DNA of 64,000 nucleotides from Lophium mytilinum (Eukaryota): the NCBI GenBank assembly GCA_010093605.1, contig MU004189.1, forward strand, positions 1,929,834 through 1,993,833. The letters are read 5' to 3'. Below the pieces are notes generated by a model. The model worked only from the letters and a program-made list of their open reading frames with translations. It was not told the DNA's origin and ran no database searches. Positions within the stretch are counted from its first letter, which is position 1. Every line of letters starts with the position of its first letter. Shown here piece after piece: positions 1 to 64,000 of the stretch. Position numbers and translations under genes: made by a program.

Positions 1-117
1 TTGGCGGTGGGTGGTGGAGTCGACGAAGCCGCTGTCTGCTCGATCCATTCTGGAACGGTGGCGGTTGGCCTTCTTGGGCTTCTGGGGAAGAGAGGGATTG
101 GGAATAGGACCGGCCAT
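1..117 (-). CDS. 5' end of a possible gene running off the window (MAGPIPNPSLPQKPKKANRHRSRMDRADSGFVDSTTHRQ...)
   Basis: ATG at 117 in a good context (ctaccatcATGgcc), open to the window edge; no recognisable domain. Confidence 0.3.
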   Translation of the reverse strand, partial: MAGPIPNPSLPQKPKKANRHRSRMDRADSGFVDSTTHRQ

Positions 118-2162
118 GATGGTAGATTCTTCACTATCGTGTCATTACTGTTGGAAGGTTAGATTTTGTATGCTCTTGACAGGTGTGCTCTTTCTCTACT
201 GCTTGTGGGGCATTAAAAGTTCCATGGTTCAGAATGAATCATAACCTCGGACTCTTGAATATAACTCAACGCACCACAAGCAGTGACAAACAAACATACG
301 CAGACGGATGTCACTCGACAGTATAAGCACAAGTGTAGAGACAACTTACAATATTCGCAACGAAAAGATTGGACAGGGTCTGGCCCTTGTCGAAACACAA
401 GCAACGTCGTTCGCCGGGCAGGTCCACTATATAGGATATGCCCAACGACTCGCCAAAGTACGGCAGTAGTCCTTAGCAAGCGGGCACGCGTGACGCCAAG
501 GGCTGCAGTGGGATAGAGACAAGGCCGATCGTGAAGCGGCGCGGTGCTAGGAATGCTCTACGCGCAGCGTGGTTGGTCGAGTAGTGGCGGCTGGACCCTT
601 TTACACTGGCCTTCTTTTCACCGCCAGCGCTTGCGCTATATTATTCAACACCACAGTCGTGCAGTTGAGCCGACGCTACGAGAGTGCCCGGAAGAATTGT
701 TGAGGATCGCGGTGCGGAGACAAGTGCGAGAACGAGCGGAGGCAGAAATGGGGAGACAAGCTGGTGACCAAGTGAGGTAGTGAGTAGATATGATGTAGGA
801 GGTCCGTCTTCACATGCGAGGCATGCAACATGGCCTTGATCTGGTGACGAGGGTGGATGGGCAGCGCTGTTGCAGTAGAAGGGGCGCCTTCAATAACAGC
901 AGACCACAGACCAGCGCCGTGGCTTGACTTGCAGCAGGTAGGTAGATGCAGCATTGGACGTGCGGCAGACGGCACTGGGCATGTCTCTTTTCGGTCTTCC
1001 TCACCGCCACCAGCCCGCCAACCGACTTCGGCGACGAGAGCAGATGGAGTCTGTCAGGGCCGCTGCATCGTGACGCCCGGCCAATCGTGAGCCGGCCGGG
1101 TGCGCAGTGGCAGCAGTGGGCACTGCAACGTGGAGACGGGCGAACCGACACGCCTGGGCTGCGAATGTTTCGGCGGCCTTCCCCCCTCGGCCCAGCGGTG
1201 GCGATGTCTGCAGCAGAAGGCGGGTTGCATCTCTTGACAGCTGGCACCGCCGATCTGAAACGGGACGGGAGGCGAATGTGAAGATGGGAAAGACGCCCCT
1301 CACGCAATCGCGACTCTCGTGGATGGAGGACGGGATAGGAGGGTGTCCAGCGCGCCAGCATGACAGCACCATCCAGCTCGGTACCTCGATAGCTATCCGC
1401 CGACGCCACTATGTAGCCAAGCATTTCGTATCCCTTGGCCATGCACCTCGTGAAACAGTTGGCGAATGACTGACCTCACGCGGTGCCGAGTCCCGTCTAA
1501 ACCTGGCTGCGAATGAGCATCGCGTGCTGGCCCTGCTCCCTGCTGTCATGCGGAGACGGCCTTCTGGAAGAAGCTGTAGAGAGGAAGGTTTCCTTTTCCA
1601 GCATGCCCATGCCTGCCCAGCTCTGGGGAATGTCTATTCTTAACATTAGAGAGTACGGAAAGACACCACTCTGGCACAGAGAGAGTAGGCGTATCAATAT
1701 ATCTTTTCTGCAGAGACCGCCTAGAAATTAGGTTAAGCATTCTTAGGCCTCAAACCCCTCAGAATTAGCCAATCTTGCGTGGATCAGATTGCGTCCAAAC
1801 CTCTAGACGATGCTGATGCCTCCAAGCTTCAACACTTCTAGACTGTACTGTCCATATACTTTCCATAAAACTTGCATTGTTGGTATACTCCCCCTGGAAT
1901 CCAGACACGGTCCATGGGCGGATGTATGCAGACATCTATCCGCGAGATCGCAAGTAGCATGTAGAAGGATGTAGTAACAGTTCATACCGATAACCTCATA
2001 CCGCTATCAATACAGCCCCGACAACCGTATATACGTCTACCAGTAACCGCGATAGATATGCACAAAAGCGCCAGTCCAGTCCAGCCCACCCAGCCCAAAC
2101 TGAACCCCAATTCATCAAGGACTCAGAAACGCCTCTTAGACTAGACTATAATGCCAACCATC

Positions 2163-3775
2163 CTATTTACCAACCTCTTTCCTCGCTGCCTCCCCGGTTG
2201 ACCGACTCCTCTCACTCCCCGAGCTCCGCGCCCCATCACGCTCAGGATCATACTCCTTCCTAATAGGCACAGCCGTCGGATTCGCCTCCTTCAACGACCC
2301 CACATTGCTCTTCTTCACCAACCCAGCCTCCTCGTCGCTCTCGTCCTCCGAATCGTCCTCAACCGTAAACGCGTCGTCCTCGCTTCCTCTCCTAACAGCC
2401 TCCGCATGCTCATCCCCTTCCTCGGCCTCGTTCTCCGCGGCTGTGTTCCGCTTATCGTCCTTGATGAAGCCGTCGATGATCCAGTACTGCATCGCGTTCA
2501 TGATCAGCGGGAACACGAGCATCACGAATGCTACTTGGAGGCGCTTGTTTCCTTCGGTCCAGCGCAGAGCCCAGTCGCCGACCCACGCGATCCAGGGGAG
2601 GAGCAGGAAGAGGGCGAAGACGCAGAGTTTCATGCCGAGGAGGCCGAAGAAGTAGATGAAGGATTGCTTTAGCCACCATGTCGCGCGGGGTGGGTTGCCG
2701 TAGTTGCCGGAGCGGAGAGACGAAGGGGGGTTGGCGAGAGGGGTGTAGGAGAAGGCGATGTGGAGGATACGGAGAAGGATGACCAGGATGGGGATACCGA
2801 GGGTGGTCTAGTAGAGAATGTGTTAGCTGGATTTGCTTTGAAAAGCCCAGGAGTTGGACAGACATTAGACTTACATCAACAGCTATGTTCAATAGGTAGA
2901 ACGAGCACGGGTTTGGCTTCTTTCCTCCATCGTCCTGCACCGCGTTCTTCGCTGCCGCCGCAACGTCAAAGCTGCCAGACGAAAGCATCGACATGAACAA
3001 GTTCGCAATATGTAGCAATACTGAGCCGAAAACTTGCTTCGAAGCGTCAAAGAACCAGATCTTCAGCGGCCGGCGGGGCGTCTCGCGCCATCTTTTATAC
3101 ACAAGGACCGAGATAGCAAGCAAGCCCAGCGCGCCCTGGATAATCAGCGCGAAAGGGCCCAAAAGATGGCATTCGCCATTATCGTCGCCGCCTTCGTCTT
3201 CTTTAGGGCCCTTCTCAGAGCCCGTAGGTGTCGGTTCAGGTACCGCAACCGACCCTGTCGCAGAAGCTGCAGAAGACGGCGACGGCGTCTCAGCCTTCAC
3301 ACCTTTGATTCCCATAAGCTCTGTTTCAAAAACTGCCAAACTGTTAGCTCTTGCCCAACTCTCCCCATTTGAGGCATGAGAACTCACCCAGCACAGCGTC
3401 CGGCCCAATCACCCCTCCCGCTCCACTATGCCCATACCCCAGCTCCGGCGGGATTGTTAATTTCCTCCCCTCCCCAATACACATATCCAGCAAGCCCTGA
3501 TCCCATCCCTTGATCACCTGCCCCGCCCCCAGCGTGAACGTGAACGGTGAACCGCGGTCGTAGGAGTTGTCGAACGGTGTGCCATCGGTGAGGGTTCCGC
3601 GGTAATTTACAGCGATCTTGTCGCCGGCCTGAGATTTACGGGTACACGTTGCAGGTTTCGTGACATCGATTATGAGGTCCGCGGCGATGGAGAGAGGCAA
3701 CGAGGTGAGTAGTAGGAGGGTCGTGAGGGAGGTGGAGATTGGGAGGGCGGCGAGGGCCCGAATGAGGGGACGCAT
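2163..3775 (-). CDS. Secretory FKBP-type peptidyl-prolyl isomerase (Fpr2/FKBP13-like) fused to a STIMATE/DUF3661 multi-pass membrane domain
   Basis: Hydrophobic signal peptide; FKBP motifs [37 protein letters not shown]. Intron 3333-3387 (GTGAG..GCTAAC..CAG) restores AVL-VFETEL and continues into [50 protein letters not shown]. Intron 2808-2874 joins to [24 protein letters not shown] stop at 2163. Confidence 0.9.
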
Positions 3776-5069
3776 TAAGGCGGCGGCGCGAGGGGAAAAC
3801 TCGCTATGGCGATATTATAGATTCTAGTATTGATGTTGAAGGGTCGGATCCCCAGGAGGTCGTGGTGAAGACGGGTCGTGTAGGCGGCGATAGGTGAAAC
3901 AAGACCTAGTTTAGGAAGTGTGGCACTGGGTGTGATGGCGCGACAGTTTGCTGTCCAGACAGCTATCACAGGGTGCGTGAAGCGAGAGATGGCAGAAGTG
4001 GAGGAGATGTCTAGAATGTATTCACAGTTGTGTCTGCTGCGACAAGGCGCAGCGTGGAGTTCGTGCAAGGTGGTGGGCGGTGCTGCAAGTGGTCATCATG
4101 ATCATCGGGTCGCGTGCGCCTAACTGCGATGGGCAAGCCAAGTTGATAGCTAATAGATATGACTTTGTTCACGTTCAGTAAACACTTGTATCCACGTAGC
4201 TAAGACTTCATCTTTGCACTTCTTATTGTGTTGATGCCATTCTAACGGCTTGCTGTTCCCTTTATGACTGTCGAATGCCAGGCACGAGTTCACGCCCTTC
4301 GTCCTCAATAAGACAACCAATCATATCACGACTAGTCAGCTAGTCAGCAGGCAGCCTTAATTGTACCATGTATTTTCATCGCACGCGTACCTACCCACCG
4401 TCAGGCAAGCAGGTAGAAATTATATTACACTTTTCCCTCTCTACTCTTCCTCTCCACTCCCTCCACATCCCACCAGTAGTAAGTTCACCATCTGTCATAC
4501 TTCCTTGACAAAGAAACGCCGAATGACACCGCCAACCCACTGTGTCGTTATCCATCCATCCTGTGTTCAGGGTAAGGTAAGTTCGCCGCACGCAATGCAG
4601 TCCATGCTTCAGTTCCATCCTAGACATTACGTAACCCATTCTCTGTCCCAAGTAGACCCAGAAACCGTGAAAAACAAAACGACCACGACCAAGGCCCACG
4701 CTCTTGAAGATACCTTCAGGAAGAGTATTCGCGGACCGAAGCCCAAATTTGTTGTTGGAGGAGAAATTAAGGAAGTCGTGTCAGGAAGAAGAGGAGAAAT
4801 TGTAGGAGGAGAAGCGGGCAGTAGCCGAACAGACGAGCACACAGCCTCCATTCCCTTCCGTGGGTTTTTCTTCACTCAATGCCACTCCAGCCAAACGCCA
4901 TGCCAGGCCCCGTCGTGGAAAAGAAAGACCGAGATGTATGCGCCGAACCGCTGATGCAGAAACTGGGCTCCGTCCAGAACCCCAAGAACCAGTATGCAAA
5001 CTGAAAACGTAGAAATGAAAATCAGCCTTACCTTAATATGTGTAAAAGTAGCGGCAGTAGCCCCCACCA

Positions 5070-8000
5070 CTATTTATGCGGTTTGGGCACCATAAACTCA
5101 TGCGGCTTTCCTTTCTCCTTCGGATCCAAAAACTTGGTCAAGACCAGTGAGAGCTCTTTGAACTCGACCGGTTTAGTGACGTACGAGTTAAAACCAGCCT
5201 CGACGCACTTGGAGTAGACGTCCCCGAGGACGTTCGCCGAAAGAGCAATAATCGGGAGATGTGCATAGTTCATCTTATGTTCCCAGCGTCGAATTTCCTT
5301 GCAGGCTTGATAGCCATCTTTGTTGGGCATATGGAGATCACACTGCAACAAGTGTGAGCTTTTGACTGAAGTTGGGCTAGGAGTGGTGATACTAGGGGCA
5401 GTAGACGGCTTACAAGAATGATGGAATAGTATCCCGGGGGCTTGGAGAAGACGCTTTCTGTACATTGGACGCCATCAACGACCGTTTCGCTTGTGACGGA
5501 GACCTTGGACAGAAACTTCAATATAACCTGCGACGTTGTTAGCCTTTTGGAAGAGTTTCGCCGTTTCGAGTTTCCATACGGTCTGGTTGATATAGTTATC
5601 TTCCACGAGAAGTACCCTGAATCCCCTGTTGCCCAGTCTGTTCTTCAAATCCTCGAACACCAACTTTTGTGTAACCGCTACTTGCTGTGCACTGTCCTGA
5701 TTTCGATCTGTACTCAAATCGCGCTCCTTCTGAGGATCAAAGATGACAGCGAACTTCGATGGCTTCAGTGGCTTGTAGATAAATCGAAGTCGCCGATCCC
5801 GTACGAGCTTCTCATAGTCGTATTGTGGCGCATCTTTCATAATCTCACGCTTCTGCATAGTATCTGAGATTATGATCATTGAAGTTGACGAGTGGAAGGA
5901 CGGCTTGAAGACCAGATCCATGAAGGCAATGACGTCTGAAGAGAGAGATAGCACCAGAATAACGTGAGTAAAAAGGACGGGGTCCTCGCCGCCGATGAGT
6001 TCGCGCGCCTCTTCTAAGCTTGCCTTGGAAGTGACCTGGTGAGGTACAGCCTTCGGCAGCGTTCGCTTGACGTGCTTGACAGTTGCTTCTCGGCTATATT
6101 TCAAAGGGCATATGACCAAGATTGAGTACATTGGCGGTTGCAAAGTACTTCCAAGTGGAGAAAGACTTCGATTAATGGGCTTGGCGCGCACAGTCTCGGC
6201 GGAAACGTTGGTCTCAATAGACTCTTCCGAGTCTCCATGTCCACCTACACTCCCGCTGCGGTCTGGTAGAGCAAGCTCAATTGGTGAGTTTTTGATAGCT
6301 GAGTCTGGCATGAAAGATGATACTGAGGATCTCTCTGATCGAAGACTGGTTTTGCCAGTATAGATCGATGGGTCAGAGCTGCCAGACGACAGAGATGGAG
6401 AGTCGCGCGATCGCTCTGAAGAAGGCAGACTCGGAGCAGGGGACTTGAGGGATGGCGATTCGGTAAAGCCGGTGTGTCCAGGAGATTCGGCAGCGAAGCG
6501 CTGCATTCGTGCCACAGTATCTGTATGGGCTGCAGAAGGAGGCAAAGGTGTCCTAGCAGGTGTGGCCACCATACTCGTGCCTGGCGTGGCGATTGGTGTC
6601 GGAGGACGATCATCTCCATGTGGTAATCCGAAATTGATAGTGAAGGTGAAGTTCGAGCCTTCGTTTGGTACACTAGTAGCTTTCATCTTTCCTCCATGCA
6701 ATTCGACCAACTGCATGGAGATGGCCAGGCCAAGTCCAGTGCCACCGTGCTGTCGAGTGCTGCTGGCGTCAATCTGACTAAATCTTTTGAACAGGAATTC
6801 TGCCTCTTTCTTTGTGAAGCCGCTGCCTGTATCGATCACCTCAAATTGCACCACGGTTTCATGATCATCGCCATTCTTGGGCTGGTCGGCTGAGAGCTGG
6901 CATCTTACAAACACTTCGCCTTTCTCAGTGAATTTAATCGCGTTGCCGATAACGTTTAGTAGTACTTGACGTATTCGGAATCGATCGCCCTTGACCATCG
7001 ATGGTACTTCTTCCTCGACAAGATAGTTGAGTTCCAGTCCTTTCCCAATAGCTAGCGCCGAGGTAAGGTCGTTTACTTCTTCAATAAGTGACGGCAGATG
7101 GAGCCAGTCCACATTTAACGTAATCATGCCAGCTTCGACCTTTGACAGATCTAGTATGTCGTTTATAAGATCACGAAGTCCTTCGGTGCTGTTTCTGATG
7201 ATATTGACGTGTTCCATTTGCTCAGAACTTAAAGGACTGTCGAGAAGGAAGTTGACCATCCCAGTGATGCCGTTCAAAGGAGTTCGAATCTCATGGGACA
7301 TGTTGCTCAGGAATCTTGACTTGGCGTCCATAGTCTCTTTCAAAGTCTGTTCCAGCAACTTGTGATCGTTGATGTCCGTGCAAGTGCCATACCAAGTCTC
7401 CTCATTCCGGGGCTCTGAGGAGACTGAGTTTTCCAGTAATATTCGTACAAGATGCCATCGATAATTGCCGTCCTTAGAACGAAGGCGAACCTCGGTCGAG
7501 TAAGAAGGCCGCCCGTCAGCATCTTTCGTAATCTTTAGAATACCCTCGCTAGCTAGCTTAGAGAGTTTCGCTTGCGGCATTTCCATAGTTGCTGGATGCC
7601 CACCAGGGCTAGTGACGGTGTTGTCTGTCTCCGAGGAATTATCCGACGAAGATGAGTAACCACGAGCATGTTCAATGGGAACTGAGACTGGGACGTTCGC
7701 GGGCGCAGAGCCGTCTTCGTTCATGACTGGCAGTCTACACTTGACAATGTCATGGGGATGGACGTGTTCCAGGAACCCAATCCCTAATGTCTGCGCTTCT
7801 TCCTGGCCAGAATAAGACAACCATTGTGAGTTGCAAAAGGTGATACCTCGCTTGTTTGTTACGACGAAGACAATTTGGGGACTTGAGTTAGCAAGCGCTC
7901 GGTATTTGGCTTCAGAGGCAGCGGTTTCCTGTTGGCGAGCGGAGTTGGCCTCAGCAAGATGCTGTTCATGAAAGTCCATGTTTGTTCCAATCCAGTGAAC

Positions 8001-11000
8001 AATTTGCTGCTTCTTATCTTTTAAAGGAGCAACTCGGACGTAGAACCATCGGTATTGTCCATCGAACCTTAATAGGCGAACCTTTTGTTGAAGTTGCTGT
8101 CCGGTTCGAAGGGACTTGTTCCAGTGGTCAATGTAGGCCTCCCGTTCTTCGGGGTGTATGGACTCATAAGGGTCGCTGAGAGCGTGCTGTGAGTCTCCAC
8201 CTCTATAAACCATATACTTTGAATTGAACCAAGTCATTGCTCCAGTACTCGGTTGAGCTGTAAATATTTGTACCGGCAGGGAATCGATAATGGTTCTCAG
8301 CAACCGCTCTGACGGAGGTGGCATTGATGGTAGATCAATCGTATCGCTAACGGAGCCGCCTCTTGCGTGACCTGGTGTGTAAGTCGGCCCAGGCGTTTGT
8401 GGAATTCCTGGAACTGCTGCAGAAGGAAGCGACTGGAAGGAAGAGCTGAAGTCAGCCCCATACGAGTGCAAAAGGGAATGTGGCTTGCGGTCAGCTGTGT
8501 TTGGAGGCTGAAAAGACAGTGTACGAAGCCTGCGAGGAGACAAAGGCTGCGACTGGGCTGTGCTTTGGTCCTGCACATCAGATGAAATGGTCCTGGGCTT
8601 TGGCTTTGGGTCGCTCCTAGGAGTTGGAATGTCATCCTCTCCAATATCATGCGGTGTATTGCTAGTCGCTTTCTTTAACGTAGAGCGAGAATCGACCGCT
8701 GAGGAGACTTTCCGCAATATCTGTTCCTGTGGCGGTTGGCCTCCAGGTGTCTTCGCCGGGGTAGTATAAGCCGCACGTTTCTTGGAGTCAAAGTAACTGT
8801 CGACAAGCTCTGATCCTGTAACATGGCCAGGGGTACCTCCAACAGAATGCTTGCTTGAAAATCCCGCCGCAGATGGATCCCAGCCTGGTGTTCCCCCAAG
8901 TGATCCACCGGGACTTTGCCTTGATCGACCAGAATAATCTGACGGACTTGTGACGCTTCCAGCTTGTGAGCCGGCCACATCGTCAAGATCGAAACGCATG
9001 AGATCATCTAGACTTTCTGGGCCATGAATAGGTGCAAATCCCACTTGGTGTCCCGACATGTACCGACGATGGCGTATCCCAGTCGCTTGCTGATGCGCAG
9101 TCGTATATTGCCAAGCATTTGAGAAAGAAGTTGCCAGATGTGGCCCGAGAAGCTTTAGTGAATTGGTGAGGTTCTGGGGATACGGTACGGTGGAAGACAG
9201 TATCGAAAGAATCGCGATGGGAGCTTTCCGGAGCGGCTGTGGGTCTTGCAAAATGCTGCCGGTTGACCTACGAGACATGGTGGGGGTTTGCGACGGCGTA
9301 TTGGGATCAAGCGGTTGCATTGTCTGGGAGAGTATAGGATGTATGAGCGGAATGTGCGTGACCGTGCTGGCCTTGTCAACCCCAATGGCTTCCACTTGGC
9401 TAAACCGAGAATAGTCTTGCGTGGTTTCAGTGGGGTTGAAAGTATCGTCATCAACATTAGTTTCCGCAGCGAAAAAAGGGTTTTCCGAGGAATCTGTTTG
9501 GATGGCGGGCGAAGGGGCTGGTGATTGTGCCCATGGCGAGCTAGGAAACTGCTCGTACTCTTCATACTGCGGTAGCAATTTGTTCTCGCTATTGTTTGCG
9601 TGGCCGGGTTTACCGCGAAGAGCAGCCTTTTGGAACTCTCTTGATATGGGTGGATAAGGGGTAGTCCTGCTTCCGTGCTCTTCGGTATCTTCTGTAGAGT
9701 TTTTCCGAGAGTTTGGTGTCGACACTGAGTAATCTCTGGTTAACGTCACCAACTTGCCCCTCTCTAGAACTCTGTTGATGCCCGCAGTATCAATCAGAGG
9801 GTCCGACTCATGATCTAGAGCTCGCAGTACAGGGAAGACGATGGCATAGGGTTCCGTAGATGCGTCTCCTCCATGGTTAGAGAATTCAGGGTCGCTGAAC
9901 GAGGGGTCTCTGCTTGAAGGACTTTGAAAGAACGGCGATCCGTCGAGGGGAGAGGGCGTGATTTGGCGTAGGGGATGTTCTCCTCGCGGCGTCGTGTGTG
10001 GAGCGAGACTCGCAGTTCTGATAGGTCCCGGTGGTCTCGTTGGTGGGCCTGTCGCTTTCTCCACGGGTGCTTCCTTTCGTTGACGCTCATAACCAGCGAA
10101 CGAATGCCGGGTCTCTAGTTTGGGTCTGCCTGTAGGAAGAAATAGCGCTGAAGGAGCTTTGAGAACAGCCTCTAGACTCGCGGAAGTGTGACTTCCATAG
10201 CTATCTGAGCTAGACTTGGAATCCTGTGTTGATGAATGCGACGGTTTCAGAACTTCGCCGGCCTGGTTGAAGCTCGTCTTTTGTCCCCAGGGCACATTCT
10301 CGATGTCGGAGGCGTCGGCCGGTACCGCAAGCGTAGCTCTCTCTACGCCGTACCATTCCCTGAGAATTGATATGACAGTACTCCACCATGCTTTTAGGCC
10401 AGGCTCGGACCCTAGCTGTAGGGCCAAGTCGTAAAGGCTCGGAGAAGGATAGCGGGAGTCTTCTTCCATTGAGTACGCGCGGTAGATTCCGGTAGGTAGA
10501 AAGGTATCTGCGGTGGCGAGAGGCGTACTGGAAGCCGACGGGGATATGCGTTCGCGTGGCGCAGATTGGTCCTTTGCGTTGCTGGCGCCTACCGTGGGCG
10601 ACAGGCTAGTGAAGGGCTGGTGGAAGGCGTAATTCCATGGCTTTGGAGTGCCGGGCACGGTGGGAAACGGATATGAGGGCGTACGCAGAGGTTGCACGCC
10701 AGGTGTCGGTGGCACGCTGCCGCGGATGGTCTTGGCGGACTCTGTCGACTCGGACGATGAGGTGAGTCCAGTGGCCAACGGGGTGGCGAAGGAGGCCTCC
10801 AGCGTGGGCGACAGGCTCGATGCCGGCTCCTCTCTGATGGGCGAAACTCTGGTGCGCTGCCCCGGGGTGCCGCCGCGACTGTTTGCTGCACTCATCCGTG
10901 CGCGCTGTTCCTTCTGGAGCATTTTAGCAGCAATCGCCGCACGGAGACGTTGGAGCTCGACCTCGTCTGGCGAAGGCGCCTTGTCTGTCACTCCGCCGTC

Positions 11001-11270
11001 TGATTCACCACTCTCCGATTCCATCTGACTTGAATCCTCCGCAGCAGCGTCGCTCACTTCACTCTCGGTCCCACTTTCGTCATCGGGGCGAGGCTGGCGG
11101 GGGTTGGGCGACGCAGTGTCTTCCGGGTCGGTGATTTCGGGCGGGGTGGTTCGAGGCCAGCGGAACAGCAATGGGCGGTTTGGTGATGGATGCGAGGGGT
11201 TGGTGGGCGAGCCAGCGGGAGGGTCGTTGGTGGTGGAGAGTTGCCTCGAGGACTGAGATATCTCCTTCAT
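5070..11270 (-). CDS. Hybrid sensor histidine kinase (2x PAS/PAC, HisKA, HATPase_c, C-terminal receiver); probably the HHK2/PhkB-like group
   Basis: H-box FLSNMSHEIRTPLNGI, N-box QVLLNVIGNAIKFT, DTGSG, FKRFSQ, GGTGLGLAIS; PAS motifs (IHPEE, HVHPHD, DGQYRWF, DGNYRWH). Receiver VLLVEDN..CDLHMPNKDG..PIIALSA..YVTKP is rebuilt across introns 5528-5579 and 5343-5413. Group assignment is an inference. Confidence 0.93.
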
Positions 11271-12689
11271 CGCGAGCCCCCTGCTCCTCCCTCCTGGTCA
11301 AGCAGCACCAAAGTACAGAAGCAGGATCAAGCGGGCGAAGGCGACTGCCGTCACACGCCGCATGTAGAGAAGGATATGTGGAGAGATGCAGGGCGAGACG
11401 GCGGATTTGCAAGGCGGTGGGATCTCGGGATCGATCCGATGCGGTGACGTAGTTGGCGCTTCGTGGTGAAGAGCGTGCGAAATGGCATCGACAGCTTTTG
11501 AGGAGCGCAAGTCAAACGACGGTCATAGAAGAGGGTGCAAGAGAAGGGGTCGCGGCGGGCCACAGGAGGCAGAGTGCAGCAGTAGGGCTGGGCTGGCTAG
11601 GAGTGGAGGAGGATGGGATGGTTGCTAGTACTCCTGTTGAGGGTCTCCTTAGCGCACCTTGTCAGAGCGTGGGAGAGGCCTGGGGGGTGGGCCATGCACA
11701 AAGCTTCGAGAAACACCCTCCTCTCGTTTCGCTGTTGGCTGGCGCGCGCAATTTGCACGCTCCCGGCGCATCGAGCCAGCGGCCCTAATTATCACGCCGT
11801 GTGCGCCGCCATCGCGGGCGCCGCGTCTTGAAATGCGGCTGTAGCAAGCGGCGAGCTGGACGTCGTGGGAATTCCAATGCACAGCGACGTCATCTCGGGC
11901 GCTAGGCCGTAAGCAGTGCCGCTGGTTTTTAGGGCACACCGGATGCCCTTCTTGCACTCCCACACCGCAACTCGACGACATGGCAACAACAACTCTGTGC
12001 GCAAGAAGAGCACTTGAACTAGCTGTCTCGCGCGGGCGAATAGCTGGCTGGACCCGAAGCGCAGAACTGTCTGTAGCTAGTGGCGCAACAGCGGCGTTTC
12101 GCCCGTCCAGTCTTAGATGTGGTGAAACCATCGCAGCTTCGCCTCGTCTTCTCTATGTGGCTGGACAGGAGGCTCTGTGTACTTTCTCTCCTGGCGCTAA
12201 GCGTTTTGTCGATCGCTTCTTCTACCAGACCTCCGGTTCCATTTTTTCCGGGAGAGTCGGCAGAAGGGGTTCGCGGCATGCAGTAGCGGCTCGATCAGTA
12301 GGCATTCGGCATTGATGGTCGACGTGTGGAGGGCCTCGTGGACGTACATAGTATCTGTAAGTCATCGGAAAATTCCCATCTTCGGCTTAAGTCTGCATCT
12401 TCTTTCACGGCCAAGCCATTTGTGGCCTGATCAGGGTCCCAACGACTGTATCTTGAAACGGTGCAGAGTCCAAGTATGCTCAGTGGCTGGACGTGGAACT
12501 ACAATTGAGACGCTCAATACAACAGCGGGCAACAAACAGAGAAACAGGTCGAAATAAGGGTATAATTCGTCCCGTCTTATGCAAGCTGTCCGCGCCCAGG
12601 ACCCGCTTACCACATGGCACTCCACCTGGACCAAACTCCGCTCAAGACTACTGTCAGGGTCTCAAACCTTAACGCCAACCACCCAAACA

Positions 12690-12960
12690 AGCACCACCCC
12701 TGCAATGGTATAAGTACCAGAAGAAAGGCACTATTATATGCTGTTTCTATACTAGCAGATCCAACTACTTACTGTATATCTAGACGCTTATCTAAGGTAT
12801 AGTTATGCTTACAACACTCCAGAATTTAGAATTCTTGTACCGCAAATCGGTAATAACGTGAGCATAATTAGAGCAATATTCGTTTCTCATTCAGCATCTA
12901 ATACCGCATGATTGATTATTTCTATTCTTCAGCCAAGGCGCGATGTGATACCAAAGGGTT
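12690..12960. other. Short TpA-rich patch, possible RIP-eroded repeat relic
   Basis: Locally AT-rich with many TA/CTAG words (tctatactagcag, tatatctagacgcttatctaaggtatag) compared with GC-rich flanks. Confidence 0.3.
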
Positions 12961-13165
12961 GCAACTCGCGCCTCGTCGCTTCTACCAATCGATGGCCTGT
13001 TGCCGCATTCTCCACACCCGCTGTTGCCGCATTCGTTATTTCCTAACCTCCGTTTTGCATCACTCTTTACGCTCTTCTGCTCTTCGTTTCATCTCCCACC
13101 ACCATGCTCGCAACTACGTGACCTGCCAGTCCATCAATCAACTTCCTTACTCCTCGTCACCTCCA

Positions 13166-13286
13166 CCTATCCCGCCATCCTGCCCCGGTGTCGACTGCCA
13201 CAGCCTTAGCCATACTGTCCTCTTGCCCTGGTGTTGACCATCCAGCCCATCCCGCTATCTTGCCGCGGTGTCAAATGCCACAGCCT
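13166..13286 (+). repeat. Degenerate direct repeat of about 40 bp with an 80-bp period
   Basis: atcccgccatcctgccccggtgtcgactgccacagcct (near 13169) vs atcccgctatcttgccgcggtgtcaaatgccacagcct (near 13249). Confidence 0.75.
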
Positions 13287-13658
13287 GTCCTCTAGCGTCA
13301 TGACTCCAGCTGTCTGTATAGCGCCACCCCGGGGAGACACTCTATGGCGAGATGTGTCTATCTTACAAGAGGCACATTTTGAAAAGAAGATGACAATTGA
13401 AGATATCATTGCGGGCGGGCTACTTAAGGGTATTCGGCAGATGAGATTAGGGAGCTTGCAACCCAACGGGGCCTCGATCCTAATCATCCGTCATTGCCTA
13501 CGGGGCGGAACTGGACACTATGGGAGGACAGTAGGCTACTTGGATCAGGCGCAGTGCCTGGCAGAACAAAAAGGGCATGTAAGGACCGATCGATCCAAAG
13601 TGTCTTAATGAGTTTTTGGAACGCCATATATATGGCAGGTGAGCACCTAGTAAACTGG

Positions 13659-13913
13659 CACGCGGGGGACACAAAAAGCCGTACACCAAAACCGCTTATC
13701 CTTTTCAGAACACAATTACACCCCAACGCTCTGAAGGAATAGCATCTTCAAAGACAACAATAATAATCTTTAGAAGTAGCTCTATCCGTTAGTCCAAGTT
13801 TTGTACACTTATACTAAGTAGTGGTGGCTAAAGACTGCTTTGCGTTAAGGTGTATTTCGCTGACCTAAGCGATTTTGGTGGTTTGGTGTACGGCTTTTTT
13901 TGTCCCCCGCGTG
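13659..13913. mobile_element. 255-bp non-autonomous TIR DNA transposon (MITE) with CAC...GTG ends and a 5-bp TSD (ACTGG); Transib-like terminal signature
   Basis: Left TIR CACGCGGGGGACACAAAAAGCCGTACACCAAA matches the reverse complement of the right end at 31/32 positions; ACTGG lies at 13654-13658 and 13914-13918; the interior is non-coding and TA-rich. Confidence 0.88.
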
Positions 13914-14134
13914 ACTGGCTAGAGCAGCTTAGATAGTGCCACAGGGGTTTCGTAGATCGAAAACATCCTGGCACTTACACTTCCCCAACAACGTACACTT
14001 GTAAAGTAAGAAATGCTGGACACAACAAATTATCATTCTTCTTCAGCATTACTCCCCACATGACCTATCTACACAGAATCCAGAGTCCCCCAAAACGTCG
14101 TCCACCGCCGCGCTTACCCAATTGTATCACCGCT

Positions 14135-17100
14135 CTAGGTCGCGACATACGTCCCGCTCGAGATGCGTCGCACGCTCTGCACCTCCTTCCACACAGCCGC
14201 CGGGCTGGCTGGCGCCGCGCTCTCGTCTGCGAACGGGTCCGCTTCTACTTCCGTCTTGCCTTCGGTGTCCAGCTGGCTGACACTCAACCCACTGCCCATC
14301 GCTGCAGCGTGCTCGCCGCTAATCTCCCATCGCGCCTCTACGTTGCCAGGCTTCGCCTCTCCATCCGTGAAGAAGCGCGCGCGGATCTGATGTGCGGGTT
14401 GGTCAGGTGATAGCGTAACGTCGCCTAGTCGCCAGTAGATGAGTGCCTTGTCGCGGGAGAAAGTTCCGACGGGTTTAGATTGGCAGTGGGTTGTCTTGAC
14501 ACCGGGCTCGAGGCGCATGACTAGGACCACGTTGTGCAGGGTAATGCTGGAGGACGACCCGAGTGGGAAGGCTGGGTTGAGAGAATAGCTCAAAAGCGCT
14601 GATGTATGCGCTGTCTCCACTTTCCAAGCCGGGGAAAGCATTAGTGGAGCAAAGGTTGCCAGATTGGCGCTGTCGAGATGAACCTGGTAATGAAACGCCA
14701 CAGACGTCTTGGTGATCCTGGCCAGGTCGACGCTGTAATTGCCGGGACTATCGGCGACTTGCTCGATGAAGGCTGGATTCGGTGCTACTTTTTCGAGTAC
14801 TGGGAAGTTTTCCAACCGAATGCTCTCGGTGCCAAAGGGGCTGGACAGATCGAGTGGATTAAATGCCAGTGCAACTTGACCGATGACCATGGCCTTCGTA
14901 ATAGTGCCTTGCTCAAACCACGTGCTCACAGTCTCTACGAGCGACGAGTTCAATCCTGGGCCGTGCAGGTCTGGGTGTTTAATAGTCATGCTACCGGTGC
15001 TACTAAGAGAGCGGCCTGATCTGATAGACTGCGTATCCGAAGATGCATGGTCTTCTCCAAGGAATCTGTGGCCGAGTTTGAAGGGAGAATGCGGTGGCGC
15101 TATCGCTGTCGCTGTTGGTGGTGATCCTGGCAAAGACGATATGCTGGCGTTAGGTGTGACAATGGGCGCAGGGGCCGGCGCGGACGTTGGAACGGGAGGC
15201 GAAGCAACAGCGGGGATTGGCATAGGCGGAACAGAGCTTTCCCCAATGCTGGTGAGCTCCGGAGTCGGGGGGTTTGGAATGAAGATTGTGTTCCTAACAT
15301 CCCTACGGCCCCTTACCGTTCCGGTTTTCCTCGCTGGAATAGCTTGCTGTTTACTGTTAGTCGAGTCCGATAGATCGTGCTTCGATGGTCCTGACTCACA
15401 GCACGAAGAGTGTTGGCGACGTTGGCTAACGCTGCGTCCGCGTCGCCGTCCTCCTCTTGTATAGGGGCATTCCGTATGTCGACTTTGAATTGTGGAGTGC
15501 TGGCTTCATTCGCCCTGTAACGGTTATTAATACGCTGTTGTGGAATGTGCAGTCATTAACTAACAATTGAGCATCGTGCTCAGCCTGAGAGATTGCGTCT
15601 AATGTAGTTGGCGGTAATGAATACCCTTCTTCGTCCTTCTGGGGCTGTAACACTGATTAGCATGTTACTCTCTGGGCCGCGCTCCAGTGGAATTACCTCA
15701 GGTTGAACGGCGGAGCTGGTCATGGGCTGCAAAGGTTCCTGCAACTCTGGTATAGACTCGGGAGGGTTTCCGTTCGAAAAGCCAGCCGAGCTAGAGGGAG
15801 GATCATTGGCTAGATCAGGCGTTGTCCCATTTGGCTTATCGCTACTAGATCGTCGCGTCTGTACCGGGGAGCTCGAACCATCTGATGGACGCGGATTCGA
15901 CATATTTGTGGACAACCTTCGCAAGGGCGATGAAGGTCGCTCTGGTAGTGGCTGTGAACCTTCTTTGGCTTTACCCCTGTGTCCGAACAATGAACTGGTT
16001 CCAAGATTCGATGAAGACTTCCTCTCTGGAGAAAGACTACGGCCATAGGGATGATTGCTCTGTCTTCGGCGCCCTAGAACAGTACCAAATCTCTTGAGAC
16101 TACTTAAACCCCCGTGCTTCGCCTCTTGGACTAGCCGTATGATTAGCTGAGTGGTGGATGCACCGAGAGTTAAAAGCTGTTACCTGAGCCACTTCTTTGG
16201 CTTGACCCATCGTCTGTTTGAATAGATGGTGTCATGGGCGGAGGAGGGGGAGCGAGGTTTCTTGATGGGGAAGAAAAATTGCTCGTTTGTCGCGGAGTCT
16301 TTGGCTTCCCGCCTTGTGTTCTCAATGCATACGTCTTGATCTCGTCTGCCGTTTCGACATTTAGCAACACATTCAGTGTTTCCTCCGCGCTGACCCTGTT
16401 GCGTTCCACCTGGTCGACCTCATGGGTCTGAAACTGGGTAAGGACATCCCGCAGATGGTTGAGCCGGCTCTCATCCACAGCTTGTAGTTTCTCAAAGACG
16501 TATGGCGCTTGCGAGTCCCATTGGGAGGTGGCGTTCTCAACCTCAGTAATCGCATTGGCCACTTTGCCTGCCGGAGCCTTTGCGCCCTTGTCCCTCAGCC
16601 TTTCCGACTTCTTCCGCGCATTTTCGATTTCCTTCGCCATGGCTGACAGGTTACCGGAGATGTTCGACATGGCCTGCATTTCGCGATTGCTCGAGGCAAA
16701 TTCTCGGAGGGGGCGTTCGACATCGGCTTCAATCTTCTGCGCGAGCTGGTGGTGTGAGTCGGCGAGAGCTTCGGCGGACCCGACAATCTTCTGCCATGGT
16801 GTTGAGAAAATGCTGGGACAACAAGTCAGCGAGGCGTGGGGAGCGTAGTGGAAGCAACTGACCCGAGATCGGAGGAATCATCGGGAGGGTGTTTGTTCGC
16901 GAGCTTCCGCAGGCCTTGGACATAGAGCTCCTCCACCCGGCGTCGTTCCTATTGAAGCTTTAAGCGCCGACCGTCTAACACGGGCACGGGAAGCCACCCA
17001 CCTGAAGCCAATCCGCGATGTCGGAGTTCAGCTTGCTGACATTGCGGATCCGGTCGTGTAGTACATTCACTGCTTGGGCGGGCTGGAGGGACTCCTGCAA

Positions 17101-17183
17101 GGGCTGTGAGCGCATTCAACATAGAGGGTCATCGTGGGGTGACGTACCAGCATGGCCGGGTATTCTTTGCGCTGGAGATCCAT
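14135..17183 (-). CDS. SYP1: Muniscin/FCHo endocytic adaptor (F-BAR N-terminus, Pro/Ser-rich linker, C-terminal mu-homology domain)
   Basis: Multi-exon: MDLQRKEYPAML / ..LNSDIADWLQ / ERRRVEELYVQGLRKLA.. / WDSQAPYVFEKLQAVDESRLNHLRDVLTQFQTHEVD; muHD GLNSSLVETVSTWFE..IRLENFPVLEKVAPNP..CQSKPVGTFS..IYWRLGD. Confidence 0.88.
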
Positions 17184-17608
17184 GATGAGAGCTCGGAGGG
17201 GCACGCGGCCAGGACAGACGTGGGCAGAGACAGTCACATAGGAGGAGAGCTTGTGCAGGAGAGCTGCAGAGCTGTCGCGGCGACTTCGCTGTCGGTCGTT
17301 ACGGCGATGCGCTTGGGCGTTTTAGTCACCACGCGGCCGAGGCTGGCACGGCTGGCTAGGGCTGACGTAGGAGACAGCAACACCAGAGAGCCTGGGGATC
17401 CCGTGCGAGGAGGAGTTGGGATGGGATGGCGACGGCGAGGCAAAGGGGCAATGGAGACGACTGGCCTGCTGCAAGGGGGATCGATGGCCCTCCGTGGACT
17501 GTTTTAATTCGGCTGCGGCGTCGCGGGAGCCGTTTAACACATCTGGCCAAGAACGGAACCCTGCGGAAGCCCTATCCCTCTTCTCCACGGCAGTCTGTCC
17601 GTCGTCTT

Positions 17609-17628
17609 GTAGCTAGCTAGCTAGCTAC
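17609..17628. repeat. Perfect 20-bp palindromic (AGCT)n microsatellite 8 nt upstream of the kinase ATG
   Basis: GTAGCTAGCTAGCTAGCTAC is its own reverse complement. Confidence 0.9.
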
Positions 17629-17636
17629 CTATCACC

Positions 17637-19295
17637 ATGTCCTCGCCAGATTGGCGCTCGACCGTGGGCTTCTCCGACAGGCTCGCCGCGGTCGTAAAAA
17701 TGTAGGCAGTGCACACGTCTCTTTTACATGATTCAAAGAGATTCAATTCAACACAAGTGCCTTTCTTCACTAAAGTACCATGTGTTTTGTCGTCAAATTG
17801 TTATGGCTGTGTTTACTGCGCACCAGCATGTGCTTTCTGTGTTCCTTTGATTGTCTCTCCACTGTCCCTGCCGCTCTCCTTCCCTTCAACAATGCGGCCT
17901 GTCAACTATGTGCCAATCAAGTCGTTTCTGACGTGTCTCGATTTGATAGAAGCTCTGCATACCGGACGCTGGATCCTGCCATTACGCCACTGGACGCCCG
18001 CCGAGATGCTACGACCCGGGAAACCGAAGCTTTCGACGCAGCGACATCCTTGGTGAGCGTCTAGCCATACTCATGGAGCAATCACACAGAGGCCCGACGT
18101 TCTAACATGACCCAAGGCTGTGTACCATTCGCGATGCGCAGAAACAGTCCACGAGCTTCTCTCAAAAGCTAAGCAGGGCCTTACCAACGAGGTACCGCAT
18201 TATCGTGTACCATCAATGCAATTCCACTCACTCACGGCCGTCAGGAGTCTAAAAGCGCGGATCAACCCTTGTCTCCAGTAGGCATTGAGATTGGAAAGTA
18301 CAAGAATGCCACTCACTACCAAGACGGTCTATTCTCAGCCGTGTACAAAGCTGCGTCTCCGGATAATAATGGCGTGTCTGGGCGTATAGTGGCTCTTAAG
18401 GTGACAGAGCCATCAGCCATGACCCCTCCTCATGATTCTGTTCGAGAGACATACATACTCAGGGAAGCGCAGTCCTCGAACGTACTACCGCTACTAGAGA
18501 CCTTCAAGCAGCCTGGCGGCCGCTTAGTGCTAGTGTTCCCATTCATGCCGTATGATTTCGACCAGGCTCTTCAAAAACGAATGCTGTCAAAAGAGCAAAC
18601 CAGAAGCTGCCTCAAAGACCTGTTTTCAGCTCTTGCTCATGTCCACTCCCAAGGCATCATCCATCGCGATGTGAAGCCTTCAAACATAATGCTCAAGTCA
18701 CTCTCTGGGCCTGCATACCTGGGTGATTTCGGGATTTCCTGGCAGGACAAGGCCCCCGCTTCCGAACCTGCAGACACCAAGATTACTGATGTAGGAACGA
18801 CGTGCTACAGACCTCCGGAATTGCTCTTTGGCAATCGCAAATACGGGAGTAGTCTAGACCTCTGGGCTGCAGGGTGCACAGCGGCTGAGGCCATGAGTTC
18901 AGACCATGAAACCCTGTTCGACGCAGGAGATCTTGGTAGTGAGCTGGCACTCATACAAAGTATCTTCAAGAAACTTGGGACCCCAGACCTGACCGTCTGG
19001 CCGGTATGATCTGCCCCACACATTATTCTGATCAACTACTAAAATGTTATCGTGATAGGAAGCTGAACAGTTCCACGACTGGGGTAAGATGCAATTTTAC
19101 GAGTATGAGCCGCAGCCTTGGTCAAAACTCGTACCTGGAGCTTCGGAGACCGAATTTGACTTGGTCAGCCAACTGGTGAAATACGAGAGTGGGTCGCGGA
19201 TGACTGCAGCACAGGTACGCGTATCCTCGCCAACAACCGCGTCTAAGGCTGACTTCCAATGACAGGCACTTAAACATCCTTACTTCATGGGATGA
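17637..19295 (+). CDS. CMGC Ser/Thr kinase, monomeric CDK-activating kinase (Csk1/Cak1-like)
   Basis: First exon MSSPDWRSTVGFSDRL; VALK, IHRDVKPSN, LGDFG, VGTTCYRPPELLFG, DLWAAGC, SELALIQSIFKKLGTP; degenerate Gly-loop (HYQDGLFSAVYKA) as in Cak1/Csk1; last exon ALKHPYFMG-TGA; several GT-AG introns. Confidence 0.85.
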
Positions 19296-20048
19296 CGGGA
19301 GCAAGACGCGAGTGAAAACTGTAATTAGAAAGTCGCATTAATCTTGCGGTATATATCAGCATGTGGTATCGGGAAGTGCCGTTAGAATGGACCCTTCTTT
19401 TCTCCACAGTTTCGAACCCTGGGATTTCTCAAGAGAAGATATGGTCCCCTGCTTTTAGACTAGGAGCGGACTTGAAAAGAAAACTGAAACCGAAATGTTG
19501 CTATGTTAGTCTACTCATAAACATCCATAAGCTTTACCACGGAGCTTCTAGATGTCTACTTGAAGGCGACTACACCGATTTTGAAGAGTACGTCTGTTGT
19601 TGAAGTTCTTCCGAGGTCTTGCACCACATTGCAAAGCTGAGGTTCCAGCCCTGTATATACTTATTAGTTGATTGATCCATCGAAGCGGTGACACCTACCC
19701 TAGAGAAAGTTAATTATGGACGGCACGGCTTGGTGCATTTTCCCCTTCCGCGACCTCATTGGCCCCCTGCGTGACCATTGAACGACGCCACAACGCTATG
19801 ACCCTGGGGCCAACAACACCTGCAAGGTTTCCATGTCAAAAGTGCAGCTGTCACAACAATTGCTCCAAACGATAACACCCCACGTCCTCCCTGTCTTACC
19901 CTTCGCCCCGAGAGACCAAGATTCAGAGTACATCGCATGTCTCGGTCTGCCAGGTAGCAGCTCGAGCGAACGGCTGCATTCACCGAACCTACCACCCTCA
20001 AATAACGCCCTCGAACCCCGCACCTCCTCCACAGCCTCGTCCGACACA

Positions 20049-21469
20049 ATGGCCTTCTTCTTCAGGAACAAGCAGAAGAGCTCGATAGAGTTGACGAGGT
20101 CAACGCGGGAGCTGGTGCTAAGGCTGGCGACGGAAGAGAAACCGAATCCCAAGGTGGGACTCCTGGCCGAAAGCTAGGAATGCGGGCTAATGTGAGACTG
20201 CAGACAGAGGAGGAGCTCGCTCGAAATCTGGCACAGATGAAGATAATGATCCAAGGCACGCCCGGTACCATACACAATATTTCATCATATCTGCCATTTA
20301 TTGCACTCCCCCTCATATTCCCAATCCCTTGCCCCGCTTACCCTTCGACGTACGCTAACAAACGCAGAGGCGGAAGTCAGCCCGGAAGTCCAAGAAGCCC
20401 TCGTTCGAGAAATCGAAAGTCAAGATCTCATAATTCTGCTGGCGGACAACATCTACAAGTTCCCCTTCGAGTCCCGGAAGGATACCCAAGTCATCTTCTC
20501 CACCGCCTTCCGATACAAGCCCCCCGGAGCCAACGCCCCTGAGCCCCCAGTTCTCCATAACGTCATAAGATACCGGCCCGAGGTCATAATATCACTGTGC
20601 AAAGGGTATGATCGGAGGGAAAGCGCAATGCCGTGCGGGGGCGTTCTCCGAGAGGCTCTCAAGTTCGATGCAATTGCTGCCCTCATACTTTACGACGAGC
20701 CTACTCCGGATGGAAAGGTCCGAGAGCTGAGCACTATAGACCCTGGTGTTCCGTCGACAGGACAAGGCATTTTTTGGAGGTTTTTCGATTGGATAGACAA
20801 AGGGGCATTCGAAGTCAGCGCGGATGCATTCAATACCTTCCGGGTAGGTTCCTTCGCCATTTCGACATTGGATCGCACAATTTCCACGCTAATCCGGTAT
20901 CCATTGCTAGGAAATTCTTACCAGGCACAAATCGTTGATTTCTAATTTCCTGCAAGTTAACTTCACCCTATTCTTCGAAAAGTACAACGACGTACTTGTC
21001 CAATCAGAAAGCTACGTCACCAAACGTCAATCTATCAAGTTGCTCGGCGAGATACTGCTCGATCGCTCCAACTACAATGTTATGACGACCTACGTCGACT
21101 CAGGAGACCATCTGAAAATCATCATGAAGCTCTTGCGAGACGATAGGCGAATGATCAACTACGAGGGCTTTCATGTTTTCAAGGTTTGTTTCTCCCTGAG
21201 ATATATTAAGACCTCTACCTTCTGGCAAACTTCCCCGGCCATGATTCCGCCTGCTTACACTCCCATAGGTCTTTGTAGCCAACCCGAACAAATCAGTTGC
21301 GGTCCAGCGCATCCTGATCAGCAATCGCGACAAGCTCCTACGCTTCCTCCCTACCTTTCTCGAAGATAGGACGGAAGACGATCAGTTCACCGACGAGAAG
21401 AGTTTTTTGATCCGGCAAATCGAGCTCATGCCCTCGGCTCCCGTACCCACTGCAGGGCAAGCATCGTAG
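20049..21469 (+). CDS. HYM1: Mo25-family scaffold of the RAM/MOR network (HymA/Hym1)
   Basis: FESRKDTQVIF, FEVSADAFNTFR, SESYVTKRQSIKLLGEILLDRSNY, INYEGFHVFK/VFVANP, DDQFTDEKSFLIRQI across canonical introns. Confidence 0.95.
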
Positions 21470-22331
21470 GATAACTGCTGGCGGCGGGCAATGGCTTACG
21501 CGTCTGCAGATCGGTTCCTTACGTGCCTTTTGCAATTCCCTTTACTCTCGAGGCATAGAAGCGATACTTTTCATTGAGCATGGTTTGGCGTTTCGGAAAT
21601 CATTGATACGGTGAGAGGCTTCCGCATGTTTGGGTTCAGGCGCTAGTGTTGGATCGGTGCGGCATGTTCTATGTTTTATATGCAGTACTGGGAGTTTCAT
21701 AGTATTCACGGGGCCTAGGGCTCAGTCAGCACCTTACTACGCCACTAAAAATTCAGCCCTCACTATTGTGAAACTGATCATTACGAGCGGAAAAAGCACT
21801 GGCATCGACAACATCTAACAAACAAGCAAAACAAGAGAATCAATCATCACGTGAAAGTGCGATTCATAATTTAGGATTTGACGATATGCATGGGTGACGT
21901 GCAGGAAAGCGGGAGATTGTCATTGCCATGGCTCGGGATACACAAACCCAGAATCTGCAGGGCTAGCGGCTAGCAGTCTATTTGGAGTGCTAAAGGTCTT
22001 CCTAAAATAGCTATAAAAGTTCTTATAGCTGGCTCCAAGTTGTTGAATAACAGAGTTGTGAGGGGTCTTATGCACGCGCCAAGCAATCTCAGAATACCAG
22101 CTCCGGTTTCACGAGCACCTCGACTCCATCAACAGATCTTGTCGCAAACCACCTCAACTACGCGCCCCAACATGCGACCAGCTGCCTCGACGCCCGTCCA
22201 TGCCAATTCACTCCCGTAGCCTCGCCACTCCGCCGAAGTCGCGTCCTGCTGCCCGCGCCGTTGCTTGCCGTGCTCGATAGCTTCGCTGCTATATACACAG
22301 TACTAACCGGCAATTCTAATAGATCAGGCAG

Positions 22332-24696
22332 ATGTCATCCTACCCTCCTCCTCCCCAGGCCGAAGACACGCACTACGCGCCAATATATCCGGCGGCGCCG
22401 AGCTCCCAGCTGGAAAATGGTCACCAGGCGCAGATGCACTACAATTCCCAGCTCAACCAGAACATCTTCCCCAAGATCGAATCATTGAGCGATGTCCTTC
22501 AACAGCAAGCCAATCAAGCCAATCACGCCTTGACGGACCAGCGAAACATAGCCCAGAATGCAGCAGACGCGCACAATTCGAAGCCCAACAGGTTGCGCAA
22601 GGCATGCGATTCATGCAGCATCCGGAAAGTGAAGGTATGTCAGCTTTCCCCCCACACCATATTGCGAAAAGCCGCCGGAGCTATAGCACAAGTTATCTCT
22701 CCTCTCTATAGAGTAAATGCTGATGTGGCTGGCAGTGTGATGAATCTGGACCGCCATGTAAAGCTTGCGCAGCTCTGGAGATCCCTTGCACATTCGATCG
22801 ACCAAGCCGGAGGAGAGGTCCCCCCAATCGTCACGCCGAAGCAATAAAGAAGAGGCGCTTGGAGGGAGGAGGGTCGGAACACCTTTCGGGACCGTCGACG
22901 CCCTCGTCTCCCACAAATGCCGCCCACGCGTTGGCTCAGCTGTCTTCTCATCCACCCCACCTGTCAGCCGAGTCCATCTGCTCGCTCCCCACGGTTCATG
23001 CCTTGATAGATGACTTCTTCACTTACATCCATCCGCTCTGCCCGTTTCCACACGAGCCGTCGTTTCGAGAAGCCTGGGGACGGCGAGAGGACTACACGAA
23101 TCCAGCGTTTTTGGCGTTGCTGGCTTCAATGATCGCAGTCCTGGTAGCTTCCTTCCCACGGAAACCGCGATTACATCTCAAAACCCAAACGAAGGACCAC
23201 TTCCCCACCCATTTGACGCTCGTGGACAAGTGTCGGGAAGTATGTGCCCAGGCGCGGGGACCTGGATACTTGGATCGTCCTGGCCTAAGCGTCTACGACG
23301 CGTGCACCAGCTACTTCCTCGCATTGACGGGAGCGTATACCTTTCAGTGGAGGCCGTGTCGTCTTTACTTTGGAGAGTGTCTCACCATTCTTCGGTCGCT
23401 GGGGCTTCATAAAGCTAAAGGACCAGGGCAATCGGAGTTGGGGGCCCTTCCAGCAGTTCTAGGAGCGAATGGACAGAGTCCTGAGGGATCAAGAGATGAA
23501 TCGGTTGATAAGATCACAGAGCAGATGGGTCGAAGAATCTTCTGGACTATGTTTGTGGGCGTACGGTGAGAGCTCTCACGAACTTCTAATTTATAGAACC
23601 TTTACTAACATGACTACCTACTTCAGGACCATGCAGCAGTTTGGAGCTTCCTTTGGTGAGCTGACCATTCTACCACAAACCCCTAGTGAGGTACTTCCTC
23701 CCTTGCCCGCAGAGGTAGACGACCAATACATCTTCCCGGCCTACATATCACCACAACCGGAAGGCATCCCGTCGCTAATGACTGGATTCACCGCAAACGT
23801 GCGTATCTACAATTCGTATTCCGTCCTTTCGACCATGGAGATGGCCTTTGGTATGGGCGAGATATTCGACTGGGAACGACAGAAACGGATTATCGATCAC
23901 TCGTTGCAGACTTGCAAGCAAGCGCTAGAAGGAATACCCGATGTTCTACGAGTCTTAGCAAAAGACACCAAAGACGGGCGATTCGGTCAACGAAAACAGC
24001 CTTACTATCCCCCGATGCCGGAATACCTGAGCGCTAGAGATCGCGCGCTCATAGAATTCGACCACGAGGGGTCGGCTGAGGGAAGACGCACAATGCAGTT
24101 TGAGATCCAGAAGGCCAACATTTACGTTAGTCATCTGGCTACTCGGTCATACCTCGTAGAGAAGTACTTTGTCTACTTGGAGAACTCCCGCAAGCCGAGG
24201 AGCCAATTCAATTCGCCGGGCGTTCTGGCGTCGGGGTTCGATAGCCTGATGCCTGCTCCTACGGGGGAATATGATGCTCTAGAGCAAGACATGGCATCAG
24301 AGCGCGAGAGCGTCATCAAGGATTTGTTGCTAGTGCTTGGAAGCATTGATCTGGTCAATATGGAACCTAATGCGGATAGTTTCGTACGTGTTTCCCCAAC
24401 CATCCCCTTTCAGCTAAGCCTCCATTTGCTAATTCTGAATCTAGACGCAAAAGATCCGCCAGATCGCCTCAACGCTTCTTGACGTACCAAAAGATCGAAA
24501 AGGCTCCATTGCGCTTCAACACGAGGAGTATCTGTACAAATTCCTCGACGTTCTCAGTAAGCTAGAGCGTGTTGGGCCCCAGAGCGCAGACCCAAATCAG
24601 GGAGGGGACGATGAGACAGAGCTCAGGCATTGGGCGGACTTGAGGGAGTATCAATTGAAATTTCAGGAGCAAGGGGGTATTTACGGGTTCCAATAG
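22332..24696 (+). CDS. Zn(II)2Cys6 transcription factor with fungal-specific middle-homology region
   Basis: RKACDSCSIRKVK / CDESGPPCKACAALEIPCTF after intron removal; IDDFFTYIHPLCPFPHEPSF; EQMGRRIFWTMF; TAG at 24694-24696; start codon slightly uncertain. Confidence 0.88.
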
Positions 24697-25173
24697 CATG
24701 ACAGGAAAGGGGCACGGTGTACGATTTGATCTTAAAGGAATGAGGCGAACGATTGGGATGAGATTAGGCTGGCTCTGGCGTTAGCTTGGGATATGTCTTG
24801 ATACTGCTCTAAGCTGGCATGATATGGGGGAAACACCTGTAGGTCACAGCTTCGGAGCTTTGCGAGCACTCTAGTTGCTGCTGCACATTGGGAGAAATGT
24901 TCGGAGCAACCAGAGAGATGCTTTCCAATCACAACAAAATATGGTTTAGATCTTTGAACTGTCTAACTATACGTAATTTGCGTCCTGTTTCCAAAACGTA
25001 TGAATAATAACACAGTAAGTCCTGGAAGTGCTCTAAAGTGTCAATGAGACGGGAGTCGGGAAAGATCACGTGCCGTCGGTCATTCTATTCTCCATGCGGC
25101 TCTGCTCCTCCGAACCTCTCCTCAAGCGCGACGAACGACACCCCATTGCTACTCACCCTACACACCCTTCACG

Positions 25174-25879
25174 ATGGCGAAAAAAGCCCTCGCCAAAGAC
25201 CAGATTGTCAAGCTCATCGTGGGTGCAGGGCAAGCGTCGCCCTCGCCGCCCGTCGGTCCCGCACTAGGAAGTAAAGGTGTGAAGAGCATGGATTTCTGTA
25301 AAGTGTGTTCTCCCAATTTCAATTCATTTCCACTCACTCTGGGCTCGCTGCATATTATTCTCTTCCCCAAAATAATATAACTTCAAACACGATTGTCCAA
25401 CCATCAATTTCGTCGTCTCAACTTCCACCACTTTCTCAGCACTTTAAACTTTCTATTCCTAACACCACCCCTAGGAATTCAACGCCCGCACCGCCCACTA
25501 CACCGTCGGCACCCCGATCCCGGCCCGCGTCACCGTCCGCCCAGACCGCTCCTTCCACTTCGAACTGCGCACGCCGTCCACGGCGACGCTCCTCCTAGCC
25601 GCCGCGGGCGTGATGCCGACGAAAAACAAGATCAAGGGCGCCGGCAACGTGCCCGGGCCGATGAACAACGTGGAAGGCGCGCGGGGGAAGCAGACGTCGG
25701 CGTCGCCGACGGTCGGAAATGCGGTAGTAGGGACAGTAGGGAGCGTAAGCTTGAAGCACATCTTTGAGATTGCGAAGATTAAGCAAAGCGAGACGCGGTT
25801 GAGTGGGATGGGGCTGGAGAGTTTGGCGAAGTGTGTTGTGGCGCAGGCGGCCAGTATTGGGGTTGTGGTTGTGCCGTAG
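25174..25879 (+). CDS. MRPL19: Mitochondrial large-subunit ribosomal protein uL11m
   Basis: [32 protein letters not shown] / [34 protein letters not shown]; one intron at about 25303-25474. Confidence 0.95.
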
Positions 25880-26303
25880 GAGACTAGGGGGTGGGGAAAG
25901 GAAAGCATGGGATGGCGTTTTGTTTTGGGAATACCTGCTGTTCGGCTTGAGCTTTGGAGCGGCAGATGTAAGACCGGGTTGTGTAGATGGGTGTATTATA
26001 TGTACCATGTGTCAATGCGGCTAGAGGGATGAGGACGTCGTCATATATCTCAATGCTTCGTTACGGTGGCAAAGTATCCATTTTATGAGATCATTTTTGT
26101 GTTCACCTCTCGCAAAAGTCGTCATCGGTTTGATTTAGAGCACGACGGCCCTAGGCTACTAAACAAAAGTCGAGTTTGAGTAGACTGGCTTCTGTTCAGA
26201 CATCTTAGAGACGCCAACTTATCCCGATTCCAGGGCTCCATTCCCAGGCTATGTCAATAATATCCCAAGAACGACTGTAAATCGCATAGACTTGCTCCAC
26301 CTC

Positions 26304-26604
26304 ATACATCTCAACGCTCCCAAGTATACCCAAGTCCGTAATTTAATACAGGATGTTCTAGAGTTTATGTTACTCTATCAGCCTACTTTGGAAGGTTATA
26401 GGATAAACATGATTTCGTGGTCTAATCTATGGTGTCTTCCAATAGTATGCCCAAATCGAGTTCAAATCGCACGGACTGGCTCCACTTCATACATCTCAAC
26501 ACCGCCAAATATACCCCAAATCCGTGATCTGATATGGAGTGTCCTCCAATAGTATGCCCAAATCGAGTTGAAATCGCACGGACTGGCTCCCGTTTGTACA
26601 TCTC
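26304..26604 (+). repeat. Degenerate direct repeats in the MRPL19-RPN12 convergent intergenic region
   Basis: gtgtc(t/c)tccaatagtatgcccaaatcgagtt(c/g)aaatcgcacggactggctcc at 26432 and 26539 (107-bp period); the sub-unit catacatctcaac..tatacc.caa.tccgt occurs near 26304 and 26488. Confidence 0.85.
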
Positions 26605-26950
26605 GCCGTGGCGAGGTTTCACCTATGATGTCTTGGTACGATTCAGGGGGTTTTGGAATTCAGATACCAAAAGAGGTTGAAAATCAGGAATTACAGAGAC
26701 GAAAAGCAGGGAAGATGGATCAAGCTCACAGGAGATGGAATTGGAAAGCTCTACCGCTGTCGAAGGTTCACACTAGATCGCAAACAATGTAGTACCAGAG
26801 TGTGCATAATTAGATGTTATTTTGATTCCTGGATCAGTTCATCTAAAGCTTGGCCTTAACGCCCGCTGTCCAGTGCTATTCCGAGCCAAGCCATGTCTAT
26901 GTTACAGCGACTGCATCCATTACCGGCAGCATATCCTTTCCTGGGCCCCC

Positions 26951-27914
26951 CTACACGATCGTCTCCAACTCTCTTGCATATCCTAGTGTGTTCTCGATGA
27001 CTTGATCGCTTGTGACGAGGATATCCCGTTCTAGCCCTAGCATCTCCTCGGCCTGCTGGGGGAAGTATATCCGGCTGTCCTTGACGACCCAGCCAAGCTC
27101 GTGCGCGAACTTGACCACGCTGCCTTCACTGTCGAGGAAGAGGAGACTCTTTGCGTCTGAGACGGGGATGGAGGGGTAGGCTTTCTCGGAGCAGGAGGCG
27201 ATTTCTTTGCGAATTGTGCCGATCAGGACCTGTGAAACATAAACATTAGCTTTAGCCATAGTGAGAAACCACGCCTCTCTACCCGCCAGACCCAAACAGC
27301 GAATCGAGTCCACAGGAGGAGAGAGAGCTAAGCCTCATTGTACATACCTCAGAAAACAGGCCAAACTCCTCCGCTGGCACCCTCTCACTCTTCGTCTCGC
27401 CCCAAACCCGATCATAGCTGCCCTCCATAAGCGCCTGCTCCAGCCGTATCGGATACTGGATAAACACATCATCCTCCAGCCCCTTCCCGCCCTTGCCCCC
27501 CGTCCCCTGGATCCCCGCCGCGACCTCCAGCCCCTCCAGCGTCGTGTGGAACCCCGCGTAGTCCCCGTCGCTCAGCAGCAGCAGCAGATACAGCCCCGTG
27601 ATCTTGCTCGCCTGGCTCGACCCATCCTTCGGCAGCACCGACGTTGGCAGCGCGTAGAACGGCTGCAGCTGCTGGAAGTAGCGCGTGAAGCCCTCCGGGT
27701 CCTTGAGCCGGATGCTCAGCAGGGCGCCCAGCTCGAGGGTTTCGCGGGCGGCGATGAGGTGCGGCCGGGGGGTTGTGGGTGCGGGGATGAGGGCGTTGAG
27801 GTGGAGGAGGGCGAGTTTGGCGCGCGAAAGCAGCGATGGTGCGGAGGTGTATTTGTGGGATTGGAGGCAGCCGTGGAGTTGCTTGAGCGTCTCGCGGAGC
27901 TCGTGGTCGGCCAT
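26951..27914 (-). CDS. RPN12: 26S proteasome regulatory (lid) subunit Rpn12
   Basis: ARETLELGALLSIRLKDPEGFTRYFQQL, ITGLYLLLLLS, IQYPIRLEQALMEGSYDRVW, TIRKEIASCSEKAY, NTLGYARELETIV; one intron. Confidence 0.96.
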
Positions 27915-28035
27915 TTCGGCGGGTGTGTTGGGTTTCGGGAGTGTAGGAGAAGGGAGATGGGGAGTCGCAGTTGTAGAAGAAGACTGTGAAGCGGAGGGAG
28001 GAGGTGATGAAGCTGCTGTGGATGGGGGGTTTGGC

Positions 28036-28144
28036 GGAGCTTGAAGCGGACGTGGTGGTAACGAAGCAGTGATGCTCGAACGCTCGGACCTTGGGCTCAG
28101 CGAAATCCATGGCAAACCACAACCTTCGAATATACGGTGGCGAA
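28036..28144. promoter_or_regulatory. Candidate Rpn4/PACE-type proteasome elements upstream of RPN12
   Basis: GGAGCT at 28036-28041 and GGTGGCGAA at 28136-28144, within 230 bp of the RPN12 ATG; short motifs, so chance occurrence is possible. Confidence 0.45.
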
Positions 28145-28473
28145 TAAATGGACTGTTCATTTTGCGATACTACATGGGGTGCAAGAAGAGGGTACTTCAG
28201 TCTTCTTGAAGGTCTTTTTCAGCTCAGGATCTGCCTAATCTAATGTTTCCTCGTTGTGACAGGCAGATGACATGGTCACAGGTTCTCAAAGTCCACCACT
28301 TGGATACTTCTATTCACCTTACACAGCCTCATCATAGGTCTGTCCGAAATTTTGTATCACGAAGGTGAAAGCATAGTGTAAGACTTCTGTTTGACCAGCC
28401 TGATGCCTAATGGACTATCCTGGGCATCACGGAGTACAACATAATACCGACTGAGCTCTATTCAACCTCTAGT

Positions 28474-30117
28474 CTATCTCCTTCGTCCAAAGCGGCCTTT
28501 GCCTCCCTTCTGTTGATCTTTACCCTTGATCTTTAGCCTGCGATAGTTCGCGTTCATCGTAGCGCCCGCTTTACGGACAGCTTTACTGACAGCATTTGAG
28601 CTCTTCTGTGCTGTAACAGCCTTCGTCTCTGTTTTAGCTTCAGGTTTCAGTAGGTCCTTAGCTTTTGCGAGTTGAGTCTTCCGCTTTTTAGGGGTATGAG
28701 AGTCGTTACTGAAGTCTGAAGCAGCGCCGTCATCTGAAGACTCTTCTCTAAACTCATCCTCTAGGCTCTGGGTTTTTGGGCCTTCCTTCGTTTGTGTCTC
28801 TGCGATTGCATCTGGACTATCGGAGTCATCTTGTACAGCTGGCTCAGGAGACTTGGACTTGCGCCTGGCAGCGACTGGACGCACTGTTCGATGTTAGAGA
28901 AGCTTTCTGGGCATACACAATCATGAAACTTACTGTTCACTCTCCTCGTAGTCCGCTTCTGCCCCCTCTTCTTCCACACCTGTCGCGGATTCCCATTTCT
29001 GTCCAGTGCACCTAATTCTTGCTGTGTCTCATCTTGATCCGACTCTTCTAACGCATCCGGACCAAGCTTCATTGGAACCTGACTATCCTCCACTAAAACC
29101 TTCGGAGCCGGTTTCGCTTTAGGTATAGAAATGCCCGCAGCCTCCATCTCCATCTCCCGCATCATCTCTAACTCGTCGTCTAGCCTTTCGTCTTCTTGCC
29201 TCTCCGCCTCCTCTTCCTCCCTTCTCGCCTCCTCAACTCTCTCTTTCTCCTGATTCTTCAGATTCTGTATCATACTACTCAGACTCCTTCCAAGTCCTCT
29301 CCGCTTCCACGGTGCAGGTCGCGGCGTCGACTCATCCTCTTCAGCAATGATATCAAGCGGCCGAGTATCGCGCCGTAGGAACATTGGCGTCGAAAGATGC
29401 TTCATCGTCGAAGAAGGCGTGCCCTCCTCGTCTCGCTTCCGCTTTTTCGGCGTCGCGAACTTGTCCAGCAAGAATCTTTTCCCTGTGGAAAGTGGCGTTC
29501 TGCTTCCTCGCGCATGCTCCTCGACCGAAAGCCCATCTTCGGATCCACCGTGGTCCTTGCTCGGCGTCTGCATCACGTTTGTTCCCACATCACCCAACAC
29601 CGTCCTCTGCGCTTTGGTCGGCGTATCCGAAGGGAGAAGATCGAAGAGACCAAGAACCAGTCCATCTTTCTGCGGGGTGGGTCCAATCTTCGAACGCACA
29701 TGTACTGGCGTAAAAAGGATTGAGGCCGATCCAGGAACATTGGCAGGGTCTGCGTTCTCCGCTTGCTCGTGTCTTGCGGGGGTGGTGGCTAGTTTGAAGA
29801 GCGGTTTTGAAGGGGTTCGGACTTCATCGTCAATCGCTTTGCATTTTCGCGGTGCTTTCGAGGGCGTTTGTGGGCCGGCCTTGCCTGCAAGAACATCTCG
29901 GAGCTTATTGTACTCCTTGTATTTCTGTGCTATGACCTCGTAAGTGCATGTTTCGTGGGTATGTGCATGTCAACGTACAGATGCTGGCGTTCGCTTTTAT
30001 GTCCAGGCGGCCGGCTTTGCGTCCATTGTGTGCAGCAGCGAAATCCTTTTCCCACAGCTTCAGCTCCTGCTTTAGAGTACTACAGCGGTCATTCGGGTCG
30101 GCATTGGTGGTGGTCAT
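28474..30117 (-). CDS. SLD2: DNA replication initiation regulator Sld2/Drc1
   Basis: N-terminal LKQELKLWEKDFAAAHNGRKAGRLDIK (Sld2/RecQL4-type), IGPTPQKDGLVLGLFDLL, many S/T-P CDK sites, WKKRGQKRTTRRV, NANYRRLKIK; two introns. Confidence 0.92.
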
Positions 30118-30143
30118 TTTGGTGTGGTATTGTCGGCTTGGAG

Positions 30144-30255
30144 GTCGCGTGTTTGGGAGAATCGCGAAGTCCACCACGCTGGGGAAAGAACGCCGGGGTC
30201 CCGACGGCGCGTTGAACGCGACTGCCCTGCAAGGTTGTGAAATATAATACGCGCC
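30144..30255. promoter_or_regulatory. Cluster of MCB/SCB-like CGCG elements in the SLD2 promoter
   Basis: Five CGCG cores (30146, 30163, 30208, 30217, 30250), four in ACGCG context on one strand or the other, within 140 bp of the ATG. Confidence 0.6.
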
Positions 30256-30452
30256 AAGGAATCACGTTATTTAAGCAAGCATTCTGCCACCGCTTCAACC
30301 ATTTAATGTGAATTCAAATCCAATGTATTTGCTGTTTCCTCCGCTGAAAAAGCCGCTGTCTATCGTACACGATTGATATTCACAAACTCCGTCCCGGAGC
30401 TCAGTAACAAGCGCTGATGCCAAAAATCGAAACCCCTGTTAAACCCAGCCCC

Positions 30453-32250
30453 CTAGTAGTGAATCGCTTTGTCGTAAGTCGCCATGGCTGCCTCCTTGAA
30501 AGCCTCGCTGAGCGTTGGGTGAGCATGTGATGTACGGGCGACATCTAGAAACAAGTTAGTAAGGACAAACACATACGTTGTGGAGTAGTCTTACCTTCGC
30601 AGCTTGCACCGTATTCAAGCGCAAGGGTGGCCTCAGCAATCATCTCTCCAGCGTTTGGTCCAACAATATGAACACCCAATATCCGGTCTGTCTCAGCGTC
30701 CGCAAGGAACTTCACAATACCCTCCGTGTCCAGGTTCGTCTTCGCTCTCGAGTTGGCGGAGAAGGGGAATGAGCCGCTCTTGTATTTTACGTCCGCAGCC
30801 TTTAGTTCTTGCTCGTTCTGGCCAACCCAAGCAACCTCGGGGTGAGAGTACATGACGGACGGGATAGCTCCATAGTTGACGTGTCCGTAGCCTTTCGTGA
30901 TAAACTCGGCAACAGCAACACCCTCCTCTTCAGCCTTATGTGCCAACATTGGTCCAAATGTGCAGTCACCAATGACTCGGATGTGGGGGATCTTCGTGCG
31001 GAATTCCTGGTCGATTACAAGGCGTCCCTTATCGTCAGCCTCCAAACCAATCTTCTCGAAATTCAGACCAGCAGTGTATGGGCGGCGACCAATGGCGACG
31101 AGGACAACGTCGGCATCGAGCTAATAGTTTCAGTCAGCTATGCATCTCGGAAAAGTAGGAAACGGTTCTTCTCACCAGCTCCTCTTTACCGCCCTTGGCA
31201 GCTTCAACATTGATCTTCACAGTCTCGCCGCTGTCGTCACCGCCCATGACCTTGGTGTTGAGCTTGAACTTCATACCCTGCTTGGTAAGAAGCTTCTGGG
31301 TCAACTTGGCGATTTCGTTGTCCATGCCAGGCCCTCCAATCTGGCCCAAAAATTCGACGACTGTAACTTCAGAGCCGAGTCTAGACCAAACCGAGCCCTA
31401 TCTAAAATTAGTACAGACTGTTCCCAGCTGCTCTCTTTCGTTACTCACCATCTCGAGACCGATAATGCCACCTCCAATGACGACCATCTTCTTCGGGACC
31501 TTTTGTAGTGCGATTGCGCCTGTGCTCGTGATAATCTTCTCCTCGTCAATCGTCAGACCGGGGAACGGTGTAGCCTCACTGCCGGTTGCAATGATGATGT
31601 TTTTGCCCTTGACTGAAGTCTCCCCACCATCGAGCAGATTGACTGCGATGGTGTGTTCATCCGTGAATGCTCCGGTGCCCTTGATGTATTCGACGTTGTT
31701 TTTCTTGAACAAGAATTCGATACCCTTGGTCAGACCCGACACTGAGGTCTCCTTCGCCTTCATCATCTGTGCCAAATTGAGCTTGACATCGCCGACATCA
31801 ATCCCGCGGTTCTTCGTGTCGTGGAGGATGGAATGGTACATATGCGAATTGTTGAGGAGAGACTTCGAGGGGATGCAGCCGACGTTGAGACATGTTCCTC
31901 CCAACGCGCCGCGCTTCTCTATACACGTAACCTACGCGGAACTATATTAGCTTGGCGAGGATGCATTATAAGCAGTGTAAATACCTTGAGGCCTGCTTGT
32001 CCAGCCTTGATAGCTGCGACGTATCCCGCGACACCTCCGCCGATGACGACGAGGTCTTTCTCCTCTGCAAAATGATCAGCCGTTGCACGTAGAGTAGCTT
32101 CGGAACATGCGCCTTACCAGCTTCTGTAGCATATCCCCTCCTTGAACGGTCCAGCACGTAAAAAGCTGAAGGGCGAATGCTGCTCTGGGCGCCACCGACG
32201 GGACGCAATAGCGACCTGGGGGCAGCCCGGGGAACCATGGCACGGAACAT
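30453..32250 (-). CDS. LPD1: Mitochondrial dihydrolipoamide dehydrogenase (E3)
   Basis: Arg/Ser-rich presequence; [16 protein letters not shown], redox [36 protein letters not shown]-terminal [13 protein letters not shown]; several introns. Confidence 0.97.
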
Positions 32251-32780
32251 GACGAGTGGAGACAGAGGATAGAGGCGGAGAGAGGAGAGGAAGGGCCGCG
32301 ATTTGTACGGCAAGTAAGTTGAGAGGGGTCAATTGATGGAGGTGGTGATCGTGGCTAAGTGTTTGGAGCTCCGGAGGACAACTTTTCGGAGAGCCGGCGA
32401 GATCGCCTTCAGCCGGGAGCTGGTAAAACAGCAGAGCTTAGCAAAACAATTCGCCTCAAGACTTTTGCGTTCTAAAGCTTTTAAATGAGCATTTAGTTAA
32501 GCTAGAATCAACTAGTAGTATTCTAAATTATATCATCCAAAGGTCAACATATTCTTCCCGCCGCAATACTTGTCTTCTTAACATTCAAACCAAACTTTGT
32601 TGAGGTAACAGGCTTGGACATTTTACCGTCCCCCGACTTGCGGCAAGTGGCGGCTGTAATTCACGCTCGCATTAGCCCGAATGATACTCCGTCTCAATCT
32701 TTATCAGTGCGTGACCTTGGAGCATCAGATTACTGATATAAGAATCTTTAATGGTATTTCCTACAAGTGATGTGACTCCG

Positions 32781-35475
32781 TCATTCCTCCACCTTCCCCG
32801 TGGCGAGATCTGTCAGCGCTTCGACTACCAGCCTACAAGCCCATCGAACAGTCTCCCTCTCTGACTTATTGCCGGCTATTTCGCCCTTGCTAACAACCCT
32901 CTTGAGGAAGTACTGGAGGCCGCGAGCCATCTGAGGAGCTTCTCCGACTTTACTGAATAGATCGAGCAGTCCCTTAGCGTCTCTTTGATCACCGGCATGC
33001 TTTTGTGATTGTAGGATGATGGTATTGAGCAAGACTTCTACAAATGTCTTTGTTTTCGGCTGAAGGTAGGTAAAGTTGAGAATCTGGGAAGATGTTAGCT
33101 GCTTAGCACACTTCGGGTTCGAACGATGAACTTACCTTCAGTGACGTGAGGGGAACTCTGCCGTTGGCAATAAGTTCCCCAAACATCCTCCCGAGATTAA
33201 CGATCTTCCTAGTCGTCATACCGTCGCTGTCTTCGTCCTCTTGATCAGACAAGGCTTCACCATCTTTCTTCTCACCTAGGCTCTTGAAGATGTCCCATAG
33301 AGCAAACTGGAACGACTTCTTCACACCACGGTCTGTGCACACTTTACGGGCGATTAGTGTGTAGTAAGGATTGTAGCTTTGTTCGCTCCCAGCGCAATGG
33401 ATTAGTACTCGTGCTATCTCGGGCTCCTGAGCTCGTTTCAGCCTCAGATTTAGTAATCTGACATGCGCATCTTTGAAGTCTGTTGCAGACATGATGGTCA
33501 CAAAGATAGCGCGCCGGATGTCGGTGTTCATCCGATGTTCCCTGGCGAGTTGTAGGAGCTTGGTAGTGCCATCTCCCTCCGAGGATATGATTTGCGTTGT
33601 GTCCTTGGATACCGGTGACTTCATGGTCTGGGAATCCGGCTGCTCGCCATCGTTCCTCCAGCTCGCGCCAACGAGCCACCACTTTCCCCTCTTATCGGTG
33701 TCTCTGATATCGGCCAGACCAATCCTTAGGGGCTCACTTGCTTTAATTGTGCCAGTATTCAACGATCCTAATGTCTTCTTCATTCGTATGGTGTGCTCGG
33801 AGATTACAGCAGAAGCGACAGCTCCAGTCTTGACTCGATTGTTTTTAAGGTTGTTGATGCTCTCTATCATGAACTTCGTACGGACCGAGAGGTTACCTTC
33901 TCCGCTATTGGCTACCGCTTTTTGAAGCAAAACGACGATATCTTTCAACGAAGAAGGATCATCTTGACGGAGCTGAGCTCCAGACACTAATTAAGGGTCA
34001 GTTTCTATCCAGCTATAAAGTCAAAGAGAAGAAAGGTTACTTTTGATGATCTTAAGAAGAAGCTCCGTGTTCAAGTCCGAGAGTTCATCAAGAAACAGCC
34101 GTATGTAGTCGAATACCAGATTGCTGCCAATCACATGAAAGTTGTACAATTGGGCCATGAGGGAGATCAAATTCGTAGTCTGCTTGCCTCCTGCATCCCT
34201 GCCCTGACTTCTTGAATATTGGCTGTCAAACTCCGACACAATTCGTTCCACAAGCTGAGCCCCGAAGTCTGTCCCAACTACTTTGTACACAGCTGTAATA
34301 AAGCCCGCGTGTAAGATCAGGAATGTATCGTTGAGCGTAGTCTCATCGGAGAGCAGTCCAAGAAGTAAATCCCTCAATGTGGTACTGACGTAGCTACGAG
34401 GGTTGTTCTCGTATATCTTTTCAACATCTCGTAGGATTGTGATCAGGTTTGCTTCGGACAATCGATTTAAGAGACCTTGAACTTGTCTACGTAATCGTGA
34501 TAGTGCTTCTGCGTCCGATGAAGGTGGTCCACGGAGTGAGGGTGGTATGTATTTGGCCGCTGGCAAACTACGACTGGCCACGGGAGCGACGTATGGGTTC
34601 TCCCGCACTCGAGGCTGTACAGGCTCTGGTAGGTCCTCGGAATCAGAACCATCGAAACCTTCCAAACTATCTTCGCTACCGTCATCAGATAGACCTTCTA
34701 GCTCGTCCTCGGTCGAGAAATCATCCCCATCTATATCCTCATCCATGTCCTCTTCGTCCAGGTTGCCGGAGTCGCTATCGCTCATATCTTGAGCAGCAGC
34801 ACCCAAAGCTTTCCGGCGCTTACTTGCAAGCCACTCATCATCTCCTGGTCTCTTTCTCTTGGTGGCGGGCTCCTCTACTGAATCTTCACCGCTGTCTAGA
34901 TCTCCAAATAGATCGTCCAGTCCGTCATCACCCGAACTCTTCCTCTTCTTTCCTTTCATCCCCAACTTCTTCTCCAATGCTGCAATTTCAGCATCATCCT
35001 GAGCGAGCCTTTCTTTTACTACACGAGGTACTCGAGGTGGTGGTGACGGAGAGCGTGCGGTATTAGAGGGATTCCTGACGACGTCCTCTTTTTTCGTGCG
35101 CTTTAGTATAGACTTGAGAGGTTTCTCGGTGGTGTCTGGCGTCTTCTGTACTGGCCTAGGTGGTGGTGCGGGCTCTTCTATGTCGCTCTCATCATCCTCC
35201 TCATCCTCGTCTGATTGAACGTGATGACGAGGCTGCGTGCTAGGCCTCCTCGAGCTCCCAATCTTCTTGTGTACTTTTTTCTGCGTTCGTTCGGCTTTGC
35301 GGCGTTCTTTTCGTCCACCAGGCCCATTGCGCCCGCGACCGCCATTCCCGGAAGTTCCTGATACTTTCCGTTGGTTAGCAGACAGTAGTAATGAGCGCAT
35401 GCATATGAAAATACCTCCAAACTGGTCTCTCAGTTCCTTTGGCAGTTTTGGGCCAAGAAACTCTCGTTGGCGCAT
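32781..35475 (-). CDS. SGD1: Nucleolar MIF4G/MA3-domain ribosome-biogenesis protein (Sgd1/NOM1)
   Basis: Lys/acidic N-terminus; KYIPPSLR..LRRQVQGLLNRLSEANL; G.QLRQDDPSSLKDI; RGKWWLVGASW; MNTDIRRAIFVTIM; EQSYNPYY. Confidence 0.92.
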
Positions 35476-35685
35476 TGCGAATGTGGTGTTGAAGGGACCC
35501 AAAAAAGTCGACGTCGGAGGTGCACGAGTTTCTACCGCTGCTCTTTGAACTCCCCGCAATAATCCCACCCACCTCGAAGTCGAATTTCCAGTACAATTCA
35601 CCAGCGACCGCAAAAAACCCCTGCTCTATAGAGCTTCACGGATAGAAATTTAGGAGATTGTCTCATAGCGTCACACCACTAAATC

Positions 35686-36166
35686 ATGGCGGAAGGCCAC
35701 CTCACCAACGCAGAGGTACGTTTCGATTCCAGCCCGCATCGAGTATCATTAAGTTAATACAGCCCAGTTCTTCACAAAGCTCGCAGCCCTCCTAGACACC
35801 AACCGCGACAAAGGCCATGGCTCGGTTTATCTCACACAAAAACGCATGACCTACTCCTCCGACGTCGCGCCCTCACCCACCAAAGTCGCTGACGACCCAC
35901 TATGGGATACGCACCCCGAGAACCCTCTCCCCGTAATCGTCCGAGCAAGCAACACCAAGGAGGATAAGGCGAAGGATGGCAGTAGGAGGGACAAGCCGAA
36001 GGAAAAGTTCTCGACGATAGTTCAGCCAGATGAGTTAGATCGGTTTTATGTGCGATATGCGGAGACTTGCAAGGCGGGCATGTCGGCGCTGAAGAAGAGG
36101 GACCGTACGAAGAGGAAGAAGGATAAGCGGAAGAAGGCGAAGACGGATGGTGAGAAGAAAGGATGA
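35686..36166 (+). CDS. SRP14: Signal recognition particle 14-kDa subunit
   Basis: MAEGHLTNAE / FFTKLAALL..GHGSVYLTQKR..VIVRASN..KFSTIVQPDELDRFYVRYAETCKAGMSALKKRDR; one short intron; divergent from SGD1 across 210 bp. Confidence 0.93.
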
Positions 36167-36527
36167 GGTCGGCATGAATGCCGTTCTTTTGCCTAGGTCA
36201 CGTGCGGATTGCTATTGAGCCAGCATAGCATCAAAGAAGGAGAAGAAACGGCGGATTCTCTACAAGGTCATGATTGAATGACCACATAATGCCACACAGA
36301 GGGGGCTAGATCACAAGAGAGGCGCCATTTGGTCAAATCGACTGGCTGCAAGGGGACGCGTATCCTGCGGGTATATTTGAAAGCATATCCCGCACTGTGC
36401 TAGACAATACAAGAAGAAGTGAAGCCATCCACACGCCTCCAAGTATGCTGCCTTCAGTTCAAGAAGACTTTGCAAATTAGTCACCCGCTCAAGTCATCTG
36501 ATCCCCTCTCACATCCATTTTCTCCGT

Positions 36528-37224
36528 CTAATTCAAGTTTCTCTTCATTCTCTTGAATAGAGCGAGATGCAGTGGCACTGGTTGACCCATCCAAGTGGCT
36601 CGTTGCGTGTGATCGCGTTCGTCCTCACCAGTGTTTGGATGAATGAGTGCAGAGAGAGGTCCCCGGTTTATCACCAACCAAGGAATGAAGGCCCCAAACT
36701 GCTCCGGCGTGAATATATTGACCTCGAACATTCCCTTTTACAGATGGTCAATGCCCACTTTGTTGTCAGAAGATTCTCTATCACATACCGTTATATGTGG
36801 GCCAAGGGGCTTCTCCCAGACCTGGTAAATGCGCAACTCGGGAACTTTGAAGGTTTCAGATTAGTTGAAGTAGCATTCTAGCTGAATTGGCATCCATACA
36901 CTCTCGCCGAATACGTTCCCACAGCTCCTTCGCAAACTTCAGTTGCTCCTCGTCGGTATGTAGGAAGTAAATATGGACATCGAAACCAGCCCGGATCCCT
37001 TTGGTGATCGGGTCAGGGAAAGCTTCATATGCAGCACTTTTCTCCTTTGCTGGTGGATTGACGAATGACTTTCCATCTTCGGCTCTCTCCCTTTAAGTGA
37101 ATGAGTAAGCGTCGCGATCCAATCAACCATAAGAGAATGATCAGAGTGCATACGTGGGAAGAGGAGGCAAGTCTCTAAAGCCTTCCAATGGCGACGGAAA
37201 TTGGTAGAGGCTTGGATCTGCCAT
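36528..37224 (-). CDS. DOPA 4,5-dioxygenase family protein
   Basis: MADPSLYQFPSPLEG.. / GFDVHIYF..LWERIRREF / PELRIYQVWEKPLGPH / MFEVNIFTPEQFGAFIPWLVINRGPLSALIHPNTG..DHTQRATWMG; three introns. Confidence 0.88.
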
Positions 37225-37838
37225 TCTGCAGTATGTGCTATGGCCTAATTTTAGAGGAGCAGATCGAGGATTATTAGATCGAGGATGTCTTTTGAGGCTT
37301 TTGAATGTGACGGATCCTTATTGCTACCATGAAGAGGCTGTTTGTCAGCGCGGAACCGGCTGGGAGCGGGCTCCTTCTACTTTGTGTCATCAACAAATGT
37401 TGCAATGCTCGCGTGACCATGCCGCGAATTGCGAATGCGTGGGACGTACATAGGCTCAGGGTGTTTGAGGATTTGATGTCTTTTAGCCCACTCAACTAAA
37501 GATTTTGTTCACATATGAATATCAAAAGGAGGGGCAACGTGAGATGGCGGGGTACTTCTCGGATTGCTCTGCATTCACTGTACTGCTGCCAGATCTTGAG
37601 CACTCGTCTCCACTTACCATCGCTTCTGCTCGGATAAGTAGTTTCTGTCATCTTTCAGAGGGAACCAAGAGGAAAGCGCTGAGCAGCCTCTAACTCGCAG
37701 CGTGTCACCTTGAACCTGAGGCCGTAATCTAATCACAGAGGCGGTCCGAGCGCCCTAGTGACTCCCACCACTTCAGCGCCGTCGTAAATATTTCGCAAAC
37801 ACACGACAGCACCGAAAACCCACGTCAATTGCTCCAGA

Positions 37839-39637
37839 ATGGCCGAAGCTACCTTCTACATCGACGAAGACGTCGGCGAAGACACCCCCTCCCAGCAAGG
37901 CACTGAGTCCTCCCCATACAAGACCCTCGGCTTCGCTGTCCTGACCCACGGCGACTCACCCAAATTCCTCGCCCGCAAATCCACCTCCGGCCACGTCCCC
38001 GAAGGCTCCGATGCTTCTGCCAGGCTAGAATGGAAGCCTGCAGCCAAGGCTGCGCTTAAGAAGGCGAAGAACTACGCAGCTCAACACCAGAAGAAAGCAG
38101 CCCGAGAACAAGAGCTACTCGTGCAGAGGTCGAAAGAGGATGCAGACCGGAAGAAGGTGCTTGATGATGCCAAAAAGATTGTGCTCGAGGAAGACAAGAG
38201 CCTACCAAAGGCAATCCGGATCAAGCTGGACAACACGGACCCAGACACAGTGAAACTAGGCGACGGCAAGGATGTCAAGGGCACAAGGGTGAGAATCTTT
38301 GGAAGAGTACACCGAGAGAGGCGGCAGAAGGAGAACATGTTCATAACGCTGCGCGATGGCTATGGCTTCATGCAGGTCATCCTCACGGGACAATTGGCCA
38401 AGACCTACGATGCCTTAACCTTGACCCGCGAGTCGAGCATGGAGATCCTGGGAGAGCTGCGCGCGGTCCCAGAAGGAGCGCATGCCCCCAACGGCCGTGA
38501 ACTTCATGCCGATTACTACAAGATCGTCGGGAAGGCTGCTGGCGGCGACGAGGCCATCACTAACCGGGTCTCAAAAGATACGGAACACGCAACACTTCTC
38601 GATCTGCGACATCTCACTCTTAGAGGTGAAACCGCTTCGAAGGTTATGATCGTTCGCGATGCCGTCGAGTTTGCATTCAACTTTGTCTACAAGGAACTGC
38701 GGATGCGCAAAGTCAGCCCTCCGGCCCTCGTCCAGACTCAGGTGGAAGGTGGAGCGACACTCTTTGGTTTGCCTTACTACGACGAGACCGCATACCTTAC
38801 CCAGTCTTCGCAACTTTATCTAGAGACTTGCCTACCGTCCATGGGAGATGTCTTCTGTATTGAGAAGTCTTTCCGCGCAGAGAAGTCCTTGACGCGCCGA
38901 CATCTCGCCGAGTACGCCCACGTTGAAGCGGAACTCGACTTCATCACCTTCGACGACCTCCTAGAGCATCTTGAGCACGTCATGTGTCGAGTCCTCGAGG
39001 TCACGCTCTCAGATCCGACCATCAAGCAACACATCCTCGACCTCCACCCTGAGTTCAAGATGCCCGAGCGACCTTTCATGCGCATGAGATACAGCGAGGC
39101 GATCGATTGGCTAGTGGAACACAACATCGATTTCGAAGAGGAAGACAAAGACAAACCGCCGCGACCACACAAGTTCGGCGACGATATCGCTGAAGCAGCT
39201 GAGCGCAAGATGACTGATATTATCAACCGCCCCATCTTCCTCACCCACTTCCCTGCAGAGATCAAGGCTTTCTACATGCCTAAAGACAAAGAAGATCCGC
39301 GTGTCACGGAGAGTGTTGACTGTCTAATGCCCGGCGTTGGTGAGATCGTGGGTGGGTCTATGAGGATGTGGGACTACGACGAGCTTATGGCGGCGTTCGA
39401 CCGAGAGAAGATCGACCCGGCGGCGTACTACTGGTACACTGATCAGAGGAAGTATGTGCCACATCCCCTGCAAGCATGTAATGGAATCGTAGCTAATCTA
39501 ACAACTCTAGGTACGGCACCTCTCCCCACGGCGGTTATGGTCTCGGCTTAGAGCGTTTCTTGGCTTGGCTATGCAAGCAGCACACCGTCAGGGACTGTTG
39601 CTTGTACCCTCGTTACTTCGGTCGCTGCAAGCCCTAA
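37839..39637 (+). CDS. DED81: Cytoplasmic asparaginyl-tRNA synthetase
   Basis: OB-fold [37 protein letters not shown]; motif 2 [24 protein letters not shown]; final exon [30 protein letters not shown]. Confidence 0.97.
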
Positions 39638-40244
39638 GTCACTAGTGCGTTTCTTACAGCGTCTTAATGACGACTGCATTCTGTACCGAGTTCAACTATT
39701 ACGAAGTTCCCTCAGACTTATGGCTTCAAGGGTTTGTATGTCCACTTGGCGACAGACGTATTTCGAAACGAAGCGAAGACGACAGATAGATTTCATGTCC
39801 CAGTAGGTGGCTAGGTGCCTGTCTTGAAGATACCGAAAAGACTTTATATACCCCAGTTCTCAGTCTGTGCTGATCTGTGAGTTCAAATTTGGCTGGTACT
39901 TGCTTGACTTGCTTACAGAACCCGAGAGGCACCAAATATGTGAGTTGGCTACCTTCTTGGGCGACTCTACATAGGGTATAACGGTCCAGAGTATACAATG
40001 AAAGAACACCTATGCTGAACAGAGCGACTCTTAGTCACGGACCAAAGCGCAGGCATAACCACGATTGCATATATCACACTGGGAGTACCAGCATCAGGGT
40101 GTATATGACACTACTAGGATCCAAAACAGGTGCCGCTGTGACATGCACTCATCAAATCGCTCACTTCTTATATCGCTCGCTACGTACGGTACTAGGAAAC
40201 CTCTCTCTCTACAATCCCTCTACCAAATCTCAGATTCTCCTGAT

Positions 40245-41863
40245 CTACAGCACGTACCTAAAGCTTGGCCCATAATTCTCCAGTCCAGCCCCCTCATCCG
40301 CCCCTGCCTTAGAATCCTCGTTCCTCACCGCCATCTCTGTCGCCGCCCTCTGCTCCTCCAACGTCCCGAATTGGCGATCCAGCTTCCGGTTCTCCCACAC
40401 CAGTAGCGTCCGCAGGCTGATGACAAGAAGCGTAGTGAAGAACATGAACGCCGCGCACACGGCCTGGCCTTTAACGTAAAAGGGGCCTTCGTTCGAGGGG
40501 TATAGGCGCGTGCCGAGCAGGGGCCCGCATTGGCCGATGAGGTTGAGCAGGACGATGCCAGCGCCGCGGCGGGTGTCGGAGCCTTGGTTGTCTAACGGAG
40601 AAAAACAGTAATTAGCTTCCGAGTTGTAACTTCAGGGGCGTGTCAAGAGAAAAAGAGAGAGGAGGTGGCGTACTCAACACCCACGGCAAGATATTGGCAA
40701 TCGCAGGAAAGATGCCCGCGGCAGCCAGAAAGACACCGAAGTACCGCGCGCCCACGTTATGCGCGGTGGCTAGAATCACGTAGCCGATGCCGCCGACCAC
40801 GGTCAGCACCATGAGCACGTATCCGCGCTGCTGCGTGCGGTCCGCGATGTACGTCGTGCCGACGGTCAGCAGGAAGGAGACGAAGAAGGGAGGCGCTGTG
40901 AGACCTTGCGCGTTTACGGAGGAGAAGCCCATCTCTTTGAGGATGGTGGGCAGGAAGACGGGGAGGGAGGAGAAGCTGACGTTGCAGCTGAAGTACATGA
41001 GGCCGGTGAACCAGGCTTTGGGGTCGAGTAGGACGGCACCGATGTCGCTCCAGACGATGCCGCCGATGCGCTCGGTGGAGCCGACTTGTGATACCCCCCG
41101 CGCTTTGGCGACACGCTTCTCGTCTTCCGTCAGGAAGCGGGCTTTTTCGGGGGAGTCGGGGAGGAAGAAGAATGCGACTGCGGCCATGACGATGGTGGGG
41201 AGGCCCTCGACCAGGAAGAGGACGCGCCAGTTTGCGATGGCCGAGTGGCCGGATGTGATACCGTACGCGAGAGCGCCGGCAAAGGTGTTGGCGAGGGGAG
41301 CGGCGGCGAGGAAGATGCCGCAGCGGAAACCGACTTCGTGGCGGAGGTAGAAGAAGCTGAGTAGGTAGGGGATACCAGGGCCGTAGCCTGCTTCAGTTGC
41401 GCCCATGAAGAAGCGGAGGGTCATTTCGCCGCCCCAGGAGTGTACGGAGGCTTGGAGGGTTGAGACAAGTCCCCTAGCGGTGTTAGCGGAGAAGAGAGTC
41501 TGTAGAGAGAGGCGGTTACCATCCGAAGACGACGAAGGCGCACCACATGTGTGGAGGGACGATCTTCCACATCATCGCCAAGAACTCGAAGATGATATAC
41601 GGGATGTAGAAGATGGTCAATAGCCAGTCGTATTTGTCGCCTGTCAGGTTCAAGTCTGTACTCATCCCAGCGATTCGAGCATTCCCAATGTTTGACCGAT
41701 CGAGGAAAGCCAGAAGATACAACGCCATGACTAGAGGAATAATATGCCGATCAAACTTCCTCACAACCCTCCTCTCCATGTCAGGGTCAATAACAGGCCG
41801 CGCATTCTCGGTGGGCACATCTTCGTTTCTCCAGGCCTCGGGAGCTTTCTCTGTGTCGTCCAT
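40245..41863 (-). CDS. MFS transporter, anion:cation symporter (Tna1/Dal5-like) family
   Basis: ERRVVRKFDRHIIP..LAFLDRSNIGNARIAG; LRFFMGATEAG; WRVLFLVEGLP; FFLPDSPEKARFLT; FLPTILKEMG; NNQGSDTRRG; ENRKLD..FRYVL; two introns. Confidence 0.92.
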
Positions 41864-44318
41864 TTTTGCCCAAATGAGGTCGAATCGGGGAATCGGGGGA
41901 TTGATGTGATTGGAGTCAGAGAGCAAGGCTCGCCTATATAAACTTTGAGACTCGTCTCGGGGTTGCGGGGTTTCGCGCTAGTAAAGTGAACTGAGTTTTC
42001 CGTCGGCCGTTTGAAGAATGGGGTACTCCGGATTACCCGATTGAGGTAGCGGTGGTGAAACGCTTGCTGACCGCACTTTTAGAATTCAAGTAAACAAGAG
42101 ATGGGTTCCCGGCGGGCATGCACTTCTGCGGAGGGGAGGACGGTGCAATTTGACCTGGATTCCGTCACGGAGAATTGATCCGTGTAGCATGAAAGGACGG
42201 CAGAGAGGCGTGGAGGGATGAAGGGGTGTCAGAAGACTAAATAACTCGTTTACATCCTCGCGTCGGGCTTTTGATCTGCCGAACAGCGTGTGGCATGAAA
42301 AAGGCGGGGATCGTGAGGCCATGACCAAATGATCGTCGAAGTGCACGAGGCTAGCTCCCAATATGGTCAAGAGCACCTCTTGATTTCGACAAGCATCCAG
42401 GCGCAGCTTGGCGAGGCTGAACAGCTAAGATCGCGACATTGGGTACTATGTGTTACTAGCTATCACGTACCAGCCTTGTCTGTTATAGAGCTAGAGATTG
42501 ATACTGACGGTCTAGGCTTTGATCAGCAATGGCCCACTGACCTATACACCCTATACGCTCAATGGCCGGTGATACTTCGGAATGGTACCCTGCTGTTATC
42601 CGGGAGCTATATTAGTCGGCGGGGCCCTGCGGCCCTATCACTGAGAGAGCGTTACGATGGGATTGAGTTGAGGTTTTAGTGGGCACCACGGAGATACAGT
42701 GACAGCCGTAAGTTTGGGCACACTGGTTCGCCACTGCAAGGGGCACCCTCTAGAGATTTAGAATATCTTTAGTCGATGTCAAGTTTCGAACAGTACAGAA
42801 CAGACTGCCTCTTGACTAATCAGCTGCTTACCAGCCAGACTACCCCCTGTAGTGGTATTGAGTGAGCAATATTAGAGCCTAGTAGTAATAGATCCATGTG
42901 TTATAGGATTCTAAAGATCTAAAGGCGATGTCGAGTTTAAAGCAGTGCAGGTCAGACAGCCTTTTGACTACATAGCTCCGTAGCAGCCAGGCTACCCCCT
43001 ACAGTAGTGTCGAGTGAGCAATGTTAAAGCCAAGCAGTGACAATTCAGCGTTCCCGGACATGCAGTAACGCAGAAGAGATAGATGACACAAATTCCTAAG
43101 TTAGAAACAACAACCAGGGAGGAAATTAAAACTCGGAAATTAGCATTTCGCTCATTGTTGAGAGCTGTGTTGGAAACACATACGATATCGACGCCTCCAG
43201 AGGATGTCTGGCAAACTACCGCAATCAGTTTTCCAAAACTAGTGCCTGTAGCCCAGAAAGACCGCATGCCAAAGTCAGTTTTTCGCAAGCCACAGTCTGT
43301 TCGCGAAGTACGCAACTGCCTGGTTGTTCCATGCTCTTTCAATTCAACCGCCGTTTCTTTCCATTATCAACGGCTGAACACCGCATCCACATACCTCGTC
43401 ACGTCCGTATCATCCTCCTATATAGAGCAAATCTAGGGAAGGGCAGTGCCGCAAGGCTACACGTCGAGGATATCGGTGGGATCGAAGGAGGTCGAGTTGG
43501 CGGCAATCTTCGATTACAGCATCGGCTGTGTAGTTCTCCGCTCTTGAATCAACAGGAGACATTGAACAATACGCGAGCTAGATTCGTAAAGGAGTGCGCT
43601 ATGCATAGGGGTCCCGTCTCATCTAGGCATGATAAGTGAACTGTTACTCAGCAACGAGATGCCGGCAAGTATAGCCAATCTAGAGGCGTTCATGGTCGCG
43701 CTCAGAGCTACTTGCCACGGTGCATCTGGTGTACCATGAAGACAAGAACAAAACGCGTTATCCTAGATGCTGGTAAGGGTATCGGGGCGTTGGGGATGGC
43801 ATGGAAGTGGAGCTAGAGGTCGCGAGAAACGTGTACCTATGCTCTCTCGAGCCCCACGCTAAACCAAATTCATTCTAACATTCTTCAAAACCTTTTGGCA
43901 ACAGCTCGCCACTCAAATATCACTGGCGGCGCACGAACTTCAATCCTAGTGAGCTAAAGCGGAACGAGCAGATACACCTTGGAAAAATGGCTTCATGTAA
44001 GCAGACCAGAAGATAAGGTAATCCAACCCCGCAGTAGTAGTGCACTCCCCTCTTGCCTTAGAACACAAGCTTTCCACCAAGCTTTCCCAGGGCTCACGTT
44101 GAGTTGGGGGCCGGAATGCAAGCTAGGTCTTAACTATCCAATATAAGAGCGGAATTAAAGCGACAACGACGATTTGACCTAGATAAAGAATAGATATAAG
44201 TATTGGTTCACACCTTCACCTCCTCCTCATCACACACCACATGAACATTTTGAATTCATCAAAAAGACTATCACAATCATCAAAACACCTTGACTCATCT
44301 CGTCGTTATCATCCCAAA

Positions 44319-45514
44319 ATGTCCACAATGAAAGCAGCCACCATGTCTGCCCCTGGCGGTCCCGAAGTCCTCAAGATCACAACCCTCCCCATCCCCACTC
44401 CCAGAACCGGCGAAGTCCTCATTCACGTCCACGCTCGCGGCCTTAACCGCTCCGGTGAGCAAATCCGCGATACATATACGTCATTCCCAGCTCTCAGCCT
44501 TCCTGAAGTGCTTCCCATGTAGTGTTTTAGCACCTCGAGTAGCGTCTTAGACCCTACTTAGTAGTATTTAAAGAATCGTACATGCTCGCAGGGCCTAATA
44601 GCTGTCAATCCATTGCCTCTAGAATTTTGCCAACAGTAACGTCTTCTTCTTTAGAGCTCTTCACCCGTCAAGGTCACTCCCCAGGAATCCAGTTCCCACG
44701 CGTCCTAGGCATCGAAGCCGTCGGCGAGGTAGTCTCCGCCCCAGGTAGTGCATTCAAAGAGGGCGACGTCGTAGCGACTGCTATGGGTGGGATGGGGCGG
44801 CAGTTCGACGGTGGCTACGCTGAATATACGTGCGTATCTGCGACACAGGTACAAAAGATTGATGCGGAGGTAGGAGAGGGGAAGAAAGTCAGCTGGGAGG
44901 TGTTAGGCGCAGTGCCAGAGATGCTCCAAACGGCGTATGGATCGTTGTTTCGGGCACTGAGGCTGAAGAAGGGAGAGAAGCTGCTGGTGAGGGGTGGCAC
45001 GACGAGTGTAGGGCTGGCGGCGGCGGCGATTGCCAGAAATTTCGGGGCGGAGGTGGTGAGCACGTCGAGGAGCAAGAGTCGCGATGGGTTGCTGAAGGAG
45101 AGTGGTGCTACGGAGGTGGTAATTGATGGGGGTAGTGTGGCTGAAGAGGTGAGGAAGATTTGGTCGGAGGGTGCGGATAAAGTGTTGGAGTTGATTGGAG
45201 TGACGACGCTTGAGGACTCCATGGCATGTGTCAAAGAGGGAGGAGTGGTTTGTATGACTGGGATTGTGGGGAACAAGTGGTCTTTCGAAGACTTTAACCC
45301 CATGGAGAAGATTCCGACTGCGGTGTATCTGACCGCGTACTCTGGAGGACCGGAGGACTTCATGAACACACCTTTAAACGATTTAGTGCAGCAGATTGCA
45401 GCTGGGAAGCTGAAAGTGCAGCTAGGGACGGTTTTCAAGCTCGATGACATCGCAGCAGCTCACACACTGATGGAAGAAAACAAAGCTGGCGGAAAGGTCG
45501 TGGTTGTGAATTAG
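44319..45514 (+). CDS. MDR-superfamily NADPH:quinone oxidoreductase-like protein
   Basis: [30 protein letters not shown] / [73 protein letters not shown]; 200-nt intron 44455-44654. Confidence 0.92.
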
Positions 45515-45558
45515 AGCGTGTCTACGGTCATTCCAAACAATGCAAAGCACCCAATCTC

Positions 45559-46005
45559 TCAAATATCCCATGCCGCGTTTTGCAACACCATCCTCCACCC
45601 GTCCGGATCCTCGAAGGTCTTCCCTTGCACGTCCCAATACGGGTTGAAACTCGTCACCGCCCCAAACCCAGCCTTTTTCATTCGCGTAACCGCTTCTTTC
45701 CACTCAGTCTCGTCTGGAATATAGAATACTAGCAGATTATCCTGCGTGGGAGCTCGTCCTGCATCATGACCATCCTTTGTCGTGATTTCAAGATGGTATG
45801 GTGCCCCAGGATGCCCAAGCATGACACCATCGAACCCGGCATGAGCAGTGAAGGATGATAAGATAGTGAAGCCGAGGCCTTCGGTATAGAATGGAAGGAT
45901 TGCAGAAATATCGTTTGTCGGACGAGCTATGCGGAGGTGGGATTTCGATATTGGTGGTGCGGGAGAGCTTATGGAGACTGACGATGGAGGCATTGGCGAC
46001 GCCAT
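45559..46005 (-). CDS. VOC/glyoxalase-bleomycin-resistance superfamily protein, YycE-like
   Basis: Intronless 148 aa: HLRIARPT..FYTEGLG..HAGFDGVMLGHPG..YHLEIT..APTQDNLLVFY..NPYWD..TFEDPDGWRMVL. Confidence 0.88.
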   Translation of the reverse strand: MASPMPPSSVSISSPAPPISKSHLRIARPTNDISAILPFYTEGLGFTILSSFTAHAGFDGVMLGHPGAPYHLEITTKDGHDAGRAPTQDNLLVFYIPDETEWKEAVTRMKKAGFGAVTSFNPYWDVQGKTFEDPDGWRMVLQNAAWDI

Positions 46006-46267
46006 GGTAGAACAGATTCCAGAGATCTGGCTTTCGAGATGCGTTGCAATAGTTTTGTGATGGTTCCTGACAGCGGGACCGCTGTACCGCTCATATATAC
46101 CATAGTTCGAGGTCTTACAAATCCGAGGAATCTAGATTGTTGCCAATTGAATTCCTCTATACTCGGTCATGTGGCCCTTGAATGTGGAATCGTCGTTGCA
46201 CTCTTCAAGTTACAGCTCAGGTTCTTGGTATTACAGGAAGCTTTTTAGTTTTCTCGACCGTCCCGCC

Positions 46268-47633
46268 TCATCTTTTCATTGCCTCAAACTCCTTCTTCAC
46301 CTCATCTAATAGCCCCTTTCGCGTCAACACATCTATCGCCGTAGCCGCTAACCCTTTTCCAACGTTCAAAGCGAGTTCAAATGCCTCTCGCGTTCCAGAA
46401 ACTTCCGTAAACTCGGGGCTGTGCGGGCCACTCCCTATATTCCCTGGCCGGATCCAAAACCCAGGACTCAAGCTTGGCATGGCATAGCTGATGTTGCCTT
46501 GGTCAGAACTGGCCATCGATCTATGCTCAATCTCATCTATATCAGCTGTTGGGATAGCTCCACCCAGTCGGTTGAAAAAGTGGCGATACGACCGTCCCAG
46601 CGCACGATTCGGGACATGGTCGTCATAAGACTGCTCGAAAGTAACCTTCAAAGTCGCACCTGTCGCCGCTGCTCCAGCTTCGAAGCACGAATCCACCTTC
46701 TTTTTCAGCACCGCCAAACGATCGCGCGTGTTTGCGCGGACGATGAAGACACCGGCGGCGTACGCGTGGATGATGTTAGGTGCGAGACCACCATCCGTGA
46801 TGTGCCCTTGGATGATGTCTCCTGGCATGGTTTGCTGACGGAGGACAGAAAGGCCGTTATACGCAGTAATGAGGGCGTCGAGAGCATTGATTCCTAGCCA
46901 TGGACTGGCCGCCGCGTGGGCTTCAAGACCAAAGTATTCCACTTTGAAGCGGATGTACGCAGCTGTACGGACGAGAGCGCCATCTTCGACGATTCCAGGA
47001 TGCGAAATCAAGTTGATATCACATTTGTAGTCCTTGTATGCACCGGCTTCAAGAAGCTTGATCTTGCCGCCTCCACCTAGGTTCAATTGAGCGTCTGTCA
47101 CGCGAATTTGGATGCTAAGAGTAGATTGTGGTACCTTCTTCCGCTGGAGTTCCAAAAAGAACTACTTTTCCGGGTATGTCACACTCTTTCATACACTCTG
47201 CGGTTGCTAGAGCTCCGGATAATGAGGCCGTAGCGATGAGGTTGTGGCCACAAGCGTGGCCAATGCCCGGGAGAGCATCTGCGTCTTTTGTTAGCATGAC
47301 GTCTTGTAAAATAGCGAAGCCCGTACCCATTTCAGCATTGAAAGAAATGACTGGTCCCTTCTTGCCACTGTCATACACTGCGACAAATGCAGTTTCGAGT
47401 CCATATGCCGACGGCGTGACTTTCCATCCTTTCCTCGTCTTTAGAAATCCCGTAAGTGCGGCATGTGCAATCTTCTCTTCGTACCCAAGCTCCGGATTAT
47501 CATGTATCTTCTTGTTGATGGGCCAGAGAGTGTCCGCGATGCGGTCAATGTAGGAGCCGACGGAGTCGAGGTGATCTTGCTCGGCCGACGCCACATCATC
47601 CATCTCCACCACAACAAACTCATCAATTCCCAT
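46268..47633 (-). CDS. M20 family amidohydrolase (ACY1L2/PM20D2-like)
   Basis: IHDNPELGYEE; NAEM / DALPGIGHACGHNLI; FGTPAEE / GGGGK; ISHPG; AHAAASPWLGINALDA; ASSDQGN; GPHS; two introns. Confidence 0.93.
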
Positions 47634-48085
47634 CCTTAGTATCGTTCCTTCTTTTCGACAAGCTTTCTAGGTCAAAATTCATTCGCAATGGGATGCATAG
47701 ATCCTGCATGTTTGAGCAGCGGTCGGCTCCGTCCATGGTGATTCGTATTACACCCCCGCATCATGAACCCGACCTTCGGATCGATGAAGCCGATCACCAT
47801 CCCCAACTCGGGACTCTACCGCCTTATCATCGCAACCAGATATTGCGAAAGTGGGATTCTGGCCGAAAGCACTCATTCTTCCCGATTTTCGCCTCGGCGT
47901 ACAGCGTATGGGTCCTTGTCACGACGGCTTAAAGGCCGTTAGACAGGACCCGAAGATACATAAATGCACGTCCTGGGATCCCTTGCTGCCTTCCACGTGG
48001 AAACCCATCTTGCAAAGAGCTTGGAAACCTGGGGTCTCATAGCTGTGGGTATTAGCTGAACATCGTCTTACCATACCTCATTCCC

Positions 48086-49812
48086 ATGTCGATCATGGAC
48101 GAAGTCAAGACCTCCCACGGAACTCAGGGCCAGAGCGGCGAGATTGAGAAAGAAATCGCAAAAGTGGACACCATCAACCTCGAGAAATCAACGCTTCACA
48201 TCGACGATGAAGCAGGAGACCTTGCAGCACAGGCTCTCGCCAGTGGGCCGTTGGACGAGGCTGCCTCGAAGAAAGTCCTGAGGAAAATTGATCTCTACAT
48301 TCTCCCATTCCTCTGCATTACGTACGCCCTCCAATTCATCGATAAGACTTCTCTGGGTTACTCCAGTGTCTATGGAATTTTCAAAGACACCAAACTCGTT
48401 GGCCAAGACTACTCATGGGCGAGCTCAATCTTCTATTTCGGATACCTCATCGCCGAGTATCCCGGTGTAGCTATTATCCAGAGGTTCCCAGTGGCCAAGT
48501 TCCTCGCCGTAAACATCATCCTCTGGGGTGGTGTATTGATGACAACCGCCGCATGCCACTCTTTCGCTGGTCTCGCTACAGTTCGATTCTTCTTGGGTAT
48601 TACAGAAGCTACCATCTCGCCGGGGTTCGTGGCCATCACTGGAATATGGTGGACGCGACAGGAGCAAGCCGGCCGTTCCGCTCTCTGGATTTCCTTCCTC
48701 GGCGTTGGATCTCTATTCGGAGGCCTGATCGCATTCGGAATCGGCCATATCAGCGGCAGTCTCTCGCCCTGGAAGTACATCTACCTCATCCTCGGCGCCG
48801 TAACTATTATCTGGGGCACAATATTCTTCTTCGTTGTTCCAGGTATGCACTAATCCATCCATTCTATACGCGCGCAATTCCTAATAACATGCAGATAGCC
48901 CAACGCAAGTAAAATGGCTCTCACAGGAGGAAAGGGTTATCGCCGTGCAGCGTGTCATCGGGAACAAAACCGGCACGAAGTCTCGAACCTTCGTCAAAGC
49001 ACAAGTCGTGGAGGCCGTCACAGATCCTAAGATCATCGTGCTGGGCCTAATTTCGTTCGTGAATGCTCTTGCATCTGGCGGCCTTTCATTTGGATCCTTG
49101 ATCATCGCCGGGTTTGGGTTCAGTCCCATTGAAACGACGCTGATGAACATGCCTCTTGGAGCCGTTCAGACAGTGGCCCAGCTGAGTGCCGGCTTCCTCT
49201 GCACGAAGATAAAGGGTTCACGTTTGATCATCGCTTCAATCGCTATGGTACCACCAGTAAGCATCATGCTCCATGAGTAACCCTAGAGTCATTCTGACAA
49301 CGGCAGATAATTGGTACTTGTCTCATCAACCAGCTTCATCCAACGCAAAAATGGGGTCGGCTCGTCGGCGTCTGGCTTCTAGGCTCCTACCCCGTCGGCT
49401 TCATGGTGATCCTTGGCCTTCTTAGCACTAACATTGCTGGCTCTACGAAGCGATCAGTAGCGTCGGGCTGGGTTTTCGTCTGCTATTGCGTAGGTCAGAT
49501 CTCGGGACCGCAATTCTTCAAAGCCTCCCAAAAGCCAGCGTATCATAGTGGTATTGTGGCTATGCTCTGCGGTTTTGTATTGAACTTGGTGCTCAACCAA
49601 GTTCTACGTTACTTGTATGTTCGTGAGAATACCAAGAGGGATAAGATGATCGAAGGGAAAGGTGAGGAGGAGCTCGCGGAGTTGCAGATGGAGAGTAACA
49701 TCAAAGGATTTGAGAACACGACAGATACGCAGAATGTAAGTGGAATAGATGATCGCGCTATAAGTTCTTACACTAATCTTACTTTTAGATGATGTTCCGA
49801 TACGTCTTGTAG
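48086..49812 (+). CDS. MFS allantoate/dipeptide permease (Dal5-like)
   Basis: VLRKIDLYILP..LQFIDKTSLGY; YSWASSIFYFGY; RFFLGITEA; WWTRQEQ; PWKYIYLILG; NIAGSTKRS; GPQFFK; FRYVL-TAG; three introns. Confidence 0.93.
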
Positions 49813-50122
49813 AGTCATATGTTTGGGTACCTTGATGAATAACTAGGAAGCTTCTCCTCGATCGGGATTCTAAATCACATATATCTATATCAATATTATA
49901 CGTTTATTTGGCTTTGGGGAGTGTTAGCGAGTTTCTTTTCGCCGTAATGAGACACTAGAGCGGATGTATGCATACTTGTCAAGTCGTGTCACCCTGTGCA
50001 GGGAGCCGTTCCCACAAACATGAAATACAGCAGTCTCCAACTTGGAGATCGGCAGCATCCATCATGCGATGGCGCCTCCCGAGAAGGACGTTTTGATTTC
50101 GCGGCGTTTGATAGTTAGGGCA

Positions 50123-51106
50123 CTAATTGGGCACGAACTGCCACATGTCCCAAGGGCTCCGCTCTTTGAGCCACTGCCAATCCATAACCGAGTGCACCTC
50201 GAAAGGCGCCTGATGCATCCAGTCATGAACCAAAACTCCGACCGGCAAATACAGCCTCGTCCTAGGGAAGTGCTCATTTTCCACCGCCATTTCCCGCAAC
50301 AAATCAAGTCCTTTCTCTTCCCTCGCCGCACGAAGTCCCTGATAGCAATGGACCCTGATTTCCAGCTCACGTAAACCTGGTAACAACGGCAGCATATCCT
50401 GAATACTCTTCCAGCCATCCTTCGGCGCCCCCAACGAGGGCAACTTCAGATCAAGATGAAAAGCCCGCACGTCATCACGGCTCTGCGGGGTAAGCCCATC
50501 CACGAACCGCTCCAAGGTGTAAGGCGACCGGAAACTGAAAATGTTCGACGAGTAGAGGAATTCAATGGATTCGGCGTACACTTCTCGGCAAGTGCGCAGC
50601 AGCTGCGGCGACACCCGGTCGCCGCCCCAATCGTACTTCGCGGTGTCGCAGTTCCAGTCGCGCTGCCAGGAACTCATCCCGCGCTCCGGGTACGTGGCGG
50701 CGCCGGGGCAGGACGCGCAGATGCAGCGGGTATGGCGCACAATCTGATTCCCATGTCTGAGGACGATGTGGACGTTTGAACATCCAAGAACTAGTTCGTA
50801 TATTTCTTGGCGGAGCTCGATTGGGAGGCGGAAGAAGGGGGATTGGGGCTGGGGAGATGGCTCTTTGGATAATAGAGACGTTGAAGCGTGTGGTGGGATA
50901 GAGACTTGGTTCCTTCCATCGGTTCTTGGTCTGTTTGGGGACTCATTGTTTTCACTACCAGAAAATAGCCGCCGGAGTGGATTGACGGTTTTGCGGGCCA
51001 CCTTTCGGTAAGAGGATATCTGGAGATCGACGGGAGCCATCCCGCCGATGCCTGGGTGCTGCCTTTCATAGTTCCGGCGGGCCTCAATTGAGTGATCGAG
51101 CCGCAT
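50123..51106 (-). CDS. Fungal hypothetical protein of the F-box-like (DUF7730-type) family
   Basis: Single 327-aa ORF with the family hallmarks QSPFFRLPIELRQEIYELVLG and LLRTCREVYAESIEFLYSSNIFSF. Confidence 0.75.
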   Translation of the reverse strand: MRLDHSIEARRNYERQHPGIGGMAPVDLQISSYRKVARKTVNPLRRLFSGSENNESPNRPRTDGRNQVSIPPHASTSLLSKEPSPQPQSPFFRLPIELRQEIYELVLGCSNVHIVLRHGNQIVRHTRCICASCPGAATYPERGMSSWQRDWNCDTAKYDWGGDRVSPQLLRTCREVYAESIEFLYSSNIFSFRSPYTLERFVDGLTPQSRDDVRAFHLDLKLPSLGAPKDGWKSIQDMLPLLPGLRELEIRVHCYQGLRAAREEKGLDLLREMAVENEHFPRTRLYLPVGVLVHDWMHQAPFEVHSVMDWQWLKERSPWDMWQFVPN

Positions 51107-51532
51107 TGCTCTTGAGGAAGGAAAATGATGGTTGAGTTGAAGATGGCAAAGGGCAGGTATAGTCCGTAGGGCGGAGAGCGTGCATAATATAAGGTACGAG
51201 CGAGGCGGAGTAGGGAGGCTCGCTGGAGCTCTAGCCTCAACCGTGACGCCTTGCTGCCTTACGTGAGCAAGGGTGGTCGGAGAATACGAATCAGCCCCGA
51301 TTTTGTACGATTGAATTATGTAAGCAAAGATCGAGTCACGGGCAGTTCTGATATGATCTCCAGGGTGCAGTTACTTATTAACATCAGGGTAATGGAGATT
51401 ACGAGTATTGATTGTTTGCTATGTACAGCTTCTCTCGCGGGTACTCTTTGCACTAATTGTAAGAGAATTCAATCAGGGTCTGTAGCCTGCAAGGGCTTCA
51501 TGAGACAGACACGCGACGCTACGGGGAAGTCC

Positions 51533-52845
51533 TCACGGCTTTGAAAATTGGTCGAAGAACTTCATGATAATCTCGCTCGCCTGGATATGAGTAGGACCCT
51601 CTCCAACAGAAATCTGTGAAAAGTTGATTTCGGTGGAAGCCCAGCAGTGACCTGAAAGCAGTGCATGTTAGCTACACATGCTTTCTGGAATGAGGGCTTG
51701 AGAACACGTACCCATGTCGTCGACTTTCCAGTGCTGCAAAGCCTCGAGGCCGTCGCACGTTAAGGTAATATGATGCACATCGCCGTGGAAGCTATCATCC
51801 TGTTTCTGGCTTGTGCATGCATTCCGTTTAGCCCACCAAGTCAACCTAGGTCTCATTAGCATTGCCAGCGCAGATTTGTTTGATGTGGCACAATCTGAGG
51901 AACGATCGAAGGGTGGTGTATTTTTGAAGATACTCACCAATCAAGAATTGCTGGTTCATCTCCACCTTCACCTTCCCCGCCATCGTAGTGAACGCTTTTG
52001 TCGCTACCACCATGGATCTCCAGGAGGGGAAGCGGGCTTCTCGCGGGTTTGCATTCATCGTGGTGTTTATTGTTGTCAGTGTAGTAAGACCCTGACGCTG
52101 GAGCGAAAGCGGCAAATTCTCCTCCAATCTCGTTGCAGGCAATAGTATTAACAAAGCCACCGCCGTTGGACATACTTCATTCGGTTAGTCTAGGAGCAAA
52201 GGTAATGAAAGAACACCGTCGGTATAAACGTTGAATGGCCAAGACTTACCCAGTCGCATAAATTCGGTCGTTGTCAATGCAGTAGTCACCCCTGATTTCG
52301 TCAAGTAGGTCGGCTACAAACTGCAAGTCTTCTACCACAGAGACCTTGGAGTAGTTGGCTCCAGCCCATGCGCCCTGGTCTCATTAACACGTGCTTGTCG
52401 AGTGTCATAGCATATGTGCAAAGCGTGACGTACCCCGATACCGTCTGGATAAACCATGATCTTCTAGAGCATCGTTGATGATTAGCAGTGTTCTTCCTCT
52501 CCTCAGGAAAGGAGCGGCAAAGCTTCTTACATCGCCACTGAACCGAGGCTCGCTCATCTTGGTATCTGCCTCAAAGAACAGGCCCACGCTATCAGATCCA
52601 TGAAAGCCTATGACGAGAGGGTATGGTTTCGCTTTGTGGTAATCGACTGGTAGATGGATCGAGTACTTCCGATCGCGGCTACTGCTCTTCAAGTCGTGAT
52701 ATTGTGTGATGCCATTGAAGTAATGAGTTTTCCCGCATCCCTTCGTTCCCGATGCTGTTGCTACGCGCTGTGGGGTAGTTGCCGGCCATGCATGAGCAGC
52801 TGCGGCTATGCAGGTTACGGCGATGGCGGCAAGGCTGAGGCGCAT
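51533..52845 (-). CDS. Secreted carbohydrate esterase family 1 (feruloyl esterase C / PHB-depolymerase-like alpha/beta hydrolase)
   Basis: Signal peptide MRLSLAAIAVTCIAAAAHA; GCGK; RKYSIHLP..YPLVIGFHG; YCIDNDRIYATG / MSNGGGF (GxSxG); EIHGGSD; GHCW; IMKFF; several introns. Confidence 0.88.
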
Positions 52846-54975
52846 GATGATACGGGCTGATAGCACACTTTACAATGTTAAGGATGTCGTGTCAGGATGT
52901 TAGGAGGCATGAGGGTCAGTCTTGCACAGTAAAAGGAGAAACTCGCTCTTCACCTCCAAGAGCACTCGAGGCAGGCACGGCCTTGGGAGACTCTCATCCT
53001 CCCGTGCCTCTATGCTTGAGAGGGAGTGGCAAATCCTCGCCTAAAGAGGCATGTCGGGAGCAGTAAATTGATTCGGTGGTTGCACTTGAAAGGGGCGACA
53101 GATCCGAAACGCCATTGGCGGCCATTTAATGAGGTCTGCGTCGTCCACCGCCATGTGTGGTTTGACTGGCCTGCATTATAGTGCGTAGACGCGGCCTAGG
53201 CCTCTGTAAACATGTTATTTCTGCGTGTTCAATGCAAGACGGAGGAGTTTTGGAGACAGAATGCGAGGAGGACACATGGATGCTAAGCGCCCTAATTATG
53301 TAACATTTCCCAGCACCACTCGGGACTGATTTATCGGGTGCGAAATAGCGTAGAATCCTTAGCACATTTTTCTTAGCGTTCCTTACTAAACTTTATATAA
53401 GGATTATAGGGAGCACTATCTATTTAAATGTTAGCCTTTTAATATCCCCCTAATAATAATAAGTAAGGTTTCTTACCTATACTATATAGTTACTTACTAA
53501 TATTTTCTTAGTATTTTAGTACCCCTACTAACTACCTATACTAATAGAAGATATATTTTCTTTATATCTAGTAACGCGCCTACTAATACCCCCCCTATTT
53601 AAATAAGCCTAAGAACTACTACTATAGTAAGTATAGTAACGGGTAGTAGAAAGTCTACTACTCTAAAGGTAGCGTATAAGCCTTTAAAGCTAAAGGCTAC
53701 TATACTAAAGAAAATACTACCTCTAGTATATATATAGATACCTTTTATAAAGGCTAGAGTATTAGTATAGTAGAATAAGTTACTAGATATACTAAGTAGC
53801 TCTTTAAGAGTTAAGAGGGGGCCTATAAAGATAGCTATAAGTAGTAAGAAAAGCTCTAAAAAGGTAGCTATAAGTAGTAAAAAGAGCCCTAAAAAGGGCT
53901 CTAAGAAGGTAGATCTAATAGCTATTAGTTCTAGTAGTATTAAGAGTACTACTAGTACTAGTAGTACTATCTAGTACTATATTAAAAAGAAGAAAGAGAA
54001 GAAAAAAAAGATTAATAACTTTTTAGTTACTCTATTCTATATTCTCTATATTAATAGAAAGAAGGTTAGTAATAAATAACTAGAGAACTCTATATACTTT
54101 ACTCTTAATATAAAGAATCTAAAGTTTAAGCTAAATATAATAGTATTAATAGCGCAGGTTAATAGTAACTATAAGAAGAAGTATAAGATTATCTAGTATA
54201 CTACTATTATTTATATAATAAAGGGGACTAGAGGCTTTCTTAGCTATAATATAGCTAACTTTTTACTCTTAGAGTTCTAGCGGGTATTCTATATACTTAA
54301 TTTAAAGTAGAAAGACTATCTAAAGGCTACTATTTCTACTATATTTAAGTATAAGTTAATTTATAAGCCCCTGCCACCACTATTAAAGAAGAGAAAGAAA
54401 GTAGAGGTACTATTATTCTTACTAGCTAGTACGCTATCTATAGATAGGTTCTATACTAGGTATTATAGTAATTATAGCGGAAAGCTATTAAAGTAGTAGG
54501 TAGTCTATTTAGAGTTACTTTTAGTATCTAGCTACTAGTAAGTTAGTATAATATTAGTATATAAGTATACTAATAATACCTATACTAATATAGGTAACCT
54601 ATACTTTATTAATAATAATAAGTAGTACTATATAATACTCTTTAAATACTATAAGTTATAGATAGATATAATTACTTAGAGGAATACTATAATCTCTTAG
54701 CTATCTAATAAGATATATAAGAACCTTATAAGAGAGGGTCTAGTTAAAAGTAACTACTAGCGCACTATAAAGTTAACTTAGGTATAAAAGTCTAAAAATA
54801 AGATAGCTAGAATATTTAATATAATAGAGCACTTAATAAAGCTCTAGATATAGTAGAAAGATATAGAGATAGTAGATTAGATAGTATTATAAAGCGCTTC
54901 TTCTTAAAGCGCTTTTTCTTCTTCTTCTTTTTTTTTTATTTAGCCTTAGTATAGCCTTTCTCTATAGGCTCTATA

Positions 54976-55197
54976 TATTATAGCATAAACCTAGAATTAT
55001 AGTAATTATATACTAAGATTACATGTAGCCCCTTATATAACCTAAGTAAGACGCTAGCCCGAGGCGCTAGGCCGCGGCCTATACGCTGGCGTTAAACTAT
55101 AACCTCTTAAGAGCTCCTAGCTCTCTCTCTTCTTCTTAGCTTAGATTTTTATAATAGTTAATATACCTTATTACTTATATTATATTAGCCCCCTATA
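54976..55197 (+). repeat. 5' LTR (222 bp)
   Basis: Ungapped alignment to 62488-62709 with 10 differences counted by eye, all transitions. Confidence 0.93.
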
Positions 55198-58100
55198 TAA
55201 TCTAAGCTTACTCTTCTATACTTAGAATCTTATTAATTTTTTCTAGAACTCTATTATAAGATCTAGGCGTTTTTACTAAAATAACTTAAATACTAGCCAG
55301 CCTAGCTGTATAGCTACGCGCGGCACCTAAATCTAACCTAGTAGATAATCTAGCACCGCCTCCTTTAAATAAGCTAGTTAATCTAATAGCTAGGCTTTAA
55401 GATAATTTAAAGACTCTAGGCGCTATAAGTAGCGCTAACCTAAATACTTTAGAATATACTTCTATAACTCTATTAACCGCTAGCAATAAGAAAGCGCGCT
55501 GCACTACTTAACTTGCGCGCTTTTAAGGTATAGTAAAAGGCTCCTCTATTCTAGCTATTATTTCTAGCTTCTAGTATAGAACTAGAGGACTAATTTTAAA
55601 TATCTAAGAAGAAACCTAAGCCTTCTTATAGACTATAGATAATACTTAGCGCGCTAACACCTAGCGTGCTAATGCCTAGCGCGCTAATACCTAGCGCCCT
55701 AAACGCTTAGTAGATAATTAAGTTAATACTACTAGAACCTTAAACTAAAACATTACTAATAAGCTTAACCTAGACTATAACTCTAATAATAAAGGCAGCT
55801 TTATAACGCCTAGCGCTAATATATTAGGTAAGCGCACTATCTAATTTATTATAGAAGATAATATATATAAGCCTCTAATATAAAAAGATAGTAAGCTGCA
55901 CCCTATACATTACTAAGTATTTATAGTAGACTAATAAGCCTCTATCTTAGTTATATATTATAAGACTAAATAGATTCTAGATACTAAACCTAAGTATATA
56001 GATATTCTAGAGAAACTATAAGAAACTAATCTATAGCGCTATATATAGCTACTAGTCTAGCTTCTTAACTATTATAGTAATAGTACTATAACTATTAATA
56101 CTATAGTTACTAATAAGACTAAGTTTACTATAGCAGTAAATAAGAATAACCTAGTATAGTAGAAATTCTTCTAGAAGCTCTATATAGAGTATAAAGTAGG
56201 CTTTAAAGAAGCTAATAATAAAGATAAGCTCTATAATAAACTTTAGAATAAATACTAAAAGTATAAATAGAATACTGCTAATAATACTACTATAGTAGAA
56301 TAAGAACTAAAGGCCTATTATACTAAGTAGCTCTAGCAAGTTATAATTAGTTAATAGGCTAACCTTAAGCTTAACTAGATGCGCCTACGCTATAATTACT
56401 AGTGTAGTAAGTACTAGACCCTTAAAGAGATATATAAGAAGCTTACTACTTATATTAAGAAGCTTAAATAATAGCTTTATTAGTAGAGCCTATAGCCCTT
56501 AAACCCTAATTATAACTCTAATAATAATAATAGTACTTATTCTCCTACGCCTATAGTTCTACTTTGCTATTATTCTATTAGCTAGCCCCTGCAGTTTAAA
56601 CCTATTAAGAGTAAGTCCGCCACTCTATTTACGCCTATTTAGAATCTTAGCGCATATATAGTAATATCTTATTACCCTAATCTAGATAAGTTTAGTAGTA
56701 GTAATAAGAATAAGCTATTCTACTAGTAATAGCGCATATAGATACTTAGTAAGCTAGATATCTACGCACTACTATACGCTACCGCGCATTATTATATAAT
56801 ATATATTTATAATAGGCTTAAGAGAAAAGCCTTTAATATAATCTTCTATTGCGCTAAACCTAATAGTAATAAGCTATACCTCTCTATAGAAAAACTAATT
56901 AATAATCTAGATAAGGTCTATAGACCTTTTAATAAGGCGGCTAATATATATACTAATTTATATAATAGTAAGTTTATATAAAAGAAAGATAAGCGGGTTA
57001 TAACTTAGGTAGGGCGCTTTAATACTAGTATAGCTTTCCTCTACTTTAAAGACCCTAAGAAGATCTACTATATATAATATAATCTTGCTAATAGCCTTAA
57101 GTATAAGGTAGCTAATAGATAAGATACTAATATAATAACCTTTATTACGTTTCTATAAACCTTAGAATTCTAGCTTAATATTATTAAGCTAAATAGGGAT
57201 AACTATAAGAATAAGAATAAGAACGCCCCTAAGTCTACGCGTAATACCTATAAAGCTACCGGTGCTAGATCTACCTCTACTATACCTCGCCGCCTGCTAC
57301 TTACTAACGCGGAGCATATATCTAAAAATAATACTAGTAACGCTACTTTAAGTACTAGTGTAAATAACTTACTAGGGCCTTTTAGTTATAATTACCGCAC
57401 TATTACTTATCTTAAGTAGCTAGGTTACTACTAGAACTATCTTAAATATAGATATATAGCTAATAGCAACGCCCTATATATTAGCTAATAGCTAGTTCTA
57501 ATCTATAAGGTTAGCGGCCTTATAAATAAGATTAGCCTCACTAGTATTAACATTAATATTAGCGCTATAAATACTAGCTCTACCTATAATAAGATAATAG
57601 AAAATACTTAGTTTTTAGTAATAGTTACTACTAAGAACCCCTAATAGTCTTTAATAATAAGAAACTAAAAGCAATTATAGATAGAATTGCTATTTTAGAA
57701 TAAGAAATTAAGCTAGTTATAGTATATATATCTACTCTTATACTCTAGCTAGTTAATAGTAAATAATTTAGCTTTTTAGGTAGCATCCTCTAATCTAATT
57801 TATTTACTACTAAAATTCTTTCTAATATAGAATTAGGCTCTTAATTTCTTTATTTAAAGACCGCGCGCCTTTATAAGATACCTACTTAACTCTTTTTATA
57901 ACCTGTTATTCTTAAGCTTATAAATAGTAAGCCCTCTATTATATTAGACCGCGCTATAGATATTACCTTCTATATAGGTAACTACTATAATATAGTTACT
58001 TACTATATTACTAATACTAGATAATATAATATAATTTTAGATATACTCTAGCTATAGCTTTATAACCCTACTATTAGCTTTAGAAAGATACAACTTATCT

Positions 58101-61100
58101 TCTAATCTAACTACTATATATCTAACTACCTATAGTATAGTAGGCTAGTTATTATAAAGAGCCTTATCTATTTAAAATATATTAAAATTAAACTATACTA
58201 GAACCTAGGCGATTTCTATAGCTCTTAATATAACCCTAACTCTAACCCTAACTCTAACTCTAACCCTAATTCTAACCTTAGCCCTATTATTAAAGGGCCT
58301 AATAATACTAAAGACTCCCCTTAGCTTAACTATAATAGGAAACCTCTTCCTTCTAAACTAGTTCTACCGGATAAACTACCTAAATATAATATTTAGTTTA
58401 TCTCTATATACGCCTGTTCTACTATAGTAAAATAAGATAAGAACGCGGTAATAACTATTACTTTATAAGACTTTAAGTAATTAGACTAACTAGATAAAAT
58501 AGATAAGTAATACGCCTACGGGCGCTAGATAGTAAACCTTATAGGCGTTACTATAGAAGATTACTATTAATTTAAGAAGAAGATAACTAAATTACCTTAT
58601 ACTAAAGATTAGCTATAGTAGAAAGTTCTACTTTTCTTCTATTAGATTCTAGACGCTTTTAATCTATAAGCAGCTAATAAACTACTACTATATAGGCATA
58701 GTATAGACTATACTATTAACTTTAAGAATCTAAATATAAAACCCCCTATTCTGCGCTAATATAGCCTCTCTTATAATAAGCTATATACTATTAAAGCCTA
58801 TATTAATAAAATACTTAGAAAGAGCTTTATTTACCCTAGCACATTACTATTTACGGCGCCCGTTATTATTATCTATAAGCTAGGTAAAGAACTCTATATC
58901 TATATTAATTACTACTTACTAAATAAAATTATAATTAAGAATAGAAATATATCTTTTTTCTTATATAATATAATTATACAGCTTTATAAAGCTAAGATAT
59001 ACTCTATCTTTAATATTATTACCGCATTTAATAATATCCGCGTTAAGAATAGTAACTAGTATAAAATAGCCTTCCGCACTTAATACAGCGTCTTTAAATT
59101 TAATATTATGCCCTTTAGCCTATATAATGCTCCCGGTATATTTTAATTATTTATTAATTCTATACTATATCTATACCTAGATATCTACTATATAGCTTAT
59201 ATAGATAACGTTCTTATCTATAATAATAATAAAGAAGATTATAAAAAGAACTATATAAACGTTCTTATAGTACTATATAATATAGGACTCTTTCTTAATA
59301 TTAATAAGTGTTATTTCTTAGTTAAATGCGTAAAGTATCTTAGACTTATTATTACGCCTAATAGCATAGAAATAGACCTAACTAAGGTTAGCGCTATTTA
59401 AGACTAGAAGCTGCCCCGTAATATTAAGAATATTTAATTATTCCTTAGCTTTTATAATTTCTATTAGTAATTTATTACTAGTTATTTATAGATTGCCGCC
59501 CTACTAACTAAGCTTACTAAGAAAATAATAGAATAAGGTAACTTTCCCTTACTTACTAATAGTCTAGTAGTATAAGCCTTTAAGAAGCTTAAAGCCTTAT
59601 TTCTATCTATACTAGTTCTAGCCTACTTTAATCTAGATCTAGACTATATACTAGAGACTAACACCTTAAATTATATTATAGCCGCAATCCTCTCTTAATA
59701 AGGCCCGGATAGAATCCTCCGCCCTATTGCCTTTCTATCTAAGAAGATAACTCTAGCGGAATACAACTATAAGATATATAATAAAGAGTTACTTACTATT
59801 ATCCGCGCCTTTAAAGAATAGCGCCCTAAACTTACTAGTATTATTAACCCTATACTTATATAAATAGACTATAAAAACCTAGAATACTTTATATCTTCTA
59901 AATAGTTAAATTGCTAATAAGCCCGTTAGGCTAAATATCTTTCTTAATTTAACTTTATTCTAAACTAGCAACTAGGCAAGCAGTTAACTAAGCCTAATAG
60001 CCTTACTTATAGGCCTAGCAATATTCTAGATAATCTAAATAACTCTAGAACTATGTATTAAATATAGATAGTATTAAAGAAGAGAAACCTACTAGAAAAA
60101 ATATACTAAGCTCTATAGCTTGCTAGCATGCTCCTTAATAAATAGAAAGTATCTATTATCTAGCTTACTAAGCTAATATATAAAGTTATAGAGTAACACC
60201 CTATAAATATTCTATATATTATTCTAGTAGCTAATAGAATAAGAGAAATAAAGAAACACTTAACTAAGATTGCAGCTAATTATAGTAAGTTAGATAAAGA
60301 TCTATAGAATACTACCCCTAATATTATTATATCTACTATGCCTTAACCTACGCCTACGCCTACAGCTACTAATAATCTATCTAGTAAAGGAGCGCCGGAA
60401 GTATCTAAACCTAGTAATAAGTTAGATAAGGACTTACTAGGGAACTATACTAATAACGCTACTATCTAGTAGATTAATTAAGCCTATATAGAGGATAACA
60501 TCCTCTAGCATATTATATATACTAAGAAAACTAGTAAATAATATATTCTACTTAAACTTATTTAGAAATAAGGTATTAAAATTAAGCTTAGTAATTATAA
60601 AATCTATAAAAATAGACTATTTATTAACAGCCGCCTATATATTCTATATAACGTAAAGCTCTATACGCAATTAATTAAGGAAGCCTATAACTCTCTCCTA
60701 AAAGGCTACGCTAGAAGAAACTCCCTCTACTATTGCCTCTTCTTCTAGTACTACTAGCTAGGTATTATAAACTCTATTACTATATATATTAACGCCTATT
60801 TAATATATAGATATACTAAGGTCTATAAAAATAGTAAATATAGCTTACTTAAGCTACTACCTATTCTAAATTAATACTAGATAGATATCTCTATTAACTT
60901 TATTACTAAGCTACCCTCTTATACTATTAAGGGCTATACATACTAATATATTATAGTAGTTATTAACTAACTATCTAAAAAGCGTAAGTTTATCCCCCTA
61001 GACTCTATAGAGCTAGAGAATATTACGTAAGCCTTTATTAACTAGATCTAGCGTAAGGAAGGCTATCTAGACTATATTATATCTAACTATAGCGCGTAGT

Positions 61101-62487
61101 TTATATTCTTCTTTTAGAAGCACCTCTATAAGTATATAGAAATATACTTAAAGCTATCTACTATAGCCTATCTAGAAATAGATAGATAAACTAAAATTAT
61201 TAATATAGGTTTAAAGTAATACCTACGCGCGTATATCTACTACCTATAGAATAACTAGGTAAATCTAATTATATTTACTAAATTTAAGGCTAACACTAAT
61301 ATTAATTAGTCTACTAGCGTGTTACTATTTAAAGCTACTAAGGGCTATACACCCTATAGTAGCTTAGAGCCGTTATTTTAAGATATTATTATTCTAGGCC
61401 CTAAGCGCTAAGGAGTTAACGCAGCTAAGAAACTTATTACGCGTATTTATAATCTATAAGAGTTCCTTAAAGAAGAACTCTATTAGAATTAGTCTAAGAT
61501 AAAGGAGCTAGCTAATTAAAATTAGCTGCCCGCCTTTAAGTTTAAAGTTAATAATATAGTTATACTAAATACTAAGAATATTTATACTATATAACTAAGT
61601 AAGTCCCTTAACTATAAGAACCTTAGTCCCTTCTATATAATATAAGTTATTAATAATATAGCCTATAAGCTAGAACTTTCTAAGTCTATAAAGGGAATCT
61701 TTCTAGTATTCTACCCCTAGCTACTTTATTAAATTAATAAGACGCCTCTTCTAGAATAATATCTAGAACCCCTACCTACGCTTAAGATAGAAGAAGATAG
61801 CTTTATAGGTTAGTTCTATATTAATAAAGTCCTTAACTTCTAGTTTAATAGCCGCTAACTAAATCTATATATAGGTAAGAAGCCTTACTTAGTCTATAAG
61901 ATAGCCTAGACTAGATATAATAATACCTAGCCTAAATAGAAGCCCTATTAGAACGCTAATAGATGTAATAAACTCCTTATAGAATACTACGCAAAATATA
62001 GTCTTAAAGTAGAACCTTATCTAATATTTAGCACGTCTAAATAGAAGGTCGCGAAAATAATAGGTAAAAGTATAAGCGCTACTACAGCAATAGTAGGCCT
62101 ATAGAATATTCTTAGCACTAGCCTAAGTAAGTATAAATAGTAACCTTATTAGGTAGCTAAGTTATCTTATAAGAAGGCTATTCTATATAGGTAACCTAAA
62201 GTAGAACTCTAATAGGTAGAAGCTAATAATAAGCCTTAGGTTAATTTATATAGCCCGCTTATAGCGCTTAAGAATAAATATAAGAATAAATATAAGAATA
62301 AAAATAATAGAAATAATAGAAATAATAGAGATAATAGAAATAATAGATATAGTAAGACTATAGATAATAGTAAGTATATATATAGTAAGGCTGCATAAGT
62401 AGCTTAATAGAAACGGGATAGAAAGAATAGAGAAGCTATAATATATTATAAGCCTTATAGAACTTTAGCTTTTAAAGAGGGGGGTAG

Positions 62488-62709
62488 TATTATAGTATAA
62501 ACCTAGAATTATAGTAATTATATACTAAGGTTATATGCAGCCCCTTATATAACCTAAGTAAAACGCTAGCCTAAGGCGCTAGGCCGCGGCCTATACACCG
62601 GCGTTAAACTATAACCTCTTAAGAGCTCCTAGCTCTCTCTCTCCTTCTTAGCTTAGATTTTTATAATAGTTAATATACCTTATTACTTATATTATATTAG
62701 CCCCCTATA
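62488..62709 (+). repeat. 3' LTR (222 bp)
   Basis: Follows the polypurine tract, matches the 5' LTR and is followed by the CTATA TSD. Confidence 0.93.
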
Positions 62710-63326
62710 CTATAGATATATATATAGCTCTTCTTCTCTCTACTACTTAGGCTATAGAGTTATTACTAGCCTATATTTATATTTTAGCCTTTAATACTAC
62801 TATAGCTATAGTATACTCTTTTCTCTAGCTAACTATTACTAGCGTACTATTCTTATAGCTTAAGCCTAGTATATATAGAGAAAGACGCTAATATACTTAA
62901 GTTCTTCTTCTTCTAGAAGGTTAGAGTAATTATAAATGCGGGTATAAAGTAGTAGTAGTAGTATACTATATAAGTTATTATTAATTAGATATAGAATATT
63001 AATTTTCTTTAGTAGATATAGAATAGATTCTTAAAGATATACTATATAGCTCTAGCTCTAGAGCTATTAAATAGAATAGTAATATAGTTTATAAGAGAGC
63101 TATATAACTTTAAGAATCTATATAGATAGAAGAAGGCCGTGTTAAAGGCACTAACTATACTAGAAGAAGGCGGAGTAGATTAGAACGGGCGTAGAATATA
63201 TAAAGGAGTTAGAATGCAGTTAGATATTAAATAGCTAGTTAAATAGAGTAATTAGTATTATTCTATATTATTATAGTTTTATATATATTATATATAGCCT
63301 ATATAGCCTTACTATTTAATATATAG

Positions 63327-63637
63327 TCTATATAGCCTTTCTATTTTAAATTAGAGGCTATTTATAAAGTAAGGCTTAAGTATTAGTGCGGGCAAAATAT
63401 AAAAATATATCTTAATATTTTATAGCTTAAGTATTAGTAGTAAGAATCTTAATCTAATATTTTAAGGCTTAAGTATTAGTAGTAAGAATCTTATTTTAAG
63501 GCTTAAGTATTAGCGCAGGGTAAATTTCCTCTATGCTAATACTTAAGCCTTAAAATATTAAAATAAGATTCTTACTACTAATACTTAAGCCTTAGGTTAG
63601 ATTATATATAGAGTATAAAATAGAAAGGCTATATAGA
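63327..63637. repeat. Fold-back (nested inverted/direct repeat) structure
   Basis: Outer 22-bp inverted pair TCTATATAGCCTTTCTATTTTA (63327) / TAAAATAGAAAGGCTATATAGA (63616); the unit (AAG)GCTTAAGTATTAG occurs four times forward (63371, 63422, 63464, 63498) and twice inverted (63536, 63578). Confidence 0.8.
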
Positions 63638-64000
63638 AATATAATCTATTACTTTATTATATCTTAGTAAATATAAGTCTAAATTATATAAATAGATAGC
63701 TAAATTACGCATCTAGATATATATATTTACATCCGCGTACTAGATATATAGAAATATTAATTAGTAGTAATAATCTTTTAAAGTTATAGTTATAGTTTCT
63801 AAATGCATAGTTAAATAGGCTTAATTCTCTACTTCTTTCTTCTAGTATAACTAGCCCTAGGCTTTAGAGCCTACTTAAACGCTACTATATCTTCTATAGT
63901 ATTAATCTAAGTATAGTACTTACTTTTAACTCTATATATACTATATTTACTATCTAGATTATTATTAGTATAGAAATTAATATTATACTAATAATAGCCC

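Follow-up and report, generated by a model that had tools for sequence, protein, structure and literature searches.

A CAC-ended fungal MITE with 5-bp target-site duplications that very probably belongs to a Tc1-type transposase lineage

The 64,000-nucleotide stretch of Lophium mytilinum DNA analyzed here (the window) contains a short element that begins with CAC and lies between two copies of a 5-bp sequence. CAC ends together with GC-rich 5-bp target-site duplications (TSDs) are the signature given for Transib transposons (PMC1131882, accessible part), and a sequence-only reading of the window had accordingly proposed a non-autonomous element of a Transib/RAG-like family or, failing that, of a new CAC-ended family. 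The locus therefore raises the question of which kind of transposase moves this element and makes its duplication.

The window element and its copies in the genome

Recomputing the coordinates and the complementarity of the ends returned the proposed element, a non-coding MITE of 255 bp (positions 13659-13913; subfamily A of the three described below), with the perfect ACTGG duplication claimed for it. Its TIR arms are 97% complementary, with one mismatch over 32 nt. The features are as follows.

13654..13658, plus strand: left copy of the 5-bp TSD, ACTGG
13659..13913, no strand assigned: 255-bp MITE, subfamily A; the interior is homologous in the 13 copies, with no homology to the long elements
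13659..13690, plus strand: left TIR of 32 nt; over its first 29 nt, one difference from the TIR of the C16 and C18 elements, which bear the transposase
13685..13698, plus strand: left inner motif (the "nonamer"), overlapping a CACCAAA core at TIR position 26
13866..13879, minus strand: right inner motif, containing another CACCAAA core that is offset inward by 8 bp from the first
13882..13913, minus strand: right TIR of 32 nt; over its terminal 29 nt, no difference from the C16/C18 TIR
13914..13918, plus strand: right copy of the 5-bp TSD, ACTGG

The MITE is intergenic. It lies 221 nt past the stop of a minus-strand reading frame with a muHD domain, which we take to be Syp1-like, and about 2.4 kb upstream of a minus-strand PAS/histidine-kinase reading frame. 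Two diverged direct repeats at a spacing of 70-80 nt (13166-13296) also lie in intergenic DNA, upstream of the kinase gene. At the far end of the window, positions 53500-64000 form an AT-rich block (24-38% GC) without a match to the MITE TIR, which probably consists of RIP-mutated repeats. Rfam gave no meaningful match to the MITE interior; its one chance match lies outside the element.

DNA, pattern and protein searches of the genome, whose copy counts are lower bounds, identified at least 13 two-ended MITEs (252-256 bp) and at least five long elements with a common CACGCG TIR. One further MITE, at C6:96578, has lost one end. Since these searches scored the best candidates only, a further partner element could have been missed. 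Singleton pattern matches on C2, C3, C7, C19 and C20, with no partner end within 1.5 kb, were discarded as chance matches. The window element belongs, as a non-autonomous copy, to a multi-copy family with CAC ends.

Three MITE subfamilies (A, B and C) can be distinguished, with 56-73% identity between groups. In the alignment of the 13 copies (A3), the length of 252-256 bp is held across these groups, and the two TIRs of one copy tend toward common private variants. The constant length and the matched TIR variants suggest a length constraint and homogenization of the ends. The long elements measure 1,443 bp (C5), 1,441 bp (C16 and C18, each) and 1,291 bp (C1). The fifth, on C2 (G000:C2:1552962-1597509; L090, L091), is interrupted, and its TIRs lie 44.5 kb apart around nested DNA. 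This copy has the same 5-bp duplication outside both TIRs, and the roughly 43 kb inserted near its 5' end are AT-rich and RIP-like in the parts sampled.

The partner transposase and its link to the MITE

The long elements share one layout, in which a CACGCG TIR of at least about 29 bp is followed by a single HTH + DDE_3 gene of about 365 aa and by the second TIR, for a total of 1.3-1.6 kb. Direct reading of the sequence revealed a RIP-broken Tc1-type transposase reading frame in all five, with one intron in C16 and C18 and none in C1. The long elements with matching TIRs that had been proposed as the place to look for the enzyme thus encode a Tc1-type enzyme in every case. C16 and C18 differ at 90 positions, all of them transitions and 81 in CpA/TpG context, which is the signature of RIP. 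The terminal 100-150 bases of the elements on C5, C16, C18 and C1 (L026, L034, L036 and L045) are GC-rich, and their interiors are RIP-damaged; because the ends have been spared, TIRs and TSDs persist on these dead copies.

No Pfam family was matched by two RIP-damaged exons of the own copies, and domain, spacing and fold were scored on intact homologues. The 3' exon of C16, translated with X at stops, retrieved eight intact full-length relatives at 51-59% identity. All eight matched DDE_3 (E 5e-11 to 0.008; two of the eight above the curated cut-off) and three of them weakly matched a Tc3-type HTH (HTH_Tnp_Tc3_2). On the same eight proteins no hAT, CACTA/CMC or Mutator Pfam domain was found, and the TSD is 5 bp, not 8, 2-4 or about 9. 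Among near-full-length homologues the D-D-E triad is kept in 137 of 177, and a set of four cysteines, arranged as one CxxC motif in the linker and a second in the loop after the first Asp, occurs in 142 of 177. The D-E spacing is 37-38 in 106 of the 150 homologues that have the second D and the E, within a full range of 34-51.

When PDB sequences were searched with a family profile, SB100X was the sole significant match (E 1.7e-13). A structure model built from a 59-row alignment (mean pLDDT 84.9) retrieved Sleeping Beauty, Mos1 and SETMAR/Metnase as all 15 listed rows up to rank 17, with E values of 1.5e-10 to Sleeping Beauty and 3.8e-10 to Mos1, followed mostly by retroviral integrases; no RAG1 or Transib entry was among the listed matches. 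We are therefore confident that the enzyme of the family is of Tc1 type and not of Transib/RAG type. It has DDE_3 with a short D-E spacing, the Mos1/Sleeping Beauty fold and a TIR-transposase-TIR arrangement of about 1.3 kb, but not the TA duplication. Because of this last point we speak of a lineage of Tc1-type enzymes and do not assign it to canonical Tc1.

Between the interior of the MITE and the long elements there is no homology. The MITE is consequently not a simple deletion derivative, and it is the TIRs and TSDs that tie it to the enzyme. In a comparison over 29 nt, the seven subfamily A copies are nearest to the C16/C18 TIR (0-5 mismatches), the window copy being identical at its right end and one base off at its left. 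In subfamily B, the copies on C6 and C4 come closest to the C2 element TIR (1-2 mismatches), and in subfamily C, copies C14 and C9b come closest to that of the C1 element (2-3 mismatches); the decayed B copies C13b and C15 match poorly, with 8-16 mismatches at the aligned ends. The window element is thus short, non-coding and multi-copy, and has TIRs in common with transposase-bearing elements. Together these data make it very probable that it is a MITE of a fungal Tc1-type (IS630-Tc1-mariner) lineage that no longer targets TA.

The family extends well beyond this genome, to 358 clusters at 50% identity (E up to 1e-30). Its named hosts belong, as we assume, to five classes of Pezizomycotina: Dothideomycetes, Sordariomycetes, Leotiomycetes, Pezizomycetes and Orbiliomycetes. 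One identical protein is present on 14 contigs of Pyrenophora tritici-repentis and another on seven of Botrytis deweyae. In the P0170 cluster, an intact multi-locus transposase of P. tritici-repentis is labelled "HMG box protein", a mislabel that has been carried over to homologues in Rutstroemia. Searches of bacterial and archaeal genomes, viral contigs, plasmids and phages returned no relatives.

Scanning metagenomes yielded 42 loci, of which 19 were two-ended and 17 remained after removal of the duplicate loci L054 and L083. An exact 5-bp duplication flanks seven of these 17 elements and TA flanks none; simple arithmetic gives an expectation of about 1 in 1,000 for a random 5-mer match. Ends were clearly of CAC type in 13, which include all seven with a duplication, and uncertain in four, which include none; the CAC-ended elements are 0.8-1.6 kb long. 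Assembly collapse or decay may explain the 10 elements that lack a 5-bp duplication. Four of the seven duplicated elements have an intact ORF, of 365-390 aa, and L049 and L053 are intact copies with 99.3% identity that occupy different sites and differ in their 5-bp duplications. Judged from their sequences, these two and the intact relatives in P. tritici-repentis and B. deweyae have apparently been mobile recently. In a quick maximum-likelihood tree (63 rows, careful search unfinished, midpoint root), the 5-bp members are scattered over a 44-row group that is itself of low support (SH-aLRT 80); the tree holds one TA-type row, on a long branch, and no named impala, TRT or Tc1 references. In a search of sequencing runs, two probable source runs matched, and these alone cover the locus, so that the set offered no empty site; one air metagenome matched with a small share. 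This air metagenome run (X3), whose coverage did not extend to the flanks of the window MITE, contained MITE-like contigs that are mostly less than 95% identical and have differing flanks from the exact left terminus.

A more distant DD34E DDE_3 element on C8 (L127; G000:C8:830069-831545) has CTCTAC ends and a 6-bp duplication, or one of 4 bp when each end is placed one base further out, and has homologues in Rutstroemia and in metagenomes. A 240-bp MITE with ends similar to it (L131; C10:123073-123312) has a 5-bp duplication. Of the further CTCTAC-type MITEs, two are decayed and without a clear duplication and one is without a partner end. The two insertions L127 and L131 hint at a second or wider non-TA group.

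The Tc1 gene might instead be a passenger in a CAC-ended shell, with a different enzyme making the 5-bp duplication. The unrelated interiors of the MITEs would fit such a cargo, and it is sequence, not biochemistry, that ties the Tc1-type protein to the duplication. However, an unbiased search for inverted repeats around the ORFs recovered a CAC-type TIR wherever the result was clear (locus L053/L054 showed an additional, shorter outer repeat) and no inner TA-flanked pair. In addition, the intact ORFs begin 83-145 nt from the element end, transposase subfamilies, which are about 45-68% identical, have different TIR variants, and the size of the elements is that of an ordinary Tc1. We consider a passenger gene highly unlikely.

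Resemblance to Transib ends and the target-site duplications

The proposal that a RAG1-type transposase moves a MITE with RSS-like ends drew on the CAC ends and the GC-rich 5-bp TSD, both of which the family indeed has, and on the inner motif. As had been described, 19 nt separate this motif from the terminal 7-mer on the left and 27 nt on the right, and the asymmetry is kept in all 13 MITEs. These spacers are not the 12 and 23 nt of RSSs, and the asymmetry arises because the CACCAAA motif is tandemly repeated, at 8 bp, at the right end. The resemblance of the left motif to the RSS nonamer is real (8 of 9 positions) but weak: the right end matches at 7 of 9, a second 8/9 match is present at spacer 5, and when the 43 nt that follow the heptamer were shuffled 20,000 times, 2.2% of the trials gave an 8/9 match, as did 5 of 1,059 windows of 50 nt. 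In nearly all Transib ends, CAC and nonamer positions 5-6 are conserved (PMC1131882, accessible part). Among 40 ends of 20 elements of the present family, with a tolerance of one base to either side, the corresponding AA is present in two at the RSS12 position and in eight at the RSS23 position. In the three MITEs examined, the CACCAAA core is found at position 26, with a second copy 8 bp further in at the right end, and it recurs at positions 43-55 in the long elements; we infer that it is a putative transposase-binding repeat and not an RSS.

Transib was absent from 1,730 fungal genomes according to the accessible part of one survey (PMC5751038), though it has been reported in soybean rust (PMC1131882, accessible part). 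A RAG1 Pfam search of the genome was empty, as was its control search, and it was given no weight. With a Tc1-type enzyme in all five long elements that bear the CACGCG TIR, a protein fold of the Sleeping Beauty, Mos1 and SETMAR kind and the RSS-critical AA rare, the Transib/RAG assignment has to be abandoned as extremely improbable. What holds of the sequence-only reading is its fallback, a new CAC-ended family, for which no published description was found in the literature searched.

Tabulation of the TSDs, which the same reading had named as a check, gave a consistent length. An exact 5-bp duplication is present at the aligned ends of 17 of the 18 copies in the genome, MITEs and long elements taken together (15 of 16 in the scored table, plus the C15 and C2 copies), and none of the 18 has TA on both sides. 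When lengths of 1-12 bp were scored on 16 copies, 5 was the only length above 3 that was found. In the exception, C13b, a 5-bp repeat appears if one assumes the loss of two bases at the right end. The GC content of the 17 duplications is 67%, and they follow the loose palindromic consensus S-C-W-G-S. As a control, a DD34E Tc1 element on C2 (L126; G000:C2:151062-152356) has the normal TA on both sides, and the method therefore recovers TA where it is present. The inverted ends of this element are perfect over about 50 bp, and it has just three in-frame stops. That the ends were misplaced and the true duplication is 3 bp or TA has a negligible probability: six of the 17 TSDs have complementary first and last bases and would allow 3 bp, but the other 11 exclude a 3-bp reading because theirs are not complementary, the length scan singles out 5 bp, and no copy is flanked by TA.

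Proposed mechanism, age and comparison with known systems

A Tc1-type enzyme could move the MITE in the following way. A dimer of transposase made by a long copy would bind both MITE TIRs in trans, pair them and cut the ends, resulting in double-strand excision. The ends would then be joined to the target strands at a stagger of 5 nt, not 2, and repair would yield the 5-bp duplication; TA-reading contacts may have been lost as the stagger widened from 2 to 5 nt. Dimeric pairing, cutting and strand transfer are steps of Mos1 and Sleeping Beauty biology. Each MITE subfamily would be moved by the transposase with its TIR variant, the window copy presumably by the C16/C18 type. A four-cysteine metal site formed by the two CxxC motifs might, speculatively, help to set the geometry of the dimer, an idea weakened by the C8 lineage (L127), which lacks the motif and yet is non-TA. 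All five long copies were later killed by RIP, with the 255-bp MITEs largely escaping. Since all five long copies found are broken, activity in this strain today is unlikely.

The insertion in the window had been called recent. Intact duplications in 17 of 18 copies argue for little change since insertion, but none of the 12 other copies exceeds 86% identity to the window copy. It differs from the subfamily majority at 24 positions. Eleven of these are transversions and only five are in RIP context, and RIP was accordingly rejected as the source of the MITE divergence. The simplest reading is that the window copy came from already-diverged donors that are missing from the assembly.

We lean, with modest confidence, toward the broader view that an undescribed, Pezizomycotina-wide branch of Tc1/mariner has lost TA targeting and converged on the Transib/RAG signature, with a CACGCG clade (CxxC/CxxC) making GC-rich 5-bp duplications and a related CTCTAC clade making duplications of 5-6 bp. 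Such a lineage breaks two rules, as worded in the accessible parts of the sources: that a TA duplication is among the defining features of the IS630-Tc1-mariner group (PMC7325037) and that CAC ends with a 5-bp TSD denote Transib/RAG (PMC1131882). Fungal MITEs with CAC ends and 5-bp TSDs risk being misfiled as RAG-related, as happened in the first reading of this one. If the view is correct, a Sleeping-Beauty-like enzyme inserts at GC-rich non-TA sites, and the lineage is a natural model for a reprogrammed strand-transfer stagger in a Mos1/Sleeping Beauty-type transpososome and possibly a gene-transfer tool with a different insertion profile. Because intact, apparently recently mobile copies exist, the basis of TA specificity and of the stagger in Tc1/mariner would be directly testable.

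In comparison with the Tc1 family and Sleeping Beauty (SB100X, PDB 5cr4), the present family has in common DDE_3, a GRP-like linker, an SPDLxPIEN motif and the Mos1/Sleeping Beauty fold. Like Tc1 elements, its members are about 1.3-1.5 kb long, with TIRs of about 30 bp, MITE partners and a weak Tc3-type HTH (in three of eight). They differ from the Tc1 family in making a GC-rich 5-bp duplication instead of TA, from Sleeping Beauty in having FSDEVH and EDGDSGH in place of SDETK and HDNDPKH, and from both in the two additional conserved CxxC motifs (142 of 177). A changed duplication length has a precedent in Zator, which is IS630-related and has a 3-bp TSD. Judged by the title of a cited reference (in PMC12730594), hAT5, of the hAT group, is a precedent for a changed superfamily duplication length.

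Fungal Tc1/mariner duplications, where stated in the accessible parts of the sources compared (PMC7325037, PMC2836289, PMC13469147, PMC9977792, PMC3441728, PMC10853768, PMC12730594, PMC5751038, PMC12506042, PMC6737239, PMC4112212, 10.1101/108332, PMC7174668 and PMC1131882), are TA or undefined, with the exception of the ambiguous DTT_Birute. The impala and TRT groups are given there as DD37E (PMC7325037). The Verticillium DAHLIAE elements are, in the accessible text, D-D35D with TA and not DD37E elements with introns. DTT_Birute of Zymoseptoria tritici, compared by description only, is likewise of fungal Tc1-mariner type, with a 343-aa ORF and an "inverted" TSD, but is 1,884 bp long with a 62-bp TIR; its printed "TA/CTCGTG" may stand for TA plus terminus, which would be ordinary, or for a CACGA-type end, and it was absent from Repbase when described (PMC7174668, accessible part). 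Neither an account of Tc1-type elements that make 5-bp duplications nor a paper with the TIR letters was found in a literature search whose scope lay outside Repbase, Dfam and most subscription journals, and the five family peptide motifs are absent from the six readable supplements of PMC7325037, a set that leaves aside its FASTA alignments. A prior record of the family is possible.

With Transib/RAG1, as described in the accessible part of PMC1131882, the family has in common the 5'-CAC ends and the GC-rich 5-bp TSD. It differs in the D-E spacing (about 37, against 206-214 in Transib and 206-253 in Transib/RAG1 overall) and in protein size (about 365 aa, against a core of about 600 aa), and it has neither the RSS nonamer conservation nor the 12/23 spacing. 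Its likeness to Transib/RAG in ends and target is convergent.
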